Sequence record: PQ462667.1
From: Escherichia phage HMD-P3
Reading direction: 5' to 3' (one strand)
Length of the DNA stretch: 64,000 nucleotides
In this document: positions 1 through 64,000 of the stretch, piece after piece
Position numbering within the stretch: position 1 is the first letter of the stretch
Layout: every line of letters starts with the position of its first letter
Notes under the pieces: model-generated
Database searches by the model: none
What the model was told of the DNA's origin: nothing
Seen by the model: the letters and a program-made list of their open reading frames with translations, nothing else
Position numbers and translations under genes: made by a program

Positions 1-1
1 C

Positions 2-223
2 GTCGTTTTTGATAGCTTTTACAGCTTTCGCCGCTTTTGGTTTTGCTGGTTTATTTGCTTCTAACCAATCACAAATCGCGGTCGAGTGTTTCGTTGTATC
101 GTAGACCGCTTTTGATATATCGTCGCAGACTTCCAGCTTAGTAGCGCGCAGACGTTTACCGTAGAAATTAAAATCAGCGGCCAGCTTCAGGATAACGGTT
201 TGTTTTTCTGCGGAAAAAATCAT
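2..223 (-). CDS. hypothetical protein, partial (ORF runs off the window start)
   Basis: Minus-strand ORF with ATG at 221-223 and no stop down to position 2; upstream GGAG-type leader (ccctttaatggagtttta) shared with the next three genes. Confidence 0.4.
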   Translation of the reverse strand, partial: MIFSAEKQTVILKLAADFNFYGKRLRATKLEVCDDISKAVYDTTKHSTAICDWLEANKPAKPKAAKAVKAIKND

Positions 224-319
224 GATAATAAAACTCCATTAAAGGGATTAAAAAACGTTTGTTATTGGCAATATTGCCAAATATAACGCCTCGAATAATA
301 GGCGTTATAATTTGCAACA

Positions 320-532
320 TTAATTTAAAGGCATCAGGCTAGAACTAACACCACAAACAACGGCGGCAATAAAACAAATCAGACCTAAACGCTTTGCCAG
401 CCTAGATTTACGTTTAAAATAATACGAATCTAAATCATTTTGAAAATATGCGAACAATAGCGAGGCCGCCATAATAAATAAGCCTAGAATCAATGATTCA
501 GTAGGATAAAAGATCATTTTTAAAAACTCCAA
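320..532 (-). CDS. small membrane protein (two hydrophobic segments)
   Basis: 70-aa ORF with hydrophobic stretches; same conserved GGAG leader upstream. Confidence 0.5.
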   Translation of the reverse strand: MEFLKMIFYPTESLILGLFIMAASLLFAYFQNDLDSYYFKRKSRLAKRLGLICFIAAVVCGVSSSLMPLN

Positions 533-575
533 TTAAAGGGAAATTATAGTGGGGAATAATCCCCACTAGTTAAAT

Positions 576-983
576 TTATTCACCTGCGGCCTGTTTTACC
601 TCATCGGCAACGCCTAACAACTGCGCCACGGCGTCCAGCGTTTCCAGCTTCGCGCTTTCAAGGCTTGCCAGATCATCGGCGTCCTTGATAATGCCGGAAT
701 CGATAGCGTGCTTTGCAATTACTCGTACATAGTGAGCTTTACGGATTGAGCTGCCGCCGCCTACTTTGCGTGGCTTGTCGCTTTTTTGATATGCTTTCGC
801 GCTGGTCAATTTCGAACGAACTGACACGGGAGAAGTCGCGCCAACTGCTTTCGCGATCTCTTTCAGGCCGTCGCTATTTGCGAATTCTAAACCGTTTTCG
901 TTGATTAACTGCTGATACATGGTAACAGCCTGCTGAGTGTTTTCTTCGTTCCAGGAAAATTTTGCGGTTTTTGCGTTGGTCAT
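576..983 (-). CDS. hypothetical protein
   Basis: 135-aa ORF; conserved leader ttaattggagtttatacc directly upstream of the ATG. Confidence 0.55.
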   Translation of the reverse strand: MTNAKTAKFSWNEENTQQAVTMYQQLINENGLEFANSDGLKEIAKAVGATSPVSVRSKLTSAKAYQKSDKPRKVGGGSSIRKAHYVRVIAKHAIDSGIIKDADDLASLESAKLETLDAVAQLLGVADEVKQAAGE

Positions 984-1084
984 GGTATAAACTCCAATTA
1001 ATTTAATTTAAGGGATTAAATGATTAACATAATGTTAATCGTTATATGCCCCGAACTACTGGGGCATATAAAGTTAACACTAAT

Positions 1085-1336
1085 TTATAATACAGCTTCC
1101 CATTTTTCGTTGCGTTGAACAACCTTTACAACGTCGCCAGACTTTACGCGAACGTTATAAATCGGCTTGCCGTTGTTACTGCGCTCATTTTCAGCGTATA
1201 CCGCGTCAATTGTATCGAACGGCATGAGCGCCGCGCCTTTAATACGTTCGGCTTTTCCGGTTAATTCGTCCGTTTTAGTAACGAAAGGAATAAAAACGGA
1301 TTGACCAATTTTAGGCGCGGTAATAACGTTTTTCAT
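1085..1336 (-). CDS. hypothetical protein
   Basis: 83-aa ORF; same leader motif upstream. Confidence 0.5.
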   Translation of the reverse strand: MKNVITAPKIGQSVFIPFVTKTDELTGKAERIKGAALMPFDTIDAVYAENERSNNGKPIYNVRVKSGDVVKVVQRNEKWEAVL

Positions 1337-1370
1337 GGTATAAACTCCAAGTTATTTGTGGATTGTTCCG

Positions 1371-1400
1371 CATTATCTGCTAGAAAATACTAGCAGATAA
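1371..1400. promoter_or_regulatory. perfect 12-bp inverted repeat with 6-nt spacer (operator-like palindrome)
   Basis: attatctgctag-aaaata-ctagcagataat, about 35 nt upstream of the 1085..1336 start; no T-run, so not a typical terminator. Confidence 0.4.
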
Positions 1401-2159
1401 TAAGAAAAAATCCGCTCGCCATTATAAAATCAATTTAAGGAACTCCACGCGGGCCGCTATATCCCAGTTAGGGGGCGGGGCACATTATGGTAAGTACCGA
1501 CCGTCAAATTGTATCAAGTTATCGCTCTTATCGAACTGGGCACATCTTAAAGCCTATCGGCTAGATTGTCAAATAGTTTTTTCGTTTTCTTTTAAGTTAG
1601 GATTTTCCCAACTGAATAACATTTCGCAAAATATTTTCCCATCTTTATGATGGTACGCTATTTCGCTTCCGTGGTTCGCGCAAAAACTGATCACCGCTTC
1701 AGCTTGTTCTACCGTGATATTGTTAGCCGTTTCTTTGATTTTCATATCGTCGATTCCTTATAATGAATAAGTTTACCGCCGATAGGCTTTAAGATATACC
1801 CAATTTTTTTAAAGAGCGCAGCGGTAAACTTCCCGCCGTGTAGTTCGTCATTGCCGCCCTACGAGATAAATAATAACAAACAACGAAAAAGGCGCAACCT
1901 TATATTTGTAAAGAAATGTAAAGACAAACACCACCGGACACCGTGCGGCGACCTGGGCGCGGCGCGTTAAAATTAAAAGAAACGGGCGCGCGAATACCAC
2001 AAAATAGGGCAGATAAGCAAGTAATTTTTTCATTTATATTTGCTTTGCCCTACTTGACAAAATCTAAAAAGCTCGTGGCAGCGATAAACGGCCTATCCCT
2101 TTATGATTGGATGGCCAAAAACTTTATTGCGTTCTAGGGCGTTTTAGGCGCATTCTAGC

Positions 2160-2640
2160 CTTGTTGATAACTTATCCCCAAAAGCAAAAATGAAATTTTC
2201 CTATTTATCCACTTGACTTTTATTTTCCAGTGGATAACTACTTATTTTATAAAATTAATTAATTGACTTTTATTTGTTAGTATGCATCGGAAAGATAGCA
2301 GACTAATAATTGCTGGGATGATAATCATGCTGGTGGATTGTAACGGCTTAAACTATTAGCAGACTATTAATCACGGAAAATCTCATTAGCCAACTAACTA
2401 TTTCATGATATATAATATACTTATAAATTAATGAGAAATAATAACTATAAGAAATCATCACCAATATAATAACTATAAGAAATCATCACCATTATAATAA
2501 TAACGATAAGAAACTATCGGCCTAAGTGAGAACCACTATCATTTAAGTTATCCACAACGTTATCCACAGCACAAAATAATTTGACACGATAGGCGGCGAT
2601 ATGAGGGCTTTTACACAGACTTATCCACAGGTTATCCTAC
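2160..2640. promoter_or_regulatory. cluster of DnaA-box-like 9-mers
   Basis: Three perfect TTATCCACA at about 2548, 2560 and 2621 plus 1-mismatch variants near 2163, 2173, 2205 and 2231; region is ORF-free. Confidence 0.55.
2438..2517. repeat. iteron-like tandem direct repeat (28-bp period, about 2.8 copies)
   Basis: ataataactataagaaatcatcacca at about 2438 and 2466, degenerate third copy about 2494-2517. Confidence 0.6.
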
Positions 2641-2922
2641 TGTATAAATATACAGGGTAAAAAGGCAGTGTTAACGACTGCAATCAATTTTAAGCGGCCT
2701 AAAACGCTTTCTAACGAGCTAAACGATGCGGGGTAATATTAAAGTAAAGCCGCGACACGGCGCCCTGGTGGCTTCGCCGTGTTTTGCTCGTTATTACACC
2801 GCTGCGCGGTTATCATAAAATTAGGCGTTAGGCAAGGAAAATAAAAAGGTAAATTAATCTTTGCCTATGCTAGAAAATTACCGTTATCATTCACTCACCA
2901 ATTAACGAGGGAGGCCGAACAA

Positions 2923-3900
2923 ATGAGGCTTTATAAACCTGATAATGCCACCGTTTTAAAAGGTGCGCTGCGTAACCTGCTGGATGGTAGCAGAACAACC
3001 AGCATTAAGCACTTTGTTAACAAGGCCGAAGATATTCACCAAAATTTTTTTGATGATTTCGACGCCTATGATATGAGTAGTTTTTTGCAACTATATAAGC
3101 AAGGGGCAACGCTTGTTTTATATAATCGGGATAATCACCTGCTCACTAGTCGGGGGCCGGATACTGATTTCATAATCGTAAAAGGCAACACAGTAAAAGC
3201 CTATGATACTGGGGCGGGCTTAGAAGTTTTCACAATAGTAAACTATGAGGCTAATGATAATGATCTTTATGACGTAGAAAATTTTCTTGATTCATTTTGG
3301 CGTTATTTATCAGTTGGCTGGAATCGGTCAATTGGTGACGGGTATCGTCTGGCGGCTGTAATGGCCTTTGATGATGATGGCAATTTTTTGCTACCGTCGG
3401 AAATATACCCCTACATATATGATGGAGATATAGAAAGCGCGGGCTTTTCTTTCTGGAAGGAGAAAGATCAGCCCATTGACAACACGGAAAAACATGCTGT
3501 AAATTCTAGCACTCAAACTACTGAAAACAAAGGAAAAAATGCCATGACCAAGATCTCTAATATCGTTGCCGCCAATAAGTCTGCCGTTGTAAACGCTGCA
3601 AAACTGGAAGCGGGTAAAATTGCACTAACTCAAATCACGAAAGTAGCGGCTAAAAAAGCACCGTTCATGATCAAAGGTTATATCGATACGCCGATTGGTC
3701 GTGTAGTGATCGCTAACCTGCTGAGTGTAGCGGTTGACCAGTACGCCCCGAGTAACCAGAAAGCGAAAGCGGTAGCGGGGGCGGCTATGGAAGCGGCAAT
3801 GTTAGAAATGGTGCAAAGTTTTAACATCGCTGAGATGATCGATGAAATGGTAAAAGGTATCGATATTTCTACTTTTACCGTTAACACCGAAAACGAGTAA
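2923..3900 (+). CDS. hypothetical protein (325 aa)
   Basis: Long ORF with strong SD (gagggagg) 7 nt upstream; followed by a hairpin and T-run. Confidence 0.7.
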   Translation: MRLYKPDNATVLKGALRNLLDGSRTTSIKHFVNKAEDIHQNFFDDFDAYDMSSFLQLYKQGATLVLYNRDNHLLTSRGPDTDFIIVKGNTVKAYDTGAGLEVFTIVNYEANDNDLYDVENFLDSFWRYLSVGWNRSIGDGYRLAAVMAFDDDGNFLLPSEIYPYIYDGDIESAGFSFWKEKDQPIDNTEKHAVNSSTQTTENKGKNAMTKISNIVAANKSAVVNAAKLEAGKIALTQITKVAAKKAPFMIKGYIDTPIGRVVIANLLSVAVDQYAPSNQKAKAVAGAAMEAAMLEMVQSFNIAEMIDEMVKGIDISTFTVNTENE

Positions 3901-3928
3901 TAACTAGCCTATTGTAAAGTTTTGTAAA

Positions 3929-3954
3929 GGTCGCCTTTTATGGTGGCCTTTTTT
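3929..3954 (+). terminator. rho-independent terminator candidate
   Basis: ggtcgcc-ttttat-ggtggcc stem (with G-U pairs) followed by tttttt; a TATAAT hexamer follows at about 3957. Confidence 0.5.
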
Positions 3955-4018
3955 GCTATAATGCCTTTACACCGTTTGAGGACGGTTGAAAATTTTCCCA
4001 AAAATTTGGAGGCTTAAA

Positions 4019-4249
4019 ATGGTTGCTTTTTCTTCTTCTGACGCTCTTTTCACTGGTAAAGGCTGGGTATCAAATCGCTGGATTATTCAAGAAATGGTGC
4101 AAGAATACGGCATCGCTAAAACTTATAATACCATTCAGGCGCTTTATGATAATGATCAAATCGATCAGCAAACGGCGGGCTTTTTACTGGATACCCTGAA
4201 GGCGGAACACTGTACCAAAAAACAAGCCGCTAAAATTGTTTTAATGTAA
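4019..4249 (+). CDS. hypothetical protein (start moved to the ATG behind GGAGG)
   Basis: In-frame ATG at 4019 preceded by ggaggcttaaa; the track start at 3986 is a TTG without an RBS. Confidence 0.55.
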   Translation: MVAFSSSDALFTGKGWVSNRWIIQEMVQEYGIAKTYNTIQALYDNDQIDQQTAGFLLDTLKAEHCTKKQAAKIVLM

Positions 4250-4297
4250 TTAATAACGGGGCGTTACTTTCGCCCCACTAACTAGGGAGTATTACAA

Positions 4298-4480
4298 ATG
4301 ATTATTTTTCGGGCTATTCTGGCGGGTATCTTGGGCGCTATTTTGACCCTTTTCGCCACCGCTTATGGTATTCAAGATTCTTATTGTGGTTTGGTAAACA
4401 CAAAACCTATGGTTATTATTGGCGCGGGCGTCGCTGTATTTTCTTATCTGCTGGGCTGCATGACTAGTAAAGGAGAATAA
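4298..4480 (+). CDS. small membrane protein
   Basis: 60 aa, two hydrophobic segments; RBS ctagggag. Confidence 0.55.
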   Translation: MIIFRAILAGILGAILTLFATAYGIQDSYCGLVNTKPMVIIGAGVAVFSYLLGCMTSKGE

Positions 4481-4482
4481 AA

Positions 4483-4695
4483 ATGATCCGCAACGTTTCT
4501 CTTGCACGTTCGAAAGGCTTTAAGCTGGTGGACGCTAACACGTTCGAGCGTCCAGATTGTAAAATCGAATATGTAGCACGTAATAAAAATGCCTTTCGTG
4601 TTACCGAGAAAAAATTTGATAAGCGCGGCAACGTGATCATTGAAACGGTTAGGCACTTTGCCACCTTTTACGCTGCGTTTCGTGGGGTACTATGA
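4483..4695 (+). CDS. hypothetical protein
   Basis: RBS aaaggagaa; tightly packed with neighbours. Confidence 0.55.
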   Translation: MIRNVSLARSKGFKLVDANTFERPDCKIEYVARNKNAFRVTEKKFDKRGNVIIETVRHFATFYAAFRGVL

Positions 4696-4823
4696 AAAGC
4701 GTTATTGTTGTTCTCCTTGCAATGGCTGGCGGTTTTATCGCCACCTTATTTAAGAATGATCCCATTTCGTTGGGTATCTTTATGCTTTTATCTGGATACC
4801 TGATCGGGAGGATATGCAAATGA
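4692..4823 (+). CDS. small membrane protein (43 aa, below the ORF-track cutoff)
   Basis: ATGA overlap with the upstream stop; hydrophobic product MKSVIVVLLAMAGGFIATLF; hand translation. Confidence 0.4.
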   Translation: MKSVIVVLLAMAGGFIATLFKNDPISLGIFMLLSGYLIGRICK

Positions 4824-5164
4824 TCATTTACGAGGGCAATCGTTTTGTTGCTAATTGCCGCCCGGCATTGTTAGCAAACTATTTGAACCAGCTTTCGCCA
4901 GCTTATAAGGGCGTTATTAATATTTACGAGGGAAAGGCGCATTATAAAATCAATGCGGTCGTTGCCCGTGAACTAGCGTTTCAATTTTTAACCTTTGCAT
5001 CTTGCGACGTTCAGGTTATGGGTGAGGCATTAATTGCAGAAAATGAGGATGATTTTATTAATATTTTTCGCAAGGTATGCACCGAGCGCCTGATAATGAA
5101 AGGCGCATATATTCAATCCACGGCTGATAGTATTGAAACAGCGTTTCGAAAGGTGGCGCAATGA
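4814..5164 (+). CDS. hypothetical protein
   Basis: 116-aa ORF; gggagg RBS. Confidence 0.55.
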   Translation: MQMIIYEGNRFVANCRPALLANYLNQLSPAYKGVINIYEGKAHYKINAVVARELAFQFLTFASCDVQVMGEALIAENEDDFINIFRKVCTERLIMKGAYIQSTADSIETAFRKVAQ

Positions 5165-5376
5165 ATGAAATTACTTGGAATATGTTGCTGAAGGTTAAAC
5201 GGGTAAAATTAACACAGGATTTATGGGGAGTAGGTAAAACAGGGGATGTATTCACTGTGTTTAAAGACGCTCATCATAGGTTTATAAGAAGGAATAACAA
5301 TACCGGTACAGCGTTTTATTTAATTGATTTAATCAAATTACACGGTGAGGATATTTTCAAACTAGAATATGAGTAA
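5161..5376 (+). CDS. hypothetical protein
   Basis: ATGA start/stop overlap with the upstream gene. Confidence 0.5.
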   Translation: MNEITWNMLLKVKRVKLTQDLWGVGKTGDVFTVFKDAHHRFIRRNNNTGTAFYLIDLIKLHGEDIFKLEYE

Positions 5377-5431
5377 CTATATAATTTTGGCGTATTGCAA
5401 TGAGATAGCCAACTAATAACGGGGCGTTATT

Positions 5432-5626
5432 ATGAGCAATAAAATTATTGTAACCAAAACCAGTACAATGGTTGATATTTTTTACGTGCCCGATACGCCG
5501 GAAAACCGACAAGCGGTTGAGCGTGGGGAATATGATAAAGTGATTTATGATCACGATGGTTATTATCAGTATTTAGTGGATTCCTACGGGGAGGAGGAAA
5601 AAATCACGCATCGACTACCAGACTAA
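5432..5626 (+). CDS. hypothetical protein
   Basis: 64-aa ORF preceded by the taataacggggcg element also seen at about 4250. Confidence 0.5.
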   Translation: MSNKIIVTKTSTMVDIFYVPDTPENRQAVERGEYDKVIYDHDGYYQYLVDSYGEEEKITHRLPD

Positions 5627-5665
5627 TAATCATGGGGCGCAACTATCTGGGAGTGCCCCCAATTT

Positions 5666-5690
5666 TCAAATGAGAATGATTCTCATTTGA
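5666..5690. repeat. perfect 25-bp palindrome tcaaatgagaatgattctcatttga
   Basis: Read directly; founding copy of the AAATGAGAAT repeat family. Confidence 0.8.
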
Positions 5691-5889
5691 CCGCGCCCGC
5701 TATGGTTAGCCTGCTAATGGTTAGGGTGTTACGTGTCGCCTTGTGTGATCGTTAGCGTGCTAACTAATTTTCAAGCCTCCTCCAATTTTGCCCTTGTTTT
5801 AGTATCCCCACCAAAATTAAACGCGTTAGAATGCGATCTAGGACGTTTTAGCGGTATATTAGAACTATTCACTGCGTAGGAATACTGTA

Positions 5890-5995
5890 TATTTATCCAG
5901 TAGGATAAGCTGTGGATAAGTCTGTTGATAACGCTTCAAAATGGCTAGAATTTTGTCAAGTCAAATCGTGCTGTTGATAAGTCTGGGGATAACTT
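5890..5995. promoter_or_regulatory. second DnaA-box cluster
   Basis: tgtggataa (perfect, reverse orientation) at about 5921, plus ttatccag, tgttgataa (twice) and ggggataac. Confidence 0.5.
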
Positions 5996-6017
5996 AAATA
6001 ACAGTGTTTCTCACTTC

Positions 6018-6180
6018 CGTTCTTAAATGCGAATCATTATCATTCGCATTCCACTTTTTAAATGAGAATCATTCCACTTTCTAAATGAGATTGATTCTCG
6101 TTTCACTTTCTAAATGCGAATTATTATCATTCTCATTCCGCTTTTTAAATGAGAATGATTCTTATTATCATTCGTATTTA
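6018..6180. repeat. about 6 direct or partly palindromic copies of the ctttttaaatgagaatcatt family
   Basis: Copies at about 6023, 6051, 6073, 6098, 6125 and 6143; ORF-free. Confidence 0.7.
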
Positions 6181-6206
6181 GCGCAGGGCAATTGCCCTGC
6201 GCTTTT
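6181..6206. terminator. GC-rich perfect hairpin (gcgcagggc-aatt-gccctgcgc) followed by TTTT
   Basis: 22-bp palindrome then a T-run; could terminate transcripts from either direction. Confidence 0.55.
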
Positions 6207-6943
6207 GTGCAAATCCGACATTGCTCCACGGGTGTTACGTGCGGGCATGTATGTGCAAATCCGACAATTTTTGGCAGTGTGCAAATCTGACCCGAAAAAT
6301 TTTTATAGTGTGCAAATCCGACAATGAATTTTCCTAAAAACTCCAGCAATCCGATGCTGCGCATCAATCCTGTGGAATTAACTAGAATATGTGCAAATCC
6401 GACATGGGTTTATTTGTGCGAATCCGACAAGATTTTTATGACTTCGATGAGAGGGTGTGTGATTGTGTGAGTTTAGGGAGAAGATGAGAGAGTGAGAGAA
6501 AATTAGGGGAACTACGGAAGGGGCGCATGTTTGGTGCAGGGCACCAGATTTGCGGGGATTTTGGGGAAGAGTTGAGAAGATTTGAGTTAATTTGAGATTA
6601 GTGGAGATAAAGTAAAATTTTATTAGCAAAATGGGGCAAAATAACTTGACAAGTGAAAATTTCTGTGGCTCTAAAAACTCAGGCAATCATGGGCCTTCGG
6701 CCCGAAATAATGCTGCTATTTTCAGGAGATTATGTGTTCCTAAAAACTTAGGTAATTGTGCAAATCCGACCATAAATTTCTAGAAACACAATGTGCAAAT
6801 CCGACAGTAATTTCTGGAAATGTGTTTTCAAAAAATGTCTCCTAGAAATAACCGCCCTCCCCATAACCGCCCTGTATAGGAAAACCGGCCTAGGATATTT
6901 ATAGTAGATGAAAAACTGCCCTAGAACATGTGCAAATCCGATT
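6206..6943 (+). repeat. nine same-orientation copies of the 15-mer TGTGCAAATCCGACA
   Basis: Copies at about 6206, 6252, 6278, 6309, 6390, 6415, 6757, 6792 and 6929 (four with one or two substitutions); irregular spacing. Confidence 0.8.
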
Positions 6944-7351
6944 TAAAGTTCAGTGTAAACCCTAGAGTTAGTGTTCAACTATTCCTAGAAACTTAGGAGT
7001 CTAGAAGAAAGTGTTGTGCCATCCTAGCAGATGAGCGGCAACAGGTGTATCATCTTAAACACAGATATTGCCTTTAAATATTTTTTAGTTATTTAAAAGT
7101 AAATATACCCCCATTTCATGAGAGTTAGCCCCTCTAGGCGCGTGCGATTTGATACATCCTCCTAAGTCTCGGTGTGGAAGAACAATTGACGAGAACCTGC
7201 GAGCAGAACCGTCATCAAGTGTTTTCCTACGAGGAATGATGTAAATCTACGGCCTAGAGGTAAAAACAAGTTGATGTTTTTAATCTATGAGATTATTATA
7301 ACACATTATTCTCACGAATGTCAAGCAGATTTCGTTATTTTTAAATTTTCG

Positions 7352-8189
7352 TCATGAGTTTGGAGTTGGGTAAACTTTTATACAACCTTGACTTAATAGA
7401 TACTCTTCTGCCTCTACAGCTTTAATGTTGAATATCTCTTTTGCTCCATCGAATTTATAATGGTTAGCAAATTTATTTTCGAAAAATTTATGTGCTTGAT
7501 GTTCTATTCTGTAAGCGAGTTCTTTCGATCCTTTTAATGATACGGCGACCACCGAGATCTACACCTGAGGAAACACTCTTTCCCTACACGACGCTCTTCC
7601 GATCTTGATGTTCTATTCTGTAAGCGAGTTCTTTCGATCCTTTCTTATATTGGTAGATACCAAATACTTCCATATCTTCGAAACCCGGCACACGCAATTT
7701 ATCATACTCTAGATTCTTAAACCTTTGATGTGGCTCTCTAGAGACTCCAATCTTTGTCTTTAATTTTTTCCTAGACTGATCTTTATTAGAGAAGATATAG
7801 AGATATGTGGGAAATTGAACATCTTCATCTACTTCTGGCTTCTCGACAGGTGTATTAAGGTTGCTTTCTCTAGCACACTGTAAACAGCCGTGCCCATCTA
7901 GGTGGGATCTAGCAGTTTGCATAAAGTATCCTTTATGCTTATAGCACCATATCTCTACTAACTGATTGGCTGTCTTATAATTAACTTTTTCATACCCATA
8001 TTCTTCTTTCTGGACTTTTAAAGCTTTCCTAATAAAGATAAGGTTTAAGGCCTCTTGTTGGAAGTCAGGGTGAAGTTGCCTAATCTTCGTTATATTAGTA
8101 GAGCCATTTGACTTCAAAAAGTTTTTAAGAGGAAACCTCCGGGCTTCCTCTCGTAGCTTTTTATTAATTTCAGTACGTAAATCATCCAT
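7352..8189 (-). CDS. HNH-like (Cys/His-rich) homing-endonuclease-family protein, reading frame broken by the adapter artefact
   Basis: Track ORFs 7352..7552 and 7584..8189 share the duplicated peptide KGSKELAYRIEHQ; paralog of 10216..10659; motif CYKHKGYF...TARSHLDGHGCLQC. Confidence 0.6.
7536..7605 (+). other. Illumina P5/TruSeq adapter with 8-nt index CTGAGGAA (sequencing artefact)
   Basis: Exact AATGATACGGCGACCACCGAGATCTACAC-CTGAGGAA-ACACTCTTTCCCTACACGACGCTCTTCCGATCT; flanked by a direct duplication of about 40 bp (7494-7535 and 7606-7645). Confidence 0.95.
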
Positions 8190-8907
8190 CTTTATTAACC
8201 TTCAGAATAACCCCTTTTGACGCCATGAAAAGGAATGTTGCTAGGTAAGATGACTCGGAATTTAGCGCAGAATAATCTACACTTCCCCTAGGTCTAGTTT
8301 CTTGTTTAGTGTCAAGAATTGTTGATATATCAAACTTAACAGACTTAGCAACTTTTCTAGCTTGTTCAGGATCACGTAAAACTTCAAAGTGAGCAGCATC
8401 TAGAATAGGGTTAGATGTTGTTGAGTCATCAACTATACTTAGATGAACCTGCGCAAGTGTAGATACGATTCCTAGCTTTAATTCAGATAGAGAAGAATAA
8501 GGTGGTTCTACTTTCTTTGTAAGCCTAGGGAGATGATCGTATTTACATTGCTTTTGAGGAATCATCAAAATGTTAGGATAACATTCTAGACATGACTTTG
8601 CATTTCCTTCTTTAAAATACGGTAGTTCTTTATCTGCAAAGACGTGGAATGAGTCTGCTGAAAATCCTTTAATAGTAGGATCAACAGTTTGAATCAGACG
8701 ACGTAAACTAATATAAGAAGGTGCTAGAGTAACTTCTCCTGCATCTTTATTATATTTAGGTTGTCCACTAGCATTAATATATGCAGGATAAAACTCTGCA
8801 CAAAATGCTACTGCATGTGCCTCTAACTCATTAAGCTGAGAAACACATTTCCCATTACAAGCTCTAGCTAACTTAATAATCTCTGCTAAATTCTTTTTAA
8901 TACTCAT
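8182..8907 (-). CDS. hypothetical protein (241 aa)
   Basis: Long AT-rich ORF, start/stop overlap with neighbours. Confidence 0.6.
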   Translation of the reverse strand: MSIKKNLAEIIKLARACNGKCVSQLNELEAHAVAFCAEFYPAYINASGQPKYNKDAGEVTLAPSYISLRRLIQTVDPTIKGFSADSFHVFADKELPYFKEGNAKSCLECYPNILMIPQKQCKYDHLPRLTKKVEPPYSSLSELKLGIVSTLAQVHLSIVDDSTTSNPILDAAHFEVLRDPEQARKVAKSVKFDISTILDTKQETRPRGSVDYSALNSESSYLATFLFMASKGVILKVNKDG

Positions 8908-9527
8908 TAACTACCTCTCTTGTCCTCATTAATAGCAGCTCCCAACGCCTCCATAATAGCATCCTCTAAACTTCCATGTTTACTAGGATTATTAAAATGA
9001 ATAGTACAAACAGAACTCCTAGAAACTCCAGCATCCGCAGGTGCTACGCTTCGCATATCAGATTCAAAAGCTTCTTGAGTATGTTTTAACTGCACAGAAG
9101 GGCCGTAATCTTCCGCAAATTTATATGACTGCGTACTACTTACCACACCCCCACAAGGAACATTGTGCATATCTGACATTAATCTTTTATCGGAGTTATT
9201 CAGCATTGAGATTGTCCCTGACTGCCACGGATCTCTAATAGTCACTGGAGTACTAGGGCGGTTCACCTCAGTCTTCACAAGTTTGTACCCTGCATCGATT
9301 AATGCGTTAATTAGATTATCAGCCGGGATGCGAGCCTTGCCAAAAATCTCACGAGCGTTGTTGAGCCTGCCTTCAAAACCTTTACATGCTCTAATATTAG
9401 TGTGTGCAAAGGTTAGCTTCATAGATTTGAATTGTACAGTAGCAGTTAAATCTTTAAAGCTATAATCCCATGTATTCAGTTCATGGTCTGGTACTACTTG
9501 AATAGGTTGTTGTACATTAAAAGTCAT
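8907..9527 (-). CDS. hypothetical protein (206 aa)
   Basis: Long ORF, translationally coupled to neighbours. Confidence 0.6.
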   Translation of the reverse strand: MTFNVQQPIQVVPDHELNTWDYSFKDLTATVQFKSMKLTFAHTNIRACKGFEGRLNNAREIFGKARIPADNLINALIDAGYKLVKTEVNRPSTPVTIRDPWQSGTISMLNNSDKRLMSDMHNVPCGGVVSSTQSYKFAEDYGPSVQLKHTQEAFESDMRSVAPADAGVSRSSVCTIHFNNPSKHGSLEDAIMEALGAAINEDKRGS

Positions 9528-9712
9528 TATTTATTCTCCAGTTTGTCTAACAGTTTATGGGCTGCGATGTTATATTGTTTAAGTTCACGATTAAGGATTT
9601 GGTTCTCACTCTTTAGCTCTAGATTCTTATTATTAAGAATACTGCAGATTAGTAGAAGTGCTAGTATTAGTAACAGAGAACCTACGAGCATTAAAAGAAA
9701 AAGAGTTTCCAT
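9527..9712 (-). CDS. small membrane protein with coiled-coil tail
   Basis: N-terminal hydrophobic helix LLMLVGSLLLILALLLI. Confidence 0.5.
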   Translation of the reverse strand: METLFLLMLVGSLLLILALLLICSILNNKNLELKSENQILNRELKQYNIAAHKLLDKLENK

Positions 9713-9957
9713 TATTTAACTCCCATGTAACGTTTGAGATACACAATGAAGTCTTCTGCTGTATGCGCTGTGCTACCTTGAGATACGAATAGCTTGAGAG
9801 CTTCACGTTGTAGTTTTAGACCCGCTACCTCACCACGTAATTTTACTAGATCTTCTGCTAGTTCTCTAGCTCTACGCATAATAGCAAAAGATACAAGTAC
9901 TACGATGAATAACATAACTACTAAAATAATTGCTATGATTTCCATATTAACATCCAA
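9712..9957 (-). CDS. small membrane protein
   Basis: Hydrophobic helix IIAIILVVMLFIVVLV. Confidence 0.5.
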   Translation of the reverse strand: MDVNMEIIAIILVVMLFIVVLVSFAIMRRARELAEDLVKLRGEVAGLKLQREALKLFVSQGSTAHTAEDFIVYLKRYMGVK

Positions 9958-10223
9958 CTTTTATCACACATTTGGGCATGCTCTATCAATTCATTCATTG
10001 ATATACTGGCATCATAAATACTCTCTAGTATATCCCTTCTGTCAAATTCGTCAACCAAATATTCTACGTTATTTATTACTACTTTATACAGATCTGGGAC
10101 TAGTGAGCATGTATTTGGTATTGGGCGACTGCTTAAGTCTATTTCATTATAGCCCCACGTTGTTTTAAATAGTTTGTTACTAAGTGCTGCTAATGGATTT
10201 GACCATATAATATAGCTACTCAC
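9933..10223 (-). CDS. hypothetical protein
   Basis: 96-aa ORF. Confidence 0.45.
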   Translation of the reverse strand: MSSYIIWSNPLAALSNKLFKTTWGYNEIDLSSRPIPNTCSLVPDLYKVVINNVEYLVDEFDRRDILESIYDASISMNELIEHAQMCDKSWMLIWKS

Positions 10224-10659
10224 TATTTATCTCCATTCTTAACTTTGAAAACTTATTATACCAAACTATATGATTATCGTCAATTACAAATTTATGATAA
10301 CATGCTGGCACGGTGTAGGTTCCATAATCCGTGACACGCTGCACAACCTTGTGTGCACACAGTCGACAACCATGCCCTTCTAAATGAGATCTAGCAGTTT
10401 GCCAGTAATAACCATCATGGTCCTGGCAATAGATCTCGACTTGCTGTTGCATTGTTTTATAATTTACACGCTCATACCCAAAGAAAGCTCCATGAGCTGC
10501 AATAGCTTTCTTGATAAATATAAGATTTAGTGCTTCTTGCTGAAAGTCGGGATGTAGCTGCTTAATCTTAGTTCTATTAATAGATCCATCTGATTTGATA
10601 AACCTATTTATTGGGAAGTTGTTAGCTTCCTCGATTAGTAATTCATTTACTTTTTCTCT
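10216..10659 (-). CDS. HNH-like homing-endonuclease-family protein (paralog of 7352..8189)
   Basis: Shared block NxxKIxQLHPDFQQEALNLIFI...QTARSHLxGHGC; start moved to the internal Met (MREKVNELL) to avoid overlap with 10664..10888. Confidence 0.6.
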   Translation of the reverse strand, partial: REKVNELLIEEANNFPINRFIKSDGSINRTKIKQLHPDFQQEALNLIFIKKAIAAHGAFFGYERVNYKTMQQQVEIYCQDHDGYYWQTARSHLEGHGCRLCAHKVVQRVTDYGTYTVPACYHKFVIDDNHIVWYNKFSKLRMEINSE

Positions 10660-10663
10660 CATA

Positions 10664-10888
10664 TTAGATATTCTCACACCTAAGATAGAAACATTCGTAA
10701 GCATCACCAGTAAACTCTTTATCTTGTAGTATACACTTAGCCTGGTCTTCTGGTACTCCAGCATCTAATAATTGTTGTTTACTTGGCTTTTCAGCGAATA
10801 CCTTTACAAAATATTCACCATCCTGATTGTATTCATTTATATCTCTAGTGAGGACATATACTTGCATTTGAAGTTCCTTGAAACACAA
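10664..10888 (-). CDS. hypothetical protein
   Basis: 74-aa ORF. Confidence 0.45.
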   Translation of the reverse strand: MCFKELQMQVYVLTRDINEYNQDGEYFVKVFAEKPSKQQLLDAGVPEDQAKCILQDKEFTGDAYECFYLRCENI

Positions 10889-10921
10889 AAGGCCAGAACA
10901 ATTAAGTCCTGGCCTCTAGAA

Positions 10922-11293
10922 TTAATGAAGTTGTTTACCACTTCTTAACATAGTGGCCGTTTCCATAAGATTTAACGTTGTATCACGCTTTTTGATTTGT
11001 TTGTCGAGTTCATCGGTACGTTTGCCAATGTAAGCGTTAATAGCCATATTCATAGCTGAGGCGAGATCTTCTTTGGTTATCTCTTCATCATCTAAAGCTA
11101 ATTTAGCCAAAGAATCGAAAGTACTAGAAAGTCCTATAAGGTCAGAAGCTTCCCCAGCCAAAATAGGGTTAACATTATCTATTGTTACTTCTAGCATGGA
11201 GTTAACAATATCTTCTCCGTCTACTAGACCAGATTCAATATTACTCTCCCATTCCTTCATCTGCTCCAGCAATGGATTTTTCTTTTCTGTCAT
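10922..11293 (-). CDS. hypothetical acidic protein
   Basis: Start moved to the Met preceded by aggaaacc. Confidence 0.5.
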   Translation of the reverse strand: MTEKKNPLLEQMKEWESNIESGLVDGEDIVNSMLEVTIDNVNPILAGEASDLIGLSSTFDSLAKLALDDEEITKEDLASAMNMAINAYIGKRTDELDKQIKKRDTTLNLMETATMLRSGKQLH

Positions 11294-11702
11294 GGTAGAG
11301 GTTTCCTGTGTCAGTTGGTAAGAAGGACGATTGAGCTTTAGGCGGATGTTGTTTAGCAATCCAGTTAAGAATCAGCACACGACTAGGAACAATATCAGTG
11401 TTGTACCAGAAATCATGAACCCATTGACGAGCATCCTCAAACTTACCAAATTTATACGCTTTCTTAAACAATTTAAATCCAAAACAATCCGGTGTAAAGT
11501 CTACTTCACGATACTGAATTACTTTAGAACCAGTTAGGTCTTGGATCGCTGCATTAATTTCTGTATGAGAGAATTTTGTTTCGTGAAACTTATTAAAGAA
11601 TCGGTAGTTGAAGCGTCCGTTCGTTTCGACAAATAACTGGATAAAGAGATCGTTAAATTGGTTATCAAACCAGTAATTCTGTAGTTGTTGTAGTGCTGTC
11701 AT
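11241..11702 (-). CDS. hypothetical protein
   Basis: 153-aa ORF. Confidence 0.55.
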   Translation of the reverse strand: MTALQQLQNYWFDNQFNDLFIQLFVETNGRFNYRFFNKFHETKFSHTEINAAIQDLTGSKVIQYREVDFTPDCFGFKLFKKAYKFGKFEDARQWVHDFWYNTDIVPSRVLILNWIAKQHPPKAQSSFLPTDTGNLYHDRKEKSIAGADEGMGE

Positions 11703-11899
11703 TTACGAACTCCGTTAATTGCCATAATGATGCCTTCATACATAAAAGGAAGTAGTTCAGAAGTGTAGAAGATATTTTCCGTTATTCCTAGATGTCGAAA
11801 AAGTATATTAAATAATGTTGTTAGAAATACAATCTGAGGCAGTAATACAAAATACTCAGTTACAATCTTTGGTGCCTGATAAACAAGACGTTTTATCAT
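11699..11899 (-). CDS. small membrane protein
   Basis: Hydrophobic segment. Confidence 0.45.
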   Translation of the reverse strand: MIKRLVYQAPKIVTEYFVLLPQIVFLTTLFNILFRHLGITENIFYTSELLPFMYEGIIMAINGVRK

Positions 11900-11998
11900 T
11901 GTTTTTAAGTCTCCTTATTACTTTGGCCTGCTCCACAATAATAAAAACTGCAAGCACTAATAGTGCTATTAGCCCCGCAGTAATTGGTACTAAATCAA

Positions 11999-12325
11999 TC
12001 ATGGGAGACGCCATACGTAATTAGCTGTCTGTAGGATCTTAGGTGTGTCATTATGATACATTACTACAGACTTTGGTGAATAGCTATCAGCTAGTTCTTT
12101 ACGAATCATTTCACACTCTTCACCAGTATCAATATTTTTAACTATCACTTTCATATTAAGCGGTGTTAATACAGAAAGTGGTTTCCAGGAGTCCTCAATC
12201 TCAATTCCTACCTTTTTCTCGATTAACATGAGAACTTCTAATGTATCATCTGGAATACTAATATTATTATTCACAAACTGTAATATCTCATGTAAGGTAT
12301 TTAATTCATTAAAATTAAGCTTCAT
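11999..12325 (-). CDS. hypothetical protein
   Basis: 108-aa ORF. Confidence 0.5.
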   Translation of the reverse strand: MKLNFNELNTLHEILQFVNNNISIPDDTLEVLMLIEKKVGIEIEDSWKPLSVLTPLNMKVIVKNIDTGEECEMIRKELADSYSPKSVVMYHNDTPKILQTANYVWRLP

Positions 12326-12560
12326 CTTTAAGAATATCCTCTACCATATCACAAGACTGTTGCAATTCATTCGCAATTCGTTTAATATCGGTTTTTGTTA
12401 CTTTACCAACTAACATCACCAGTAGCATAGAAAAGATAATAAGTGGAACTGGAATAACAAATAAAGCTACCTTAACAACATTCTTTGGCGTCCATGTGTG
12501 GTATTTAGTAACCAGTACACCAACCACAATTAGATAAAACGCTAGAATAAACATCATCAT
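12315..12560 (-). CDS. small membrane protein
   Basis: Two hydrophobic helices. Confidence 0.5.
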   Translation of the reverse strand: MMMFILAFYLIVVGVLVTKYHTWTPKNVVKVALFVIPVPLIIFSMLLVMLVGKVTKTDIKRIANELQQSCDMVEDILKDEA

Positions 12561-12838
12561 TTTTTAATCTCCGTAATTATCTGTGCACGCATTACTTTAT
12601 TAGGTAATTTTGTATTCCCAGCTATTGCTTCAATATTGTTTAGTTTTTCTTTTAGAATATCTGAGCGTCTTTGTGCTAGTTCAATATCTTGTTCTTGTTC
12701 TATTAAGCGGCAGTGAAGTCCACTATTAGTAGTAAGCATACTCTCTATATTTTTTCGTATGCTTACAATACCAATAATCCCACCTATAGCTACTAGTGTC
12801 ATAAGCACTAGCAATCCAATGAGAATTTCAGTTAACAT
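12557..12838 (-). CDS. small membrane/coiled-coil protein
   Basis: N-terminal transmembrane helix, then coiled coil. Confidence 0.5.
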   Translation of the reverse strand: MLTEILIGLLVLMTLVAIGGIIGIVSIRKNIESMLTTNSGLHCRLIEQEQDIELAQRRSDILKEKLNNIEAIAGNTKLPNKVMRAQIITEIKK

Positions 12839-13001
12839 TAAATACCTCTACATTTTTCGTTATCCGGGACTAATTTACACATTTCTACATTTAACTCGTG
12901 GAGAGATTTGTCTACCTCAGTTAATCGCATGTTAAGAGCAACCATATTATATATTAATACTCCTATAAGGAATGACAGTATTGAAATTGATACTCTTTCC
13001 A

Positions 13002-13271
13002 TTATTTCTTACCTTTCAGTTGCTTAACTTCACGCTCAAAAGATGCTGCACGACGTTCAGCAGTCGCCTGATGTTCTTTCGCAAAACGTGCTTCCTGTTT
13101 TGCAAGGTTGAACGCCATAGCATTCTTATTCAGGGAATCATACATCTTTTTCATTGCCGGAATAGACATCTTCATGAGCTGGCCTTCAAAACCCTGCATG
13201 TCGAGGAGAATTGCCAGAACGTTAGCCATTTCGATTTTTGTCATGTTTTCCATTAGAATTTCCTCTCTCAT
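13002..13271 (-). CDS. hypothetical protein
   Basis: 89-aa ORF directly downstream of a T5-type early promoter/leader. Confidence 0.55.
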   Translation of the reverse strand: MREEILMENMTKIEMANVLAILLDMQGFEGQLMKMSIPAMKKMYDSLNKNAMAFNLAKQEARFAKEHQATAERRAASFEREVKQLKGKK

Positions 13272-13285
13272 TAATTTATGAACTT

Positions 13286-13314
13286 ATTATACAGAATTTT
13301 AAGGCTTAAAGCAA
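13286..13314 (-). promoter_or_regulatory. T5-type early promoter (TTGCTT-N17-TATAAT) with conserved leader
   Basis: Minus-strand reading: ttgctttaagccttaaaattctgtataat, then aagttcataaattaatgagagagga-ATG. Confidence 0.6.
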
Positions 13315-13331
13315 CTGAATTTTTTAATTAC

Positions 13332-13763
13332 TTACCAATCGTTAACAACGCCGGAGAACTCAGAAGCAAAAACTTTTTCAAATTTCTCTGCAATTTCAGG
13401 ATGATCTTTGCAGATCAGCTCAATACAGGCTTCTGGAGTCATCCCTTCATCTTCAGGATCACCATAGTATTTATCCCAAAGATCATCAGGAATGATATGC
13501 TCCGCCAAATCTTGGAAAGAGATTAACTGATAACGTTCTGCCTCCTCAGCGATAAGAATTTCGCACAGATCTTTATCTATATCGCTACGATAATCCGCAA
13601 TTAATAGGGCATTGCAAGCATGACATTCCCAGACCATCAAACGTTCAGAGATAGGGTTAGACTTATCCTGAACGTAAGACTGGAACAAGGTTCGGAAAGT
13701 TGCCTTAACTTGTTCAAACTTATCTGCTGCTGCGAAAACTAGAGCTTTATCAACTTTGTTCAT
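13332..13763 (-). CDS. hypothetical acidic protein
   Basis: 143-aa ORF with promoter/leader module upstream. Confidence 0.55.
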   Translation of the reverse strand: MNKVDKALVFAAADKFEQVKATFRTLFQSYVQDKSNPISERLMVWECHACNALLIADYRSDIDKDLCEILIAEEAERYQLISFQDLAEHIIPDDLWDKYYGDPEDEGMTPEACIELICKDHPEIAEKFEKVFASEFSGVVNDW

Positions 13764-13930
13764 TTTGATTCCTTCTCATCAATTTATAAAGTAATTATAC
13801 AGAAACTTAAGCATTTTAGCAAATAAAACTTTTAATTAAAATGCCTAATCCCGTGCCAATAGCAATACAAATGATTATAAGTATTGCTATCGCTTGTATG
13901 ATTCGTTTAATAATAGCCTCAGCTATATAC

Positions 13931-14521
13931 TTAGACATTTATATCACCACGTAATACAGCAGCTACATCTTCCCCTATTTGTAATACTTCGCCGGTAGTA
14001 CAATTAACTACTCTATCATAGCTAGTAAACTTACCAGACACAATATCCTCTAGTGGAACTGGAGTTTTACTCATTTCAAATGAGACATTAATATAACGTG
14101 GGTCACGTAAAGAAATAGTATGTACATGTCCGTGAATATTTAGTTTACCACGAAGTTCATTGGGGTGCAAAGGGCAGTGAGATAACCAAAACTTTTTGCC
14201 ACCTCCAGTCTGTTTACCTAGAGCCTGAATATCATCATAAACTTCCACTAAGTCCCTAATACTCAGTCCTTGACGCTCCGCATCATGATTACCCATAATC
14301 AGTTGATTAGGAACATTGTGGATAACCGACTTTAATTTGGCCAAGCCTTCACGACCTACTGCAATATCTCCTAGCAAAATAAGTTTTGTTCGCTTACCAA
14401 TATTCTTGGACAAAGTATCTAAAATATACTCATCGTGTTCTTTCATGTTCTTAAACCACGGACGGAAACGTAACGCTCCAGGGTGATCTAGGTGCAAGTC
14501 TGACCAGAATTTAACTTTCAT
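13931..14521 (-). CDS. calcineurin-like metallophosphoesterase
   Basis: Motifs SDLHLDH, GDIAVG, GNHD, GHVH. Confidence 0.7.
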   Translation of the reverse strand: MKVKFWSDLHLDHPGALRFRPWFKNMKEHDEYILDTLSKNIGKRTKLILLGDIAVGREGLAKLKSVIHNVPNQLIMGNHDAERQGLSIRDLVEVYDDIQALGKQTGGGKKFWLSHCPLHPNELRGKLNIHGHVHTISLRDPRYINVSFEMSKTPVPLEDIVSGKFTSYDRVVNCTTGEVLQIGEDVAAVLRGDINV

Positions 14522-14837
14522 TACTCTTTTCCTTATTCTGTATTAAACTATCAGCCCAAGAGGTTAACACTTTGGTTTTAAACTCCTCTGGAGTCTCTCC
14601 TTCCTTAAGGTCTACCTCATTAAGGTAGGTAGTAAGCCTTGTTTCTATCTCTATTTCAGCAGGAGAATTAAAACAAAAATTGACTGCTATTCCAGAATAT
14701 ATTACTCCGGTATCTCCTTTGACGAAAGCATTAACTAATGCCCTCCAACGAAGGGCATCAATACGCATTGCTCGTAATTCTTCTTGTACTTCTTTCATTC
14801 TATCATTCATTAAAGAATCCTCTGTACACCGCAGCAA
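14511..14837 (-). CDS. hypothetical protein
   Basis: 108-aa ORF. Confidence 0.5.
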   Translation of the reverse strand: MLRCTEDSLMNDRMKEVQEELRAMRIDALRWRALVNAFVKGDTGVIYSGIAVNFCFNSPAEIEIETRLTTYLNEVDLKEGETPEEFKTKVLTSWADSLIQNKEKSNES

Positions 14838-15685
14838 TTATTTTTATCTGTGGTAAATGTGGTGATTTTGCCCGTTTCATCATTAACTTGCGCAACCGTC
14901 AACTGCCCGTTGAAAACACCGCCAGTATCAAGATAAACACGGTTTTTATAAAGAAGTGGGTAAGGAACCCCAGTGTGTCCGTGGAACACAAAATCTACCC
15001 CCTTAACTTCTGGCACTTCTACCATGTATTTTTCTTTAAATCCTGCATAACGCTGGAAATATGGGTGTTCCTCACCATTTTTGGACAAGTAGAAGCCTAT
15101 TTCTTGGATTACATCTCGATCCCATAAATATGGTTCAACATGGTATCCCGTATGGTCATGTGGGTCTTCCTTAGCTGCTTCTACTTGCGCAATAAGATTA
15201 TCCCATACTGGGGTTTCTACTTCATTACCGCATTCTTTGTACGTAAAAGGTACACCACCATGAACAACACCAAATTTCTTACCACGATGTCTAACAGTTA
15301 GGAATACTGGCATTTTTTCAGCCATATCTTCGGCAATATTTTTAATGGTGTCTGCATCTAGTTCATTCATAGCCCACATACCACCATTATACATCCAATT
15401 AGCCCAATCTCCCACAATCATAAATTGGTCATGATTACCCCGGACACTGATAAAGCGTGGATTATATAGGAATTTGGCTAAAACTTGTAAGTTTTGTGTA
15501 CCTCGGTCAATTAAGTCACCAACACATACTACGCAATCTTTTTTGCTATTATACCCCGCTAATTTCAGCGCATCTTCTAGCAAATCGTTGCATCCATGAA
15601 TATCACCAACGAAAAACAAGTTGGCCTCATCCGGCACTACTAGAGTTTTATGTACATTGAATTCTTTTTTCATAATTATTCCCAA
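14810..15685 (-). CDS. serine/threonine protein phosphatase (PPP family, lambda-phosphatase-like)
   Basis: Motifs GDIHG, GDLIDRG, GNHD. Confidence 0.8.
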   Translation of the reverse strand: MGIIMKKEFNVHKTLVVPDEANLFFVGDIHGCNDLLEDALKLAGYNSKKDCVVCVGDLIDRGTQNLQVLAKFLYNPRFISVRGNHDQFMIVGDWANWMYNGGMWAMNELDADTIKNIAEDMAEKMPVFLTVRHRGKKFGVVHGGVPFTYKECGNEVETPVWDNLIAQVEAAKEDPHDHTGYHVEPYLWDRDVIQEIGFYLSKNGEEHPYFQRYAGFKEKYMVEVPEVKGVDFVFHGHTGVPYPLLYKNRVYLDTGGVFNGQLTVAQVNDETGKITTFTTDKNNCCGVQRIL

Positions 15686-15921
15686 ATAACAGTTAAAATA
15701 GTTGTGCCATAATCATTAGATAGTTGGAGAGTATAACCCTCTTTATAGAGGGCTTTTATAGCTTCATAACTAATTTCATCACGATTAAACTGTACAAAAG
15801 AGCCTCCAATCTCCACAGAAGAAACTATTCTCTTTTTAACATACTTATATGGTTTCTTTCTGCTATTAATAAGTGCAGCTCTATTTATCCTGGCTAAACG
15901 TTTTGCTTGTTCCGCTAACAT
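15676..15921 (-). CDS. hypothetical protein
   Basis: 81-aa ORF. Confidence 0.45.
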   Translation of the reverse strand: MLAEQAKRLARINRAALINSRKKPYKYVKKRIVSSVEIGGSFVQFNRDEISYEAIKALYKEGYTLQLSNDYGTTILTVIWE

Positions 15922-16018
15922 TTAATCCTCCAATCAATTTATATAAGTATTATACCAAAATTTTTAGCAAAAAGCAAGTAAAATAAAAGCCTGATCAGCT
16001 AAGATCAGGCTTTGTTTA

Positions 16019-16309
16019 TTAGTCCTCTGGATTATCATCCAGGAAATTTTTAATAGCTTCGTGCATAGTTTCTTTACGAAGCTGACGTCCAATCAGAATA
16101 TGATTAGCTTCTACTCGACCATTAGGTAAGCGATCCGCCAGAACTACTACAGGAACTTGGCGCACACCAAATTTCTGCATTAATTCTGTATTATCAGTCT
16201 CTTTATGGATTTCCAAATTATAGTCACTGACTACTTTATCAAATACTGGCTCAAACATTTTGCAAGGATTGCAAGTGGAACCTTTCAATAGATATACTAA
16301 TTTACTCAT
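16019..16309 (-). CDS. thioredoxin/glutaredoxin-fold redoxin-like protein
   Basis: CxxC motif (CNPC) near the N-terminus, size about 10 kDa. Confidence 0.5.
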   Translation of the reverse strand: MSKLVYLLKGSTCNPCKMFEPVFDKVVSDYNLEIHKETDNTELMQKFGVRQVPVVVLADRLPNGRVEANHILIGRQLRKETMHEAIKNFLDDNPED

Positions 16310-16733
16310 AGTTATTAATGGCCTCTAAGAAGTTTCTCATAGTTTTTACGGTTGCGGTGCTTAGATCAAGATTTACACCCAAACACTCGGTTAATGCCTC
16401 CTGATAAGGAGCCTTCAATCTGCCTTCTGGGACTTCTACCTTTTTATACTCTTTATTTTTGACCTTTTTAATCATAGTCTCTAGTACAAGAAGCGGTAAT
16501 TTAGCACCTTCAATATCAGTACCCAAAAGTTCAGTTAAAATTTTATTAAGATCAAGACGAGTTAACTTTTTGCCCTTAGACATAGATGCACCTACCTTTG
16601 TATCAATAGATTTTTCCGCTTTCTTTTCGAGCTTTTTGTACTCAGGAGAGTCATGATCACGGAGTGCAATGTTTAGCTCGTAATGTGGTATACGAAAATG
16701 TTCCGCCATTTGAGTATAGAAACGATCAGACAT
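16302..16733 (-). CDS. hypothetical protein
   Basis: 143-aa ORF. Confidence 0.5.
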   Translation of the reverse strand: MSDRFYTQMAEHFRIPHYELNIALRDHDSPEYKKLEKKAEKSIDTKVGASMSKGKKLTRLDLNKILTELLGTDIEGAKLPLLVLETMIKKVKNKEYKKVEVPEGRLKAPYQEALTECLGVNLDLSTATVKTMRNFLEAINNYE

Positions 16734-16808
16734 AATATATACCTCTCTTAACTAATTTATGTATATATTATATAATAACTAGGGCTAAAAGTCAACTACT
16801 TTTTTATC

Positions 16809-17225
16809 TTAATCTACTACATGTATAAATCTTTTCCTAACTAGATACATAGTTATTGGGTAAATTGAGTACATAAGTATCGGGGAGAAAAGGGTGAAAT
16901 ACGCTGTAACTCCCCCAGCTAACATCAAAGGTATTAATGCTAGAGTAAGGGCCATAAGAATCATGCCGAATGAAACAGCCAAAGCTATGGATACTGGATT
17001 CTCTAGTTCCATCCATAGCCAACAGTACTTCGTATCTCCATGGCAATTGTATTTACAAACGCCGAATGAACCCATAATTATATACTCTAGTCCTTGAATA
17101 ATCTTTATTAATAAGTTATTTCTGGTAACTAGTGCAATGATAGTAAAGATTATCAGTGCAACGAATACTACTAGACTTATTTTCCAGATACCTAGCAGCA
17201 TCATAGTGAATAGTTCTGCAAACAT
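16809..17225 (-). CDS. integral membrane protein
   Basis: Four hydrophobic segments. Confidence 0.5.
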   Translation of the reverse strand: MFAELFTMMLLGIWKISLVVFVALIIFTIIALVTRNNLLIKIIQGLEYIIMGSFGVCKYNCHGDTKYCWLWMELENPVSIALAVSFGMILMALTLALIPLMLAGGVTAYFTLFSPILMYSIYPITMYLVRKRFIHVVD

Positions 17226-17304
17226 GGCTTTCTCCTATCTTTAGAAAATTATTAAAGCCCCCTTTTGCCTAAAAAGGCGGGAATATTCCCGCCTCAGTTA
17301 TTAA

Positions 17305-17718
17305 TTAAACTAGTTCTACATGACCGCCATCATAGGTACCACGTTTTATTTCGTCGTGATAGTCTCCCGAAGCATTCCAATCAGCACCAAAACGAAGTTT
17401 AATACCTAGTTCTTTACCTGCTTGTTCAAAAGCCTTTTTAACTGCCCAAAATGCTTCTAAGTCGTTCCAATCAATCTTGCCATTAATGTATGGAGCAAAA
17501 TCAAGAGCATCCCCAGTAATATGCTTGCTTTTACTAGGATCTTTTAAAAATGAAGTACCATTAGCAATATTCTGGGCACTTTGTGCTACTGTACGAATAC
17601 CTTGTACGATCGTAAAATCATATGGAGATAATTCTAAAGCTCTACGAGCTACTTTTTGTAACTCTGGCTTAACAGTAGCTAACTGTTTTTCGCTATTTTT
17701 ACCAAATTTAAAACTCAT
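17305..17718 (-). CDS. lys: endolysin, L-alanyl-D-glutamate peptidase (M15 zinc peptidase, T5 Lys-like)
   Basis: 137 aa; M15 H...D...H signature (HITGDALD...GGHVE); agrees with my recollection of the T5 endolysin. Confidence 0.85.
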   Translation of the reverse strand: MSFKFGKNSEKQLATVKPELQKVARRALELSPYDFTIVQGIRTVAQSAQNIANGTSFLKDPSKSKHITGDALDFAPYINGKIDWNDLEAFWAVKKAFEQAGKELGIKLRFGADWNASGDYHDEIKRGTYDGGHVELV

Positions 17719-18371
17719 ATTGATCTACCTAAAGATCTCTGTTGTGGGGAACAGAGCTTTGTTAAGTACTCGTTAAATTTCTCAGAATCGGCTGCATCTA
17801 CAGGATTATCTTTCCAAGCAATACCAATATATCCAGCATAGATATTGTTTAGATTGAAATACGGACAAGTGTATATGTAATTAAAAGTAACGTTCTTAAA
17901 CGCAGGTATATTTAACCCCATGTATTTATTTACTTTTACACTTAAGTCCGAGGCGTAGTTAAAGCCGTCTAAGTGTCGTCTATATAGCTCAGACGTTTTA
18001 TTTACTGCTTTATCGGCCAAGTCAGCCCTATCTAATTGCGCATTGCTTTCCCATGCAATAATGTTAGAATAATCATTAACGGCTTCGGGTTTATACTTGA
18101 CAACAAAAACAGCATCCGCACCCGTTTGGGAAAAAAGAACCATGCTCTTTTCTCTAGCTACGTTAGGAAAATTACTTATCCTTTGAGTTTGAACATCCTG
18201 TAGAACCGCAGACGTGGAGAAAGTCTTTAAGAATGACATCACCTCACTAGTATTACTAACAAATAAGAAAATAATGACAGCAACTAAGATAGTTAGCAGA
18301 CGTTTAAGAAGCGATGCTGGATCTTTCGCTTCTTGGAGCAGTACCGTTAATAATTGTAAGAACTTTTCCAA
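17715..18371 (-). CDS. putative holin
   Basis: Immediately upstream of and overlapping the endolysin; transmembrane helix ILVAVIIFLFV. Confidence 0.5.
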   Translation of the reverse strand: MEKFLQLLTVLLQEAKDPASLLKRLLTILVAVIIFLFVSNTSEVMSFLKTFSTSAVLQDVQTQRISNFPNVAREKSMVLFSQTGADAVFVVKYKPEAVNDYSNIIAWESNAQLDRADLADKAVNKTSELYRRHLDGFNYASDLSVKVNKYMGLNIPAFKNVTFNYIYTCPYFNLNNIYAGYIGIAWKDNPVDAADSEKFNEYLTKLCSPQQRSLGRSI

Positions 18372-18527
18372 TTGTAACCTCCTCTAACCAGTACCATTAT
18401 ACTAATTTTGGAGGAAAATTACAATGTGTTTTTAAAGATCACTTCTGGAGCATAAAATTTTGTCGTTGTCAAGAAGAATTTTAGATAAAAGAAAAGCCAG
18501 GGTCGTTAAACCCTGGCTTAAAACTAC

Positions 18528-19127
18528 TTACTCTTTGTTGTGCTCCTCGAATTGAGGTAACTGGGCTTTATTATATTGCTCAGATCGATATTTTGCCAAG
18601 ATTTCAATACGCTTATGGATTTCTTTGCTATCTAGATAGATATTTTTATTGTCTTTTACCATCTCGTCGATTTCGTCTATTGAGAAGAACGGATAGTAGA
18701 CATCTAGCATCATATCTTCTACGAACTTGTTGTAAGATTCATAGGCTTTCTTGATTTCTTGACCCTTCTCACAGAATCCGCCAGAGAACGTGTGTCCCAT
18801 TAGCGTAGCATGTGGATGTACTACCCACCCATGGCAGGATAGGAAAATTGTGCAGTAAGCAGAAGCACTAGGACCAACCAGATGCCCTATAACTGTTCCA
18901 CGGCAATTAGCAATTAAGTTAGATAACTGTGCAGCAGTATCAACATAACCACCCGGGCCATTAATCATCAGATTAATTTCGTCATCCTCATGTGCCTGCA
19001 TAAGTACCATTGATAAATCACGGTATTCATCCGGCGGGCCTAATTCTTCATCAAAGAAAAAGGTATACTCGTTAGATTGGCGAATGGAGTGAAACAGGTT
19101 AGTCTTTTCTTCTTTTTTATTAGTCAT
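18528..19127 (-). CDS. ClpP-like serine protease
   Basis: NGPGG motif and GPSAS serine-containing segment resembling ClpP. Confidence 0.5.
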   Translation of the reverse strand: MTNKKEEKTNLFHSIRQSNEYTFFFDEELGPPDEYRDLSMVLMQAHEDDEINLMINGPGGYVDTAAQLSNLIANCRGTVIGHLVGPSASAYCTIFLSCHGWVVHPHATLMGHTFSGGFCEKGQEIKKAYESYNKFVEDMMLDVYYPFFSIDEIDEMVKDNKNIYLDSKEIHKRIEILAKYRSEQYNKAQLPQFEEHNKE

Positions 19128-19139
19128 AGCGATCCTTGA

Positions 19140-19892
19140 TTATCCAACTAGTGGTTCTAGCTCTAAGTCACAGAAGTTATAAACTTCTAGTTTAAGATTA
19201 TTGATACCATCGAATTTATTAACTAATTCGTGAGTAATATATTTTGCAGGAATACCACTTTCAGATGGATGATCTGATTTAATAGTGAACTTCTGCTCAG
19301 CGGGTACTACATTTACTATCAAAGAATCCATATCTAAATGGTTTGTTTCTCTGAGTAACTCTCCTTCGTTGGGGAATCTAACATCTGTTATTACGGCGAC
19401 GTCTGGGTCGTCTTTAGCGATGGATTGCTCCAGAATTATGAGCCAAATGCGTTCATGCACCAGCTGCCTTCCTAGCTCTGTCCCTACGAGCTGTAACATT
19501 TTTCTCGGAGAAATAAATAAACTATAAAGTCCGTCTTCTTTATTCTCTGAGATAAGTTGTTGAGGATTAAGGTATTTTTCCTCAAAAATAGGCCAAACGT
19601 ACGAGAAGTCTTCAAACTTATCGATACCGTACTTAAACCACACATCTCTGGCTCGCTCCAATTGAGATTGTGTGACCGTAAACCATTGGTCAATCTCTTT
19701 TCCCCTGCGCTCTCCTAGAAACTCTGGAGTTACACCGAGGATTACGGATGCAAGTTCATAAACGGGCTTAGCAAAACTATAACGACGGGATAAACACGTT
19801 GGATACGTGTCATTACACCAATCGATAATTAATTTTGCAACGGTATCTTTTCCCGAACCAGCTTCACCATGTAAACCGACTAATACTGACAT
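19140..19892 (-). CDS. dnk: deoxynucleoside monophosphate kinase
   Basis: Walker A GEAGSGKDT at the N-terminus; 250 aa as for T5 dNMP kinase. Confidence 0.75.
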   Translation of the reverse strand: MSVLVGLHGEAGSGKDTVAKLIIDWCNDTYPTCLSRRYSFAKPVYELASVILGVTPEFLGERRGKEIDQWFTVTQSQLERARDVWFKYGIDKFEDFSYVWPIFEEKYLNPQQLISENKEDGLYSLFISPRKMLQLVGTELGRQLVHERIWLIILEQSIAKDDPDVAVITDVRFPNEGELLRETNHLDMDSLIVNVVPAEQKFTIKSDHPSESGIPAKYITHELVNKFDGINNLKLEVYNFCDLELEPLVG

Positions 19893-20245
19893 TAATCTTT
19901 CCTATTGTTAATTGGTGGATAATATACTAAACAACGTTTTTCTTGCAAATCCTGACGATAGAAGCAAACCATACCTGTCAGTCGTGAAATATATGAATAT
20001 TCTGCCTCACGGCATTTTGCCAACATATTCCAATCTTTATATGGTACAACAACTACTACGCCATCTTCTCCATTTGTAGCTAATTTCTTTTCAAACTTAA
20101 AGTCAAAGCTACAAGGTTGGAGTCCTTTAGGCCAATCTACATGAGCTGTTGGTAACTCATGTGAGGGTTCTGGCTTTATTTCTTGCGCACAGCCTGTGAT
20201 TGTGATTGCGGCTGCGAGCAGTATTCCACACTTCCAGAAAGACAT
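19892..20245 (-). CDS. putative o-spanin (outer-membrane lipoprotein, Rz1-like)
   Basis: Signal peptide with lipobox ITGC; 5' end overlaps the 3' end of the upstream gene by 70 nt. Confidence 0.5.
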   Translation of the reverse strand: MSFWKCGILLAAAITITGCAQEIKPEPSHELPTAHVDWPKGLQPCSFDFKFEKKLATNGEDGVVVVVPYKDWNMLAKCREAEYSYISRLTGMVCFYRQDLQEKRCLVYYPPINNRKD

Positions 20246-20619
20246 GCTAATCTCTCCTCAAATTCTTTACTCTGCTTTTTAGCATTTAATGTTACCAATC
20301 CAGGCTTTGCAGCTATAATGTCTTGACGACTAAGTGCTTTATCAAGCTGACTAATCTTTTTGTCTAGATCTGCTTGCGAAATATTATTCATTGTGAAATA
20401 CTGATTCATTCTAGTCTCACGAAGTTCGCTTTCAGCTTTCACTTTATTAAGTGAAGTCTCTAGAGAAGAAATCTTTTTAGTAGCTACCGCAAGATCTCCC
20501 GCCAAAGTCTCCACTTTATTTACTAAGTGATAAGCACCGAATCCGATGCCTATCGCTAGACCTGCTCCCAGGATATACCACTTACCTTTCCATAGAGAAC
20601 CGATAAAGTTTTTTATCAT
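20176..20619 (-). CDS. putative i-spanin (Rz-like)
   Basis: N-terminal transmembrane helix YILGAGLAIGIGFGAY, then coiled coil. Confidence 0.5.
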   Translation of the reverse strand: MIKNFIGSLWKGKWYILGAGLAIGIGFGAYHLVNKVETLAGDLAVATKKISSLETSLNKVKAESELRETRMNQYFTMNNISQADLDKKISQLDKALSRQDIIAAKPGLVTLNAKKQSKEFEERLACLSGSVEYCSQPQSQSQAVRKK

Positions 20620-21296
20620 CTTTTCATATTCCTGAATGACGTAACCGTATCAAATCCATGTGCTGCTAGACGGTCTTTATCTGATACAGTAATCATATCA
20701 GGCTCGCCCGTCCCTAACACGCCCCAGATATATTGCTCGATCATCTGGTGCAAACGGTATAAGTTACTTTCAATTTCCTGCCACGGAATACCTGATAGGT
20801 GTAGACGCGGATTAGTTATAATCTTGAAGTATTTATTGCTATCTTTATCATTTGGAACTAATGAATCTAGAACTGCTAGCGGTACTCTTAGCTCAGATAA
20901 GGCTTCTTTAGCTTTCGGGGTAACTTCTTCTTGCCACGATAAGATCGACTCTTTTGGCTTCCCTCTGTTTATGTCTAGCAAAGAAAACCCTGTTGACCAT
21001 CCCTTCTCATCTAAAATTTCTAACGCCTTGTCCAGGCTGAAGGTTTTTACTTGGGTATCCAGTACATCAATGTGGTATAACCAGTAAATCTCCCCAGCTA
21101 GGAAGAAAGGCAAAATTTTAAAGTAGCCAATCTTCCCCTCAATACGAGCAATCCTACGTTCTTGCATGATCATATAGTTGCCCTCATCTGGGGCTTTTAT
21201 TGTTAGCTCTTCAGTTTTACGTTCCCAAACACGATCTGCGTCAAATAAACTGTTCTGCAAATCATACACATCTACGAATTTAGAGATGATTCTCAT
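20616..21296 (-). CDS. hypothetical protein (226 aa)
   Basis: Long ORF. Confidence 0.55.
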   Translation of the reverse strand: MRIISKFVDVYDLQNSLFDADRVWERKTEELTIKAPDEGNYMIMQERRIARIEGKIGYFKILPFFLAGEIYWLYHIDVLDTQVKTFSLDKALEILDEKGWSTGFSLLDINRGKPKESILSWQEEVTPKAKEALSELRVPLAVLDSLVPNDKDSNKYFKIITNPRLHLSGIPWQEIESNLYRLHQMIEQYIWGVLGTGEPDMITVSDKDRLAAHGFDTVTSFRNMKR

Positions 21297-21450
21297 ATTT
21301 AATCCTCTTGCCTCAATCTATGAGTATATTATACAAAAGTTTGGGCATCTAAGCAACTAAAATTTTATTATAAAAATAGCCCAGTCGCAAAAGTGCAGGC
21401 TGGGCTTTGTCATTATTTGCTTTTGCTAGTAAGTTGATTTAGCATCAATC

Positions 21451-21831
21451 TTATGTAATATTAGTTTCTCTAGCTTTGTGTAGTACCCCTGCATTTCTCC
21501 ACAATTTGATGTCAGCAACTGTTTCTTTATAAGGAGCTATGGTAAAACCTAGTGGGCCAGCACCAAATAATCCTAAGAATCCTATTGCACGCATGTAGAA
21601 TAAACATTCTTCGCCTGTCATTTCTTCAACTGCTTTTCTTTGTTTTTCGTTTTCAAACCCGTGCTCCTTGTTGTCTATACGAAGGTGTTTAATGAACCAT
21701 TCAGCAGAATATTCATCTAAGTGTCTAAGTATAGCTATTGCATATCCAGCGCCAATTAAAAACCAAGCGGTAACAAGAATTAGTACTATAGTCATATAAT
21801 CTCCAGTTAAGGTCAGCGACCAACTCACCAC
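21451..21831 (-). CDS. membrane protein
   Basis: Hydrophobic segments. Confidence 0.5.
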   Translation of the reverse strand: MVSWSLTLTGDYMTIVLILVTAWFLIGAGYAIAILRHLDEYSAEWFIKHLRIDNKEHGFENEKQRKAVEEMTGEECLFYMRAIGFLGLFGAGPLGFTIAPYKETVADIKLWRNAGVLHKARETNIT

Positions 21832-21906
21832 TTACCGCACTAAGGGGGCACGACTCCCTTATCCGTAACAGTTGCAGGTGACGCAACTCGGTCCTACGCG
21901 AGTTCT

Positions 21907-22191
21907 TTAGGTATTCTGCATTTCAGCTTTAAATTTTTTCATATTACGAGTCTTTCTATAAAAGAAAAACACAGATGTTGGGCCTAGAAGAATATCCACA
22001 ATAAATATCATAGATCTAGCACATCTGAGTAATGTTTTATCATCAAGAGGAGGCAGATCTAACGGTCGAGTTTTATGTATAACGTATAATATTACATCTT
22101 TATTCTTAGAAACATACAGATCATCAACCAAGCTGTAAATAGCTACTATAGATCCAATGACGAACCAAAGAGCAAATGGAGAGATAATCAT
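21907..22191 (-). CDS. small membrane protein
   Basis: Hydrophobic N-terminus. Confidence 0.45.
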   Translation of the reverse strand: MIISPFALWFVIGSIVAIYSLVDDLYVSKNKDVILYVIHKTRPLDLPPLDDKTLLRCARSMIFIVDILLGPTSVFFFYRKTRNMKKFKAEMQNT

Positions 22192-22484
22192 TTCAGATCC
22201 TTTTCATTAATTAGAATATTAGTAAACAGTGGAGTAACTCCTAGACTCATAGTAGGTCCAAACGTATTCATGGCTACCCACAATTGCATAGTGATCATCC
22301 CATCTTTAATCTCTGGATCTTTATATTCTTCGATACGTTTTTTGGCAAAGGCAACTACATCTGGAGTACTACCGTTCTTTACAACATGATCATGCCAAAA
22401 CTGAGCGTTTTCACTCCGTAGGAATGTTAAAACATCCTTAGTTGCTGGAATCTGCACTGTGCTATTGATGTTTAGTCTTTTCAC
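22188..22484 (-). CDS. hypothetical protein
   Basis: 98-aa ORF. Confidence 0.45.
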   Translation of the reverse strand: MKRLNINSTVQIPATKDVLTFLRSENAQFWHDHVVKNGSTPDVVAFAKKRIEEYKDPEIKDGMITMQLWVAMNTFGPTMSLGVTPLFTNILINEKDLK

Positions 22485-22881
22485 GTTCTTCTCTCCGACG
22501 TTTGCGTTCTTTCATCATATGAGCTGCTACAACTTCATGGTAGTAGTCATTAATGTTACCTTCTGGTAAGAAATGCTTAATAGTCTCTAACTGACAAATA
22601 ACTCGATGAAGATGGTTATTTGGTAGACATAATTTTATACCTGCAACAAATCCAGAGAAGCCTGGAATACTGAACATGGGTTGGGCTTCTGCTCTACCTT
22701 CAGAGTTGATATTAAGCTCAATTGAGATACCCATTTTCATACTATAAAGCTGGCAATATTCTCCATTACCAGACCTTGACCAAACAGTGAAATCCTCATC
22801 AATTTGATCTTGAATTTCCGTAATTGCAAATTTAATTCTAGGGTCTAAATTATTCATCTTCACCTTCAAAGTCGCAATCAT
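22462..22881 (-). CDS. hypothetical protein
   Basis: 139-aa ORF. Confidence 0.5.
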   Translation of the reverse strand: MIATLKVKMNNLDPRIKFAITEIQDQIDEDFTVWSRSGNGEYCQLYSMKMGISIELNINSEGRAEAQPMFSIPGFSGFVAGIKLCLPNNHLHRVICQLETIKHFLPEGNINDYYHEVVAAHMMKERKRRREEREKTKHQ

Positions 22882-23155
22882 AACGACAAGTAAAAGAACT
22901 GGAGCTATTAGTACGTTGAGTGGTTATTTCACCACGTTTGCTAATAGTAACGGCTGGAGTAGAGAAGTTTTTATTAGTATAGATCTCTACTTTACCATTA
23001 CGTTCCTTAACATCACGAACTTTACCATACTCGGTAATAATGCCGTTCTGTTGGACTTTAACATTACCATTTTTCATAGAAACTTTGGTAGATGCCAGAG
23101 AACCGAAACTAACTGTGGAGATCATCAGTGCAATAATAAACTTATTCATCTTCAT
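22850..23155 (-). CDS. secreted/periplasmic protein (signal peptide)
   Basis: Start moved to MKMNKFIIALMISTVSFGSLAS. Confidence 0.5.
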   Translation of the reverse strand: MKMNKFIIALMISTVSFGSLASTKVSMKNGNVKVQQNGIITEYGKVRDVKERNGKVEIYTNKNFSTPAVTISKRGEITTQRTNSSSSFTCRYDCDFEGEDE

Positions 23156-23423
23156 CCTCCCCACTACAATCACGACATACATCATAATCGTTGAAAGAAC
23201 GTTCGTGAGCTTCACACCACCAAGAACAAGAATCGCAGAGAAACATTTCGGTTTTCTCTAGTGCTTGGCCTAAAAGATCATCAGCTTCCTCAGCAGTAAT
23301 CTTCAATCCGCACACATCTGCCACACGTTCTTTAATTAAACGACCTGCTTCGTGGTAAGACATACAGGTTCCCGCAACATCATGTTCAAGAACATGAACA
23401 GCACAGTCTAGACGAGTTTTCAT
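23142..23423 (-). CDS. Cys-rich zinc-finger-like protein
   Basis: CDSCSWWC...CRDCSGED; promoter/leader module upstream. Confidence 0.5.
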   Translation of the reverse strand: MKTRLDCAVHVLEHDVAGTCMSYHEAGRLIKERVADVCGLKITAEEADDLLGQALEKTEMFLCDSCSWWCEAHERSFNDYDVCRDCSGEDEDE

Positions 23424-23499
23424 TTCAAACCTCTCTCATCAATTTATAAACATATTATAGCAAGAAAAGAGAGGTTTAGCAAATGAATTATTTCAGAAT

Positions 23500-23847
23500 T
23501 TAGTCATAGCACCACCATAATCCACGCTTACGCATGTCATGATCGCGATTATAATCATAATTTTCTGGATCTTTCATCACGCGGTGGAGTTCTTGACGAT
23601 TCCCTTGACGAACCATTTTATTAGAATGCCACTTAACATTCTTACTAATAGAATTCCAGTTATAACCATCCTTTTTCTCATTACGAATGGTTGCTTCCTT
23701 CATTTCCTGTTCTACATCATCCCAGGATTTAGCATAAATAACACGAATCCAGTAGCCATTTTCTTTGAGGAAAGAATATTCTTGAGAGAAGTGTTCTTTA
23801 GACTTCCACCACTGATCACCAGATTGTCTACGATAAGTACGGCTCAT
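23500..23847 (-). CDS. hypothetical basic protein
   Basis: 115-aa ORF. Confidence 0.5.
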   Translation of the reverse strand: MSRTYRRQSGDQWWKSKEHFSQEYSFLKENGYWIRVIYAKSWDDVEQEMKEATIRNEKKDGYNWNSISKNVKWHSNKMVRQGNRQELHRVMKDPENYDYNRDHDMRKRGLWWCYD

Positions 23848-23968
23848 ATTACCTCCATTAAGTCTTTTAAATTAACCTAATGTGGGTGAATTTTATTATA
23901 CATAAACTATTTTCCTGTATACAGAAAAACCCCAGACTACTTATTCAATAGCTGGGGTTTGTTATTAA

Positions 23969-24283
23969 TTACAGATCGGGGCGTTCATCTTCGAAACAGC
24001 CTGAGCTAATTCCTTCTCCGAATCCTACAAAGCCATCAAATTCATCATTTGAGATGCCCATAATCATTGCTTCCATTTTCCTAATCTCCGAGATTTTCAT
24101 GCCTGCTTTACTATTCTTATAGTACTTGCGAGGGTTCCCACACATCCAACAAGAACAGATGCAAGGAGTAGTAGTGATAATACCTAACCGCTTAGGGCTT
24201 TCTTCATGTGGAAAGACTGTCCAGTACTTCTTGCGGTTGTTCTTCACACGTTGCCGGTGATGACGTCTTAATGCTCGATCCAC
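23969..24283 (-). CDS. Cys-rich protein
   Basis: CICSCWMCG cluster. Confidence 0.45.
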   Translation of the reverse strand: MDRALRRHHRQRVKNNRKKYWTVFPHEESPKRLGIITTTPCICSCWMCGNPRKYYKNSKAGMKISEIRKMEAMIMGISNDEFDGFVGFGEGISSGCFEDERPDL

Positions 24284-24364
24284 ACATTTCTCCTAAAACT
24301 TGGGAGATAAACGGAGTTTGCTCGACTACCTTGCGTAGCTGGGAGAAATCGTATCCAAACCCCA

Positions 24365-24733
24365 TTACATCGCCTGAGTAAATGTACGACTAATAACGTC
24401 GTTCTGTTGTTCACGAGTCAGTGCATTAAATCGAACAGCGTAGCCAGAGACACGGATGGTCAACTGAGGATATTTTTCAGGATGTTTCTGCGCATCCAAA
24501 AGCTGATCACGGCTTAACACATTGACATTTAGGTGCTGACCACCTTCGATTTGAGGGGCGACTTCCACTTTGACTTCACGGAAGGCTTCGGGATCGAATT
24601 GTGGTGTGATACCTTCTAGATCTTCAACTAGAACTTTCTGTTTAAGTTCACCATTGTCGGAGTATAGCTGAATAATCTGATTTTCATGAACAAGGTTAAT
24701 TACGCCAGATTTAAGATTTTGATATGCTTTCAT
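24365..24733 (-). CDS. grcA: autonomous glycyl-radical cofactor (GrcA/YfiD-like)
   Basis: C-terminal [29 protein letters not shown], near-identical to the E. coli YfiD glycyl-radical motif. Confidence 0.85.
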
Positions 24734-24756
24734 TAGATCTCCCCGATGTTAGAATT

Positions 24757-24832
24757 TGGTAGTTAGTAGTGGATTTGAACCACTGTAGTCGCTCCGTATG
24801 AAGGAGGTGCATAACCACTCTGCCAACTAACT
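24757..24832 (-). tRNA. tRNA, anticodon CAT (Met or Ile2)
   Basis: Hand fold: acceptor agttagt/actaact, T-loop ttcaaat, anticodon loop ttCATac, encoded CCA. Confidence 0.6.
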
Positions 24833-24928
24833 ATTATGTTTTATTAGGCTAAGTAAGTATTCTTTATACTCTCTAGTCCAATTAGCTTTTTTAAACTTTC
24901 CTGGACGCATAGTCTTAATTCCTAAATT

Positions 24929-25005
24929 TGGTACTCCGGGAGGGATTTAAACCCCCGATCTCTCGGTTATCAGCCGAGTGCTTTAGATCGCTAAGCTACC
25001 GAAGC
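24929..25005 (-). tRNA. tRNA-Ile (GAT)
   Basis: Anticodon arm ctcgg-ctGATaa-ccgag; T-arm and CCA present. Confidence 0.7.
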
Positions 25006-25006
25006 A

Positions 25007-25234
25007 TTAACATTTCACAGCAGAACGTTTGCCATTTCTAGGTGCACCTGGAAGTCGTGCACGTTCTGCCATTCTTCGCTTAATCTTTGAGATATTTTCT
25101 AGTGTTTGTTCTTCAGGCTTAATACCTGAAACACTACACCACTGATTACCATCCCATGCGGTAATGATCATAACACCATTACCCATAATCTTTTCTGTGA
25201 AAGTAATTCTCATTATAGCAACTCGTCTAAGCAA
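25007..25234 (-). CDS. hypothetical protein
   Basis: 75-aa ORF. Confidence 0.45.
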   Translation of the reverse strand: MLRRVAIMRITFTEKIMGNGVMIITAWDGNQWCSVSGIKPEEQTLENISKIKRRMAERARLPGAPRNGKRSAVKC

Positions 25235-25506
25235 GAGGTATATTTAAGTTTACCATCTTTATCTACTTTGATTTCGACTTCCGCTCGTGGTACTTGACGA
25301 ACTACACCATGAATCATCTTATAGCGAATGCCTTTAGCTGGTTCACGATCTTTTGGAAATACTTGCTTAACCGTTACTACTTTATACCCTTCACGCGGTG
25401 TTAACACTACTACTTGATCACCTTCTTTGATCTTCCAAGAGCTAGGAAATTCATAGGTATAGCGTTGACCACCAGTTTGGAACACAACAGAAAGATAACG
25501 TTTCAT
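25213..25506 (-). CDS. hypothetical protein
   Basis: 97-aa ORF with promoter/leader module upstream. Confidence 0.5.
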   Translation of the reverse strand: MKRYLSVVFQTGGQRYTYEFPSSWKIKEGDQVVVLTPREGYKVVTVKQVFPKDREPAKGIRYKMIHGVVRQVPRAEVEIKVDKDGKLKYTSCLDELL

Positions 25507-25573
25507 TTGGTTTCCCTCTCATTAATTTATATAAATATTATAACAATAAATAAGAGAGAAAGCAAATGAATTT

Positions 25574-25741
25574 TTAATAAAGTTTAGTCACTTCATAAAC
25601 TATACTACGAGATTCTTTATTACGTTGTATTAAATTAGCATATGCTTCTTCAGCTTCATTTTTAGTATTAAAGTCTATAACGTGAGAGGTATTAGCTCTG
25701 TTTGATTGGCTATACCAGATAACTACTAGGAGTTTAAACAT
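25574..25741 (-). CDS. hypothetical small protein
   Basis: Start moved to an internal Met to avoid overlap with the tRNA 3' end. Confidence 0.35.
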   Translation of the reverse strand: MFKLLVVIWYSQSNRANTSHVIDFNTKNEAEEAYANLIQRNKESRSIVYEVTKLY

Positions 25742-25755
25742 ACTAATCCTTAAAT

Positions 25756-25842
25756 TGGTGCTGGGCACAGGATTCGAACCTGCAACGGGATTACTCCTCC
25801 TGATTACAAATCAGGTGCATTCAACCATTCTGCCAACCCAGC
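25756..25842 (-). tRNA. tRNA with long variable arm, anticodon ambiguous (loop UUUGUAA)
   Basis: Acceptor gctgggt/gcccagc, T-arm gcagg-ttcgaat-cctgt, 15-nt variable arm; UGU by standard numbering, GUA if shifted. Confidence 0.6.
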
Positions 25843-26007
25843 AGAACCCGTTATTTCAACGGGATTTCTTTTTCAATAACAGAAGACTTATCAGTCATAA
25901 CTGTCATTGCCATTTGTTGTAGAAATTCAAAGGTGAAGGCTACACGTTCTTCACCAATCTCTACTTCTACACGTTTCTTTTGTTTATCGATCTTAACTTT
26001 TAGGTTA

Positions 26008-26229
26008 TCAGCCATCTTCTGGTTCTCGTTGCTGCACTACTTCTAGCCAGTCTGGTAGAAGAAACTTTGTACGAAATTCTTCGTAAGTTTCTTTGGGATA
26101 AAAGCTAAAACCTCCTTTCTCGTCATTCAGGATAACAGAGCCGTCAGTCTGTTCGTATGCTCGGTATGTTTCTCCAATAACAATAACTCGTTTATCGGTA
26201 CTTTTATTACGAAATTCAAAAACGTGCAT
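26008..26229 (-). CDS. hypothetical protein
   Basis: 73-aa ORF. Confidence 0.45.
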   Translation of the reverse strand: MHVFEFRNKSTDKRVIVIGETYRAYEQTDGSVILNDEKGGFSFYPKETYEEFRTKFLLPDWLEVVQQREPEDG

Positions 26230-26246
26230 AATGTTTCCTTAAAAAT

Positions 26247-26321
26247 TGGTGCGGGATACGAGAGTCGAACTCGTGTCTACTGGTTGGAAGCCAGTTATTC
26301 TAGCCACTGAACTAATCACGC
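26247..26321 (-). tRNA. tRNA-Gly (TCC)
   Basis: Anticodon arm actgg-ctTCCaa-ccagt; T-arm acgag-ttcgact-ctcgt; CCA. Confidence 0.65.
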
Positions 26322-26327
26322 GTAAAT

Positions 26328-26402
26328 TGGCAGGAAAGTAGGGATTCGAACCCTAACTAAGAGATTCAAAATCTCCAGTGCTAACCATTACACTACTTTC
26401 CA
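26328..26402 (-). tRNA. tRNA-Gln (TTG)
   Basis: Anticodon loop ttTTGaa; 3' end ...GCCA as in E. coli tRNA-Gln. Confidence 0.6.
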
Positions 26403-26408
26403 ATTGTT

Positions 26409-26484
26409 TGGCTGGGATGCCACGGATCGAACGTGGAACCTTCGATGTCAGAAATCGACGATCTGCCAATTGATCTACACCCCA
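26409..26484 (-). tRNA. tRNA-Gln (CTG)
   Basis: Acceptor tggggtg, anticodon arm tcgat-ttCTGac-atcga, T-arm ccacg-ttcgatc-cgtgg, 3' AGCCA. Confidence 0.65.
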
Positions 26485-26500
26485 ATAATTTCATCTCATT

Positions 26501-26695
26501 CTACGGAAAAATTGTTGTTGGCTCAGATTCTTCCAAACGTTTGCCTTCATGATCTACTCGAATAACTCCGCATCCTTCGCAAATCACAACAGCACCGTAG
26601 CCTTCTTTAACTTCTGCTTCTGTAATCAAACCAGAAAGATCACCAGTATCTTTACCCCACATATCAATGGAGCATTGTTTGCAGAAATCAGCCAT
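26501..26695 (-). CDS. zinc-ribbon protein
   Basis: CKQC...CEGC. Confidence 0.45.
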   Translation of the reverse strand: MADFCKQCSIDMWGKDTGDLSGLITEAEVKEGYGAVVICEGCGVIRVDHEGKRLEESEPTTIFP

Positions 26696-26720
26696 ATTTT
26701 ATTTCCTATTTAAGTTAATT

Positions 26721-26797
26721 TGGGGTGGCTAGTGGAATTCGAATCCACATAGGCCTGATTCACAATCAGGATCATTAACCAATTATGATATAGCCAC
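26721..26797 (-). tRNA. tRNA-His (GTG)
   Basis: Anticodon arm cctga-ttGTGaa-tcagg; discriminator C. Confidence 0.65.
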
Positions 26798-27165
26798 AAT
26801 TGAAAACTCGCAGGGTTAGCGAAACCTCCCTCAATTAGCATGTTCTAGAATACTAATCAAGTTATCTCCTATTGCACGCAGCTCAAGACGAGTACGAATT
26901 TTCAATTGTGGCGGCTCTCCGAAACTCTTCTACTCTAGCCTTAGCAGCTTACTCCCGAACGCATGTCGGGGAAGTCTTACTAAGAGCATCAAATAGCACC
27001 GTTACACTTTGAGCCATAGATATATCAAGAAGTAGAAGGACTTGAACCTTCACGAGATAGACCATTTATCTCAGCCGCTTTATGAGGTATGTTGTAGGGA
27101 GTGGATGTTCCCTATAAACCTTTTAGGCAGCCCCGTCTACCGATTCCGGCATACTTCAAGAACTT

Positions 27166-27348
27166 TTATAAACCAGCAGAAGCCTCATTTAAAGCATCAA
27201 CAATAGCCTGTTGTTGCGTCCATCCTCTACCAGTAGAATTAACATGTGGAAGATATACTTCCCAATAACCGTCCTCTAGTAAGGTTATTTGTGCACTAAA
27301 CTCTGTGCCATCAGTTAGTGTAACCTTCACAGTTTTTGTTAAAGACAT
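27166..27348 (-). CDS. hypothetical protein
   Basis: 60-aa ORF. Confidence 0.4.
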   Translation of the reverse strand: MSLTKTVKVTLTDGTEFSAQITLLEDGYWEVYLPHVNSTGRGWTQQQAIVDALNEASAGL

Positions 27349-27364
27349 ATATTATCCTATAAGT

Positions 27365-27454
27365 TGGCAGAAGATAATGGAGTCGAACCATCACCGTATC
27401 GCTACAGCGGGCTGGTTTTCAAGACCAGTTACGTACCACTACGTCCTATCTTCT
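27365..27454 (-). tRNA. tRNA-Ser (TGA)
   Basis: Long variable arm; anticodon arm ctggt-ctTGAaa-accag; discriminator G. Confidence 0.7.
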
Positions 27455-27467
27455 AGTATTTATTGTA

Positions 27468-27815
27468 CTAATAGTCACTCGTACTAGTGAAGTTTTCTAC
27501 TTTTCCACAAATTTTACAAGTCCTACGATGGTAGTAGGTAATTTTTACTTTAGACCAGCCATCGTGATCATTACCTAGGTTTTCTGTTACTCCCCAAGTA
27601 TGAGAACACTCATTTTCAATTTGCTTAGTAAGAGCGTTATAGCGAGTATAAAACTCCTCCTGAGCAATAGCAAATTCTTTCTGTAGTTTATCACGAGCAA
27701 TAATAGCACGTTCCAGATATGTTAAATCAGGCATTCCAGCTTTTTCAGCAGCATCTATAATCTTATCTTCATCTAAAGATGCTAAAAACTCTAGAGCTTT
27801 ATCTTTTGCTAGCAT
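27468..27815 (-). CDS. zinc-finger-containing protein
   Basis: CSHTWG...CKICGKV. Confidence 0.5.
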   Translation of the reverse strand: MLAKDKALEFLASLDEDKIIDAAEKAGMPDLTYLERAIIARDKLQKEFAIAQEEFYTRYNALTKQIENECSHTWGVTENLGNDHDGWSKVKITYYHRRTCKICGKVENFTSTSDY

Positions 27816-27834
27816 TATTATTACCTCAAATGTT

Positions 27835-27925
27835 TGGCGGAAGAGGAGAGATTTGAACTCTCAAGCCGTTTTACCAGTCAGCCACTTTCCAAGCGGTTTT
27901 CGTCGCCAATTCGATTTGCTCTTCC
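27835..27925 (-). tRNA. tRNA-Ser (GGA)
   Basis: Long variable arm; anticodon loop ttGGAaa; 3' GCCA. Confidence 0.6.
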
Positions 27926-28037
27926 AATAATAAGATGATGCCTCTATCACGCCAGGCAGTTACGCCTCGCTGGGATTCGAACCCATTAAAACAGCTCAAC
28001 CGAGATAGTAGGTTTAATTTACTCTGACCATCAAATT

Positions 28038-28120
28038 TGGTGCTTGCGGAGGGACTCGAACCCACACGAATTAACACGAACTCCTAAGGATCGCGCGTCT
28101 ACCAATTACGCCACGCAAGC
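28038..28120 (-). tRNA. tRNA-Leu (TAG)
   Basis: 5' gcttgcgtggcgtaattggtagac resembles E. coli tRNA-Leu; anticodon loop ctTAGga. Confidence 0.6.
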
Positions 28121-28606
28121 AATTATTTCTTCAAGTGGAGCATGAACCCACTCATTATTTCTAGATGAAAAAGAACTTAGGATTTCTTTTTCTTTGAGTT
28201 CATAATTATCTACTAGTTTATAATACTCTAATACATAGTCCCGAAAAGGGGAGTATGTTTGATAGGTATTTAATCTAGTCTCAGCATCTTTGGCTGCTCC
28301 TACTTTAAACCAGCCTGGAAAAGCTGGATTAGATATTATATAAATATATCCCAGCTTATTATTTATATTATTGATATAACAGTAAAGCTGTACTACTCTT
28401 AGGGATCTTTGATAGCTATGCTCTAGTCTCTTTTGGTATGTATTTGACTTCTTATCCTTACTAGGATTGGCCTTTCTAACTATATACCCATTATACCATA
28501 GAGCTATTTGCATGTAATTACTAGCGGTTACGTCTAGTTTGTTATTGTGGAGGAATATTTCTAACTCATTTAAGTTATCTTTTCTCCCATTTTTAGCTAT
28601 CTTCAT
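28106..28606 (-). CDS. T5orf172/GIY-YIG-like domain protein (homing-endonuclease-like)
   Basis: GYIYIISNPAFPGWFKVGAA...YQTYSPFRDY; paralog of 31392..31937. Confidence 0.65.
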   Translation of the reverse strand: MKIAKNGRKDNLNELEIFLHNNKLDVTASNYMQIALWYNGYIVRKANPSKDKKSNTYQKRLEHSYQRSLRVVQLYCYINNINNKLGYIYIISNPAFPGWFKVGAAKDAETRLNTYQTYSPFRDYVLEYYKLVDNYELKEKEILSSFSSRNNEWVHAPLEEIIACVA

Positions 28607-28624
28607 ACTACATACCCTTTAATT

Positions 28625-28700
28625 TGGTGGACAGTAGGAGAGTCGAACTCCTCACTCCTGAGTGCAAGTCAGGTATTTTCCCCAGATAAACTAACCGCCC
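28625..28700 (-). tRNA. tRNA-Ala (TGC)
   Basis: G3-U70 pair in the acceptor stem; anticodon arm cctga-ctTGCac-tcagg. Confidence 0.7.
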
Positions 28701-28985
28701 AAACTCTTTAGTTTACTAAGGCTATTAGCTCGGCGTAACTACAGCACCTTCGCTTCAAGCGGAAGGAACCGCGTCATCTCGCAAACCCGATACACTATTC
28801 AGTTGCCGCTGAATCTAGTGGACTAATCTAGAACTTCTCCCGAATCATAGGGATCGTGCTTTTTGGCAGCCAGTCCTAGGTCGAGCTAATACCTTAGTGA
28901 ACTATGATGAGGATTTCTCCTCATCAATTTATATAAATATTATAACAAGAAATTAAGCATCAAGCAACTGCATTTTTCTTGAAAT

Positions 28986-29064
28986 TGGTGGGTCGCCTGG
29001 GACTCGAACCCAGAACCTTCCGATTAAAAGTCGGATGCTACTAAACCTATTGAGCTAGCAACCC
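28986..29064 (-). tRNA. tRNA-Lys (TTT)
   Basis: Anticodon arm tccga-ctTTTaa-tcgga; T-arm ctggg-ttcgagt-cccag. Confidence 0.7.
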
Positions 29065-29073
29065 AAAATAACT

Positions 29074-29151
29074 TGGTAGCGGGTTCCAGTACTGCCCTGG
29101 ACTTACTTAGCTTATGAGACTAAGAAGAACTCTATGCCTCCCACCCGCAAT
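29074..29151 (-). tRNA. tRNA-like element, anticodon CAT, with non-canonical T-loop (GGCAGUA) and unpaired 1:72
   Basis: Anticodon arm ttagt-ctCATaa-gctaa, D-stem gagg/cttc, T-stem tccag/ctgga, CCA encoded. Confidence 0.35.
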
Positions 29152-29155
29152 TGTT

Positions 29156-29231
29156 TGGTCAGTGCGGCAGGACTCGAACCTGCGACCCGAAGCATCCAAG
29201 GCTCCCACGCTACCAACTGCGCTACGCACTG
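29156..29231 (-). tRNA. tRNA-Pro (TGG)
   Basis: 76 nt; anticodon loop ctTGGat; T-arm gcagg-ttcgagt-cctgc. Confidence 0.7.
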
Positions 29232-29240
29232 TTAATTCTT

Positions 29241-29438
29241 TTATTGTGGAGGAATATTAATAATTCGTCCATCTACACAATAAACGGTACTAGGAATCGT
29301 ACTATATATGTAGAAATTCTTTATATTACTCTCTCCGCCACAGAAATTTTTAGCAAATTCATACTCTTTATTAATGGTTGAGTCAAATTTAAAACAACCA
29401 GTAAGTAGGAATACAGATAGTAATAAAACTTTCTTCAT
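29241..29438 (-). CDS. small lipoprotein
   Basis: MKKVLLLSVFLLTGC (signal peptide with lipobox). Confidence 0.5.
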   Translation of the reverse strand: MKKVLLLSVFLLTGCFKFDSTINKEYEFAKNFCGGESNIKNFYIYSTIPSTVYCVDGRIINIPPQ

Positions 29439-29891
29439 TTAGCTTTCCTTCTCTTCACTTTATAAGATATATTATACAGAGAATTAAGCAGAATAGCAAA
29501 TGAATTTTTAATAAATTTACTTATTGTGTAGGCCACCTGGAGGCTACCAACCCCACGGCTGACAAAGAAGTTTGCGAGACCTCTCTTAAATGCCAGAATA
29601 GACCCGCCGATCTATCGGAACCTACATAATAAGTAAACTTTATAGTGTCATTCTAGACAGGACTCGAACCTGTTATCACTTGTGCGGACTTACGAGAACC
29701 ATTCTTTCACTCGAATCGAACGAGCTTCTGCCCTCGCCAAGCTGGTTTCCCCATCAACCACGCTAGAATGTTTGATTATTTTCAGTGCAAGAGTCCGAGT
29801 CTTGGACACGACCGCTTCGCAAGTACATAGGCAGCTTATCATGAGTCAGCACTTCCGAATTGCTAGCCCCGTGTTCTGCACTGAAATTTTG

Positions 29892-30239
29892 TTAATTTAA
29901 CAGTAAAGTACGATCTACTTCACCATTAATTGTTCGGCATTCTTCTGGGATCTCTGGTGTAGCCTTATATTCCCACCACTCAGAACCGTCATATTCACCA
30001 CGTTCTAACCAAGTTCCGTCAGTAAACCATACATTACCATAAAGCAATTGCCCACCATAACCAGAATCATATTTAAAGTCTAGATTATTTAGAAAATCTT
30101 CAATATCTTTTTCTGTATAACCTACGGGCAATACCCAAACTTCTTTGTCCCCATAATAACCGAATTCTATCTTAATACACTTAACTTCAGAATTAGTATT
30201 CTTTAGGGCAAGTAACAACTCTTCTTTAGCATTAATCAT
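29892..30239 (-). CDS. hypothetical protein
   Basis: 115-aa ORF. Confidence 0.5.
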   Translation of the reverse strand: MINAKEELLLALKNTNSEVKCIKIEFGYYGDKEVWVLPVGYTEKDIEDFLNNLDFKYDSGYGGQLLYGNVWFTDGTWLERGEYDGSEWWEYKATPEIPEECRTINGEVDRTLLLN

Positions 30240-30265
30240 AGCATATTTCTCGTGCTAGTTTAATT

Positions 30266-30342
30266 TGGCGCGACCGATGGGATTTGAACCCACATTCCCT
30301 CCCGTGACAGGGGAGTACCATTACCAAGCCAGCCCCGGTCGC
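30266..30342 (-). tRNA. tRNA-Asp (GTC)
   Basis: Anticodon loop ctGTCac; discriminator G. Confidence 0.7.
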
Positions 30343-30351
30343 ATAATTCAT

Positions 30352-30537
30352 TTACTCAGCTTTGAGTTTTTCAATAGCTGCATTAAGTTCCTTAAGAAAC
30401 TCTTTCCGTACATTAAGCTCTCGAATACTCATTAAAAGATCAGCCTTTCGAGCTTCAATATCTTTTTGTCGGCACTTAATGTTATTAGCTGTGTTATCAC
30501 GATGAACTTCTAACTGTGCAATTACATTCTTGGACAT
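30352..30537 (-). CDS. small coiled-coil protein
   Basis: 61-aa ORF. Confidence 0.4.
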   Translation of the reverse strand: MSKNVIAQLEVHRDNTANNIKCRQKDIEARKADLLMSIRELNVRKEFLKELNAAIEKLKAE

Positions 30538-30639
30538 GCTTGTTTCCTCAGTTATTAATGAAAATGGTATCTGTGGCTGAATTCGATGTCAGCAATGATA
30601 GCTGGTTGGCTACCGGCTTACTTAACTCTACACAGAATT

Positions 30640-30722
30640 TGGCGGGCCGTGTAGGATTCGAACCTACGTTGTCTTTCGACACGGATTAACAATCCGCCAC
30701 CAAACCGCTTGGCTAACGACCC
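30640..30722 (-). tRNA. tRNA, anticodon GTT (Asn?) with unusually long variable region
   Basis: Anticodon arm gcgga-ttGTTaa-tccgt; T-arm gtagg-ttcgaat-cctac; 83 nt. Confidence 0.5.
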
Positions 30723-30730
30723 TAAAAATT

Positions 30731-30806
30731 TGGACGACCGCATGAGATTTGAACTCACATAAAAAGGATTTGCAATCCTTCGCCTAAGCCATTCAGCCAA
30801 CGGTCG
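30731..30806 (-). tRNA. tRNA-Cys (GCA)
   Basis: Anticodon arm aagga-ttGCAaa-tcctt; discriminator U as in tRNA-Cys. Confidence 0.7.
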
Positions 30807-30875
30807 ATTTATCTTGTTCTGCCATGTTGCTTCTCCAGTTCAATTTATGTAATTATTATACAGAACTTTTGTAAA

Positions 30876-31163
30876 CTAAGCAACTACATTTTTTAAGAAT
30901 TTGATGCCTTTCTTTTTCTTCTTATATTTCCACGTTAAGGGATTCTGTCGATTATGAACGCTTGAGATCTTCGTCTCATCAAAGTTCTTCAATATCATGT
31001 AATCACAAGATAGTTGTTCTAGTGGAATGTGATCACCGTCAAAAGCATATACATAAGGCTGTTGACTAGCACGATAATGATAGACTTTGTTAATTCTACG
31101 TTTCAGCGACTTATCCGCGCAGTAAATAAAGAAATTTTCAGGATGCATCAGCAGCTCCTTCAA
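30876..31163 (-). CDS. hypothetical protein
   Basis: 95-aa ORF. Confidence 0.45.
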   Translation of the reverse strand: MKELLMHPENFFIYCADKSLKRRINKVYHYRASQQPYVYAFDGDHIPLEQLSCDYMILKNFDETKISSVHNRQNPLTWKYKKKKKGIKFLKNVVA

Positions 31164-31165
31164 AT

Positions 31166-31240
31166 TGGTGCACCCTGTTCGTATCGAACGAACCTCTCAA
31201 GCTCTTCAGGCAAGCGCTAATCCATCTCAGCTAAAGGTGC
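31166..31240 (-). tRNA. tRNA, probable Phe (GAA)
   Basis: Acceptor, D-stem and T-arm (gttcg-ttcgata-cgaac) are good; anticodon stem has two mismatches in my reading. Confidence 0.5.
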
Positions 31241-31246
31241 AAATTT

Positions 31247-31322
31247 TGGCAAACCTACTAGGACTCGAACCTAGACCGTACGGTTTTGGAGACCGACATG
31301 CTGTCCAGTAACACTCTAGGAA
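31247..31322 (-). tRNA. tRNA, probable Trp (CCA)
   Basis: Anticodon loop ctCCAaa and T-arm ctagg-ttcgagt-cctag are good; acceptor pairing poor in my reading. Confidence 0.4.
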
Positions 31323-31331
31323 TGCAGAAAT

Positions 31332-31406
31332 TGGTACACCCACGGAGAATTGAACTCCGATTCTCAGATTGAAATCCTGATGTCCTAACCATTAGACGAT
31401 AGGTGC
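31332..31406 (-). tRNA. tRNA-Glu (TTC)
   Basis: D-arm tcgtctaatggttaggaca resembles E. coli tRNA-Glu; anticodon loop atTTCaa. Confidence 0.6.
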
Positions 31407-31937
31407 ATTAACTATTTCTTTATTAACTTTCTGTACTAAATGTTCCAAGCCAGAAAGTTTATTAATTTGTTCAAATATTTTATTTAGTTTTCTCTGAGGC
31501 AACTTAACCCATTCATGGTCCCTATCTTGATAGAGGCTATGGACAAACTTTTCGCCTTCCTTTCTATCAAACCAGAAAGACCAGTGTAGCATTGTATAGT
31601 CCCTAAAAGGGCTATATGTTTGATAGTTTGCTAAGCGTTTCTTTGGGTTAGCTGACATACCAATCTTAAAATAATTGGGCCAGGCCTTATTTGCTATAAA
31701 ATATATGAAGCCTTCTTTTATGGGAAGTTTATTTTCTTGCTTAAATTTAATTAAGGATAAGCACAATAGTTTAACATTATATCTAAGATCTCCTAAGGAG
31801 ACTTTCTTAGCCTTTGTATTACTTAACTCTAAGTAAACTTTCGAGCATTCAACTATTAAATCTGGAGTTATATCAAACTCCTTAGTTTTTGTTATTATCT
31901 GTCTTTTTTGAAGCTCATTTATTAACTTATTGTGCAT
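31392..31937 (-). CDS. T5orf172/GIY-YIG-like domain protein (homing-endonuclease-like)
   Basis: GFIYFIANKAWPNYFKIGMS...YQTYSPFRDY; paralog of 28106..28606. Confidence 0.65.
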   Translation of the reverse strand: MHNKLINELQKRQIITKTKEFDITPDLIVECSKVYLELSNTKAKKVSLGDLRYNVKLLCLSLIKFKQENKLPIKEGFIYFIANKAWPNYFKIGMSANPKKRLANYQTYSPFRDYTMLHWSFWFDRKEGEKFVHSLYQDRDHEWVKLPQRKLNKIFEQINKLSGLEHLVQKVNKEIVNAPIV

Positions 31938-31955
31938 ATTACTTCCTTAGTAATT

Positions 31956-32036
31956 TGGTGGGGGATGGAGGACTCGAACCTCCGCGTGATATACCCGGTC
32001 TACAGCCAGGCGCCGTCGCCACTGAGCCAATCCCCC
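31956..32036 (-). tRNA. tRNA-Tyr (GTA)
   Basis: Acceptor gggggat; anticodon arm cctgg-ctGTAga-ccggg; long variable arm. Confidence 0.65.
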
Positions 32037-32225
32037 ATATTTGAATGAAAAGTAAGTCGGTTAAACTCAAGGTGGAATATTTCAGGATTTCCTGACTTTA
32101 CCCCTAAAGGCAACTCGCCTAATTACTTCTCATTCAGATATGTTTCCAAATTAGATAAATATTATATCAAGTTTTATAGTATTGGGCAAGTCAAATTTTA
32201 AAGAACTTGCCCAATGCTGTATTAG

Positions 32226-32501
32226 TTAGTCGAACTTAGGAGTGACAGTTAAGGAGAACGGAAGTTCAAAAACTTCTTCGCCCTCATCACTAACAGTGAT
32301 TACACGACCTTTAAGTTCAGACATTGAAATATCAATATCAGCTTTTGCATCTGGAGCCATGCCAGCTTCAACACATTTAGCTTTAATTTCCGGCAGAAGT
32401 TCTACATCGTAGAAATAAAGCCATTCAATCTCACCTTCCCAGCCTTCCCAGGATTTACAGATTGCACTTTCAATACCAGCTGCTATAACACGATTTTGCA
32501 T
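32226..32501 (-). CDS. hypothetical protein
   Basis: 91-aa ORF with promoter/leader module upstream. Confidence 0.5.
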   Translation of the reverse strand: MQNRVIAAGIESAICKSWEGWEGEIEWLYFYDVELLPEIKAKCVEAGMAPDAKADIDISMSELKGRVITVSDEGEEVFELPFSLTVTPKFD

Positions 32502-32591
32502 TCGTTAACTCCTTCATCAATTTATACAACTATTATACCAGAAATTTAAAGCAAAAGGCAAGTACATTTTTAAAAATTCTGTTTGGAGGAG

Positions 32592-32798
32592 CTAAACTCC
32601 AGATTCTTCAGCCAAGTCTAGACTAATAAGAGATATAGCCATAATTGCCGCTCCATGTTCTTTTTCTCCAGTCTCTTTAGCTAGAGTTATAATGTCAAGA
32701 AATTGCTTATGAAAATCTGCAACCTCTTGAGTTATACCTGCCTCAGCAATCATGCCTTTAAGCATGAAACGTTGTGCTGTAATTTCAGGATTAGCCAT
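32592..32798 (-). CDS. hypothetical protein
   Basis: 68-aa ORF. Confidence 0.4.
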   Translation of the reverse strand: MANPEITAQRFMLKGMIAEAGITQEVADFHKQFLDIITLAKETGEKEHGAAIMAISLISLDLAEESGV

Positions 32799-32973
32799 GT
32801 TGTTTCTCCAGTTTCATCTTTAATAATCTACAAATAAAATCAATGTCTTCATCCGTGCCTAGATCTCTGTCTTCAAGAGTTGCCTTGAAGTTTTTAGTCA
32901 ATTCCATGAGGATAACTTCCCTAGAACGACGTGTTGGCGGAGGTGGATGTCTATACATCTTATTTCCTTAATT

Positions 32974-33050
32974 TGGTAGGGGTGGTGGGATTCGAACCCA
33001 CAAAACCTGAATTTTAAGTCCAGTACCTATGCCAATTCGATTACACCCCC
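32974..33050 (-). tRNA. tRNA, anticodon TAA (Leu-UAA-like) with short variable arm
   Basis: Anticodon arm ctgga-ctTAAaa-ttcag; T-arm gtggg-ttcgaat-cccac; 77 nt. Confidence 0.5.
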
Positions 33051-33151
33051 ATGTAATCAGTTTATTAGTTGATACATATTATAGCCTAGTGAAAATCCTA
33101 CTACTAGTCCTACAAACCAACCAATATAATAATCTTTTAGTTTCACAGGTA

Positions 33152-33337
33152 TTATCCTCGTTCAATATCTAGGGAAATACCGCAGTTAGGATTAATACCT
33201 GTACCCTTGCAATTTGGGCAAACCCAGATATTGCAAAAAGTATCTCCTGCTTCTGCATCAGAACTTTCACCAATTCCCCTACACTCAGGGCAGGCACATT
33301 CTTCTAGCTCTTGCTTGAGTTCTTGAAACTTAGACAT
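33152..33337 (-). CDS. zinc-ribbon protein
   Basis: CPECRG...CPNCKG. Confidence 0.45.
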   Translation of the reverse strand: MSKFQELKQELEECACPECRGIGESSDAEAGDTFCNIWVCPNCKGTGINPNCGISLDIERG

Positions 33338-33346
33338 AAAGTCTCC

Positions 33347-33535
33347 TTAGTCAATTACTTTTGAGGCTTCAAGGTAGTCGATATAGTGTACGTTTTCTAC
33401 CGTAATCATATAATCAGCCACTTTATCCATAGCTTGGGCTTCAGAGGTAGCTCTGGCTAACCTATATCCTTTTTTATATTCATCCGGGTATTCTCTATCT
33501 TGAATAAACACAACATAAACTATATATAGATCCAT
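33347..33535 (-). CDS. hypothetical protein
   Basis: 62-aa ORF. Confidence 0.4.
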   Translation of the reverse strand: MDLYIVYVVFIQDREYPDEYKKGYRLARATSEAQAMDKVADYMITVENVHYIDYLEASKVID

Positions 33536-33553
33536 TTGTGACCTCTATTTAAT

Positions 33554-33631
33554 TGGTGGCTCCCCGAGGATTCGAACCTACGTACCTTCCGGTTATGAGC
33601 CGGGTGCTCATACCATATGAGCTTGAGAACC
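33554..33631 (-). tRNA. tRNA, anticodon CAT (Met or Ile2)
   Basis: Acceptor ggttctc/gggagcc (G-U pairs), D-stem gctc/gagc, anticodon loop ctCATaa. Confidence 0.55.
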
Positions 33632-33637
33632 AAAATC

Positions 33638-33726
33638 TGGCGGAAGAAGTGGGAATCGAACCCACAAGGCTATATTTCAAACCGACAGATTAGCAATCTG
33701 CTGCAATACCGTTATGCTATTCTTCC
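33638..33726 (-). tRNA. tRNA-Ser (GCT)
   Basis: Long variable arm; anticodon arm gcaga-ttGCTaa-tctgt; T-arm gtggg-ttcgatt-cccac. Confidence 0.65.
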
Positions 33727-33747
33727 GAATTTATAAGATATATTATA

Positions 33748-34317
33748 TTAGAAATTTAGCTTCATAGCAAGAAAATTTTTCAAGTTTTCGGTAGACATCT
33801 CATCCACATCTACAGGAGAAACAAATCCATTTAATTGTCTAGCAAACTTTTCACCAGCAGGATCGTTGTCCCCAACAGCTACTAATTTGAAAGGTAATAA
33901 TTTCAGTTGCTTTAATAACGCTTTTCCTGGAGAAGAACCCAGCATTGCCAGGGCTGGATAACCAGCATTATGTAATGCAACTGCCTTAAATACAGATTCA
34001 GCAATCAATACTACTTTTTCATCTCCATTGAGAGTTTCTAGTCCCCATACACACTGTGTAGTGGAGTAGGTAAAATATTTAGCCTCAAAGGGGCACTTAC
34101 CATGCCCTTTTGGAGCAGAAGGATTATACGTCTGATAGCCCCGCAACATCCCAGAGAAGTCATACAATGGGACTGTTAGCCACCCTTCCGGGCTTAACCA
34201 GCAATGATATTTATCTGTATCAAATCCTCTAGATAAGAGGTGCTGTGTTAGCTCATCAACATTCATATTTGGTTCCTCTCTCAAATTTATAGATATATTA
34301 TACAGAGAATTTAGCAT
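33748..34317 (-). CDS. Toprim-domain-like protein (189 aa)
   Basis: VVLIAESVFKA ... LVAVGDNDPAGEKFA matches the Toprim E...DxD layout; call by motif only. Confidence 0.45.
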   Translation of the reverse strand: MLNSLYNISINLREEPNMNVDELTQHLLSRGFDTDKYHCWLSPEGWLTVPLYDFSGMLRGYQTYNPSAPKGHGKCPFEAKYFTYSTTQCVWGLETLNGDEKVVLIAESVFKAVALHNAGYPALAMLGSSPGKALLKQLKLLPFKLVAVGDNDPAGEKFARQLNGFVSPVDVDEMSTENLKNFLAMKLNF

Positions 34318-34441
34318 TCAAGCAATCAAATTTTTTAACTTTTTAGAGGAAAATCATAGGGCACTTAAGGGTAGCAGATAAGTGGTGAGGACCAAAATTT
34401 GTGACTCCACTAAAAATCCGGGGGCAATTTTTAAAGACCCC

Positions 34442-34470
34442 TTGACATTTTTGTTGGGGTAGTGTAAAGT
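34442..34470 (+). promoter_or_regulatory. sigma70-like promoter (TTGACA-N17-TAAAGT) for the plus-strand island
   Basis: Read directly upstream of 34533; differs from the TTGCTT/TATAAT early module. Confidence 0.45.
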
Positions 34471-34532
34471 ATATGTTATGGATGAGTGATCAAAGAGACA
34501 CACATTTTCTATATACTAGGAGGTGTCAAAAA

Positions 34533-35525
34533 ATGACAGAAGAAGTAGCTAAGAGTCCTGAGACCGTCGCTAGCGTTGCAGCAGAACTGCACCGTCACGA
34601 GGAATCAGATAAGAAAAAGTGGGAGAAGGTCAGAGCCTACGAAGAAAAACATCGTGAACACGATGAAGATGATGAAGAAGATGACGATGATGAACATTGT
34701 CATAAATATGGAAAACATAAAATGCAAGAACCAGTAAACGTATTCACTAGTGGCTTCCCTGGCCTAATGGGCGGTTACCCAGCAAACGCAGGTGCTTTTG
34801 GTGGTGAAGGTATGGGTCTATTCGGAGCTATCCTAATCGGTGCTCTATTAACAGGCGGATTCGGTGGTTTCGGTGGATTCGGTGGACGTGGTGTAGTTGG
34901 TGATGGTAGCGCAGTTGATGCAGTGCTTCAGAATCAAGATACCGCTAGTATTCTAGCAGCTATTAACACTACTCGTACAGAAGCTAATCAGGGTACTGGA
35001 GCTGTTTTAAGCGCAGTTAATAATGGTTTTAGCCAGACATCCCAAAACCAGAGCCGTGATACTCAGTCTGTACTAACTACGATCTATGGTACGGGTGCTA
35101 ATCTGTCTAATCAAATCTGCCAGGAAACTCGCAACGTTATTCAGGGTCAGTTCGATCTTTCTCGCCAGATTGATCAATCTTTCGCAGCTAACCAGATAGC
35201 TCGTGCACAAGATAAGTTTGATTCTGCACAGATCGCTTTCCAGCAGACTTTACAAACTAATAACCAGTTTGCAGCTGTTCAGGCTCAGATGTGTGCTAAC
35301 CAGAACTCTCTGGAACGTCAGATCGCTGAATGTTGCTGTGAACTTCAGACTGCGATCGCTGGTGTAACTACTGCACGTATCCAGGACGAGTTAGACGCAT
35401 GTCGCCTACGTGAAGCAATCGCTGCGGGTAGTGGTGCTAACGGTCAGGTAATTAATCAAATCGCTTTAAGTCTTGGTGCTATCACTCAGACTCTGGCTGG
35501 TCTGCAGGCTAAACTGCCGGCTTAA
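34533..35525 (+). CDS. acidic N-terminus / glycine-zipper hydrophobic segment / Q,N,S,T-rich protein
   Basis: Start moved to the ATG behind taggaggtg; DEDDEEDDDDEH tract, GMGLFGAILIGALLTGGFGGFGGFGG, long polar low-complexity tail, CCCE; E. coli-like codon usage. Confidence 0.65.
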   Translation: MTEEVAKSPETVASVAAELHRHEESDKKKWEKVRAYEEKHREHDEDDEEDDDDEHCHKYGKHKMQEPVNVFTSGFPGLMGGYPANAGAFGGEGMGLFGAILIGALLTGGFGGFGGFGGRGVVGDGSAVDAVLQNQDTASILAAINTTRTEANQGTGAVLSAVNNGFSQTSQNQSRDTQSVLTTIYGTGANLSNQICQETRNVIQGQFDLSRQIDQSFAANQIARAQDKFDSAQIAFQQTLQTNNQFAAVQAQMCANQNSLERQIAECCCELQTAIAGVTTARIQDELDACRLREAIAAGSGANGQVINQIALSLGAITQTLAGLQAKLPA

Positions 35526-35546
35526 TATTAAGGGGAGGAGCCCATT

Positions 35547-35963
35547 ATGAGTAAATATGGTTTTGTAAATAACGGACTTAATCAAAGTATGGGCTCCCAG
35601 CAGCCCATTCCAGGTCTGGATAACCCCTACTTACAACAGTTGCAACAGCGTTTAGCAGAAGCGCAACAGATGCAGCAACAACTCCAGCAAAATCCTAGAA
35701 GTGTGAGTCCTATACAAATGATGCAGCAAATGAGCGGGCAGTCGCAAATGCCTCAACAAATGCAGCAACAGATGCCGCAGCAGCAAGTTCAGCAACAAAC
35801 CCAACAACCGCAGGTTTCTGCGGAAGGACAGGCAGTACTAGCCCTTTTCGAAGACTTCGCAAAGACAGAGGATGGGAAGCAGCTTGTATCACTTATGGGT
35901 AAGTTTAATAGCTTCTGCCAAAGCCAAATTGCAAAAGCTCAAAATAGCGGTGATAACTCCTAA
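35547..35963 (+). CDS. glutamine-rich protein
   Basis: Q-rich runs (QQLQQRLAEAQQMQQQLQQ, MPQQMQQQMPQQQVQQQTQQPQ); RBS aaggggagga. Confidence 0.6.
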   Translation: MSKYGFVNNGLNQSMGSQQPIPGLDNPYLQQLQQRLAEAQQMQQQLQQNPRSVSPIQMMQQMSGQSQMPQQMQQQMPQQQVQQQTQQPQVSAEGQAVLALFEDFAKTEDGKQLVSLMGKFNSFCQSQIAKAQNSGDNS

Positions 35964-35972
35964 GGAGGAATT

Positions 35973-36167
35973 ATGTGTTGCAGAAAATCTGTTTCGTGCT
36001 GCCCAATGCCTGTAGCACGTTGTTGCTCTCCAGCAATGTTTACGCAAATACCGGCGTTCAATCCGTTTGCCTTTAAGCCTACTCTTATCCTGCCCCCTAG
36101 AGTAGATTTTCAGTCAAGATTGGCCTCCCGTATGGGTGGTTGCTGTACACCGAGAGTGTGGTTCTAA
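35973..36167 (+). CDS. Cys-rich small protein
   Basis: MCCRKSVSCCPMPVARCC...GGCC; RBS aaggagga. Confidence 0.5.
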   Translation: MCCRKSVSCCPMPVARCCSPAMFTQIPAFNPFAFKPTLILPPRVDFQSRLASRMGGCCTPRVWF

Positions 36168-36180
36168 ACCAAAAAACAAA

Positions 36181-36213
36181 AGCCCCTGCCGAAAGGTAAG
36201 GGGCTTTTTCTTT
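36181..36213 (+). terminator. rho-independent terminator
   Basis: gcccct-gccgaaaggta-aggggc followed by ttttt. Confidence 0.65.
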
Positions 36214-36217
36214 TGCC

Positions 36218-36259
36218 TTAAATACAGAAAAGCCCGCGCTCTCAGAGGAAACGCGGGCT
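36218..36259 (-). terminator. rho-independent terminator (convergent)
   Basis: agcccgcg-ctctcagaggaaa-cgcgggct with a T-run on the minus strand (plus aaatacagaaa). Confidence 0.6.
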
Positions 36260-36283
36260 TGGTTAGAAGATTACGTGTAACTA

Positions 36284-37231
36284 TTACTTGTTACGCATAT
36301 CCATGATCATTTGACCATCGTAGCCAGTACCTACCACAGTCTGAGGCACACCACCTTGATACTTCTGAGCACGAATCATTTCAACTTCCAGTTGCTTCCA
36401 GCGAATCATCTCAGGAGTAATGGTACGTTGCAATGCGGCGTTAGCTTCAGCTTCTTTTTTAGCTGCGTACAGTTTAGCATCTGCGTCACGTTCATTAGCA
36501 ATAGCTTGGTTGTTGCGAGCTTCACGATCTGCTTCTGCTTGTTTAACTTTTTGCTGTGCTTCCTGTTCAACGCGGGCAAGTTCAGCTTTCGCAGCGTTAA
36601 CTTGCTCTTCACGAACTTTGGTATTCTGTACCTGTTCCATGATTACCGGTGGCAAAGTAATATCCTGAAGAAACACCTGCTTAACTGTGTAACCATATGG
36701 GCGTGCATACTCTTCAACTTCCTGTTGAATTGCAGTTTGCAATTGAGCCTGAATTTTAGCATCAAACAAATCTTGTGCTTTAGGTACAGACTTACCAAAC
36801 TCACGAATAGTAGACAGTAATTTTTCAGTTACATATTTGTCTAATGCTTGATCCTGGGTACCTGCATTAATACGGTTAATCGGTGCCTTAGAACCATCAA
36901 ACTGCAACATAACAGTCAGGTCAACAGTGGATTTAAACTTATCCTGACTAGGAACCTGAAGTTTATCTAATTTTAGAGCAATATCTTTAGTACTAAAAGT
37001 ATCGAAAGAAGCAAAAGGATTTACAATATGAAAGCCGGGTAATACTGGGCTAGGGTCAACTTTACCCAGGAAAGTCTGGGTTTTAACAGTACCGTCTTGG
37101 ACAACAGTATAAGAGTTAAGAGCCAGAACTAAACCTACCAAACCAACTGCAGCACCAATACCCCAACGTTTGATATTACGCATTAATTTTTGCTCATAAG
37201 TCAGTTCTTTAGTGTTTTTAGTAGCAAACAT
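36284..37231 (-). CDS. SPFH/band-7 (prohibitin/HflC-like) membrane protein
   Basis: N-terminal transmembrane helix WGIGAAVGLVGLVLAL, central domain, C-terminal Ala/Glu/Gln-rich coiled coil. Confidence 0.55.
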   Translation of the reverse strand: MFATKNTKELTYEQKLMRNIKRWGIGAAVGLVGLVLALNSYTVVQDGTVKTQTFLGKVDPSPVLPGFHIVNPFASFDTFSTKDIALKLDKLQVPSQDKFKSTVDLTVMLQFDGSKAPINRINAGTQDQALDKYVTEKLLSTIREFGKSVPKAQDLFDAKIQAQLQTAIQQEVEEYARPYGYTVKQVFLQDITLPPVIMEQVQNTKVREEQVNAAKAELARVEQEAQQKVKQAEADREARNNQAIANERDADAKLYAAKKEAEANAALQRTITPEMIRWKQLEVEMIRAQKYQGGVPQTVVGTGYDGQMIMDMRNK

Positions 37232-37265
37232 ATATTTCCTTTGTTTTAGTTACAGTTAATAAAAT

Positions 37266-37340
37266 TGGCCGAGGTGACAGGATTCGAACCTGCATAAAGG
37301 AATTTAGAAGACTCCTGCCTCTCCCTTAGACTACACCTCG
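37266..37340 (-). tRNA. tRNA-Arg (TCT)
   Basis: Perfect acceptor cgaggtg/cacctcg; anticodon arm ggagt-ctTCTaa-attcc. Confidence 0.6.
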
Positions 37341-37844
37341 TTTAAGTATTTTTAAGAACTCTCGTAAAAACTCTTAAAAATACAGACGATACCGGGAGAG
37401 TCATAAGTCTCACTCATTAAGTATTTCAAGACAAAATACGGTAACGTCTACTATTTTCCAGTTTAAGTCAGGGTGACTTAGTGGTTATGTCCTGCGGTAT
37501 ATTGAGGACTCGGTTAGGCTCGGGGTCATGACTTCCCGCCTTTTGCTGCTACTCAACAGGAGTTATCGCGAATTACCTGTGCTATTGTGCACCATTAGTG
37601 ACATCTCTCATGCCAGCATTTCCCACTTTGTGGATAGCTTGAAAAACTACTCCGATATGGAGAAAGAACTTCACTATCCTAGAATACCTTCTAAAGTTCT
37701 TCTTTAGCCTGGACATAGTTAAATCGTAATAAAACTATTCAGCAGACTGGTTGGTTAGTCTGGAACCAACTACCGCGTGGTTTAGGCAGTGCGCAACTAA
37801 CCTCGGAAGCTTTTACTTTAAAAGCATCAGTTATCCAGTTCTTA

Positions 37845-37920
37845 CCGACCATAGGATTCGAACCTACATCTTCCACCAGTTACGGCTTGATAATACCAAT
37901 TATACTAGGACGGCAGTGTT
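37845..37920 (-). tRNA. tRNA-like element, no encoded CCA, anticodon not resolved
   Basis: T-arm gtagg-ttcgaat-cctat and 6/7-bp acceptor found; anticodon arm not convincingly foldable by hand. Confidence 0.3.
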
Positions 37921-38174
37921 ACTACATAAGTGATTTCCACACCCCACTATTTATAAATTAGAGAAGAGTTTAGGGGAGAGGTTTCAGACGCCTCATTTTA
38001 CACGTTCTAGCCACTAACCGGGATTGCCGCCCCCTGTGTACTAGTTTTACAACTAACCCACCGACTCTATTCAATGCGCTTCGGTTGGGATTATGCATTC
38101 AGCGTAATCGGCTCGCTGTTCCCTAATTTATGAATATATTATACAGAATTTAAAGGCATTTAGCAAATAAATTT

Positions 38175-38618
38175 TTAATTAAATTCGCCAGCAATCTGAG
38201 CAGCAGTACCACCATCATAACGCCCAGGAAATTCTTCCTTAATCGCTTTCATCAGCATACCTTTTGTAATTCCAGGGTTTAGCTTAACTAATTCTGCAAA
38301 GTATTTACGAATCTCAGTATCAGATAACTGAGGAGGCAGATACTCCTGCAACCACTTATTTAGAATGTATTCATACTGAGCAGACTGCAAGCTATAGCTA
38401 TCAAGATCTTGACCATGAAGTTTAGCTTTCATCTGGTTAATGCTTTTTAGTTGAGCTTTGAGATAAGACACAAATTGTTCAGAAGTGATGAAATCTTTAT
38501 CAATACGCTGAAGATCCCCGATTATGGTCTGATAACTTTTAGCGACTTCTTTATCAGAACCATTAAACTTAGAATCCTGCAAAGCTCTACGCAAAACATC
38601 TAAAATATTCTCTTCCAT
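38175..38618 (-). CDS. hypothetical protein
   Basis: 147-aa ORF. Confidence 0.55.
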   Translation of the reverse strand: MEENILDVLRRALQDSKFNGSDKEVAKSYQTIIGDLQRIDKDFITSEQFVSYLKAQLKSINQMKAKLHGQDLDSYSLQSAQYEYILNKWLQEYLPPQLSDTEIRKYFAELVKLNPGITKGMLMKAIKEEFPGRYDGGTAAQIAGEFN

Positions 38619-38788
38619 TATTTCATTCCTAGCGCTTGGTTAAAAGATTGTTCTGTCATAACTGCTGAGACTTTGGCGAAATCAAACTTTTTAGGGTTCG
38701 TAGTGATTTCAGCAACGTTAGAAGTTTTAACAGTTTTCGTAGTACGAATACCGCGAGTGTTAACACCAATAATTACAACTGATTTCAT
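38618..38788 (-). CDS. small protein (56 aa, below the ORF-track cutoff)
   Basis: Hand translation MKSVVIIGVNTRGIRTTK...; TAATG overlap with the downstream gene; promoter/leader module upstream. Confidence 0.4.
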   Translation of the reverse strand: MKSVVIIGVNTRGIRTTKTVKTSNVAEITTNPKKFDFAKVSAVMTEQSFNQALGMK

Positions 38789-38856
38789 ACTTCGCTTCCT
38801 CTCATTAATTTATGGAAGTATTATACGGAAATTTAAGTAGTTAAGCAAGTAAATTT

Positions 38857-39324
38857 TTAAGTTTTAGTGACAACAGGTTTATAGAATGTATGTCCCTTAA
38901 TTTTAGTTGTTTTCTTAAATTTCTTTGTCCAGTAAGGTTTATCTTTACCACTATGGAAGTATAGTGCTCCATGTGTAGGATCTTGTGGTAAATCAACGTA
39001 GTATATCACTCTAGCTAAATTCTTAGCGGTTTGCCAAGCCTCATCAGTTTTATCAACTTTTGGTCTCTTAGATACCCAAGAGAACTGGTTAGACTGATAT
39101 ACTACTTTACAGTAGGAATCTGGGAATTTACCGGAGTTTACACGGTTTTTAGTAACATGTGCAATCGCCGTCATTCCCTTTATGCCCTCACCACGACTTT
39201 CGAAATAGATATTTTTAGCAATGCAATCTATTTCTTTTGCATCGTGCGATGCCTGACTACTAAAGCTGAAGGTAAGGGCAGCTACTAAAAGCAAAGCTGC
39301 CTTCATTCTTTTTACTCCTGCCAA
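38857..39324 (-). CDS. secreted cell-wall hydrolase (SleB/CwlJ Hydrolase_2-like)
   Basis: Signal peptide; NIYFESRGEGIKGMTAIAHVTKNRV ... QFSW. Confidence 0.65.
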   Translation of the reverse strand: MAGVKRMKAALLLVAALTFSFSSQASHDAKEIDCIAKNIYFESRGEGIKGMTAIAHVTKNRVNSGKFPDSYCKVVYQSNQFSWVSKRPKVDKTDEAWQTAKNLARVIYYVDLPQDPTHGALYFHSGKDKPYWTKKFKKTTKIKGHTFYKPVVTKT

Positions 39325-39629
39325 TCATATTCAACACGATTGGGATTTTCTTTATACCCTAAGTCAAGCAAATCATTACGCATATTTTGCTTAGCTACTG
39401 GGTTCGAGGTTACTAGTACCACTTTCTTTGGTCTCTGCCCAAATTCTAATAGTAAACGAAGAATTTGATAACCTTCCATACCATCTACAGCCAAGTCATT
39501 ATCCATATAAACGAAATGGCCTGTGGTATCAGTTTTATTCAGAAACTCTACAGCGGCTTCTGGGGTTCGAATGATAATGTCCATTCCGTGAAGATTACGC
39601 ACATCATCAATCAAAATATGAAAAGTCAT
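39312..39629 (-). CDS. hypothetical protein
   Basis: 105-aa ORF with promoter/leader module upstream. Confidence 0.5.
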   Translation of the reverse strand: MTFHILIDDVRNLHGMDIIIRTPEAAVEFLNKTDTTGHFVYMDNDLAVDGMEGYQILRLLLEFGQRPKKVVLVTSNPVAKQNMRNDLLDLGYKENPNRVEYDWQE

Positions 39630-40071
39630 AATAGCCTCGTTTCATCAATTTAAAAATATATTATACATATAATTTAGTAGATTAGCAAATACATTTTTAA
39701 ATTGTGAAACTAGTAAACCGATAAACAGCCTAGAGGCGCCACAGGCCATACCTTATGAGCCATGTACCTTTGATCTAGGGTTTTAATCATCAACGAATAC
39801 TTTGCATCTTTTAGCTTTAGAAGTTTAGAAGTTTGAGTTCTTTAAACTTTTCAGCTTTCATACTTAAATGTTGATCTTTGAAGTTGTGTCGGTAATATCA
39901 ACGACGCTTTGTTTTTACGTGTCAGCTTAAAAGGCTGGTGTAATAAACATAATCTCCAATAGATTATACTTTATAGTATGGTCAGCGGTCCTATTTAACC
40001 TCGTATTTCAACCGCTGCTGCGAGGTAAGATGCTTGGGCTTTCGTCTACCGATTTACTAGCTTTTAAATTA

Positions 40072-40710
40072 TTACTCTACTTCAATGAAGGTAGAGGCGT
40101 TAGACTCGGACAGAACAAAGTCAACATTTGTTGCAAAGTCCTGATATTCCTCGTCATGCTGCTTAATCAGCTTTTCCAGTTCCAGCGGATCAATCAAGAA
40201 TGGAGTATTCTTGAGTTCCAGCAGGTTGAGCTGCATTTTAACTTCATCTTCGGAAGTTTTCTTATCGCGAGTAGCCATGCTATCCTGCAAACGCTCATAT
40301 TTAGCATCAAACTGTGCTTTCTGCGTATTAAACTTAACCGTAGCGGCATGGAACTGCTTACGCATGTTAGCAAGCAGTTGAGCTTTAAGTTCCATAGAAC
40401 GCTTAGCTTCAATTGCTTCCGCAACAGTCATCTTACGAGAGCCAATCTCAACGATTGTTTCTGCATTGCTCTTAATCAGAGCAGATTTGATACTATCACG
40501 CTTAGACATCATATCCAGCAGAGACTGGAAATCAGTCTTAATACGAGTAGACAGATCGGCTACTTCGATTGCAGCGCCAACTACAACCTGGTTTTTATCC
40601 TTACCTTCACCAACAGCGATCAGAAGCTGCTGTTCAGTAGCTTTACGGATTTTAGCTTCCAGAGATTTGATAGTTGCCAGAGCACGAGTTTTAGAAATAC
40701 GAGTAGTCAT
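40072..40710 (-). CDS. hypothetical coiled-coil protein
   Basis: 212-aa ORF. Confidence 0.55.
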   Translation of the reverse strand: MTTRISKTRALATIKSLEAKIRKATEQQLLIAVGEGKDKNQVVVGAAIEVADLSTRIKTDFQSLLDMMSKRDSIKSALIKSNAETIVEIGSRKMTVAEAIEAKRSMELKAQLLANMRKQFHAATVKFNTQKAQFDAKYERLQDSMATRDKKTSEDEVKMQLNLLELKNTPFLIDPLELEKLIKQHDEEYQDFATNVDFVLSESNASTFIEVE

Positions 40711-40763
40711 TATTTGCTTCCTTATATGAAGTTTGAGATTTGAATTTGTTTGAATTTGGTCTA

Positions 40764-40946
40764 TTACAGACCAATTGCCAGCAGAGTGCGCAGAACAGTA
40801 TCGTTACTGTTATCAATTTTAGGATTAGCACGATTTAGTAGATTAAAGATTTTCTGGATACCTGATTGACGTTCAGCCATACGACGGATACCCAGATTAC
40901 GAGTAGCTTTCTTACCATTTTTACGAACATTTTTAGATACTGGCAT
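40764..40946 (-). CDS. small basic protein
   Basis: 60-aa ORF with promoter/leader module upstream. Confidence 0.45.
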   Translation of the reverse strand: MPVSKNVRKNGKKATRNLGIRRMAERQSGIQKIFNLLNRANPKIDNSNDTVLRTLLAIGL

Positions 40947-41016
40947 ATTTGTTTTCCTTTTATTGTTTTCTCAAATTTATGAATATATTATACAGAATTT
41001 TGGAGCCGGAAGCAAA

Positions 41017-41718
41017 TCAAATTTTCATTTTTTCGATCATAGCTGCAACACAATAGCTCTCAACTAAGGCATCAAATGCAGGATCATGCTTAACCGGATA
41101 AATCCCATAACGAATAGTGTCCATCTTCTCCATTTTAGCTATTGCCCAGCTAATACCTTCGGTCTCTAGAGCTTTATAACTGTATCCAGCTTGCATCCAG
41201 AGATTACGAAGAGATCGAACATTGCCCAAATTCCAGAATTTCCACGGAACTACTTCTTCATTGGTTCCAGCATGGAACGTGTTTGCAGAGTAGATAGTCA
41301 TATCAAACTCTGGGCCATTGCCATAATACAAAGCATTTTCGCCTAGAGCCAACTCCATAATATTTTTAGCCATAGAGAAGGCAGCATAGTTTGAGCCAAG
41401 TTTATTAGTGCAATGATGTTTACCATTTTGGAAGGCAATCAGTTTTGGATTACGCTCGTTCATAGCTTCCATAATGTGGATAGCAGACGGGCTATTTTTA
41501 GCTTGATCCATCCAGAATGCTAGAGTAGATGCTGTAACTTTGGCACCAGAATTAAGTTGATCTTGCACATCCAAAGTAACAAATACTAGATCAGGGTCTT
41601 TATCAATCCCATGCATAGCTACAAAAGCGAAAGAAGGCATTGCGATATGAGTAGTACCACAATCTCCTGGAGTTCCTAGAGATTCAATATCTAGCATACC
41701 AAATGGTTTTACTTTCAT
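41017..41718 (-). CDS. putative DEDD-family 3'-5' exonuclease
   Basis: N-terminal MLDIESLG (Exo I D-x-E). Confidence 0.45.
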   Translation of the reverse strand: MKVKPFGMLDIESLGTPGDCGTTHIAMPSFAFVAMHGIDKDPDLVFVTLDVQDQLNSGAKVTASTLAFWMDQAKNSPSAIHIMEAMNERNPKLIAFQNGKHHCTNKLGSNYAAFSMAKNIMELALGENALYYGNGPEFDMTIYSANTFHAGTNEEVVPWKFWNLGNVRSLRNLWMQAGYSYKALETEGISWAIAKMEKMDTIRYGIYPVKHDPAFDALVESYCVAAMIEKMKI

Positions 41719-41746
41719 AAGTTATCCTTTATTGTGTAGAAAACTA

Positions 41747-41968
41747 TTAAAGAGCTGTCTCTTTAATAGACTCCCACTTCTTGGGGTCTTTAAAACCAGG
41801 GAGCATATCCTCACTGACATCCCAGTTCTCCTCCATATAGAGGTCATCTAAGTCTAACTCACCCACTGCTAAATCCATTACCTCATGACTAGAAAGTCGT
41901 GTATAATCCCTAGCGGACTTATGAGTGCTAGCACGGTTAAAATCATTCTTTGCTACAAAATTACGCAT
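41747..41968 (-). CDS. hypothetical acidic protein
   Basis: 73-aa ORF. Confidence 0.45.
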   Translation of the reverse strand: MRNFVAKNDFNRASTHKSARDYTRLSSHEVMDLAVGELDLDDLYMEENWDVSEDMLPGFKDPKKWESIKETAL

Positions 41969-42009
41969 AGTTTCTCCGATTAAGAGGGGCTTTCGCCCCT
42001 ATTTATCTA

Positions 42010-42525
42010 TTACTTCGCTTTACGCTTGCGAGCTGGTTTAGCAGATTTACGAGCAGAATCACCCGTGAACTTAATGCCTACACCGTAACACAGAGCACGA
42101 ACATTATCTTTACTATACTCTACACCAAAGATATTTGGCTTAACAGAACCAAACTGTCCACGAGTATCACGCAATACATCTGCTGTTGGTTTACGCTTCT
42201 GGTTAACTGCCTTCTCATAGTCTTTCATAGACATACCATTACGAGAGAACAATTCAGCCCCAGCGTTGAAGCTCAGGGAAACTGGGACAGATTTGTGGCC
42301 GTAATTTTCTACATACATAACCATTTTGTAGGATTTACGGGTGGCATTTTTAGCTTTAGGCTTCTGACGAATCGGAGCCGGATTATTCAGTGCTTGCGCA
42401 GCCTGAGCATCGGTAGGATGCTTACGCAGGTGACGTTCCAGACGAGCTTTGCGATTAGCCTCAGTCTTCGGGAAAGTTTTAACTGCCGGAGCTGCTTGAG
42501 TTTTTGCGTTTTTCTGCTTAGCCAT
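42010..42525 (-). CDS. basic, Lys/Arg-rich putative nucleic-acid-binding protein
   Basis: Basic N- and C-termini. Confidence 0.5.
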   Translation of the reverse strand: MAKQKNAKTQAAPAVKTFPKTEANRKARLERHLRKHPTDAQAAQALNNPAPIRQKPKAKNATRKSYKMVMYVENYGHKSVPVSLSFNAGAELFSRNGMSMKDYEKAVNQKRKPTADVLRDTRGQFGSVKPNIFGVEYSKDNVRALCYGVGIKFTGDSARKSAKPARKRKAK

Positions 42526-42608
42526 TATTTGTTTTCCTTTTTGTTTATCAATTTATGAAGTATATTATACGAGAATTTGAAGCGTTTAGCAAATGAATTT
42601 TTTAAAAA

Positions 42609-42887
42609 TTATCTACCAACCATCTTAGCTTGTTCGGCATCTGAGACATATTGATACGCCCCTTTATTATACGCTGGAGCAGTACACATTTTCTTACGCT
42701 CAATCTCTTCTTGAGCTTTTCTTTCGCGTTCAGCTAACTCTTCGTCCAGATAAACTAAACGTTGCTCTGGAGGAGGTGGAAGACGTGTTTCTGGCTCACC
42801 AATATTAGCCTTTCTTATTTGACGAGGTGATTGTGCACGTTTTCTCAATGGCTTAAATCCTAATGAATTTGAGTTATAAATCCGCAT
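42609..42887 (-). CDS. hypothetical protein
   Basis: 92-aa ORF. Confidence 0.45.
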   Translation of the reverse strand: MRIYNSNSLGFKPLRKRAQSPRQIRKANIGEPETRLPPPPEQRLVYLDEELAERERKAQEEIERKKMCTAPAYNKGAYQYVSDAEQAKMVGR

Positions 42888-42963
42888 AAAGCCCTCCTCA
42901 CTTTCAATATGAATATTATACTAAATTAGAGGGCTTTAAGCAAGTGAATTTTTAATTTATTTA

Positions 42964-43440
42964 TTACATCTCAGCCATTTCAGCTTCAGTAATAACTGTA
43001 TTACACAATGCATCTACAGCTTCATTACCACTAATACCAGAATGTCCTTTGACCTTAATAAAGGTAGGGTTAGTGTTATGAAAGTTGATATACTGCTGTG
43101 TTAATTTAAATGCTTCCTGCCAAAGTTCTAGATTAAGAGGAACTTCACCATCTGCTTTCTTCCATCCTTTCCTTTGCCAAGAAAACATCCAACTTTCCAT
43201 GCCATTTTTGCAATAAGCAGAGTCAGTATAGATAGCAATTGGTCTATTATCTTTTTTAACAGACCAACGTAGAGCTTCTACAATAGCTGTGAGTTCCATC
43301 TCATTATTTGTAGTTTTAGGATTATAACCAGATTTAGAACCTAAACGATCGTCGTTATCATCATAGACAATAAAACCCCAAGCACCTGGACCTGGATTAG
43401 ACTTACAAGCACCATCTGTGTAAATGTGGAAAACGCTCAC
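42964..43440 (-). CDS. rnh: ribonuclease H
   Basis: IYTDGAC...TNNEMEL...YTDS...GHSG RNase HI motifs. Confidence 0.85.
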   Translation of the reverse strand: MSVFHIYTDGACKSNPGPGAWGFIVYDDNDDRLGSKSGYNPKTTNNEMELTAIVEALRWSVKKDNRPIAIYTDSAYCKNGMESWMFSWQRKGWKKADGEVPLNLELWQEAFKLTQQYINFHNTNPTFIKVKGHSGISGNEAVDALCNTVITEAEMAEM

Positions 43441-43985
43441 TTATTAAGTTCCTCTACTGGTGGGTAATAGTTGGTATAGAAATCTTCTATAACTGCTTCG
43501 CTACCATGAAGTGTTTTTCTTAGTTCATTAGCCTTTATGACCGCACTTTCTAGATCTAAGTAGTCAAAAACACCCCCGTAAATATTTTTACCATTATTAT
43601 CAATTACCTGTACTTGCCATTTCTGTAGTTGTTTGTTCCAGTGTACACCTAGATATCCAGATTTACTCGATGCGGTACAATTTCTATTATTAGACTGGCT
43701 TGTAGCTTCTCTTAGATTTATCCACCTATTATCTGACCTAATTCTATTTTTGTGGTCTATTAAATCAGGTATTGATCCTGTCATGTATAGAAAGGCTAAC
43801 CTATGTGCTAAATAATCTATTTTATCTATCTTAATAGTTATATAGCCATCTTTTCTTAGGTATCCAGCGGGCGAACCTGCTTTTCCTCCCCTACCACGAC
43901 TCACCTTATTAGTAAATATACCAGTATCTGGATCATAGATTAGTATTTCTTTTAATCTTTCTTGGCTAGGTAGCTTTTTACTCAT
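43437..43985 (-). CDS. HNH homing endonuclease
   Basis: YLAHRLAF...DHKNRIRSDNRWINLR...QSNNRN. Confidence 0.65.
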   Translation of the reverse strand: MSKKLPSQERLKEILIYDPDTGIFTNKVSRGRGGKAGSPAGYLRKDGYITIKIDKIDYLAHRLAFLYMTGSIPDLIDHKNRIRSDNRWINLREATSQSNNRNCTASSKSGYLGVHWNKQLQKWQVQVIDNNGKNIYGGVFDYLDLESAVIKANELRKTLHGSEAVIEDFYTNYYPPVEELNK

Positions 43986-44361
43986 CTAACCATCCTATGT
44001 CTATACTAAGTAGTGCTTTTATTCCTGTAATACCTGTACCATAAGTATTATATCGAATAGCACTTCTGCTCTTTACTTCAAGTATATTTTCATGCTCTGT
44101 ATTTTCTAGAATTTCTGTAGATATACCTAAATATCCTAATTGATCTTCCTCGTCCCAACCCATATCTTCTAGAAGATTTAGACGTAACTCTACCTTCTCA
44201 TCTCCATTTCCTACAGAGTAGTGGTCTTCTAAAGTCCTGAATTTAGAAGTGATAGAATCTAGTATTAATAATACCTGTTCCTTAGTAATAGTTTCTTTAT
44301 CACCCTGTAAGTAATTGGAGTAATTCAGAAGGGCTTGTTCTAATTCAATTTCTTTACTCAT
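43978..44361 (-). CDS. hypothetical acidic protein
   Basis: 127-aa ORF. Confidence 0.5.
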   Translation of the reverse strand: MSKEIELEQALLNYSNYLQGDKETITKEQVLLILDSITSKFRTLEDHYSVGNGDEKVELRLNLLEDMGWDEEDQLGYLGISTEILENTEHENILEVKSRSAIRYNTYGTGITGIKALLSIDIGWLDE

Positions 44362-44374
44362 TTTATTATCCTTT

Positions 44375-44434
44375 TGTACTTATTGAGTATATTATATTTG
44401 AAATTGTACTCAATAAGCGAGTACAATTTCAAAT
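44375..44434. promoter_or_regulatory. nested inverted repeats overlapping a promoter -10 region
   Basis: 16-bp perfect IR atttgaaattgtactc / gagtacaatttcaaat (about 44395-44434) plus 11-bp IR cttattgagta / tactcaataag (about 44379-44417); terminator-like hairpin agccccgaagggct at about 44441. Confidence 0.5.
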
Positions 44435-44460
44435 ATAATAGCCCCGAAGGGCTACTTAAG

Positions 44461-45300
44461 TTAAGAGGACATCTTAGCTTTAAGAGCTGGATGTGGATCA
44501 TATCCTTCCAGCTTGAAAGACCAGGCCGCAGTATTATTCTCTAATAAATCATAAAGATCTACAAATTCTGGCATTACTAGAGCTGGCAAAGGACGTGGTT
44601 TACGTTTCAATTGCTCCTCTACTTGCCCTATATGATCACTATAAATATGTGTATCTCCACCACTAAAGATGAGATAACGAGGTTTTAATCCAGTCAGTTT
44701 TGCTAGGATATGTGTTAGTAAAGCATAACTAGCAATATTGAAAGGTAGACCTAGAAAACAGTCTACAGAACGTTGTGTCCATTTAAGATCTAAGTATCCA
44801 TCATTACTTACGTAACATTGGAAACCATAGTGACACGGTGGTAATGCCATCTTATCCAGTTCAGCTACGTTCCATGCAGATACTAGGTGTCTACGACCAT
44901 GTGGATTATTCTTGAGACCCTCAATGAGTTCTAGGATCTGATCTCGTCCACCAAAGTTGCGCCATTGTTTACCATATACTGGCCCCAGATTACCTCTGTC
45001 ATAACCCATGCTTATGGCTTGGTCTTCATAATTTGGAGTCCAGATAGTCCACTGTCCTTCGTCACGCCCAAATGTGAATACTCGTAGATCATGGAGATTT
45101 GTAGATCCAGATAAAAACCATAGGAGTTCTCCAACTACCGATTTCCAAGCTAGACGTTTAGTGGTTACAGCTGGAAATCCTTCACGTAGATCGAACTTAG
45201 CATAGGAATCGAAAATCGAAACTGTGCCTGTCCCCGTACGATCGTTACGTGGTTCACCTAGTAAAATTACATCTGTTAGAATTTTTAAATATTGTTGCAT
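44461..45300 (-). CDS. thyA: thymidylate synthase
   Basis: PCH active-site cysteine; DCFLGLPFNIASYALL. Confidence 0.9.
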   Translation of the reverse strand: MQQYLKILTDVILLGEPRNDRTGTGTVSIFDSYAKFDLREGFPAVTTKRLAWKSVVGELLWFLSGSTNLHDLRVFTFGRDEGQWTIWTPNYEDQAISMGYDRGNLGPVYGKQWRNFGGRDQILELIEGLKNNPHGRRHLVSAWNVAELDKMALPPCHYGFQCYVSNDGYLDLKWTQRSVDCFLGLPFNIASYALLTHILAKLTGLKPRYLIFSGGDTHIYSDHIGQVEEQLKRKPRPLPALVMPEFVDLYDLLENNTAAWSFKLEGYDPHPALKAKMSS

Positions 45301-45833
45301 TAATAAGTAACCAATTCCTGTACAAATCGCAGGCTGTTATCACTGTTTGCGCCAGTTGCGTAAACTAAACGAGTAGATTCATAGTTGTAATCTAGAATCG
45401 TATTATCCAGATGTACATCTGCCTCTAGTTTTTGATTACTAAAGATTGTGGATACGAAAGCACTTTCAATATGACCATGAATATACATTTCGTACAGTAA
45501 TGTTGCGCCACCTAAAACCACTGTCTGTTGATCTTTTAAGAATGTAGGTAATGTATCCCCAATCTTAGAAATTGGAGTGTAAATACCATGTTTAATATCA
45601 TCAGGCAGAGGACGATCCGCACGAATAAAGAGGTCAGATTCTCCAATCATACGTTGCCGAACAACTTCTGGAAGTGCTAAATAAGTACCCGCACCAATGA
45701 TGATGTTATCTGGGTTCAACACGTCCAGTTGAGAGTAGAAAGCATCTAGTTCTTCTTTGAAGGAACCCCATGGAAGTTTACCTCGGAGGCCGAACTCCCC
45801 ATTCGGCCCAACTGCATATAATGCCGTTATCAT
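45300..45833 (-). CDS. frd: dihydrofolate reductase
   Basis: AVGPNGEFGLRGKLPW N-terminal motif; ATGA overlap with thyA. Confidence 0.75.
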   Translation of the reverse strand: MITALYAVGPNGEFGLRGKLPWGSFKEELDAFYSQLDVLNPDNIIIGAGTYLALPEVVRQRMIGESDLFIRADRPLPDDIKHGIYTPISKIGDTLPTFLKDQQTVVLGGATLLYEMYIHGHIESAFVSTIFSNQKLEADVHLDNTILDYNYESTRLVYATGANSDNSLRFVQELVTY

Positions 45834-46975
45834 AAGAAATCTCCAAATTCATTGCCCAGATCTTTCAGAGTATCAGTAGAGGTCTCAGTTACCTGACCTA
45901 CACGGTATGCTGCACCAATCTGGATTTCTTGTGGAGCAGGCTGTAGAGAAGTAGTATCCAACCAGTTCATGATCCACGGAATAGGGTTTTTGGTAATTAC
46001 TGGTAAGTGACTAGGCCATTCTACACCAATGTGCATAAATGCGTTACGTCCCACAAAGTACAAATACTCTTCTAGAAGTTCTGCGTTCAAACCAATCAGG
46101 CTACGACCTTTGAAAATGAAATGACCCCATTCAATTTCAGTTTTCAGAGTTTTCAGGAGCTGTGCTGGTGCTTTAGCCACTGCTTCATCTACCAGATCTT
46201 TGTCAAATTGCTGAAACATAATCTGGATGATTGCTTTGGACATCTGAGTATGCAGAGCTTCATCTTTAGCGATTAATTGCAGATTTTTAGCAATACCTTG
46301 CAGAATATCGTTCTCTGCTAATGCAAAGGTACATGCAAAGGATGCGTAAAACTGCATTGCTTCCAGACCATAGATCGCAAAGTAAGCGTCTAATAGTTTA
46401 GCCTGAGTTTCACGTTTAACTTCAGGGAACTCAGTTTCTGGGTATGTATTGTCGCCACGATGATCGCGTACTGCGATGAAATACTGACCTAACTGGTACA
46501 GTTCATCGAATAGTTCAACAGAATCAGCGATGCGTGCGAATGCTTCTTGGTTTTTGGTTACAGAATCAATAAATTCTGCTGGATCAGTTAACACATTACG
46601 AATAATATTGCTATAAGCACGACTATGCAGATCTTCAAAATAGCTCCACTGCTTGAGCATACCTTCCAATTCTGGACGACTTACAAGCGGCATAATAGCT
46701 GCTTCAGGAGCACGACTGATAAAGGAGTCGGTTTGGGTTTGCCATGCTAAGTTCAGGAGTGTAATTTCCTGAATTTCACGCGGAAGGTTAGGCCATTGTT
46801 TCTTATCTGCTTCCAGACTGATTTCAGTTTCAGTCCAAAATTGAGAGCGTTGCAGTAGTGCCAGACGTTCTAGTTCTGGATGTGCTACACGTACGTAATC
46901 TGCGATACCGAGAGAATCTCCCAGGAAAAGGTCAGCGTTAGTATGATCCCAATTCAGGTTTAGTAAAGTAGTCAT
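45830..46975 (-). CDS. nrdB: ribonucleotide reductase class Ia small subunit
   Basis: Di-iron ligand pattern (...EALH...), 381 aa. Confidence 0.85.
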   Translation of the reverse strand: MTTLLNLNWDHTNADLFLGDSLGIADYVRVAHPELERLALLQRSQFWTETEISLEADKKQWPNLPREIQEITLLNLAWQTQTDSFISRAPEAAIMPLVSRPELEGMLKQWSYFEDLHSRAYSNIIRNVLTDPAEFIDSVTKNQEAFARIADSVELFDELYQLGQYFIAVRDHRGDNTYPETEFPEVKRETQAKLLDAYFAIYGLEAMQFYASFACTFALAENDILQGIAKNLQLIAKDEALHTQMSKAIIQIMFQQFDKDLVDEAVAKAPAQLLKTLKTEIEWGHFIFKGRSLIGLNAELLEEYLYFVGRNAFMHIGVEWPSHLPVITKNPIPWIMNWLDTTSLQPAPQEIQIGAAYRVGQVTETSTDTLKDLGNEFGDFL

Positions 46976-47006
46976 TGATTTTCCTCTTTCTCACTATTTC
47001 AGGAAT

Positions 47007-47035
47007 ATTATAGCAAATCTGGTAGAGATTAGCAA
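47007..47035 (-). promoter_or_regulatory. T5-type promoter (TTGCTA-N17-TATAAT) for nrdB
   Basis: Minus-strand reading: ttgctaatctctaccagatttgctataat. Confidence 0.55.
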
Positions 47036-47045
47036 GTAAAATTTC

Positions 47046-47075
47046 AAAGAAAAAGGAGACCCGAAGATCTCCTTG
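47046..47075. terminator. hairpin with flanking A- and T-runs between nrdA and nrdB
   Basis: aaaaaggagacccgaagatctccttgttttt. Confidence 0.5.
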
Positions 47076-47081
47076 TTTTTA

Positions 47082-49412
47082 TTAAATAGTACAACCACCG
47101 GATGCACAACCGGCTGCTTCTTCTCCAGCACCTCCACCATTTGCGGTATTGAAGTTAGCATAATACCAAGTTTTCCACCCATACTTAACAGCAGTCATGA
47201 AATCACGAACTACTACTGGGCCAGGAATGATTTCATTCTCAAACTTGGTGTAGTCATAGTACATATTCGTACTGATAGACTGACTGAAGAATTTCTGCAT
47301 AGTTGCTACCCATTTGATCCACTCGATACGATCTACATCATAAGCCAGTTTATAGCTCATTAACGTTTCCCAATCGGTTGCGCCTGGAGCAATTGCAATT
47401 ACTTTATTTACTGCACTACCTTTAATAGATACAATCTTACGGGGTGGTTCGATAGAGTTAGTAACACCTAACAGAACAGAAGAACTTTCCCCTGGCATCT
47501 GAGCAGTCAGAACAGAGTTACGCATACCATATTTCAGAATATCTGCACGCAGAGACTCCCAATCCATTTCTAGACCTACGGATACCAGTTCATCAACAGT
47601 TTTCTTGTACGTGTCGATTACCAGAATTCCTTTAGATGGTTTAGTACGATCAAACCACTCACATGCACCCTGTTCTTTAGCTAGGCGTACAGAGGCTTTA
47701 TGCAGGAAGTAAGACAGTTTTTCAGCTTCACGGTGAATCCAGTTACGGGCTTCAATACCTTCATAAGCCAGACCTTCTGCCGCCATTGCACCTGCTGCGT
47801 TCATCAGGCCAATACCAACATTACGACGTTTCTTAGCCGTATATTCCATAGTTGGGAACGGATAATCCTGAATTTCAATAATTGTATCAACGAATTTCAG
47901 GAGGATGTAGCAAGTTTTTTCCCACTCAGCCAAAGATTCCATGCGCCCAAGTACAACACCACCTAAGTTACACAGAGATACTTCACCAATATCCTCCGGC
48001 TTCATTTGATCAAGCTGCTCTTTTGTCTTGTACAGCTCTGTAATGTGATGGAACGGGCGTGTAGGCTGAGTAATTTCAACACAAAGGTTTGTCATACGGA
48101 TCGGATCAAGGAAGTTACCGTGACGATTAGATTCCCCGATGTGATGAGCATACATACGTCCTGTTTCCATTCGGATACGTAGCCAAGTATCTAGGATTTC
48201 TTTTGCAGAGACTTTAGGAGCTGCTGGAACTGTTTTTCCTTCGTGGTCGATCTTTGTAAGAGATGCCACACGTTTCTCCGCTGCCACGTAGATTTCTTCA
48301 AATTTAGCCTCGTCATCACTATAAAACGCTTCATGAACTTCTGGAGCATAGAAGTATGACATTAGCGTAATATCTTCGTTTTTCAGATAACGTTTTAACA
48401 AAAGATTGTTGAAGCTCAGAGAGTAATCCATCTTATCGATTTTATTCTCATCTGTAGCACGTTGTTGCTTAACCTGCATCAATTGAATGATTTCAGGGTC
48501 GAAGTATGGATAAGACACTGTAGCAGAACCACCACGAGTTTGCTGAGTATTGGCCTTTACTGAGCGGTCAATGTGTCGATAATATGGCAGTTTTCCGGAA
48601 TGCGGGAATGCCCCATTTCGCACCGGATCAGCAATTGATCGGCTTTCAAGATGATACCCGATTCCCGCTCTGGCTGCGACCATTTTGAAGACGATGTGCT
48701 CGGCGGTGTCGATTGAATCCAACGTGTCAGTGGAATCCACGAGGCAGCAACTAGCAAATCCACGGTCACTAGAGCGCAGACCAACCAGTGGCGGCGTAGG
48801 AACGTTAATTTTGTGGAGCGACATTGCGTTGTAGAGGTCGATTGCATCTAGAATTGTCCAGTTAGGTTGAGATAGCATCGCCATTGCCATACCCATGTAG
48901 GCAAACTGCGGAGTTTCATAAATTTCACCAGTGGCTATGTTACGGCGGGAATACTTATCAAAGAACTGCTTCAGCCCACCACTAGTAAAAAGACGGTCAC
49001 GATCATGGTCGATAACCTGATTCAGAGCTTCAAATTGCTCATCGGTAATCCATGCACTCATGTCTTCCCATGCACCTACGCTAACCATATGGTCATGGAA
49101 GAAACGCAGAGAAGGCGGTTCGAAGGAATCATAAAGGCGTTTACGCATTTGCGCAAGACGTAATTCCTTTGCTGGCACATCATATGCTGGATTATCTTTG
49201 ATAAGACTTTCAGCAGCTTTAATTAATGCATCCATCAGAGTGTCGGAATCTACAACCCCTTTAGGCAGAGTTTTTTGAGCAGCCATAGTAATGGCTGACC
49301 AACTTACATCAACTGTTTTGCAACCATACTCTGCCCAACCATTGATTTTTTCAGGAGCAAAGTCTTCTACAGTACCGTCACGTTTAATTACTTTTTCAAT
49401 GCGATGGCTCAT
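47082..49412 (-). CDS. nrdA: ribonucleotide reductase class Ia large subunit
   Basis: Start moved to MSHRIEKVIKRDG (ATP-cone, RBS aaaggaaag); active-site region NLCVEI...; 776 aa. Confidence 0.9.
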   Translation of the reverse strand: MSHRIEKVIKRDGTVEDFAPEKINGWAEYGCKTVDVSWSAITMAAQKTLPKGVVDSDTLMDALIKAAESLIKDNPAYDVPAKELRLAQMRKRLYDSFEPPSLRFFHDHMVSVGAWEDMSAWITDEQFEALNQVIDHDRDRLFTSGGLKQFFDKYSRRNIATGEIYETPQFAYMGMAMAMLSQPNWTILDAIDLYNAMSLHKINVPTPPLVGLRSSDRGFASCCLVDSTDTLDSIDTAEHIVFKMVAARAGIGYHLESRSIADPVRNGAFPHSGKLPYYRHIDRSVKANTQQTRGGSATVSYPYFDPEIIQLMQVKQQRATDENKIDKMDYSLSFNNLLLKRYLKNEDITLMSYFYAPEVHEAFYSDDEAKFEEIYVAAEKRVASLTKIDHEGKTVPAAPKVSAKEILDTWLRIRMETGRMYAHHIGESNRHGNFLDPIRMTNLCVEITQPTRPFHHITELYKTKEQLDQMKPEDIGEVSLCNLGGVVLGRMESLAEWEKTCYILLKFVDTIIEIQDYPFPTMEYTAKKRRNVGIGLMNAAGAMAAEGLAYEGIEARNWIHREAEKLSYFLHKASVRLAKEQGACEWFDRTKPSKGILVIDTYKKTVDELVSVGLEMDWESLRADILKYGMRNSVLTAQMPGESSSVLLGVTNSIEPPRKIVSIKGSAVNKVIAIAPGATDWETLMSYKLAYDVDRIEWIKWVATMQKFFSQSISTNMYYDYTKFENEIIPGPVVVRDFMTAVKYGWKTWYYANFNTANGGGAGEEAAGCASGGCTI

Positions 49413-49562
49413 TTGGCTTTCCTTTTTATAGTTATCAGGATTTAAGGAATATTCTACTTTATTATCGGTCATTAGGCAAATAAAATTTTCTGATAGAAAA
49501 GGCCCGAGTATTTTCATACCCAGGCCCTATATATTACCAGTCTAGCTTTTTAGCTTATTCAA

Positions 49563-49847
49563 TTACTTTAGCTCTCTAGCTACTTCTTTTAATAGAATAT
49601 CTATGGAGGTGCTCAGCTCGTTATAATTGAATGGTTTATTTGGATTTGAGGTTACAATTTTCCACGCTAGGGTTGTCTTAGGACTTTCTTCCCCTTCCTT
49701 ACGTGTAATCATATTAGCAGCACTCAGTGAAGTACGATGTATTTTAGTTTTACGGCTCAGATGAACGACGTTTCCCATATTACACCTTCCCCATGTCTTT
49801 AAAAATATCATAGAATGCTTTAGACTCAACAGAACGAACGTTATCAA
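49563..49847 (-). CDS. hypothetical protein
   Basis: 94-aa ORF. Confidence 0.45.
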   Translation of the reverse strand: MITFVLLSLKHSMIFLKTWGRCNMGNVVHLSRKTKIHRTSLSAANMITRKEGEESPKTTLAWKIVTSNPNKPFNYNELSTSIDILLKEVARELK

Positions 49848-50541
49848 TCAATTCGATCATTGAGAATGGGGCATTTTCGTATTTCTCATAGACTTCCATA
49901 AGGAGCGCTAGACCTGAGTCACCTTTAATGTCTTTCTGAGCTATATCTCCGCAGATAATTAAACGGCAGTCTTGCCCTACACGAGTTAGGAGACAAATCA
50001 TTGCCTCAACGGAAATATTCTGAGCTTCATCGACAATTACATAGGAGTTGTTGAAAGTTCTGCCACGAGCATGTTCGATAGCCAAAAATTTAATTTTCTG
50101 ACGTTCGACATATCCTTTATATGCATGATCGCCGATGGCCCATTTCATACCATCAGCTATTGGCTCCAACCAAGGCTCTAGCTTTTCCGCTAGATCACCA
50201 GGAAGCATACCAAGAGACTTACCTAGAGGTTCATTAGGACGTACGAGGATCACTTGCTCAATATCTGAGTGAATGTCTACGAGTTCCTGAGCTGCAAGAA
50301 CGGACGGAATAAAGGTTTTACCAGTACCTGGCTCACCTATACCTACAGTCACTGTGTTGTTCTTGATCATATTGATATATGATTTTTGCTCGCGGTTTTT
50401 ACCTACTAGGGATTTAGCAACTGGGTTAGCGTAATCAGTAGAAAAATCAGCCTGAATTACGTTATTCTCATATTTGTTGCCACGCTTTCTTGAACCATTG
50501 CGGTTCTCTCTTTTTTGACGTGCTTTTCCCATAAATAACAC
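49780..50541 (-). CDS. phoH: PhoH-like ATPase
   Basis: Walker A GEPGTGKTF; PhoH-like size and layout. Confidence 0.8.
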   Translation of the reverse strand: MLFMGKARQKRENRNGSRKRGNKYENNVIQADFSTDYANPVAKSLVGKNREQKSYINMIKNNTVTVGIGEPGTGKTFIPSVLAAQELVDIHSDIEQVILVRPNEPLGKSLGMLPGDLAEKLEPWLEPIADGMKWAIGDHAYKGYVERQKIKFLAIEHARGRTFNNSYVIVDEAQNISVEAMICLLTRVGQDCRLIICGDIAQKDIKGDSGLALLMEVYEKYENAPFSMIELIDNVRSVESKAFYDIFKDMGKV

Positions 50542-50605
50542 TCCTATAGTGTACTTCGCTAACAGAGGATCAACAAAAAGATCTTGTTTATCAACTTACA
50601 AATAT

Positions 50606-50634
50606 ATTATACCAATATATACAGTAAAAAGCAA
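50606..50634 (-). promoter_or_regulatory. T5-type promoter (TTGCTT-N17-TATAAT) for phoH
   Basis: Minus-strand reading: ttgctttttactgtatatattggtataat. Confidence 0.55.
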
Positions 50635-50826
50635 CTACAATTTTAAATAAGCCTATGATATTGCATTTAAATAAAAAATTTGCTTGCTTTTAACGTGAGA
50701 TGTGTGATACTAGATAATCATTTTATATCGCGTGCACGAGTGCGTGATTATACAATTTTTAATAGAGATTGGCAAATAAAATTTTTTGACTCAGATCATG
50801 TTACAGAACTTTATAGTAAAATATTG

Positions 50827-50855
50827 TTGACATCCGCCCTCGAATGAGTTATAAT
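50827..50855 (+). promoter_or_regulatory. consensus sigma70 promoter (TTGACA-N17-TATAAT) for nrdD
   Basis: ttgacatccgccctcgaatgagttataat, 30 nt upstream of the ATG. Confidence 0.7.
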
Positions 50856-50884
50856 AGTAGTCTTAGTTAGAGAAGGAGAGTATA

Positions 50885-52759
50885 ATGAATCGCAATGAAG
50901 AACTAAAGTATAAAGAAATGCAGGCGTTAATTAGAAACTGCAAAGAGATTATCGAAGGGTCAGCAGATGAAGAGCTGCTGTTTAATAATGCTAATAAACC
51001 CTCAGAACGTTTCCCTACACAAAGGGATATGCTTGCAGGTGAATTGAGTAAGTATCTGATTCTAGAAGAAATGCCAATTCAGATTCGAAATGCTCATATG
51101 ATTGGGGATATTCATTTCCATGATGCTGATTATGCTGCATTAGGCATGACTAACTGTTGTCTGGTAGCTCTGGAAGATATGCTGAAGAATGGTATGAAGG
51201 TTGGTAATGCTGAAATTAGCACTCCAAACTCTATCACTACTGCGGCGGCTATTACTGCTCAGATTATCACTCAGGTTAGCTCTCATCAGTATGGTGGTAC
51301 TTCTGTAGATCGCCTTGATGAAGTATTAGCCCCTTATGTTCGTAAATCCTATGACAAAAATCATGCGTTTGCAAAACGTTGGACTAAGGATGAAGCCAAA
51401 GCATCAGTAATGGCTACGGAGATGACTGAAAAGGAAGTCTATGATGCCTGTCAGGGTCTAGAGTATGAAATCAATACGATGTTCAACTCTAACGGTCAGA
51501 GTCCATTTATTACCTTTGGTTTTGGTCTAGGAACTTCTTGGGAAGCACGTCTAGTACAGAAAGCAATACTGAAAGTACGCATGGATGGTTTAGGTATCAA
51601 TAAACGTACAGCTATCTTCCCGAAACTGGTATTTGTACTTCGTGATGGAGTAAATATGAAACCAGGAGATGTTAATTATGACATCAAGAAGTTAGCTATG
51701 AAATGTACTGCTGAACGTATGTATCCAGACTATATCAGCTATGATAAGGTTGTGGAAGTTACTGGGGACTACAAAGTTTCTATGGGTTGTCGTTCATTCC
51801 TAGCTGCTACAGAAGATGGTGAAACTGCCGGTCGTAATAACTTAGGTGTTGTTTCTGTAAACTTGCCTAGAATTGCTATCGAAGCTGAAGGAAATATTGA
51901 CCTATTCTTTGATTTGCTTGAGCTACGTGTAGATACAGCGTTAAAAGCGTTGGAGTGGAGAGTTGATCGCTTAAAATACATTCAAGCTAAAGCTGCACCC
52001 ATCCTGTATATGTCAGGAGCCTTTGGACTGCGCTTGGAGCCTGATGAATATGTATTCGATCATTTCTATAACCGTGCTTCTGTATCTCTAGGGTATATTG
52101 GTTGCCATGAAATGCTACAGTTTATGTTTGGCAAAGATGTAGACACAATGTCCGAGACCTGCATCAAGTTTGTTCAGCGTGTATTGCAGTACATGCGGGA
52201 TAGAGTCGATCAGAAGAAGGAAGAAACTAAATTAGGTTATAGCCTGTATGCTACACCATCAGAATCCCTATGTGACCGTTTTTGTCGTCTAGACCGTGAA
52301 TATTTCCCAGAGCATGAAGATATTCTGTCCAAAGGATACTACACTAACTCGCACCACCTTGATGTAGAACGTAAAGTTGCTCCCAATGTGAAATTTGATT
52401 ATGAATCTAACTTTACTCCGATTGCTTCTGGTGGGTGCATTTCCTATGTAGAACTACCGGATATGAAACGATTCCCAGATGCACTGGAATGGGTTATTAA
52501 TTATGCTGCTAGTAAGGTTCATTACTTCGGTATTAATACCCCAGTGGATTCTTGTGGTAAATGTGGATTCTTAGGTGAAACAATAGCATCCGAAGATGGA
52601 TTTAAGTGCCCTATCTGTGGTAATCATGACCCCGAAACTCTTGAAGTAACTCGTCGAGTTTGTGGGTATCTTGGAAATCCGGGTGCTCGTCCATTTAACC
52701 CCGGCAAACAGCACGAGGTGATGGGCAGAGTGAAGCATCAGGATATTCGAGCTAAGTAA
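50885..52759 (+). CDS. nrdD: anaerobic ribonucleoside-triphosphate reductase (class III)
   Basis: C-terminal glycyl-radical motif RVCGYLG and Zn ribbon CGKCGF...CPICG. Confidence 0.9.
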   Translation: MNRNEELKYKEMQALIRNCKEIIEGSADEELLFNNANKPSERFPTQRDMLAGELSKYLILEEMPIQIRNAHMIGDIHFHDADYAALGMTNCCLVALEDMLKNGMKVGNAEISTPNSITTAAAITAQIITQVSSHQYGGTSVDRLDEVLAPYVRKSYDKNHAFAKRWTKDEAKASVMATEMTEKEVYDACQGLEYEINTMFNSNGQSPFITFGFGLGTSWEARLVQKAILKVRMDGLGINKRTAIFPKLVFVLRDGVNMKPGDVNYDIKKLAMKCTAERMYPDYISYDKVVEVTGDYKVSMGCRSFLAATEDGETAGRNNLGVVSVNLPRIAIEAEGNIDLFFDLLELRVDTALKALEWRVDRLKYIQAKAAPILYMSGAFGLRLEPDEYVFDHFYNRASVSLGYIGCHEMLQFMFGKDVDTMSETCIKFVQRVLQYMRDRVDQKKEETKLGYSLYATPSESLCDRFCRLDREYFPEHEDILSKGYYTNSHHLDVERKVAPNVKFDYESNFTPIASGGCISYVELPDMKRFPDALEWVINYAASKVHYFGINTPVDSCGKCGFLGETIASEDGFKCPICGNHDPETLEVTRRVCGYLGNPGARPFNPGKQHEVMGRVKHQDIRAK

Positions 52760-52801
52760 GCTAATCAGCCGGGTTGCTAGTCGACCTGGCTTTTATTTTA
52801 T

Positions 52802-52830
52802 TTGCTTTCAGCCAAAAATTTATATATAAT
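52802..52830 (+). promoter_or_regulatory. T5-type promoter (TTGCTT-N17-TATAAT) with conserved leader
   Basis: tttgctttcagccaaaaatttatatataat, then agatttataaatttgagaggag-ATG. Confidence 0.6.
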
Positions 52831-52858
52831 AGATTTATAAATTTGAGAGGAGAAAGAT

Positions 52859-53239
52859 ATGGAATTAAAGCCCTATATAGTTGAATCTACATGTGGTAGT
52901 TTCCATCTGGGTGTGGATAATATTGCTGAGGCTGTCTTTGCTGCTACAGGTGATTACTCGCATATAGAGGGTGTTGCATACCCTACCATTATTGGCGATT
53001 GGGTGGGAACAAATCTAGATGTATCGCCTTATAACCCATATTGCTTGTTTGATGAAGACAGAGATGAAGTAAAATGTAATCTTGAATTTGTGTATAATAG
53101 AGTGTTAAAAGTGTACCAACGTAGCCCCAATGGGTACGAAGATATTACTTGGAGTATTAAACAGTATCTTAAAGATATATACTCTAGTTTTTCTGACGAA
53201 GACCTAGAAACAGTTGCAGTGGAGTTTAATAATGACTAA
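52859..53239 (+). CDS. hypothetical acidic protein
   Basis: 126-aa ORF behind the promoter/leader module. Confidence 0.55.
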   Translation: MELKPYIVESTCGSFHLGVDNIAEAVFAATGDYSHIEGVAYPTIIGDWVGTNLDVSPYNPYCLFDEDRDEVKCNLEFVYNRVLKVYQRSPNGYEDITWSIKQYLKDIYSSFSDEDLETVAVEFNND

Positions 53240-53438
53240 GAATGTGAAACACCTTAAATATCGCTTAATTTACAACGGACGTATGGAAACAGAAGATCTG
53301 GCCCAGTTAGCTATTAATTCTAATGAGGTTACAGTACGCGCGCTGGCAATTGAAAAGTTGCGTGCCTCTTATGAAAATCGTGTTATGGAACTAGAGGAGA
53401 AACTTTATGGCATTCTCGAAGCCGATGCTACCAGATAA
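53214..53438 (+). CDS. hypothetical protein
   Basis: 74-aa ORF. Confidence 0.45.
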   Translation: MQWSLIMTKNVKHLKYRLIYNGRMETEDLAQLAINSNEVTVRALAIEKLRASYENRVMELEEKLYGILEADATR

Positions 53439-53628
53439 GGGTTTAAACGCCGCTTTGGAAAACGCATTAATGCAGCGCTGGGAAACTGGCTATAAGGATG
53501 GTGTTGAATCCTGCGCTACTATGCTAGAAGTTATTGCTAATACCTTAATGGAGAAAGGCAATAAAGAATTAGCTGAGCTATTAGACAGTATTGGGCAAAA
53601 CTTCAGAGAACAGGTGAAAAATGCGTAG
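53407..53628 (+). CDS. hypothetical protein
   Basis: 73-aa ORF. Confidence 0.45.
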   Translation: MAFSKPMLPDKGLNAALENALMQRWETGYKDGVESCATMLEVIANTLMEKGNKELAELLDSIGQNFREQVKNA

Positions 53629-54436
53629 ATTAATTATTATTAGTGGTGCAGGTTTGAGTGTTGAAAGTGGTGTACGAGCTTTTCGTACTGATACTGCTAG
53701 CGGTAAAGCATTGTGGGATGATTATGATCTAGAAGAAGTATGTAATATTCATGCCTTTCGCGGTAATTTTTATCATAAAACCCATATGTTTTACAACAAG
53801 CGTCGTGAAGAACTAAAAACTGTTGAACCCAATCTTGCGCATTTGCGTATTGGTGAATGGTATAAACAATATCCAGGTCAAATAGTAAACTTGACTACCA
53901 ATGTTGATGACCTTATTGAGCGTGCTGGCGTTCCACATAGTGACATTCTGCACATTCACGGATATTTAAAAGAGGTTGTTGTAGCTGATAACTACAATAG
54001 TAGCAATAAACGGATTATTGATGTAGGATACAATTCTATTGATCCAGATGATTATAAATGGGTTAAACCTAATGTAATCTTCTTTGGAGAGCATGCTCCA
54101 GCATATGCGGAGATGTACAATGTTTTTGATGGTATTACCAGTCAAGATATGATCATTGTGGTTGGTTGCTCCAACCAAGTAATTAACTTCTACTGGGAAT
54201 TATTTCCTGTTCTTAATTTGACTGCTGCTAAGCTAATGGTTGTTAACTACTATGATAGTGCCCTAGCGGTGGAACCGGGCTATCAAGGTATGACTCGTAG
54301 TGAGATGTATCAACTGGAAGAACGTGGTATCCCTTACTGGAGTAAAGGTGCGGTAGATGCTTTCAGTGATCCTGATTTTATTGCTCGTGTAGAAGCTCAT
54401 TTAGGGGGTAGACCTTATGTATCAGGAACTAAGTAA
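53621..54436 (+). CDS. Sir2-family NAD-dependent deacylase-like protein
   Basis: IISGAGLSVESGVRAFR (sirtuin Rossmann motif), NVDDL, IFFGE. Confidence 0.7.
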   Translation: MRRLIIISGAGLSVESGVRAFRTDTASGKALWDDYDLEEVCNIHAFRGNFYHKTHMFYNKRREELKTVEPNLAHLRIGEWYKQYPGQIVNLTTNVDDLIERAGVPHSDILHIHGYLKEVVVADNYNSSNKRIIDVGYNSIDPDDYKWVKPNVIFFGEHAPAYAEMYNVFDGITSQDMIIVVGCSNQVINFYWELFPVLNLTAAKLMVVNYYDSALAVEPGYQGMTRSEMYQLEERGIPYWSKGAVDAFSDPDFIARVEAHLGGRPYVSGTK

Positions 54437-54929
54437 TACTCCAATTATTTTTCTAGACATTGATGGGGTGCTCAATTCGAGCATCTCCCACCATCATGCA
54501 CCTGATAATGAAAAGATTTTCTTTGGAAGTGACTGGGTTTTCAAACCGCTTCTCAAGGCTTTTCAGGACTTTATTCGTCCTTCTCCAATAATGATTGTTG
54601 GAGTATCATCTTGGTTCTCTGTCAGAAATGAGATGGAGAACGTTCAGATTATGACCGGATTAGGTCTTATCGATCGCTTTCTTGGTACAACGGATTTTAC
54701 TGGTGGTGGATTATCTAGGGGTAATTCTGTTCTTCGTTTCGTCGAAAAGCATAAGCTCAAACATTGGTGTGTACTTGATGATGCGGGTGCTATGATGTAT
54801 CAGTATCCAACGGTTATAGTCAACGGTAGAACTGGGATAAATCTTCAAGATTTAAAAGCTGTTAGCTATATGCTAGAATTTAGCCCAGATCTTGAAATGT
54901 GTAAATCCTTACAACAATTTAAGGTGTAA
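54417..54929 (+). CDS. HAD-superfamily phosphatase-like protein
   Basis: N-terminal IIFLDIDGVLN (HAD motif I). Confidence 0.5.
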   Translation: MYQELSNTPIIFLDIDGVLNSSISHHHAPDNEKIFFGSDWVFKPLLKAFQDFIRPSPIMIVGVSSWFSVRNEMENVQIMTGLGLIDRFLGTTDFTGGGLSRGNSVLRFVEKHKLKHWCVLDDAGAMMYQYPTVIVNGRTGINLQDLKAVSYMLEFSPDLEMCKSLQQFKV

Positions 54930-54931
54930 AT

Positions 54932-55360
54932 ATGTTCAATAATGTATTCTCTAAAGAAGCTAACCCAATTTTGGTTAACTTTTGGCGTACTCTCCCGGCT
55001 AGCCTGTATAATGAGGCTATTAACTCCTTGAAAATATGGTGTGAGAATAACGAAATCTCTTTTGCTTTTAAAGATGATGTTGATGAGGCCCCTTGTATTG
55101 GTTTAAGTGTGCAGGTAGAGGAGGGTCTTGAAGAGATTGTCGGCTGGAAAGAGTTAGATGAAATGGGCTTAGTTTTTGCGTTAAACTATAAGCTGTTTAT
55201 GCCTGCTAAGCATCGCCTCGTTGTTAACTATAAAACTAGTGAATCTCCTGGTTTTCAGGTTAATGAACGTTATGGTTGGTCTTACTCACCGGAAGAAGTA
55301 AATGAGGGGATTCAGAAACTTCGACGTTTCGGGTATATAATCCCAGGTTTAACTGCTTAA
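54932..55360 (+). CDS. hypothetical protein, paralog A
   Basis: Shares PCIG...W.EL...GL..ALN and C-terminal G(Y/I)..PGL(T/S) with 55370..55759. Confidence 0.55.
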   Translation: MFNNVFSKEANPILVNFWRTLPASLYNEAINSLKIWCENNEISFAFKDDVDEAPCIGLSVQVEEGLEEIVGWKELDEMGLVFALNYKLFMPAKHRLVVNYKTSESPGFQVNERYGWSYSPEEVNEGIQKLRRFGYIIPGLTA

Positions 55361-55369
55361 GGAGGCAGA

Positions 55370-55759
55370 ATGGAACAAGTATATTGGCGTCAGATTGACC
55401 CTAGTTTGGTGAAACGTGCGGAGAAGCTGCTACAACGTTGGTTGGGGGTAAGACAAGCCTCCTTTACTTTTCCGGAACAGCAAATAGATGACCCCTGCAT
55501 TGGTGTTTTCCTGTCTGGATATGCCGGGGAATGGGAATTGGATTGGAATGAATTGTCTGCTATGGGCTTGATTGTTGCCCTAAACTTCTCTATATTCCAT
55601 CCACGTGGTTTGGCCATATGTCGTGTGCCGGATGATGGTTGTTCGCCCCATCTTTTACAGGTGGAAGATGATATTTGGGAGTACACTCCAGATATTCTCA
55701 AAGAAGCTAAAGAACAATTAAACCGTGTTGGGATCTATGTTCCGGGGTTAAGTGACTAA
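55370..55759 (+). CDS. hypothetical protein, paralog B
   Basis: Tandem paralog of 54932..55360. Confidence 0.55.
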   Translation: MEQVYWRQIDPSLVKRAEKLLQRWLGVRQASFTFPEQQIDDPCIGVFLSGYAGEWELDWNELSAMGLIVALNFSIFHPRGLAICRVPDDGCSPHLLQVEDDIWEYTPDILKEAKEQLNRVGIYVPGLSD

Positions 55760-55785
55760 TGATTTTTATTAGCTGAACTCTGATT

Positions 55786-55812
55786 ACCGAGTCATTTTGG
55801 CTCGGTTTTCTC
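55786..55812 (+). terminator. rho-independent terminator
   Basis: ccgag-tcattttgg-ctcgg followed by ttttc. Confidence 0.6.
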
Positions 55813-55853
55813 TATGCTCAAGGACACTGATAGCACCTTTGGGAAAATTTTAC

Positions 55854-55882
55854 TTGCAGGATGCCCAAAATCTTGATATAAT
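55854..55882 (+). promoter_or_regulatory. T5-type promoter (TTGCAG-N17-TATAAT) heading a 650-nt leader
   Basis: ttgcaggatgcccaaaatcttgatataat. Confidence 0.5.
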
Positions 55883-56515
55883 ATTTATATTGAATTGAGA
55901 GACATTAGTAAAAATTGATTTTGCTAATTTTTCTTGTTTACAATCCGCGATACGGAACAGTTAGGCTGCCCCATTAAGGGTTGTTTTAACTGTTACGTGT
56001 TAGTTTTTAAACAAATAATTAATAGAATACTTAGCGATCTACATCCCGTAGGAACCCTGGTAAGGCCTCGAAGCAACCTAGTGTGAGGTGGTTGTGAAGT
56101 GAGACGGGAAGAGTGAAAAACTCTGAGAAGTGATGACGTAAGGTATACTGCATCTAGTATGAGCTAGTATATGAAGCATTAGGTGAGCAAATCTGGCTTA
56201 GCGGCCATCCTCAAGGATTTGTGCGGTATAGTGAAGCGGCAGTGTAGCGTGAAAGGGGAAGTTGCCACCCCCCTTCAGTATTTGCGATTAATTGTTGAGA
56301 AATTGACAGTAACAGTTGTTCTATTCTTTCTGAATAGTCCTAAAGAAAACTTATTTCATTTCCAACACAGGAGTATTGTTGTGTTCTCAATCCTACAAGG
56401 TCATGCAGGATTTCATCGCGATTTAGCCACAGGCAATTGGCGGGAAGTTAAAGCAGAAAACTATCTTTTTGCTAAAAGATTTTCCTCAAAGCATCCTGAA
56501 GGTAAACCAGCTTCA

Positions 56516-59170
56516 ATGCCCTTCAAGTTTGATGTAATTGATGAAGTTGATCCTCAAACCCTAGTAGAAATGCTCCCTCTTATGAGACGTTTAACGTCTG
56601 ACCCTCATATCGTTGCGGTACGAGGTCGATGTCTTGCACCTAAAAATAATGTGCGACGTAAGAAGGGCAACTTTAATGTATCTAACCCAAGTCATATAAT
56701 TGCAATGGACGTGGATGGTATTGTAGATACAGGTGGTTGTAACAAGTTTGATCTTGTTGGCATGGCTCGACATATTATTAGAATGTTAAATAGTATTAGT
56801 GAGGATATGTTTCCTCTTGATGCAGGGTTTATCGCTCATGCATCGTCTTCGGCTGGGCTAAAACCAGGTATCCGAATGCACTTAATACTAGAATCTAATG
56901 TTAAAGTAACTCAGGGTCAAATCAAATTCTTATTTACATCTATCAACGAAAGTAGTAGACAAAAGTATGGCTTTGATATTGCCGACTTAGCTTATTACTC
57001 TTCCGTACAGCTCCATTATTTTGCAGATCCGTTATTTACTGATGGTATAGTAGATCCGTTTAAAGCGGAGGGTGCTTCACGTCTGGTATTTGTTAAGGGT
57101 TCTAAGGTAAACTTACCCAATAATCTGGTTGATTATGAAACAACTAGAGGTGAGTTTAAAGAGGAGTTTTACTCTTTACTCGACCAAATTAAGGGTAAAA
57201 AAGCTGCCTCTGATAAAGTAGAGGAAACTATCAGCGAACTAGAAGAAGCTGAGGATGGAGTGTACCTACGTATCATACCTAAACTCTATCACAGAGCTTT
57301 AGAGGATGGTGTTGATTTTGCGTGGCTAGAAAAAGAAATCCGTCCAGCCTTATCAGAATATATTGCAACTAAAGATAATAGTCGTAATATTCAAGATTAC
57401 TTTAATAACGGTCGTAAACAGGCTCTGAAAGCGTTTGTTAATAATTCTAAACGCGATATACCTGATGTTTTAAAAGGTATTCCACTTAAAAAGCTAGAAA
57501 CTAATTCTTTAGAAACTGATAACTTCTTGAAATTAAATACTGTACCACCAGAAGGTTATATGACTTTTGTAAAAGCAAGTCTAGGTACAGGTAAAACTAC
57601 GGCGGTTGTGCGTTGGTTAGATTCAGGAGTTATTAAGGGTAATTTCTTAGCAATTACCAATACTCGAGCACTGGTATCTTCAAATGCTAAGAAATTTAGT
57701 GCAGGACAATATGATAAGTCTGTAGATATGCTTAATTTTAAGCGTGGCGCTATTGACCGTATGTCCACAACTATTCACTCTTTGCATAAGTTCAAGAGTT
57801 TTATTGGTCAAATCGATGCAATCTTTATCGATGAATGTGATGCTGTAATGAATGACCTATTATTCGCCCCGGTTGTTAAACAACGTCGTGAATGTATTCA
57901 GGTTCTTCGGGATATTCTTGCAACTGCAAAAATCATTATATTATCTGATGGGGATATTAGTGCTGAAACAATTGAAGCATATGGTTCTTTGATTGAGTTT
58001 GATAAACCGGTTGCATTTTATAATCACCACCGTAAGATGCTGTCAAAAGCTCATGCTTATGAATTCCCTGATGAATCCAGTATTTGGGTTGCACTTCAGA
58101 CTTCTCTAGAGATGGGTGAGAAGTCTATCCTAGTATCTGACTGTGGTCCAGATGAACTGAATGAGAAGGGTATGGCATTGCGTCGTAATACGGGTGCGTT
58201 AGTTAAGGAAATCCACTCAAACTCTACGTCTGATGTAGATATTCGACGTATTCTGGATTACACAACTAATGAGCTAATTGACCAACAAATTGATTGCTTA
58301 TTATGTAGTCCATCCGTAACGAGTGGTGTTGACTTTAACTATTTTGATAACGTATTCGTTATCACTAGAACCTCAAACCAAGCGCCAAACATGCGTTTTC
58401 AAGCAATCAGGCGCGACCGTGGCGCTCAGAACATTTATTATTTTATTGATAAATCTACGAGTGGATTCTCCGCAGGTTCTGAACAATATAACATTGATGA
58501 AGGTTGGCTGGAGTTAGCACAGCAATTATACGCACGTCGTAGGGAGCTGGAATCTAGGAACTATACTAGTACTTTACGTTATTACTTGCTTGATCAGGGT
58601 GCAACTATTGATATTTTCAGTGAAAGCTGGGGAACTATCGAAGGTGCAGGAAAAGAGTATACGGAAGAGCGAATCAAAGCTATTTTGTATTCAACTCCTG
58701 ATTATTGTGCTCCACGCCATGCAGATGCGTATGAGGCTAAACTACTTCTTGTTCGCTATTATCATCTTGAGTCTATTAAAGATGTAACAGTTGAGCACGT
58801 TGAACAATATATCAAGGATAAACCGAATGATCGAGCTGCATTCTTCCATAAGATGCACGAGATGTTCTGGGAAGATATTAAGAAGTGTTCAAATGTCACT
58901 ATCAAACCATTCATAGAAGCTCTGAAAGGTAAGAAGAAAGATTTCTTCCTTAAAACAGGTCAGAGTGCTAACCCAAAATATGCAAGAATGTATCTTGGTA
59001 TGATGGGTATTGGTAAGGATATGAACACTGAAAATATTGTAGACTGGTACAGAACCTATTGTAAAATCGAGTGTATGCCAATCCCGTATAAGTTTATGAC
59101 TGATGAGGAGAAACATATGCATGATGAAGCAATGGCAGAGCTAGGTGCTAGAAATGACAGTGAAGAATAA
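56516..59170 (+). CDS. large P-loop NTPase / helicase-like protein (putative replication initiator)
   Basis: Walker A ASLGTGKTT and Walker B IFIDECD; start moved to MPFKF because the first 111 codons of the track ORF lie in a C-poor leader; the true start is uncertain. Confidence 0.65.
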   Translation: MPFKFDVIDEVDPQTLVEMLPLMRRLTSDPHIVAVRGRCLAPKNNVRRKKGNFNVSNPSHIIAMDVDGIVDTGGCNKFDLVGMARHIIRMLNSISEDMFPLDAGFIAHASSSAGLKPGIRMHLILESNVKVTQGQIKFLFTSINESSRQKYGFDIADLAYYSSVQLHYFADPLFTDGIVDPFKAEGASRLVFVKGSKVNLPNNLVDYETTRGEFKEEFYSLLDQIKGKKAASDKVEETISELEEAEDGVYLRIIPKLYHRALEDGVDFAWLEKEIRPALSEYIATKDNSRNIQDYFNNGRKQALKAFVNNSKRDIPDVLKGIPLKKLETNSLETDNFLKLNTVPPEGYMTFVKASLGTGKTTAVVRWLDSGVIKGNFLAITNTRALVSSNAKKFSAGQYDKSVDMLNFKRGAIDRMSTTIHSLHKFKSFIGQIDAIFIDECDAVMNDLLFAPVVKQRRECIQVLRDILATAKIIILSDGDISAETIEAYGSLIEFDKPVAFYNHHRKMLSKAHAYEFPDESSIWVALQTSLEMGEKSILVSDCGPDELNEKGMALRRNTGALVKEIHSNSTSDVDIRRILDYTTNELIDQQIDCLLCSPSVTSGVDFNYFDNVFVITRTSNQAPNMRFQAIRRDRGAQNIYYFIDKSTSGFSAGSEQYNIDEGWLELAQQLYARRRELESRNYTSTLRYYLLDQGATIDIFSESWGTIEGAGKEYTEERIKAILYSTPDYCAPRHADAYEAKLLLVRYYHLESIKDVTVEHVEQYIKDKPNDRAAFFHKMHEMFWEDIKKCSNVTIKPFIEALKGKKKDFFLKTGQSANPKYARMYLGMMGIGKDMNTENIVDWYRTYCKIECMPIPYKFMTDEEKHMHDEAMAELGARNDSEE

Positions 59171-59387
59171 AAAATGGGAAACAAGGAAGTTCCCAGTAAA
59201 AGAACGTAAAGTTCCTGTTTACGACACTTCGGAAAAGCTATGTAGGGTGGTACCGCATAGATTAGTTGGCATCCCTAACATATCCGAGTGGTTACTTAAA
59301 CAACGGAAAACAAACGTGTCTCTTCGCATCGGCTTTGAGTTAGATAAAGTCTATGCTGAACTTGCTTCTTTGCTCAAGGAATCGTAA
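59145..59387 (+). CDS. hypothetical protein
   Basis: 80-aa ORF. Confidence 0.4.
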   Translation: MLEMTVKNKKWETRKFPVKERKVPVYDTSEKLCRVVPHRLVGIPNISEWLLKQRKTNVSLRIGFELDKVYAELASLLKES

Positions 59388-59395
59388 AAATTTAT

Positions 59396-59424
59396 TTGCT
59401 TTCAGGAAAATTTTTCTGTATAAT
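59396..59424 (+). promoter_or_regulatory. T5-type promoter (TTGCTT-N17-TATAAT) with conserved leader
   Basis: ttgctttcaggaaaatttttctgtataat, then agatttataaatttgagagaggag. Confidence 0.6.
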
Positions 59425-59455
59425 AGATTTATAAATTTGAGAGAGGAGTTTAAAT

Positions 59456-60160
59456 ATGGCTGGTTCTCGTAGAAAGAAACACATTCATGAAATCCCGGAT
59501 GAAGTCTTTAAAAAGGTTATAGAGCATCTGGAGAACGGTGGTACTAAGAAAGCAGCATGTGAAATGCTCGGCGTATCGTCCAATCCAACTATGGAAAGGA
59601 TGATTGAAGAATGGCAAGACCGCCAGATCCAAGTTGCCGAAATGAAGAAAAAGAAACGTGGCACACTTATTGAAGGCATCGAGTTAGCTAACGTTATTGA
59701 GCAGTATTTATCTGGTGATTCTTTTGAAGAAATTGCCGATCGTAATTATCGCTCTGTAGCAATGGTTAAATCTGTTCTGGAACGATACGGTGCTCTACTT
59801 CGTTTGAATGATATTGTAGATCCATTGAATCCTCCGATTATTCCTGATGATGCTGTAGCAGAAGAATTTGCAGTTGGTGAACTTGTTTGGGTTCCTGGAT
59901 ACCAGTGTATCGGTGAAATCAAAAAAGCAATGGATAATCCTGTTGGTTGCTACCGTGTATGGCTTCTATCAGAAGGCAAACAACAGAACGTCCATTATAT
60001 GAATTACGAGCTGGCTTCTGTTAAACATCTGGAAAAGTTAGGGGTAGACGTAAAATCTCTGGGGTATAAATGGACTCGTGAAGAAATTATTACGTTGATT
60101 AACGAAGCTGTTAAGGCTGCCCTGAAACTTGATAAAGAAAAAGGAAAACGCCGTGAGTAA
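59456..60160 (+). CDS. putative DNA-binding protein (helix-turn-helix-like N-terminus)
   Basis: GGTKKAACEMLGVSSNPTMERMI resembles an HTH. Confidence 0.5.
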   Translation: MAGSRRKKHIHEIPDEVFKKVIEHLENGGTKKAACEMLGVSSNPTMERMIEEWQDRQIQVAEMKKKKRGTLIEGIELANVIEQYLSGDSFEEIADRNYRSVAMVKSVLERYGALLRLNDIVDPLNPPIIPDDAVAEEFAVGELVWVPGYQCIGEIKKAMDNPVGCYRVWLLSEGKQQNVHYMNYELASVKHLEKLGVDVKSLGYKWTREEIITLINEAVKAALKLDKEKGKRRE

Positions 60161-60383
60161 ACTAACAGATTTGCTTAAAGATGGAGATGTAAAATATCTC
60201 CAGCGTGATAGTTGGGAAAATAATAAATACTTTACAGTGGTTTTAGAATTTAACGTAGGGCAGGGTACAGTGACCGAACATGTGTGGGAGAACGGTATGG
60301 AATCCCCACTTATCCGTCAAGTAAACCTTACCCTAGACGAGGCTCTGGCCGACGATTGGGAGATCATTGAGCTAGATGTGTAG
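60129..60383 (+). CDS. hypothetical protein
   Basis: 84-aa ORF. Confidence 0.45.
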   Translation: MIKKKENAVSKLTDLLKDGDVKYLQRDSWENNKYFTVVLEFNVGQGTVTEHVWENGMESPLIRQVNLTLDEALADDWEIIELDV

Positions 60384-60489
60384 CAATTACAGAAAAATTT
60401 CAGTTGCTTAATCCTATAATTCTTGATATAATATTCTCATAGTTTGAAAGAACTATTCTGTTTAATTCTTAATTAAGGAAATATAAAAT

Positions 60490-60900
60490 ATGACTACTCC
60501 AACTCAGTGGACTGATGAACTGTTCGAAAAAATGTCTTCCGAATACGTTGCTCGTATGGAGCAATTCCCAGAGGATGAACGTCCGGGTGTTAGCATGGAA
60601 ATTGTTAGCGAAATTGCCCAGGAAAATGGTGTAACTCCGAACGGTTTTCGTATGAAGCTGACTAAAGCAGGTTTGTATATCAAGAAAGCTGCTGGCTCTG
60701 CTTCTAAATCTAGCGCATCTACTGGAGAAAAAGCTTCTGGTGGTTCTCGTACTTCCAAAGCCCAGGCGCATGCAGATCTTCGTTCAGCGTTCTCTGATGC
60801 TGGCCTAGCACCAGATTTTCTGGATGATGCAATTATCGACAAACTGACCGGTAAAGCGGCTGCTCATCTGGCAGAAGCAATCCGAGCTATCACTAAGTAA
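60490..60900 (+). CDS. hypothetical protein
   Basis: 136-aa ORF; promoter ttgctt...tataat at about 60404-60432; E. coli-like codon usage. Confidence 0.55.
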   Translation: MTTPTQWTDELFEKMSSEYVARMEQFPEDERPGVSMEIVSEIAQENGVTPNGFRMKLTKAGLYIKKAAGSASKSSASTGEKASGGSRTSKAQAHADLRSAFSDAGLAPDFLDDAIIDKLTGKAAAHLAEAIRAITK

Positions 60901-60936
60901 TTTTTAGATAAATCCACCAACAAAAGGAACACAGTT

Positions 60937-61233
60937 ATGACCAAAGCTGAAATTATCGCACAATGTGAAAAATTTGGTGAGTTTTATCTTCATTACGAGA
61001 AACTTCGTCAGAAAGGAACCACGTACCTTCAGGGTACGATGGAATTTGATCCAGCCCAAGATAAATATCTGGCTGAGCGTATTAAACGTGAACGTATTCG
61101 TAAAGCGAAAGATGATGAAATCCTTGTCTTCTCTCGTACTAATGATAGCTTCCGTTTTATTCCTGTCGAGAAAGTCCGTCGTGTGACTAGCCTCCAATCA
61201 GAGTTAGATCGTGCTTCTCCAGTAGGCCGATAA
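60937..61233 (+). CDS. hypothetical protein
   Basis: 98-aa ORF; RBS aaaaggaaca. Confidence 0.5.
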   Translation: MTKAEIIAQCEKFGEFYLHYEKLRQKGTTYLQGTMEFDPAQDKYLAERIKRERIRKAKDDEILVFSRTNDSFRFIPVEKVRRVTSLQSELDRASPVGR

Positions 61234-61243
61234 GAAACCAATT

Positions 61244-61266
61244 AGCCCCTATATGGGGCTTTTTGT
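61244..61266 (+). terminator. rho-independent terminator
   Basis: agcccc-tatat-ggggct followed by ttttt. Confidence 0.65.
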
Positions 61267-61283
61267 GTATTTGGGATATGTAA

Positions 61284-61592
61284 ATGAGCGAACAGGTAAA
61301 TCAAAACTATGAAGGACACGTTGATGACCAGTCCATCATACTTTGGGAGAAGGAGGGAGAACAAGTAAGATTAACAGTATCTGAATTTCGTGGGAATCTA
61401 TACATGGGTATTCGTTACTGGCTTCTTGATATTAATGATGAATGGTTTCCAACGAAATCTGGCTTCTCTTTTCCTTACACCCTAGAAACAACATCACAGC
61501 TTTTCTATGCGTTTACACAGATTCTTAGCGAATCTGAGGTTTTACATGAAGTACAGAAACGAGCTGAAGAACTCAAAGCCAAGAATGCCTAG
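61284..61592 (+). CDS. hypothetical protein
   Basis: 102-aa ORF; terminator hairpin gccaagaa-tgcctag-ttcttggc-ttttt overlaps the stop. Confidence 0.5.
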   Translation: MSEQVNQNYEGHVDDQSIILWEKEGEQVRLTVSEFRGNLYMGIRYWLLDINDEWFPTKSGFSFPYTLETTSQLFYAFTQILSESEVLHEVQKRAEELKAKNA

Positions 61593-61619
61593 TTCTTGGC
61601 TTTTTCTTTATAAATGTAT

Positions 61620-61648
61620 TTGCTTTCAACTCAGTTTTGTTATATAAT
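61620..61648 (+). promoter_or_regulatory. T5-type promoter (TTGCTT-N17-TATAAT) with conserved leader
   Basis: ttgctttcaactcagttttgttatataat, then atttatataaattgatgagaggatc. Confidence 0.6.
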
Positions 61649-61659
61649 ATTTATATAAA

Positions 61660-61866
61660 TTGATGAGAGGATCAATTATGAACATAACACTTCCAAAAAT
61701 TCAAGCAAAGTTAAACCTAGTATCAACTGCTAGAAATAACTATCTAGATAACTTTGGTGGAATCAACGATAAAGCGTACAAAGATGCGTGGTTGAAAGAA
61801 GCGCAAGAGTTAGCCGATCTCACTACTCAGTATAGTAAAGAACTACAGGTAGAAATGAATGACTAA
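61660..61866 (+). CDS. hypothetical protein
   Basis: 68-aa ORF behind the promoter/leader module. Confidence 0.5.
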   Translation: MMRGSIMNITLPKIQAKLNLVSTARNNYLDNFGGINDKAYKDAWLKEAQELADLTTQYSKELQVEMND

Positions 61867-62830
61867 TGTAAAAGACTTTATTAAACGTTGTCAAGAAGCA
61901 TATTACCAGGGAATGTCTTTAATCTCTGACGAAGAATATGATCGTCTGATTAAAAGATTTCCGTTAGAAGAAGAGATCGGGCCTAAGGGTGATATTCCAC
62001 ATCTGTATCGTATGTATTCTTTACAGAAAGTTTATTATAATCGTGGAGATAAACCTCCGTTTAACCCATTAGGTCAGGTAGAAACTGATAAGTTAGATGG
62101 TTGTGCGATTTCTCTGTTATATATTAATGGCGAATTTGTTCAAGCACTAACTCGTGGTAATGGTATTCTAGGGAACGATGTCACAAGCAACGTAAGATTG
62201 CTGAACATTCCTAAAAAGATTTCCCAAAAAGTACCTACTCAAATCACTGGTGAAGTTCTAATTACAAAAGAAGTAGAAAATAAACGTAACTTTGCCTCTG
62301 GTGCTATTAACCTCAAAGATAGTGATGATTTCGTACAGCGTATCGGAGAAGGTGGTTTAATCTTCGTTGCATACGGTATCCAGTGTTCTGGTGAATCTGT
62401 AGGTATTACAGAAACGTATTTAAAAGATATGCTTTGGCTAGAGAATGAGAACTTCTTAACAGTTGTTAATGTGCGTTCCTTCTTTAAGTGGATTCCAACG
62501 GATGGTAAAGTTGTTCGTATTAATGACAACAACAAATTCTTCCGAGAAGGCTGGACTAATAAATTTCCTCGTGGAGCATTCGCTATTAAAGAGGATGAAG
62601 AAGGTGAGATTACTACTCTTACTAAAGTTGAATGGCAGGTAGGGGCTTCTGGTAAAGTAACTCCAGTTGGTTATTTCGAACCGGTAATTATTGATGATGC
62701 TACAATTGTTAAGGCGACTCTTAATAACGTTGATTATATTAACTCTCTCGATCTAGAGATCGGTTGCCAGATTCGAGTAATTCGTGCTGGTGGTGTAATC
62801 CCGTGCATAGTAGAGCGAGTATACGATTAA
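61859..62830 (+). CDS. ligA: NAD-dependent DNA ligase, adenylation-domain subunit
   Basis: KxDG adenylation motif in ETDKLDGCAISLLY. Confidence 0.8.
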   Translation: MTNVKDFIKRCQEAYYQGMSLISDEEYDRLIKRFPLEEEIGPKGDIPHLYRMYSLQKVYYNRGDKPPFNPLGQVETDKLDGCAISLLYINGEFVQALTRGNGILGNDVTSNVRLLNIPKKISQKVPTQITGEVLITKEVENKRNFASGAINLKDSDDFVQRIGEGGLIFVAYGIQCSGESVGITETYLKDMLWLENENFLTVVNVRSFFKWIPTDGKVVRINDNNKFFREGWTNKFPRGAFAIKEDEEGEITTLTKVEWQVGASGKVTPVGYFEPVIIDDATIVKATLNNVDYINSLDLEIGCQIRVIRAGGVIPCIVERVYD

Positions 62831-62973
62831 TACATAACCCTTTGCTACCCATCTACCATATCGGAATTATAAAGTGGTTATTGACATTTTCGCCGCTTAG
62901 GTATATACTATTATCATTCAGTTGAGGGATAGAAAGTTATGGCGAGGGTAAGCAAAGTTAGTTAAAATTGTAG

Positions 62974-63002
62974 TTGCTAAATGCTTAAATACTTGCTATA
63001 AT
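62974..63002 (+). promoter_or_regulatory. T5-type promoter (TTGCTA-N17-TATAAT) for ligB
   Basis: ttgctaaatgcttaaatacttgctataat, then atttatataaattgataaggaag; a second TTGACA-N17-TATACT lies at about 62880-62908. Confidence 0.55.
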
Positions 63003-63029
63003 ATTTATATAAATTGATAAGGAAGAAAT

Positions 63030-63812
63030 TTGATGAAAATCGAAATTCCAATACAATGTCCCTCTTGTGGTTCTAAGCTAGATCTTGTCAACGGACAATT
63101 ATTCTGTCGGAATAAGTCCAACTGTCCAGCGCAATCAAGTAAGTTAATTGAGAACTTCTGTACAAAAATGAAGTTAAAGGGCTTTGGCCCAAAAACTATT
63201 GAGAAGCTGGAGCTGACGAAGATTTCAGAACTATTCTACCTAACCGAAGAAGATTTGGTTAGAGCCGTGGGTAGCAAGGTTGCCGCTAAATTAATTAGCG
63301 AATTAAATACTAAAGTTCGCGGAGACATTGACTTTGGTTCAGTTCTCGGTTCTTTAGGAATCCCTCTAATTGGAGAGGTTGCAGCAAAGAAATTATCCCA
63401 AAATTGCACTAGCTTCCACGATGTGAAGGCTGACGGCAAGGCTGGAGAAAACTATAAAACCTGGCTAAATTCCCCACAAGGCAAGGATGTTATTGAATTA
63501 CCGTGGAAATTCTCAACTGGTATCAGAGGTGCAAAAGCTAATATTATCATTACAGATGAATTAGTTGCCCAGCCAAACGGAATCGCGGTATGTATTACCG
63601 GATCTTTGCAAGATTTTGCAAATCGAACGGATGCAACAAACTATTTAGAAAGTCTAGGATATACGGTTAAGAAATCCGTTACCAAAGACGTCAAATACCT
63701 AATCTGTGAGGATGAATCAAAACGTTCTTCCTCATCTTATAAGAAAGCCGAAACGAATGGGATAGAAATCCTGTCGATTAAAGAACTATTGGAGAAAAAT
63801 AATAATGTCTAA
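63030..63812 (+). CDS. ligB: NAD-dependent DNA ligase, C-terminal subunit (Zn finger / HhH / BRCT-like)
   Basis: CPSCGSKL...C...C zinc finger at the N-terminus; separate ORF from ligA. Confidence 0.75.
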   Translation: MMKIEIPIQCPSCGSKLDLVNGQLFCRNKSNCPAQSSKLIENFCTKMKLKGFGPKTIEKLELTKISELFYLTEEDLVRAVGSKVAAKLISELNTKVRGDIDFGSVLGSLGIPLIGEVAAKKLSQNCTSFHDVKADGKAGENYKTWLNSPQGKDVIELPWKFSTGIRGAKANIIITDELVAQPNGIAVCITGSLQDFANRTDATNYLESLGYTVKKSVTKDVKYLICEDESKRSSSSYKKAETNGIEILSIKELLEKNNNV

Positions 63813-64000
63813 ACTGAACTGGAACGTAGAAGGTGTAACCGAGTCTCTGAAAGCAAAAGCCACTGCTCTGGGTGTTGCTGTAATCTCTCAAGAACAAGTA
63901 GCTGCTATCGCTGCTGAACTGGCTGCTGAAACTGGCAAAGACGTTACAGCTCGCTCTGTCGGCTCTAAACTGCGTAAAGAAGGTTTTGAAGTACAGAAAG
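63806..64000 (+). CDS. hypothetical protein, partial (runs off the window end)
   Basis: ATG overlapping the ligB stop (aataATGtctaa); open to the window end; E. coli-like codon usage. Confidence 0.5.

What the first reader, a model, noticed from the sequence alone, without database searches (positions are those of the whole stretch)
2160..2640. DnaA-box cluster with 28-bp iteron-like repeats in an ORF-free stretch
Three perfect E. coli DnaA boxes (TTATCCACA at about 2548, 2560, 2621) in one orientation plus at least four 1-mismatch boxes, next to 2.8 tandem copies of a 28-bp AT-rich unit (2438-2517). A second cluster lies at about 5890-5995. DnaA boxes plus iterons are the architecture of a DnaA-dependent origin or a DnaA-titrating element. 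In a lytic phage this would imply host DnaA recruitment during DNA entry or replication. T5-type first-step-transfer DNA is reported to contain DnaA boxes, but the function is unresolved.
Basis: partly seen in the sequence, partly recalled or inferred. Interest (0 to 1): 0.6.

Follow-up and report, generated by a model that had tools for sequence, protein, structure and literature searches.

The report
Known T5-type DnaA-box module, not an origin
The DnaA-box cluster is real, but it is the already described, conserved non-coding element of T5-like phages that mirrors their DNA injection-stop region; it is not a replication origin, and it also carries an apparently unreported LexA (SOS) operator.

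Summary
TTATCCACA occurs at 2548, 2560 and 2621. A consensus-conform TTTTACACA at 2609 was missed. Four one-mismatch boxes lie at 2162-2237, a 28-bp tandem repeat at 2438-2524, and a second cluster at 5911-5992. There are 8 boxes in 481 bp against 0.2 expected.

The window is a T5-like phage, starting about 2.85 kb into its left terminal repeat (first-step-transfer DNA). The cluster is one arm (2496-2670) of a 175-bp inverted repeat. The other arm (5870-6044) lies in the injection-stop region. This is Davison's IRC-spacer-IRD / IRD'-spacer-IRC' module, with DnaA boxes reported since 1987 and compared across 25 phages in 2020. Its function is still untested.

The origin/iteron reading fails:
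- The 28-bp copy number ranges from 0 to 3 among relatives.
- There is no Rep gene, no DUE 13-mer, no GATC and no IHF core.
- A published viable T5 deletion removes the homologous arm, by my mapping of its primers.

Each arm also ends in a near-consensus LexA operator (2638-2657, 5883-5902). It is conserved as far as Vibrio T5-like phages, and I found no mention of it in the literature I could search.

Most likely the element is a landing pad for host proteins (DnaA, probably LexA) that acts with the injection-stop region.

The parts
2034..2922 (.). ORF-free divergent intergenic region of the first-step-transfer DNA. It lies between the leftward A2-side genes and the rightward DUF7566 gene. 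It corresponds to T5 Repeat Regions 1 and 2, undivided here because T5's HNH insertion is absent.
   Evidence: ORF lists; SPC35 and T5 annotation; Pfam and PHROG hits of the flanking genes; Davison's description.
2162..2237 (.). Left mini-cluster of four one-mismatch DnaA-like 9-mers: 2162(-), 2172(+), 2205(+), 2229(-). TTATCCACT at 2205 and TGTTRATAA are kept in Kenya-K16, DaisyDussoix, EH5, chee130_1, Sugarland and Pantoea AAS21. SPC35 and JLBYU40 carry a different allele without these boxes, and T5 shows the same allele where the deletion primer maps.
2387..2416 (+). Promoter-like site TAGCCA-N18-TATAAT (10 of 12 matches) in a block conserved as far as Pantoea phage AAS21. It begins with the third of three TAGCAGACTAWTAAT-like direct repeats (2296-2310, 2357-2371, 2387-2401). 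Function not shown.
2438..2524 (+). 28-bp AT-rich tandem repeat, three copies. The third copy belongs to the inverted-repeat arm. Copy number is 3, 2, 1 or 0 in relatives, so this is a lineage-specific expansion and not a conserved iteron array.
   Evidence: No significant similarity to the iss-side repeats.
2496..2670 (+). Arm 1 of the long-range inverted repeat (IRC-spacer-IRD). It matches the reverse complement of 5870-6044 at 124 of 175 positions.
2548..2568 (+). DnaA box pair a and b: TTATCCACA acg TTATCCACA, with a 3-bp gap.
2609..2629 (+). DnaA box pair c and d: TTTTACACA gac TTATCCACA. 52 nt separate the end of box a from the start of box c, and likewise box b from box d.
2632..2640 (+). 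Fifth, degenerate box TTATCCTAC, overlapping the LexA-like operator by 3 nt. It is the best conserved 9-mer of the module (mean majority frequency 0.97).
2638..2657 (.). LexA-operator-like palindrome TACTGTATAAATATACAGGG, a perfect CTGT-N8-ACAG with 17 of 20 matches to the consensus. Probably one of the palindromes Davison lists next to the module.
2849..2916 (+). Homologue of T5's annotated putative promoter upstream of the 37-kDa pre-early gene (TTGCCT-N18-TATCAT at 2861-2890). It sits about 200 bp downstream of arm 1.
5870..6044 (-). Arm 2 (IRD'-spacer-IRC') in the injection-stop region. Boxes on the minus strand lie at 5984 (TTATCCCCA), 5972 (TTATCAACA), 5923 (TTATCAACA) and 5911 (TTATCCACA), with a fifth box at 5900-5908.
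5883..5902 (.). LexA-operator-like palindrome of arm 2, TACTGTATATTTATCCAGTA (18 of 20). It sits on the inner edge of the arm, facing the one in arm 1.
6020..6166 (+). Tandem 23-35-bp palindrome-containing repeats of the injection-stop region (TTTYTAAATGAGAATSATTC family), on the outer side of arm 2.
6206..6942 (+). Nine copies of TGTGCAAATCCGAC (T5 'DRD'-type repeats), all in one orientation. The reverse complement contains ATTTGCACA, one mismatch from the DnaA consensus.

Best explanation
This is the middle copy of the conserved 'DnaA-box module' of T5-like phages (Davison's IRC-spacer-IRD). [quoted passage not shown] It is an inverted duplicate of the module in the injection-stop region, 3.3 kb to the right.

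Each copy contains:
- four head-to-tail DnaA boxes, arranged as two pairs with a 3-bp gap and 52 bp between corresponding boxes;
- a fifth, degenerate box;
- a LexA-operator-like palindrome on the inner edge.

Most likely, host DnaA (and probably LexA) loads onto the module as soon as the FST DNA is in the cytoplasm, before any phage protein exists. The module would then act together with the injection-stop copy to hold, loop or pause the entering DNA. It is an accessory, dispensable partner.

It is not a replication origin, and the 28-bp repeats are not iterons.

Shown: the anatomy, the conservation, the consensus-like pattern of variation and the missing origin features.

Inferred: protein binding and the role in DNA entry.

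Rough breakdown of confidence: identity of the element about 0.95, DnaA binding about 0.75, a role in DNA handling at the FST stage about 0.4.
For: Identity. The window aligns with T5-like genomes from SPC35 position 2848, inside the annotated left terminal repeat/FST. Arms 2496-2670 and 5870-6044 are inverted repeats, 124 of 175 positions identical. The layout matches Davison's description: pairs 3 bp apart, a 52-bp spacing, eight boxes.

Conservation. The 0/12/61/73 box register, without indels, is present in both arms of Tequintavirus, Epseptimavirus, Sugarlandvirus, Pantoea AAS21, Pectobacterium DU_PP_V and Serratia Slocum. Vibrio phage Cilsick (A1 34% identical) has inverted DnaA-box arms plus the LexA-like site.

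Box variation. In 59 unique arms anchored independently of boxes a-d, positions 1, 2, 4, 8 and 9 are nearly invariant. Position 3 is A or T and position 5 is free, as in TT(A/T)TNCACA. Outer boxes fit the consensus in 47 and 40 of 59 arms. Boxes are more conserved (mean majority frequency 0.91) than the spacer (0.72) or the flanks (0.64-0.75).

Host rather than phage ligand. The sites stay at the host consensus while phage A2 drops to 65% and 52% identity.

LexA. Two matches with 3 or fewer mismatches to the 20-mer consensus in 64 kb, against 0.01 expected; both lie on the inner edges of the arms. The iss arm shows 1 mismatch in 24 of 27 unique arms. The identical 17-mer sits 19-20 nt upstream of DinI-family and Peptidase_S24 (UmuD-like) genes in unrelated viral contigs.

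Location. Arm 2 lies inside the region T5 records annotate as the injection stop signal.
Against: No binding or genetic test of the boxes exists. Papers from 2023 and 2026 still say the functional studies are lacking.

The T5 ΔLΔR mutant is viable, though with small plaques. Its deletion primers map to AY692264 positions about 5394-9160, which removes the homologous middle arm. Davison also reports 'Type 4' T5-like phages without this arm. So this copy cannot be essential.

The inner boxes of the iss arm are systematically TTAT(C/T)AACA, which breaks the CACA core. Either they are weak cooperative sites or they serve another ligand.

Whether cytoplasmic DnaA could arrest DNA translocation is unknown.

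T5 plates on recA strains (my recollection, not checked here), so LexA cleavage cannot be required.
Confidence: 0.6

Rival explanations
1. Transcriptional control element. DnaA- and LexA-bound sites act as operators or roadblocks for the divergent pre-early promoters, or they insulate the rightward pre-early operon that the two arms bracket.
For: The element lies in the divergent promoter region. A conserved promoter-like site (2387-2416) sits upstream and the homologue of T5's annotated promoter (2849-2916) sits downstream. LexA operators normally repress promoters, and the same 17-mer precedes dinI- and umuD-like genes elsewhere. The two arms flank the rightward operon, which includes homologues of genes reported as toxic in T5.
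Against: No arm-internal promoter is conserved. TTTACA-17-TATCCT works only where box c is TTTTACACA, and TTAACA-16-TATATT is lost in T5 and JLBYU40. The invariant TTGACA in the spacer has no -10 hexamer at 16-18 nt (read). The characterised promoter lies about 200 bp from the operator. In Sugarland the operon between the arms is inverted, yet the arms are unchanged.
Confidence: 0.2
2. The sites are recognised by a phage protein rather than host DnaA or LexA. The candidate is the DNA-binding dimer A2, alone or with A1, for example as the place where A1/A2 release or cut the DNA to restart transfer.
For: A2 is a DNA-binding protein essential for second-step transfer. The inner boxes TTAT(C/T)AACA and the fifth box TTATCCTAC are conserved although they are off the DnaA consensus. 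A symmetric palindrome suits a dimer.
Against: The sequences match the host consensus almost perfectly: TTATCCACA, and 19 of 20 to the LexA 20-mer. They stay there while A2 diverges to 52-65% identity. An unrelated operator matching 15 of 16 positions of the LexA core by chance is very unlikely. The stop happens without phage protein synthesis, so at least the stop ligand must come from the host or the virion.
Confidence: 0.1
3. DnaA sink. This would be a datA-like titration element that removes DnaA from the host origin to block host initiation.
For: It is a cluster of high-affinity boxes outside an origin. There are two arms per terminal repeat and two repeats per genome.
Against: Only about 8-10 boxes enter with the FST DNA, against roughly a thousand DnaA molecules per cell (general knowledge). 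Host DNA is degraded within minutes anyway. There is no IHF core, which datA needs. The fixed register and the inverted duplication would be unnecessary for a sink.
Confidence: 0.05
4. DnaA-dependent replication origin with iterons.
For: DnaA boxes lie next to an AT-rich tandem repeat in non-coding DNA.
Against: Repeat copy number ranges from 0 to 3 among relatives. There is no Rep or initiator gene. There is no 13-mer DUE, no GATC in 1690-3261 and no IHF core. The homologous T5 arm is deleted in a viable mutant. T5 origins map near the genome centre and replication genes are not in the FST DNA.
Confidence: 0.03
5. A purely structural inverted repeat: a recombination substrate that lets the segment between the arms invert or be swapped, with the boxes incidental.
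For: In Klebsiella phage Sugarland the DUF7566 gene lies on the opposite strand next to arm 2. The segment between the arms is therefore inverted relative to T5 and this window. Gene content between the arms is highly variable.
Against: Recombination needs homology, not a particular sequence. Yet the boxes and the palindrome are far better conserved than the spacer, and the two arms keep arm-specific spacers. Exact host consensus motifs would not be maintained.
Confidence: 0.05

Closest known systems
T5 IRC-spacer-IRD (Repeat Region 2) and IRD'-spacer-IRC' (Repeat Region 3, injection stop signal). Per Davison 2020 (bioRxiv 10.1101/866236), DnaA boxes were reported in this region in 1987 and the repeats were catalogued with the complete T5 genome sequence.
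   Same: Same genomic position, the same inverted-repeat partner, the same box pairs with a 3-bp gap and 52-bp spacing, and eight boxes in all. Directly homologous by BLAST and alignment.
   Different: Regions 1 and 2 are contiguous here because there is no HNH insertion. All four boxes of the middle arm fit the consensus, whereas T5 has lost one. The 28-bp unit is triplicated. In the iss arm the perfect box sits at the opposite end from its position in T5.
E. coli oriC DnaA-box arrays
   Same: Head-to-tail arrays of 9-mers. Strong sites sit at the outer ends and weaker sites inside, suggesting cooperative filling (oriC organisation from general knowledge).
   Different: No DUE 13-mers, no GATC, no IHF core, no evidence of replication, and dispensable in T5.
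datA and DARS, the non-origin DnaA-box clusters of E. coli
   Same: Clusters of high-affinity DnaA boxes outside an origin that act through DnaA binding rather than DNA unwinding.
   Different: No IHF core. All boxes in an arm point the same way. The element is duplicated in inverted orientation and coupled to a LexA-like operator.
SOS operators of dinI-like and umuD-like genes in prophages
   Same: The identical 17-mer ACTGTATATTTATACAG lies 19-20 nt upstream of DinI-family and Peptidase_S24 genes in unrelated viral contigs.
   Different: In the T5-like arms no gene follows directly. The operator overlaps a DnaA-like box and occurs as an inverted pair 3.3 kb apart in a strictly lytic phage.
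Iteron plasmid origins with DnaA boxes (P1 oriR, F oriS, pSC101)
   Same: DnaA boxes lie beside direct repeats of about 20-30 bp.
   Different: No Rep gene. The repeat number is not conserved (0-3). The repeats lie outside the conserved core.

Membership tests
T5-like FST DnaA-box module (IRC-spacer-IRD / IRD'-spacer-IRC') | Lies in the terminal repeat/FST DNA of a T5-like genome, between the A2-side leftward genes and the rightward pre-early genes | tested here: met
   Window position 1 corresponds to SPC35 position 2848, inside the annotated left TR. A2 (phrog_1725) lies to the left; DUF7566 and the T5.015 homologue lie to the right.
T5-like FST DnaA-box module (IRC-spacer-IRD / IRD'-spacer-IRC') | Inverted-repeat partner in the untranslated injection-stop region | tested here: met
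   2496-2670 against 5870-6044, 124 of 175 positions. The T5 record annotates the homologous right arm within 'injection stop signal'.
T5-like FST DnaA-box module (IRC-spacer-IRD / IRD'-spacer-IRC') | DnaA or DnaA* boxes in pairs separated by 3 bp, 52-bp spacing between pairs, eight boxes in the FST | tested here: met
   Boxes at 2548/2560 and 2609/2621, and at 5984/5972 and 5923/5911. The 52-nt spacing was computed and matches the description.
T5-like FST DnaA-box module (IRC-spacer-IRD / IRD'-spacer-IRC') | Binding of host DnaA | not testable with these tools
   Only sequence evidence is available. The positional variation follows TT(A/T)TNCACA.
DnaA-dependent replication origin (oriC type) | Cluster of DnaA boxes | tested here: met
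DnaA-dependent replication origin (oriC type) | Adjacent AT-rich unwinding element with 13-mer repeats, GATC clustering and an IHF site | tested here: not met
   No GATCTnTTnTTTT in positions 1-8000. No GATC in 1690-3261. No WATCAANNNNTTR in either arm.
DnaA-dependent replication origin (oriC type) | Required for, or sufficient for, replication | tested here: not met
   Indirect. The deletion primers of the viable T5 ΔLΔR mutant map to AY692264 about 5394-9160, which includes the homologous arm at 6121-6202. Sufficiency (autonomous replication) cannot be tested here.
Iteron-type plasmid or phage origin | Conserved array of iterons with a cognate initiator (Rep) gene nearby | tested here: not met
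   The 28-bp unit is present in 3, 2, 1 or 0 copies in relatives. Flanking ORFs give no Rep family.
datA-like DnaA titration locus | High-affinity boxes plus an essential IHF site | tested here: not met
   Boxes are present, but there is no IHF core consensus in 2100-2720 or 5860-6200.
LexA operator (gammaproteobacterial SOS box) | CTGT-N8-ACAG palindrome close to TACTGTATATATATACAGTA | tested here: met
   2638-2657 scores 17 of 20 with a perfect CTGT-N8-ACAG. 5883-5902 scores 18 of 20. That is 2 hits against 0.01 expected. The iss arm of most relatives scores 19 of 20.
LexA operator (gammaproteobacterial SOS box) | The same sequence used as operator of recognised SOS genes | tested here: met
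   The identical 17-mer lies 19-20 nt upstream of DinI (PF06183, 1.9e-17) and Peptidase_S24 (PF00717, 7.8e-8) genes in unrelated viral contigs.
LexA operator (gammaproteobacterial SOS box) | Overlaps a promoter and represses it; LexA binding | tested here: inconclusive
   A minus-strand TTAACA-16-TATATT site has its -10 hexamer inside the box in this window, but it is not conserved in T5 or JLBYU40. Binding cannot be tested here.

The most novel reading that the evidence does not exclude
The injection-stop module of T5-like phages may be a composite site for two host proteins, with a strong LexA operator fused to the DnaA-box array in both arms. The operator is conserved from T5 to Vibrio T5-like phages. 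I found no mention of it in the accessible literature (0 occurrences of LexA or SOS in Davison 2020; no hits in four searches). If LexA and DnaA together form the nucleoprotein block or anchor that pauses genome entry, and A1/A2 then undo it, this would name the long-sought host factors of two-step DNA transfer. It would also be a first case of a strictly lytic phage using LexA at the DNA-entry stage.
Probability: 0.25. Interest if true: 0.75.

Novelty: already known. Interest (0 to 1): 0.35.

Why it matters
What stops T5 DNA after 8% has entered has been unresolved since the 1960s. The DnaA-box module is the only concrete host-factor hypothesis, and nobody has tested it.

This analysis does four things:
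- It sharpens the target to a fixed-register, 110-bp core conserved across subfamilies.
- It shows that the middle copy is dispensable, so experiments should mutate the injection-stop arm, ideally in a background that lacks arm 1.
- It removes the origin/iteron reading.
- It adds LexA as a second candidate ligand that can be tested with standard lexA and dnaA host alleles, footprinting and ChIP.

It also bears on engineering T5-like phages, because it indicates which non-coding DNA can be removed.

Tried and rejected
1. Origin/iteron reading: rejected. The grounds are the repeat copy number, the absence of a Rep gene, a DUE, GATC and IHF sites, and the viable T5 deletion.

2. Homology between the 28-bp unit and the tandem repeats on the iss side: not significant (local alignment score 18 against a shuffle mean of 17.8).

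3. Known RNA families in positions 1-8000: nothing near the gathering scores.

4. A promoter inside the arms: the scan hits are weak and not conserved, and the invariant spacer TTGACA has no -10 partner. This is left open.

5. The box statistics from the first IMG/VR scan were biased, because that pattern required perfect boxes. I repeated them with an anchor independent of boxes a-d.

6. Of the 81 loci matching TTATCCACA-N52-TTATCCACA, 52 are not T5-like. L013, L039, L058 and L092 share the 0/12/61/73 register but have no T5 protein homologues. I did not pursue them.

7. Literature. Davison's 2015 review could not be opened. No paper linking LexA to T5-like phages turned up, and none on dnaA as a T5 host factor.

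8. GC skew. The cumulative minimum lies near 48-50 kb of the window, not at the box clusters. Gene orientation confounds this, so I did not use it as evidence.

Full report
**1.

TTATCCACA occurs six times in the 64-kb window against 0.71 expected. Three copies lie at 2548, 2560 and 2621 on the plus strand and one at 5911 on the minus strand.

With up to one mismatch there are 37 sites against 19.5 expected. Eleven of them fall in 2162-2629 and 5911-5992.

It fits the TT(A/T)TNCACA consensus and completes a second pair.

Against first-order Markov simulations of the same AT-rich stretch, 2160-2640 holds 8 boxes against 0.22 expected (maximum 2 in 1000 simulations). The stretch 5880-6000 holds 4 against 0.09.

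The 28-bp tandem repeat is real: TRF reports 2437-2513, and the repeat finder reports three copies at 2438-2524. The stretch 2138-2922 has no ORF of 40 aa or more.

**2. Where we are**

The first 8 kb match hundreds of T5-like genomes (Demerecviridae). [quoted passage not shown]

To the left, on the minus strand, lie A2 (a DNA-binding protein, phrog_1725) and small pre-early genes. To the right, on the plus strand, lie the DUF7566 gene (T5's 37-kDa pre-early protein), a T5.015 homologue and others.

The finding therefore sits in the divergent intergenic region of the pre-early genes.

**3. The two clusters are one structure**

Positions 2496-2670 are the reverse complement of 5870-6044 at 124 of 175 positions.

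Each arm has four 9-mers in one orientation at offsets 0, 12, 61 and 73. That makes two pairs with a 3-bp gap and 52 nt between corresponding boxes. A fifth box, TTATCCTAC, follows, and then a palindrome.

This is the layout Davison described for T5 and 24 relatives as IRC-spacer-IRD (Repeat Region 2) and IRD'-spacer-IRC' (Repeat Region 3). The second of these lies in the region annotated as the injection stop signal in T5 records.

According to that preprint, the DnaA boxes were first reported in 1987. Papers from 2023 and 2026 still state that their function has not been tested. The core of the finding is thus already known.

**4. Conservation**

I fetched eleven GenBank loci chosen by BLAST and two sets of IMG/VR loci.

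The four-box register, without any indel, is present in both arms of Tequintavirus, Epseptimavirus, Sugarlandvirus, Pantoea phage AAS21, Pectobacterium phage DU_PP_V and Serratia phage Slocum.

The first IMG/VR pattern required perfect boxes and so biased the sample. I therefore re-anchored on the fifth box plus the palindrome. That motif occurs only in 96-123-kb T5-like contigs.

In the resulting 59 unique arms:
- Positions 1, 2, 4, 8 and 9 of the 9-mers are nearly invariant.
- Position 3 is A or T and position 5 is free, as the DnaA consensus allows.
- The outer boxes fit the consensus in 47 and 40 of 59 arms.
- The inner boxes of the injection-stop arm are almost always TTAT(C/T)AACA.

Boxes (mean majority frequency 0.91) and the fifth box (0.97) are better conserved than the 40-nt spacer (0.72) or the flanks.

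The sites stay at the host consensus while phage A2 falls to 65% identity in Sugarland and 52% in Pantoea AAS21. This favours a host ligand over a co-evolving phage protein.

**5. Not an origin, and no iterons**

The 28-bp unit is present three times here and in SPC35 and Kenya-K16. It occurs twice in JLBYU40, once in DaisyDussoix, EH5 and chee130_1, and not at all in Sugarland and Pantoea AAS21. It is a lineage-specific expansion at the outer edge of the arm.

Other origin features are also missing:
- No flanking ORF matches an initiator family.
- There is no 13-mer unwinding element in the first 8 kb.
- There is no GATC anywhere in 1690-3261 or 5836-7526.
- There is no IHF core in either arm.

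A 2026 preprint built a viable T5 mutant (ΔLΔR, small plaques) lacking genes hegG to 017. I mapped its deletion primers to AY692264 at about 5393 and at 9161. The deletion therefore removes the homologous middle arm (boxes at 6121-6202) and keeps the injection-stop arm. That the arm is deleted is my inference from the primer positions; the authors do not discuss it.

Davison also reports T5-like phages that lack this arm, and he notes that T5 origins map near the genome centre.

**6. What else is in the module**

The palindrome on the inner edge of each arm is a near-consensus LexA operator. Arm 1 reads TACTGTATAAATATACAGGG at 2638-2657, and arm 2 reads TACTGTATATTTATCCAGTA at 5883-5902.

These are the only two matches with 3 or fewer mismatches to TACTGTATATATATACAGTA in 64 kb, against 0.01 expected.

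In 24 of 27 unique injection-stop arms it differs from the consensus at one position. In T5 it lies at AY692264 9409-9428. It is present in Slocum and DU_PP_V. In Vibrio phage Cilsick, whose A1 protein is only 34% identical to T5's, it again sits beside DnaA boxes arranged as inverted arms.

The identical 17-mer is frequent in unrelated viral contigs, where it lies 19-20 nt upstream of DinI-family and Peptidase_S24 (UmuD-like) genes. So it is a sequence used as a real SOS operator.

Davison's preprint lists palindromes here but never mentions LexA, SOS or promoters. Four literature searches found nothing linking LexA to T5-like phages (and the search within). Older subscription papers could not be read, so I cannot claim priority.

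**7. Mechanism**

Shown: the anatomy, the conservation, the consensus-like variation and the absence of origin features.

Inferred: that host DnaA, and probably LexA, bind the module as soon as the FST DNA enters.

My best reading is that the module at the injection-stop region, helped by this middle copy, forms a host nucleoprotein complex. That complex would hold, loop or pause the entering DNA until A1 and A2 act. This essentially follows Davison's membrane-DnaA proposal, with LexA as a possible second component.

The middle copy is accessory.

The main rival is a transcriptional role, as operators or roadblocks around the rightward pre-early operon. This is plausible from the position, but no conserved promoter overlaps the sites.

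Binding by phage A2, DnaA titration and a purely recombinational role are less likely, for the reasons given under the rival explanations.

**8. Verdict**

The feature is already described, so novelty is low. Residual interest comes from the unresolved injection-stop problem, which this element makes directly testable, and from the LexA operator.

Noticed in passing
window 2638-2657 and 5883-5902: Near-consensus LexA (SOS) operators lie on the inner edge of both DnaA-box arms and overlap a fifth box, TTATCCTAC. They are conserved across Demerecviridae as far as Vibrio phage Cilsick. The same 17-mer precedes dinI- and umuD-like genes in unrelated contigs. I found no mention of this in the accessible T5 literature.
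   Followed up: yes
L004 (Klebsiella phage Sugarland) 5848-9980, compared with window 2548-5992: The segment between the two arms is inverted in Sugarland. Its DUF7566 homologue lies on the opposite strand next to arm 2 (7855-8778). This is consistent with recombination between the inverted arms during evolution.
   Followed up: partly
window 6206-6942: Nine same-orientation copies of TGTGCAAATCCGAC. The reverse complement carries ATTTGCACA, one mismatch from the DnaA consensus, in the same orientation as the boxes of the injection-stop arm. In the fetched SPC35, chee130_1, Pantoea AAS21 and Slocum loci, a strict-consensus TTTTGCACA occurs (its membership of this repeat family was not checked).
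   Followed up: partly
window 1690-3261 and 5836-7526: GATC is completely absent from both large non-coding regions, although the window as a whole has the expected density (218 observed, about 226 expected).
   Followed up: no
window 7295-7324 (minus strand): A perfect sigma-70 consensus promoter, TTGACA-18-TATAAT with an upstream TG. It points leftward into the non-coding repeat region from the early-gene side.
   Followed up: no
window 7495-7534 and 7604-7643: A 40-nt direct repeat, 100% identical, with copies 109 nt apart at the start of the early region.
   Followed up: no
window 2296-2310, 2357-2371, 2387-2401: Three direct repeats of TAGCAGACTAWTAAT-like sequence, conserved in Tequintavirus and Epseptimavirus. 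The third starts the conserved promoter-like site TAGCCA-N18-TATAAT (2387-2416).
   Followed up: partly
L013, L039, L058, L092 (IMG/VR contigs of 37-53 kb): Contigs unrelated to T5 carry four perfect TTATCCACA boxes at the same 0/12/61/73 offsets, plus inverted boxes, just upstream of a gene starting MKNIYEILK. They show no homology to T5 FST proteins.
   Followed up: partly
GenBank MG065642.1 (Campylobacter phage A148), OR848616.1 (Listeria phage LM 4-14-1): Records named for Campylobacter and Listeria hosts contain T5-like FST sequence, 71-77% identical to the finding region. These are probably mislabelled or contaminant T5-like phages.
   Followed up: no
window 1534-1561 and 1778-1805: A 28-nt inverted repeat (89% complementary) containing the core of T5 promoter P-D/E20, whose homologue maps to 1518-1573. 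A second, inverted partial copy therefore lies 216 nt away.
   Followed up: partly

What the first reader, a model, noticed from the sequence alone, without database searches (positions are those of the whole stretch)
5666..6206. Palindromic AAATGAGAAT(G/C)ATTCTCATTT repeat family ending in a GC-rich hairpin
A perfect 25-bp palindrome at 5666-5690 is followed, 330 bp later, by about six tandem or partly palindromic relatives (6018-6180). The array ends in a perfect GC-rich hairpin gcgcagggc-aatt-gccctgcgc plus TTTT (6181-6206). Clustered palindromes of this size can extrude as cruciforms or bind dimeric proteins. Together with the 15-mer array and DnaA boxes this makes a composite 1.7-kb regulatory locus. 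I could not confirm identity with the T5 injection stop signal from sequence alone.
Basis: partly seen in the sequence, partly recalled or inferred. Interest (0 to 1): 0.65.

Follow-up and report, generated by a model that had tools for sequence, protein, structure and literature searches.

The report
Fur-operator-like repeats in T5 injection-stop region
This is the already described repeat-and-palindrome block of the phage T5 "injection stop signal", here in a T5-like phage; its repeat units score like the best host Fur (iron repressor) binding sites, which gives a long-unexplained DNA signal a testable protein partner.

Summary
There is a perfect 25-bp palindrome (5666-5690), five related units (6020-6180) and a perfect GC palindrome plus TTTT (6180-6206).

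The window is a T5-like phage (Tequintavirus). The block aligns base for base with the annotated injection stop signal (iss) of T5. There it is known as the DRC/DRE repeats and palE-palJ, and the GC palindrome carries the annotated 7.9 % strand nick. The structure is therefore known, but its function is not.

- **Hexamer build:** unit spacings are 23, 29 and 35 bp, that is 23+6n.
- **Fur resemblance:** I trained a weight matrix only on 11 Fur-regulated E. coli promoters. Its five best hits in the whole 64-kb window all lie in this family (18-22.6 bits). Real Fur sites have a median of 16 bits.
- **Conservation:** the same clusters occur in 23 T5-like phages and in Klebsiella, Pantoea, Pectobacterium and Vibrio relatives.
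- **Cruciform reading:** hairpin potential is not conserved, but the words are. This argues for protein binding.

Best reading: an array of Fur-type operators beside LexA-like and DnaA boxes, forming a host-protein landing pad at the point where DNA transfer pauses. The GC palindrome is a nick site and a terminator-like hairpin. Fur binding is predicted, not shown. The phage A2 protein is the main rival.

The parts
5666..5690 (.). Lone perfect 25-bp palindrome. Its core, AATGAGAATGATTCTCATT (5669-5687), is the best Fur-matrix hit in the whole window.
   Evidence: I16. Scores 22.6 bits. An equivalent site of at least 20 bits is present in 22 of 23 T5-like iss regions, T5 itself being the exception.
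5693..5733 (-). Nick-site-like two-part motif, GCGC-N32-TTACG, starting 3 bp after the lone palindrome. This is a possible minor strand interruption and is inferred only.
   Evidence: It has the same two-part pattern as the four annotated T5 nick sites. The pattern occurs 5 times on the + strand of the window and never on the - strand, against 1.3 expected. It follows the lone box in 16 of 23 phages.
5883..5902 (.). LexA (SOS) box-like palindrome, TACTGTATATTTATCCAGTA.
   Evidence: 18 of 20 matches to the consensus. Only two such matches exist in the window (the other is at 2638-2657), against 0.01 expected. Conserved in Klebsiella, Pantoea, Pectobacterium and Vibrio phages.
5911..5992 (-). 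Two pairs of DnaA or DnaA-like boxes (5911-5919, 5923-5931, 5972-5980, 5984-5992), equivalent to IRD'-spacer-IRC' of T5.
   Evidence: alignment with T5; described by Davison.
6020..6054 (.). Unit 1 (35 bp). Long palindrome AATGCGAATCATTATCATTCGCATT holding two Fur-like sites 6 bp apart (6026, 6032).
   Evidence: D1, I20. Scores 21.2 and 15.4-15.5 bits.
6055..6077 (.). Unit 2 (23 bp, the T5 'DRC' type). A half-site, AATGAGAATCATT.
   Evidence: 9.2 bits. The 13-mer is identical to the core of the aerobactin iucA operator.
6078..6106 (.). Unit 3 (29 bp): AATGAGATTGATTCTCGTT.
   Evidence: 17.1 bits. It shares ATTCTCGTTT with the fhuA promoter site.
6107..6141 (.). Unit 4 (35 bp), with two sites 6 bp apart (6113, 6119).
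   Evidence: 20.8 and 14.8 bits. Its hairpin is weak (-2.2 kcal/mol, z -1.2).
6142..6180 (.). Unit 5 (39 bp), with two sites 6 bp apart (6148, 6154).
   Evidence: 20.1 and 18.0 bits. GAGAATGATTCTTATTATC matches 16 of 19 positions of the classical Fur consensus.
6180..6206 (+). Perfect GC-rich palindrome plus TTTT, a terminator-like hairpin for rightward transcription. Its right arm, CCCTGCGC, is the T5 nick sequence.
   Evidence: I17. RNA fold -24.4 kcal/mol, z -6.2. The stem is kept with different loops in Epseptimavirus.
6199..6239 (-). Predicted major strand interruption, between 6202 and 6203 on the - strand (5'-AAAA^GCGCAGGGC), with a TTACG element 32 nt to the right.
   Evidence: Homologous to the T5 feature 'major DNA single-chain interruption' at 9748-9749.
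6207..6942 (+). Nine copies of GTGCAAATCCGAC (the T5 'DRD' 15-mers). They straddle the end of the terminal repeat, which lies at about 6670 by homology.
   Evidence: 9 copies, all on the + strand, 0.13 expected.

Best explanation
The block is this phage's copy of the T5 injection-stop-signal repeat region. It lies at the far end of the first-step-transfer DNA, inside the left terminal repeat.

**The units as protein-binding sites**
- The repeat units are arrays of hexamers (GAGAAT, GCGAAT, GATAAT and their complements).
- They form 19-bp sites of the type AATGAnAAT-n-ATTnTCATT, often as two sites 6 bp apart.
- This is the architecture and the sequence of operators for the host iron repressor Fur.

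**Proposed mechanism (inferred)**
- When this stretch reaches the cytoplasm, it is coated by host Fur dimers.
- Next to it lie a LexA-like box and four DnaA boxes. Together they would form a host-protein complex at the place where DNA transfer pauses.

**The GC palindrome has two readings that can both hold**
- Its right arm is the recognition sequence of the T5 7.9 % single-strand nick.
- As RNA, the hairpin plus U-run would terminate rightward pre-early transcription.

**What is shown and what is inferred**
- Shown: homology with the T5 iss, the hexamer build, and the sequence equivalence to real Fur sites.
- Inferred: actual Fur binding (about 0.6) and a role in the pause or restart (about 0.3).
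For: **Identity with the T5 iss**
- Best database matches are Tequintavirus genomes.
- The region aligns with the T5 iss annotation (9140-10149) and with the nick annotated at 9748-9749.
- Davison describes the same DRC/DRE/pal repeats and places the shear point of first-step DNA (about 9618) inside them.

**Hexamer build**
- Unit spacings in 24 distinct arrays are 23 (37 times), 29 (14), 35 (25), 41 and 47 bp, that is 23+6n.

**Fur equivalence**
- De novo expectation-maximisation on 11 Fur-regulated E. coli K-12 promoter regions, with no phage input, gave AATGATAATAATTATCATT.
- Scanned over the 64-kb window, that matrix puts its five best hits all in the finding: 22.6, 21.2, 20.8, 20.1 and 18.0 bits. 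Eight of the ten hits of at least 12 bits lie in 5660-6180.
- Real sites score a median of 16.1 bits when left out of the training.
- Controls: 0 hits of at least 12 bits in 73,347 positions of flanking E. coli DNA, and 0 in 14 kb of other T5 DNA. The held-out aerobactin operator scores 16.5 bits.
- The one systematic difference from the consensus (G in GAGAAT) falls on the least informative non-central position of real sites.
- Real promoters use the same words: ryhB GCGAATGAGAATGATTATT, entC AAATGAGAAGCATTAT, fhuA ATTCTCGTTTAC.
- Paired sites 6 bp apart occur in the phage as they do in the entS, entC and fiu promoters.

**Conservation**
- All 23 distinct T5-like iss regions hold 4-7 sites of at least 14 bits.
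- Klebsiella Sugarland, Pantoea AAS21, Pectobacterium DU_PP_V and Vibrio PG07 phages hold 4-8 sites of at least 13 bits.

**Host rather than phage factor for the stop**
- By established knowledge of T5, the pause occurs without phage protein synthesis.

**GC palindrome**
-.
Against: - No binding experiment exists. The matrix comes from only 11 promoters.
- The phage units are copies of one another, so the many hits are not independent events.
- No iron-regulated gene or convincing promoter lies under the boxes. Promoter-like hits number 11 against 7.1 +/- 2.9 expected. The classical repressor role of a Fur operator is therefore absent.
- Every unit also carries a conserved flank that is not Fur-like, CATTC(C/A)(A/G)CTT(T/C). 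It is kept even in Vibrio phages, which suggests a further or different reader.
- Vibrio phage D51 keeps a lone Fur-like box but has unrelated repeats where the array should be.
- The phage DNA-binding protein A2 is conserved across the same phages (about 42 % identity in Vibrio phages). Conservation of the motif therefore does not separate a host reader from a phage reader.
- A cytoplasmic protein bound to DNA that has already entered does not by itself explain a mechanical stop.
- Fur is least active in iron-starved cells, which is when the T5 receptor FhuA is most abundant.
- I know of no report that fur mutants resist T5. This is recollection and was not tested here.
Confidence: 0.55

Rival explanations
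1. The units are binding sites for the phage pre-early protein A2, a dimeric DNA-binding protein that works with A1. The array would be the loading site from which A1/A2 restart second-step transfer. The resemblance to Fur boxes would then be coincidence or mimicry.
For: - A2 (window 576-983, - strand) belongs to PHROG 1725, 'DNA binding protein'.
- It is present in all Demerecviridae examined, including Vibrio phages.
- The predicted fold (pLDDT 84.7) has an N-terminal helix-turn-helix or Myb-like bundle, a basic linker and a helical C-terminal part.
- The conserved non-Fur flank of each unit could belong to such a site.
- A1 and A2 are genetically required for the restart.
Against: - Nothing in the A2 sequence or fold predicts this motif. 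There was no significant structural match.
- A chance match of a phage protein's site to the full 19-bp host Fur motif, including the 6-bp staggered pairs and scores above the best host sites, is unlikely.
- A2 cannot account for the stop itself, because the stop needs no phage protein synthesis (established knowledge).
Confidence: 0.2
2. The block serves terminal-repeat processing, packaging or replication rather than injection. In the right terminal repeat it lies within about 1 kb of the genome end. It would act as terminase recognition or assembly sites with host cofactors, or as an iteron-type origin (DnaA boxes, 23-bp iterons and a nick).
For: - The order 'four DnaA boxes, 23-bp repeated units, GC-rich element with a nick, further direct repeats straddling the repeat boundary' resembles iteron origins, and resembles cos/pac regions that have host-factor sites (comparison from general knowledge).
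- The 13-mer DRD copies lie on both sides of the terminal-repeat end.
- Circular and rolling-circle T5 forms are discussed in the literature.
Against: - No initiator-like gene lies next to the block, and Pfam finds no such domain in the pre-early ORFs.
- T5 origins were mapped near the genome centre, according to Davison.
- The DRD repeats, not the palindromic units, flank the repeat boundary.
- The mapped end of first-step DNA falls inside the array.
Confidence: 0.12
3. The palindromes act as DNA structure. Cruciforms or hairpins, helped by the adjacent nick, would physically jam the DNA in the tail or membrane channel and so stop transfer.
For: - Two perfect palindromes are present.
- Most units fold better than shuffles as single strands (z -3.3 to -5.5).
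- Secondary structure is one of the ideas in the literature.
Against: - Hairpin potential is uneven. Unit 4 has z -1.2.
- Arm changes between phages are not compensated, while the words are kept.
- Half-site units (23 bp) are the most common type.
- The GC hairpin is lost in the Klebsiella, Pantoea, Pectobacterium and Vibrio relatives, which keep only CCTGCGC.
- Linear DNA that carries a nick has no supercoiling to drive extrusion.
- In vitro, T5 ejects its whole genome (established knowledge).
Confidence: 0.05

Closest known systems
Phage T5 injection stop signal (Repeat Region 3 of the left terminal repeat: DRC/DRE repeats, palE-palJ, IRD'-spacer-IRC' with DnaA boxes, DRD 15-mers)
   Same: Homologous and colinear. 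The position after the last pre-early gene, the order of elements, the unit sequence, the GC palindrome and the 15-mers are all the same.
   Different: This phage has five units where T5 has six. It has a perfect GC palindrome, whereas the left arm in T5 is imperfect. It also has an extra upstream module (lone palindrome plus nick-like motif) that T5 lacks but most relatives have.
Fur operators of enterobacteria (iucA aerobactin operator; ryhB, fecI, fhuA, entC, entS and cirA promoters)
   Same: The same 19-bp palindromic motif and hexamer build, sites staggered by 6 bp, shared words of up to 16 bases, and scores equal to or above the best host sites.
   Different: The boxes do not overlap a recognisable promoter or an iron-related gene. 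There are far more sites per 160 bp than in any of the 11 host promoters examined. Each unit has an extra conserved flank. Binding is untested.
T5 site-specific single-strand interruptions (annotated consensus 5'-NPu pGCGCN-3')
   Same: The right arm of the GC palindrome is CCCTGCGC followed by the break point. This matches the annotated T5 sites at 7.9, 18.5 and 32.6 % (the 64.8 % site reads GCCCGCGC), and a TTAC(G/A) element lies about 31 nt to the right.
   Different: Only this site is embedded in a perfect palindrome. The other sites have no equivalent left arm.
Iteron-type replication origins and lambda cosB-type assembly sites that use host DNA-binding proteins
   Same: DnaA boxes lie next to repeated units of about 23 bp, and host-factor sites are interleaved with phage repeats. 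The comparison rests on general knowledge.
   Different: No initiator gene is adjacent, no replication or packaging function has been shown here, and the units resemble a host repressor site rather than a plasmid Rep site.

Membership tests
T5 injection stop signal region (iss / Repeat Region 3) | Lies in the untranslated distal part of the left terminal repeat, after the last pre-early gene and before the repeat end | tested here: met
   The last ORF ends at 5626. The block aligns with T5 9140-10149. The repeat end lies at about 6670 by homology.
T5 injection stop signal region (iss / Repeat Region 3) | Same ordered set of elements: DnaA-box inverted repeats, DRC/DRE palindromic units, GC palindrome with nick, DRD 15-mers | tested here: met
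T5 injection stop signal region (iss / Repeat Region 3) | Acts in cis to halt DNA transfer at about 8 % of the genome | not testable with these tools
   This needs blender or shear experiments or deletion mutants.
Fur operator | 19-bp palindrome of the type AATGATAAT-n-ATTATCATT, or GATAAT hexamers in the classical arrangement | tested here: met
   A matrix trained only on E. coli promoters scores 14.8-22.6 bits at eight sites. Matches to the classical consensus are 14-16 of 19.
Fur operator | Overlapping sites offset by 6 bp (Fur multimer arrays) | tested here: met
   Site pairs at 6026/6032, 6113/6119 and 6148/6154. The entS, entC and fiu promoters show the same arrangement.
Fur operator | Overlaps the promoter of an iron-regulated gene | tested here: not met
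   There is no ORF or convincing promoter. Promoter-like hits are not above the shuffled expectation.
Fur operator | Bound by metal-loaded Fur | not testable with these tools
   This needs a footprint, a gel shift, a Fur titration assay or ChIP.
T5 single-strand interruption site | 5'-NPu pGCGCN-3' on the interrupted (-) strand | tested here: met
   The - strand reads AAAA^GCGCAGGGC at 6203/6202. This is homologous to the T5 feature at 9748-9749.
T5 single-strand interruption site | A physical nick in virion DNA | not testable with these tools
   In the T5 record, three of the four sites examined were placed by a match to the consensus.
Rho-independent terminator | GC-rich stem-loop followed directly by a U-run | tested here: inconclusive
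   The 10-bp GC stem folds at -24.4 kcal/mol and is followed by UUUUGU. The consensus scanner did not list it, and T5 does not annotate it as a terminator.
Cruciform-forming palindrome | Complementarity of the arms kept in evolution, with compensating changes | tested here: not met
   Arms of the array units vary without compensation, half-site units are common, and unit 4 folds no better than shuffles.
Iteron-type origin | Iterons next to DnaA boxes, together with a gene for the iteron-binding initiator | tested here: not met
   The repeats and DnaA boxes are present, but no initiator-like domain was found in the pre-early ORFs.

The most novel reading that the evidence does not exclude
The T5-type injection stop signal would be built from operators for three host global DNA-binding proteins: a LexA box, four DnaA boxes and a dense Fur-operator array. 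These proteins report DNA damage, replication state and iron state. The pause and restart of genome delivery would then be set by host proteins that assemble on the incoming DNA, and so could depend on the host's condition. The layout is conserved from Vibrio phages to coliphages. I found no description of it in the literature I could search.
Probability: 0.3. Interest if true: 0.8.

Novelty: new member of a known kind. Interest (0 to 1): 0.55.

Why it matters
Two-step DNA transfer of T5 has been known since the 1960s. Recent papers still say that the reason DNA stops at about 8 % is unknown.

The repeats examined here sit where the stop was mapped. They have been called impossible to interpret. 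If they are host Fur operators, flanked by LexA and DnaA boxes, the question becomes directly testable with standard tools: fur, lexA and dnaA host mutants, iron chelation, footprinting and edited phages. It would also be an example of a virulent phage using host regulators as structural parts of its entry programme.

If Fur does not bind, the result still stands as follows:
- the finding is a copy of a known element;
- protein recognition, not cruciform formation, is the conserved property;
- the GC hairpin is the 7.9 % nick site.

Tried and rejected
- **Cruciform or hairpin as the conserved feature:** rejected because folding is uneven and arm changes are not compensated.
- **Known RNA family:** nothing reaches a gathering score. 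The hits to Listeria rliA and rliI are below threshold.
- **Promoter under the boxes:** promoter-like hits are not above the shuffled expectation.
- **Separating a host reader from a phage reader by conservation:** failed, because A2 is conserved (about 42 %) in the same Vibrio phages that keep the motif.
- **A2 fold as a clue to its site:** the model is confident but has no significant structural neighbour and is not Fur-like. A2 has no local Pfam hit and no solved relative.
- **A Fur-family or other DNA-binding domain among the other pre-early ORFs:** none found.
- **My first worry, that G in GAGAAT excludes Fur:** withdrawn. Real Fur promoters use GAGAAT, and the position is the least informative one.
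- **Literature on Fur or LexA in the T5 iss:** none found. I could not read Davison 2015, Wang 2005 or Heusterspreute 1987, so an earlier mention cannot be excluded.
- **Vibrio phage Chazly21:** the record starts inside the region, so its array could not be read.

Full report
**1. The observation**

- TCAAATGAGAAT-G-ATTCTCATTTGA at 5666-5690 is a perfect palindrome.
- AGCGCAGGGCAA/TTGCCCTGCGCT at 6180-6203 is a perfect palindrome followed by TTTT.
- Between them, five units start at 6020, 6055, 6078, 6107 and 6142 and are 80-92 % identical to the lone copy.
- The family consensus with up to 3 mismatches occurs five times in 64 kb, all in this region, against 0.02 expected.
- Tandem Repeats Finder reports periods of 23 and 35 bp.

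**2. Where the window comes from**

The region matches hundreds of T5-like phage genomes. The best matches are Salmonella phages SP01, PH204 and Spc35, at 92-95 %. Window ORF 576-983 (- strand) is the A2 protein, so the window starts about 3.1 kb into the left terminal repeat.

The T5 reference record annotates 'injection stop signal (iss)' at 9140-10149 and a 'major DNA single-chain interruption' at 9748-9749 on the - strand. The window aligns colinearly with that stretch: DnaA-box repeats, the palindromic units, the GC palindrome and the GTGCAAATCCGAC repeats.

Davison's comparison of 25 T5-like phages names these elements IRD'-spacer-IRC', DRE1/2, DRC1-4, palE-palJ and DRD. It places the shear-defined end of first-step DNA (about 9618) inside the units, and it says their function is impossible to guess. 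Papers from 2026 still call the mechanism poorly understood. The object is therefore known, but it is unexplained.

**3. Anatomy of the units**

I collected 24 distinct arrays: the window, the reference phages and IMG/VR loci.
- The number of units varies from about 4 to 10.
- The common unit is TTCC(A/G)CTTT(T/C)TAAATG(A/C)GAAT(C/G)ATT....
- Start-to-start spacings are quantised: 23 bp (37 times), 29 (14), 35 (25), 41 and 47, that is 23+6n.

Units therefore grow and shrink by whole hexamers of the type GAGAAT, GCGAAT, GATAAT, or ATTCTC, ATTATC, ATTCGC.

Folding is uneven. Single-strand DNA energies run from -9 kcal/mol (lone palindrome) to -2.2 kcal/mol (unit 4, z -1.2). Arm differences between phages are not compensated. 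The words are conserved, not the pairing.

**4. The units look like Fur operators**

The hexamer build, and the 7-1-7 core TGAGAAT-g-ATTCTCA compared with TGATAAT-n-ATTATCA, suggested the host Fur box.

To test this without circularity I did the following.
- I fetched 11 intergenic regions of E. coli K-12 that precede well-known Fur-regulated genes: fepA-fes, fepD-entS, fepB-entC, fhuA, tonB, cirA, fecA, fecI, ryhB, fiu and exbB.
- I ran a de novo search for a symmetric 19-mer on them. It converged on AATGATAATAATTATCATT.
- I scanned the resulting matrix over the whole window on both strands.

| Window position | Score (bits) |
|---|---|
| 5669 | 22.6 |
| 6026 | 21.2 |
| 6113 | 20.8 |
| 6148 | 20.1 |
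| 6154 | 18.0 |
| 6084 | 17.1 |
| 6032 | 15.5 |
| 6119 | 14.8 |

- The five best hits in the window are all in the finding. Eight of the ten hits of at least 12 bits lie in 520 bp.
- The training sites score 8.4-21.0 bits, with a median of 16.1 when left out of the training.

Controls:
- No hit of at least 12 bits in 73,347 positions of E. coli DNA around the training regions, and none in 14 kb of other T5 DNA.
- I recalled the aerobactin operator from memory and then verified it 21 bp upstream of iucA on IncF plasmids. It was held out of the training and scores 16.5 bits.
- Composition shuffles of the region gave a site of at least 17 bits in 1 of 500 trials, against six observed.

Two further points support the resemblance. 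The single systematic departure from the textbook consensus, G in GAGAAT, falls on the least informative non-central column of the real sites. Real promoters also carry the same words: ryhB GCGAATGAGAATGATTATT, entC AAATGAGAAGCATTAT, fecI ATGAGAATGGTTATCATT and fhuA ATTCTCGTTTAC. Sites paired at a 6-bp offset occur in the phage and in the entS, entC and fiu promoters alike.

**5. Conservation**

- All 23 distinct T5-like iss regions with enough flank carry 4-7 sites of at least 14 bits in the array, with maxima of 20.3-24.5 bits.
- 22 of the 23 carry an upstream lone site of at least 20 bits. T5 is the exception.
- The arrangement is also present in other genera and hosts: Klebsiella phage Sugarland, Pantoea phage AAS21, Pectobacterium phage DU_PP_V and Vibrio phage PG07. 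Each has 4-8 sites of at least 13 bits, with best scores of 21-23.5.
- An exception is Vibrio phage D51. It keeps one lone box, but unrelated repeats fill the array position.

**6. Neighbours**

Immediately to the left lie a LexA-box-like palindrome (5883-5902) and two pairs of DnaA boxes. A second LexA-like box with four DnaA boxes lies at 2548-2657, between the divergent pre-early operons. These are the only two matches to the LexA consensus in the window, against 0.01 expected. Davison's text mentions neither Fur nor LexA. Searches for Fur together with T5 found nothing relevant.

**7. The GC palindrome**

- On the - strand the T5 nick lies at AAAA^GCGCAGGGC. The 18.5 and 32.6 % sites share Pu^GCGCAGGG(C/G); the 64.8 % site reads G^GCGCGGGC. 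All four have a TTAC(G/A) element about 31 nt to the right.
- In the window the pattern GCGC-N29-33-TTACR occurs five times on the + strand and never on the - strand, against 1.3 expected: at 2760, 5693, 6199, 19707 and 36236. The last two are the counterparts of the T5 18.5 and 32.6 % sites.
- The hit at 5693 starts 3 bp after the lone palindrome, so the module 'Fur-like box followed by a nick-like motif' occurs twice.
- The hairpin itself is strong (RNA -24.4 kcal/mol, z -6.2) and is followed by UUUUGU on the + strand only. This suits a terminator for rightward pre-early transcripts.
- Its stem is kept with different loops in Epseptimavirus. It is lost in the more distant phages, which keep only CCTGCGC.
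- Caveats: the IMG/VR loci were retrieved with the right arm as the search key, so its invariance in that set is by construction. Three of the four T5 nick positions examined were themselves placed by a match to the consensus.

**8. Mechanism**

Shown:
- homology with the T5 iss;
- the hexamer build of the units;
- sequence equivalence to real Fur operators;
- conservation across hosts;
- the nick sequence in the hairpin.

Inferred:
- Host Fur binds the array (I put this at about 0.6).
- Together with LexA and DnaA, this forms the complex that holds or marks the DNA at the pause (about 0.3).

By established knowledge, the pause needs no phage protein synthesis and does not occur in vitro with purified receptor. 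Both facts point to host components.

Weak points:
- No promoter or gene lies under the boxes.
- Each unit has a conserved flank that is not Fur-like.
- A cytoplasmic protein does not obviously create a mechanical stop.
- Fur is least active in iron-starved cells.

**9. Rivals**

- **A2 binding.** A2 is a conserved DNA-binding protein with a predicted helix-turn-helix or Myb-like domain. It could read the units or their flanks for the restart. It cannot explain the stop, and nothing predicts that its site should equal a Fur box.
- **Packaging, repeat processing or an origin.** This role is suggested by the iteron-like layout and by the position near the right genome end. No initiator gene is present, and the DRD repeats rather than the units flank the repeat boundary.
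- **A purely structural role.** This is the least supported (section 3).

**10. Verdict**

The finding is real and is the known T5 injection-stop repeat block in another T5-like phage. The Fur-operator reading of the units appears to be unreported in the literature I could search, and it is directly testable.

Noticed in passing
window 2638-2657 and 5883-5902: Two LexA (SOS) box-like palindromes, TACTGTATAAATATACAGGG and TACTGTATATTTATCCAGTA. Each lies beside a set of paired DnaA boxes. They are the only matches to the LexA consensus in the window (0.01 expected) and are conserved in Klebsiella, Pantoea, Pectobacterium and Vibrio relatives. The T5 iss text I could read does not mention them.
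   Followed up: partly
window 2760, 5693, 6199, 19707, 36236 (+ strand coordinates): The two-part motif GCGC-N29-33-TTAC(G/A) occurs five times on one strand and never on the other, against 1.3 expected. It matches all four annotated T5 major nick sites examined, so the T5 nick signal may be longer than the published NPu-pGCGCN. The sites at 2760 and 5693 would be unannotated minor sites.
   Followed up: partly
window 6020-6180 (each unit), also L003-L006: Every unit carries a conserved flank that does not resemble a Fur site: CATTCC(A/G)CTTT(T/C), or CATTCAACTTC in Klebsiella, Pantoea, Pectobacterium and Vibrio phages. No explanation so far accounts for its conservation.
   Followed up: no
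window 6440-6620: A strongly strand-asymmetric stretch, rich in G, A and T and almost free of C (gagagggtgtgtgattgtgtgagtttagggagaagatgagagagtgagag...). It lies between the two groups of 13-mer repeats, just before the end of the terminal repeat, and is conserved in T5 and its relatives.
   Followed up: no
window 7295-7324 (- strand): A perfect consensus sigma-70 promoter (TTGACA, 18 nt, TG-TATAAT; 12 of 12). It points leftwards towards the repeat end and the iss, and no sizeable ORF lies downstream of it.
   Followed up: no
window 7495-7534 and 7604-7643: A 40-bp perfect direct repeat, 109 bp apart, just outside the terminal repeat.
   Followed up: no
L127 (Vibrio phage D51) 5200-5500: Where the Fur-like array would lie, this phage has other repeat families: CAGAATGG(C/T)GTACTGTAACGG, some copies of which fit CTGT-N8-ACAG, and CCAGACGT(C/T)TAGCCAT. 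It keeps one lone Fur-like box. This looks like a swap of the repeat type at a fixed position.
   Followed up: partly
window 2525-2543 and 25196-25214: These are the only two Fur-matrix hits of at least 12 bits outside the finding. The hit at 2525 (17.4 bits) lies in the inverted-repeat partner region next to the DnaA boxes. The hit at 25196 (15.0 bits) is isolated.
   Followed up: no
database hits: T5-like sequences appear in records labelled Listeria, Campylobacter, Brucella melitensis and Enterococcus faecalis. These are probably contamination or mislabelling in public records.
   Followed up: no
window 6018-6208: Below-threshold Rfam matches to the Listeria sRNAs rliA (28.6 bits, gathering score 50) and rliI (24.2 bits, gathering score 45). 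They are most likely chance matches to an AT-rich repeat plus hairpin.
   Followed up: no

What the first reader, a model, noticed from the sequence alone, without database searches (positions are those of the whole stretch)
6206..6943. Nine same-strand copies of the 15-mer TGTGCAAATCCGACA in 740 bp of noncoding DNA
Copies at about 6206, 6252, 6278, 6309, 6390, 6415, 6757, 6792 and 6929; five are exact and four carry one or two substitutions. All are in one orientation at irregular spacing, which fits an array of binding sites for a sequence-specific protein (phage or host) rather than a CRISPR array or satellite. No ORF is plausible here. The position at the boundary between the small-gene block and the first long leftward gene block suggests an injection-stop, partition-like or origin-associated element.
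Basis: seen in the sequence. Interest (0 to 1): 0.75.

Follow-up and report, generated by a model that had tools for sequence, protein, structure and literature searches.

The report
Known T5 "DRD" repeat array
The nine 15-base repeats are real and non-random, but they are the already catalogued "direct repeat D" array of the injection-stop / terminal-repeat boundary region of phage T5 and its relatives; what binds them is still unknown, and the phage DNA-transfer protein A2 is my best guess.

Summary
There are nine + strand copies of TGTGCAAATCCGACA at window 6206-6943, five of them exact, against about 1.5 matches (at up to 3 mismatches) expected by chance in the whole 64 kb.

The window is a T5-like phage (Tequintavirus). 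T5 carries the same nine copies in the same order and spacing. The T5 record AY587007 already annotates them as "direct repeat D copy 1-9", inside the region annotated as the injection stop signal. The feature is therefore already known.

What I add:
- The invariant core is the 12-mer GTGCAAAT(C/T)CGA, kept even in Vibrio phages of another subfamily while the flanks diverge.
- All 18 T5 copies are on one strand.
- Copy 1 always follows the CCCTGCGC nick site by 3 nt.
- In four lineages the right end of the terminal repeat (about window 6671) falls between a first and a second cluster of copies.

The motif is not a DnaA box, a CRISPR array or a coding sequence. No function has been assigned in the literature up to 2026.

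Best inference: a binding-site array for a phage-encoded protein (about 0.75). The best candidate is the essential pre-early protein A2 (about 0.3-0.35 overall), which has a Myb/GcrA-like fold and an invariant putative recognition helix. Origin-iteron, terminase-site and host-factor readings remain open.

The parts
6206..6220 (+). DRD copy 1 (exact), 3 nt to the right of the nick-site octamer
   Evidence: corresponds to T5 AY587007 9672-9686 'direct repeat D copy 1'
6252..6266 (+). DRD copy 2 (exact)
6278..6292 (+). DRD copy 3 (2 mismatches, TGTGCAAATCTGACC)
6309..6323 (+). DRD copy 4 (exact)
6390..6404 (+). DRD copy 5 (exact)
6415..6429 (+). DRD copy 6 (1 mismatch); last copy inside the terminal repeat
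6757..6771 (+). DRD copy 7 (1 mismatch); first copy in unique DNA, 86 bp to the right of the inferred terminal-repeat end
6792..6806 (+). DRD copy 8 (exact)
6929..6943 (+). DRD copy 9 (2 mismatches); the least conserved copy (mean column conservation 0.65)
9164..9178 (+). Outlying DRD-like copy (2 mismatches) inside the leftward gene 8907-9527; equivalent to T5 'direct repeat D copy 10'
6181..6202 (.). Palindrome GCGCAGGGCAATTGCCCTGCGC containing the nick-site octamer CCCTGCGC (6195-6202). In T5 the major 7.9% single-strand interruption is on the - strand, immediately after this GCGC
6440..6650 (+). C-poor, G/A-rich conserved tract between copy 6 and the terminal-repeat end (15 C in 211 nt)
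6671..6672 (.). Inferred right end of the long terminal repeat (...ttctgtggctc | taaaaactcagg), 242 bp after copy 6
   Evidence: By homology to T5 (terminal repeat ends at AY587007 10139, 244 bp after copy 6) and to the contig end of the closest relative, SP01 (L034). Not measured for this phage
5911..5992 (-). Four DnaA / DnaA-like boxes in two pairs 3 bp apart (TGTGGATAA, TGTTGATAA, TGTTGATAA, TGGGGATAA on the + strand). This is the injection-stop module to the left of the array; context, not part of DRD
576..983 (-). A2 gene (135 aa): an essential pre-early DNA-binding protein and the candidate reader of the array (inference only)

Best explanation
Identity (near certain): this is the 'direct repeat D' (DRD) array of the untranslated region at the right end of the left terminal repeat of a T5-like phage. 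In T5 this region is called Repeat Region 3 or the injection stop signal region.

Mechanism (inferred): each copy is a non-palindromic binding site with core GTGCAAAT(C/T)CGA for a phage-encoded, sequence-specific DNA-binding protein. I put the probability of that at about 0.75.

The best single candidate for that protein is the pre-early protein A2, at about 0.3-0.35 overall. A2 is made from the first-step-transfer DNA, is essential for second-step transfer, and has no known DNA target.

Proposed action: A2, with its partner A1, loads on copies 1-6, which lie at the point where DNA entry pauses. It then loads on copies 7-9 as they enter. This holds or ratchets the DNA inward and marks the place where A1/A2 release the block.

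Shown: the array, its conservation, its strand bias and its position. Inferred: that a protein binds it, that the protein is A2, and the ratchet step.
For: Identity:
- The same nine copies in the same order and spacing occur in T5. They are annotated 'direct repeat D copy 1-9' in AY587007 and listed by Davison 2020.

Binding-site array:
- The 12-nt core carries almost full information in four lineages (Tequinta/Epseptimavirus, a Klebsiella-phage type, the L017 type, and Vibrio phage Pontus), while the flanks carry none.
- Copy number (7-11) and spacing vary between lineages, but orientation never does.
- Pairs of the core within 33 bp are found almost only in Demerecviridae-sized contigs.
- All 18 T5 copies are on the + strand.

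Phage-encoded rather than host reader:
- I could recall no host-factor consensus that fits.
- The DnaA-box reading fails outside T5-likes.

A2:
- It is encoded in the same terminal repeat.
- It is essential for second-step transfer and has an unknown DNA target.
- Its putative recognition helix VRSKL(T/V) and the block RKxHYVR are invariant from T5 to Vibrio phages, although overall identity is only 42%. This parallels the invariance of the DNA core.
- By contrast, the N-terminal HTH-like segment of the small terminase is poorly conserved between the same phages.
Against: - No binding experiment exists, and all A2 evidence is correlative.
- D2 (46% identity between the window's phage and Pontus) and the small terminase (43%, T5 vs Pontus) are as conserved overall as A2.
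- The stop point is known only to about 0.3-0.5 kb (7.9% to about 8%). It is therefore uncertain whether copies 1-6 are inside the cell, and so accessible to A2, during the pause.
- The A2 model does not explain why the terminal-repeat end falls between the two clusters in four lineages.
- It also does not explain the outlying copies inside ORF019 and D13.
- The whole 5990-6900 region is highly conserved among T5-likes (0.87 against 0.94 for DRD columns). Within that group the copies are only modestly more conserved than their surroundings.
Confidence: 0.35

Rival explanations
1. Iterons of a replication origin. The DRD copies would be bound by a phage initiator, for example the UL9-like helicase D2. 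Together with the adjacent DnaA boxes and AT-rich repeats they would form an origin in each terminal repeat.
For: - The layout resembles plasmid and phage iteron origins (general knowledge): four DnaA-type boxes at 5911-5992, an AT-rich repeat block at 6000-6150 with GC 0.29-0.34, then same-orientation direct repeats.
- D2 is a putative initiator helicase with a predicted HTH and no known site.
- The tandem pair of copies in D13, at 65% of the genome, would fit 'multiple origins'.
Against: - Davison, citing the electron-microscopy studies, places origins near the centre of the molecule and argues that the first-step DNA is not a replication element.
- D2 matches the herpes origin-binding family only in its helicase part, not in a DNA-binding domain.
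- Copies are not helically phased: spacings of 25-27 bp are about 2.5 turns.
- No origin has been mapped here.
Confidence: 0.15
2. A packaging or terminal-repeat processing signal. The two DRD clusters would flank the site where the right end of the genome is cut from concatemers. They would organise terminase or an accessory protein there, as clustered repeats do around some pac sites. Because the left end is injected first, the right end should be the first packaged (inference from the general last-in, first-out rule).
For: - The terminal-repeat right end lies between cluster 1 and cluster 2 in T5-likes (242-244 bp after copy 6, 86 bp before copy 7).
- The same holds in the Klebsiella-type contig (L026/L027), the L017/L018 type and a Vibrio-phage contig (L184/L185).
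- The only stretch that still aligns at nucleotide level with Klebsiella phages is window 6605-6678, which ends at the terminal-repeat end.
- T5 'SciB', named for single-chain interruptions, belongs to the small-terminase family, and copy 1 abuts a nick site.
Against: - There is no DRD anywhere near the left terminal-repeat boundary, and no shared motif between the two junctions.
- In the Pontus record all eight copies are inside the repeat.
- The small terminase's N-terminal HTH-like region is poorly conserved between T5 and Pontus, although the DNA core is identical.
- Contig ends in public records are not always experimentally determined.
Confidence: 0.15
3. Sites for a conserved host protein. 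The copies could be weak DnaA boxes extending the DnaA-box cluster of the stop signal, or sites for another host factor shared by Enterobacterales and Vibrio. They would contribute to the protein-synthesis-independent stop.
For: - The reverse complement ATTTGCACA matches the relaxed DnaA box TTWTNCACA at 8 of 9 positions in T5-likes (sequence; consensus as quoted).
- The same region holds other host-factor-type sites: DnaA boxes and SOS-box-type palindromes.
- The stop itself needs no new phage protein.
- Identity of the core across phages of different host orders is what host-factor sites such as DnaA boxes show.
Against: - The base that completes the DnaA box (the T before GTG) is A or G in other lineages.
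- The conserved positions extend 4-5 nt beyond the box on the other side (CCGA).
- I could recall no other host consensus that fits an asymmetric GTGCAAATCCGA; this comes from memory, not from a database test.
Confidence: 0.1
4. The motif acts at the RNA level or has no function. The repeats would either be part of a transcript, for example one from the strong leftward promoter at 7324-7295, or be a neutral product of local duplication.
For: A 12/12 sigma-70 consensus promoter on the - strand points into the region. The whole region is conserved, not only the copies.
Against: - No Rfam family reaches its threshold.
- The region between the promoter and the array (7130-7290) is poorly conserved.
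- Neutral repeats would not keep a 12-nt core across subfamilies while their flanks randomise.
Confidence: 0.05

Closest known systems
Direct repeat D (DRD) of phage T5 Repeat Region 3 / injection stop signal region (GenBank AY587007 features; Davison 2020, bioRxiv 10.1101/866236)
   Same: Same 15-mer, same nine copies, same order and spacing, same position to the right of the 7.9% nick and across the right end of the left terminal repeat, and the same outlying copy in the ORF019 homologue.
   Different: Nothing essential differs; this is the orthologous array in a related phage, about 86% identical to T5 over 6150-7000. A few copies differ by one base, for example copy 3 is TCTGACC here and CCGACC with a G at position 6 in T5.
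Iterons of plasmid and phage replication origins (for example lambda ori, P1 oriR, pSC101; recalled from general knowledge)
   Same: Several same-orientation, non-palindromic repeats next to DnaA boxes and an AT-rich block.
   Different: The repeats are shorter (12-15 bp), irregularly spaced and not helically phased. There is no adjacent initiator gene, no origin has been mapped here, and the array is split by a 342-bp conserved insert.
Clustered repeats flanking pac cleavage sites (P1 pac hexamers, SPP1 pacL/pacR) and the short-repeat arrays beside the T7 terminal repeat (recalled from general knowledge)
   Same: Two clusters of short repeats lie on either side of a genome-end cleavage position.
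   Different: The clusters are 242 and 86 bp from the inferred cut rather than immediately around it. They are absent at the other terminal-repeat boundary, and there is no evidence that terminase binds them.
ParR/parC-type centromeres and other arrays bound by small dimeric DNA-binding proteins (general knowledge)
   Same: Around ten same-orientation short repeats in two clusters, plausibly coated by a small dimeric protein.
   Different: This is a virulent phage with no partition need. I saw no par genes among the few neighbouring genes I examined, but I did not search for them systematically.

Membership tests
T5 direct repeat D (DRD) array | 15-bp unit TGTGCAAATCCGACA, nine copies, all in one orientation | tested here: met
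   identical consensus, number and orientation in the window and in T5; annotated as DRD copies 1-9 in AY587007
T5 direct repeat D (DRD) array | Position: starts just to the right of the major 7.9% nick site (CCCTGCGC palindrome), inside the untranslated region annotated as the injection stop signal, and crosses the right end of the left terminal repeat | tested here: met
   The terminal-repeat end is inferred by homology
T5 direct repeat D (DRD) array | Synteny: A2/A1 pre-early genes to the left, leftward early genes to the right | tested here: met
Iteron-type replication origin | Multiple same-orientation repeats with adjacent DnaA boxes and an AT-rich unwinding region | tested here: met
   This is a sequence resemblance only
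Iteron-type replication origin | Repeats bound by a cognate initiator, and replication shown to start there | not testable with these tools
   No binding or origin-mapping data are available. The literature is contradictory: centre or multiple origins versus one end
pac/cos-type terminase recognition site | Lies at the site where the genome end is cut | tested here: inconclusive
   The right terminal-repeat end falls between the clusters in four lineages. However, it is 242 and 86 bp from the nearest copies, this does not hold in the Pontus record, and no copies occur at the left boundary
pac/cos-type terminase recognition site | Bound by the small terminase subunit | not testable with these tools
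   Indirect evidence only: the N-terminal HTH-like segment of TerS is poorly conserved between T5 and Pontus, while the DNA core is identical
DnaA box cluster | 9-mer matching TTWTNCACA (consensus as quoted) | tested here: not met
   The match is 8/9 in T5-likes and 7/9 where the preceding base is A or G. Conservation extends outside the 9-mer. True DnaA boxes lie 215-295 bp to the left
CRISPR array | Regularly spaced repeats of about 24-47 bp separated by unique spacers of similar length | tested here: not met
   The unit is 15 bp and spacings range from 25 to 342 bp. The intervening sequence is conserved among relatives

The most novel reading that the evidence does not exclude
The DRD array is the long-missing DNA target of the essential pre-early protein A2. 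A2 would use a Myb/GcrA-like domain with the invariant helix VRSKL to read GTGCAAAT(C/T)CGA. By coating the same-orientation copies on both sides of the pause point, it would restart and give direction to second-step DNA transfer. A variant reading: the same complex defines where the terminal repeat ends.
Probability: 0.3. Interest if true: 0.7.

Novelty: already known. Interest (0 to 1): 0.3.

Why it matters
The two-step DNA transfer of T5 has lacked a mechanism for about 60 years, and papers from 2026 still describe the stop signal only as a region rich in repeats, palindromes and DnaA boxes. The array itself is not new. Three points do sharpen the question:
- its 12-nt core is conserved across the whole family;
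- it is strictly polar;
- it straddles the terminal-repeat end.

Combined with the fact that A2 has a conserved sequence-reading fold, these turn a catalogue entry into a cheap, direct experiment: does A2, the small terminase or D2 bind GTGCAAATCCGA?

Tried and rejected
- **DnaA-box reading.** Rejected as the main explanation. The box-completing base varies between lineages, and conservation extends outside the 9-mer.
- **Similarity to the herpes UL9 box (GTTCGCAC against ATTTGCAC).** Rejected. D2 matches the herpes origin-binding family only in its helicase region.
- **Link to nick sites in general.** Rejected. The other two major nick sites in the first 50 kb share CCCTGCGC but have no DRD beside them. 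Only nick 1 abuts a copy, and nick 4 lies 368 bp from the D13 pair.
- **RNA family.** Nothing reaches a gathering score.
- **Coding sequence.** ORFs are not conserved between relatives.
- **Scan for pairs of the 8-mer GTGCAAAT in viral contigs.** It did reveal the D13 tandem pair. The stricter 12-mer plus 8-mer pattern was informative.
- **Sequence search of A2 against solved structures.** No hit.
- **Pfam scan of A2.** No family in the local copy, although the protein database lists PF26822 for its homologues.
- **Papers not held.** Davison 2015 and Bourguignon 1976 could not be read. Wang 2005 and Heusterspreute 1987 were not looked up. Their content is cited only through Davison 2020 and the GenBank records.
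- **Host consensus motifs.** CRP, Fis, IHF, MarA/SoxS, PhoB, H-NS and others were compared from memory only and none fitted. This is a lead, not a test.

Full report
**1. Checking the observation**

A mismatch-tolerant search finds nine + strand copies of TGTGCAAATCCGACA between 6206 and 6943. Five are exact, two have one mismatch and two have two mismatches. None is on the - strand.

Eleven matches at up to 3 mismatches occur in the 64-kb window, against a mean of 1.49 in dinucleotide-preserving shuffles (maximum 4). Spacings are irregular: 46, 26, 31, 81, 25, 342, 35 and 137 bp. One further 2-mismatch copy lies at 9164, inside a leftward gene.

**2. What the window is**

The region matches 447 phage records by megablast and 508 by blastn, nearly all of them Salmonella, Escherichia and Klebsiella T5-like phages. 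The best match is Salmonella phage SP01 at 95%. The gene at 576-983 (- strand) is the pre-early gene A2.

The array lies in about 1.5 kb of non-coding DNA, between the end of the rightward pre-early genes and the end of the leftward early genes. [quoted passage not shown]

**3. The array is already described**

- T5 itself has the same nine copies with the same spacing.
- The T5 record AY587007 annotates them as 'direct repeat D copy 1' to 'copy 9' (9672-10409). It also annotates copy 10 inside ORF019 (12073), and copies 11 and 12 as a tandem pair inside exo2/D13 (79019-79048).
- Two other T5 records annotate 9140-10149 (AY543070) and 9140-10144 (AY692264) as the injection stop signal, and place the major single-chain interruption 3 nt to the left of copy 1.
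- Davison (bioRxiv 10.1101/866236) lists 'nine DRD repeats' among the elements of Repeat Region 3 and states that these regions are conserved in 25 T5-like phages. He assigns DRD no function.
- Papers from 2023 and 2026 still describe the stop signal only as a region rich in repeats, palindromes and DnaA boxes, and call the mechanism of second-step transfer poorly understood.

**4. What I could add about the array**

*(a) Distribution within the genome.* In the complete T5 genome the 12-nt core GTGCAAATCCGA occurs, at up to 1 mismatch, 18 times, all on the + strand. These are nine in the array, six in the right terminal repeat, and the three outlying copies. About 0.5 would be expected by chance.

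*(b) Breadth across phages.*
- An exact-match scan of viral contigs finds multi-copy arrays in T5-sized genomes (104-123 kb). Elsewhere it finds only single matches, which are probably chance.
- A stricter two-copy pattern returns almost only contigs of Demerecviridae size.
- In divergent lineages the flanks no longer align (54% identity), but the motif persists. It is often more regular there, with spacings of 27 bp or alternating 17 and 27 bp.
- Vibrio phage Pontus belongs to another subfamily, and its A2 is 42% identical. It has eight same-strand copies of GGTGCAAAT(C/T)CGA right after TCCTGCGCC, next to TTATCCACA boxes.
- Information content per position shows an invariant core GTGCAAAT(C/T)CGA in all four groups. 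The preceding base varies (T, A or G), there is a weak CA after the core, and a T-run lies 6-8 nt downstream.

*(c) Conservation among close relatives.* Among 19 T5-likes the DRD columns are only modestly more conserved than the rest of 6150-7000 (0.94 against 0.87), because the whole non-coding block is conserved. Copy 9 is the weakest.

*(d) Position relative to the nick.* Copy 1 always follows the nick-site octamer by 3 nt. The other major nick sites share CCCTGCGC but have no DRD beside them.

*(e) Position relative to the terminal-repeat end.*
- In T5 the repeat ends 244 bp after copy 6 and 86 bp before copy 7.
- Contigs that carry both repeats end 242-244 bp after copy 6 in five further T5-like genomes.
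- The end also falls between a first and a second cluster in the Klebsiella-type genome, the L017 type and one Vibrio-phage contig.
- The Pontus record is an exception, with all eight copies inside the repeat.
- By homology the repeat end in this window is at about 6671.

**5. What the array is not**

- It is not a CRISPR array or a satellite, given its irregular spacing and conserved intervening sequence.
- It is not coding.
- It matches no known RNA family.
- It is not a DnaA box cluster. The reverse complement ATTTGCACA is 8/9 of TTWTNCACA in T5-likes. However, the box-completing base is not conserved in other lineages, and the conserved positions run 4-5 nt beyond the box. Genuine DnaA boxes lie at 5911-5992.

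**6. Who reads it**

An asymmetric 12-mer, kept across phages of Enterobacterales and Vibrio and always in one orientation, points to a sequence-specific protein. I recalled no host consensus that fits, so a phage protein is more likely. Three conserved phage DNA-binding proteins are candidates.

*A2.*
- It is essential for second-step transfer, is a DNA-binding dimer, and its target is unknown.
- Its putative recognition helix VRSKL(T/V) and the block RKxHYVR are invariant from T5 to Vibrio phages.

*Small terminase.* It is annotated SciB in T5 and belongs to family phrog_3802. It is 43% identical between T5 and Pontus, but its N-terminal HTH-like segment is poorly conserved.

*D2.* It is a putative initiator helicase, 46% identical between the window's phage and Pontus. 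Its similarity to the herpes origin-binding family is limited to the helicase part.

None of this is a binding test. It ranks A2 first, but not by much.

**7. Mechanism**

My favoured reading is that A2, made from the first-step DNA, binds the copies at the point where transfer pauses. Together with A1 it would then hold, ratchet or release the DNA so that transfer resumes. The uniform orientation would give the process polarity.

Weak points:
- The pause point is known only to within about 0.3-0.5 kb.
- This model does not explain why the terminal-repeat end lies between the clusters, nor the copies in ORF019 and D13.

That boundary pattern keeps a packaging or terminal-repeat-processing role alive. 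The DnaA boxes, the AT-rich block and the recombitron strand bias keep an origin role alive.

**8. Verdict**

All of these are inferences that a simple binding experiment could settle.

Noticed in passing
window 2638-2657 and 5883-5902; T5 AY587007 6137 and 9332 (and right-repeat copies); Vibrio phage Pontus 784 and 120473: SOS/LexA-box-type palindromes (CTGT-W8-ACAG) sit beside the DnaA-box pairs of both inverted-repeat modules of the stop-signal region. T5 'palindrome D' is TACTGTATAAATATACAGTA. In T5 this pattern occurs only at these places, with 0.03 expected per genome. It recurs at the analogous spot in a Vibrio phage. The copy at window 5883 has one half changed (CCAG). Davison 2020 does not mention LexA.
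   Followed up: partly
window 6020-6180: The AT-rich 'direct repeat C / palindromes E-I' block (GAATCATTATCATTC and variants) matches the 19-bp Fur-box consensus at 14-16 positions. This is weak, but notable for a phage group that uses iron-regulated receptors such as FhuA.
   Followed up: partly
window 6440-6650: A conserved, strongly C-poor G/A-rich tract (15 C in 211 nt; GC skew 0.6-0.76) lies between DRD copy 6 and the inferred terminal-repeat end.
   Followed up: no
window 6605-6678: This is the only part of the region that still aligns at nucleotide level (about 78%) with distant Klebsiella T5-like phages, and it ends at the inferred terminal-repeat end (6671). It is a candidate for the right-end cleavage signal.
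   Followed up: no
window 7295-7324 (- strand) and 7000-7060: A perfect sigma-70 consensus promoter (TTGACA, 18 nt, TATAAT with an upstream TG) points leftward into the non-coding region. It lies downstream of the last leftward gene and is not annotated in the T5 records. The block 7000-7060 further along is almost invariant among 19 relatives.
   Followed up: no
T5 AY587007 79019-79048 (outside the window); T5-like loci L074-L077 and L079: A tandem pair of DRD units (TGTGCAAATCCTACA followed by GGTGCAAATCCGACA) lies inside the Rad50-like gene D13/exo2, 368 bp to the right of major nick 4. It is conserved in T5-likes and is on the same strand as all other copies. In frame it encodes VQILQVQIRQ.
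   Followed up: partly
T5 AY587007 108016-108498 (outside the window): The T5 gene annotated 'SciB' (named for single-chain interruptions) belongs to the small-terminase family and sits directly upstream of the large terminase. This suggests that nicking is linked to packaging.
   Followed up: partly
window 19697-19730; T5 22250 and 39660: The major nick sites share CCCTGCGC followed by TCTCC(T)AG(A/G)AAC. Similar CCTAGAA elements recur at window 6841, 6920 and 6984, to the right of the terminal-repeat end.
   Followed up: no
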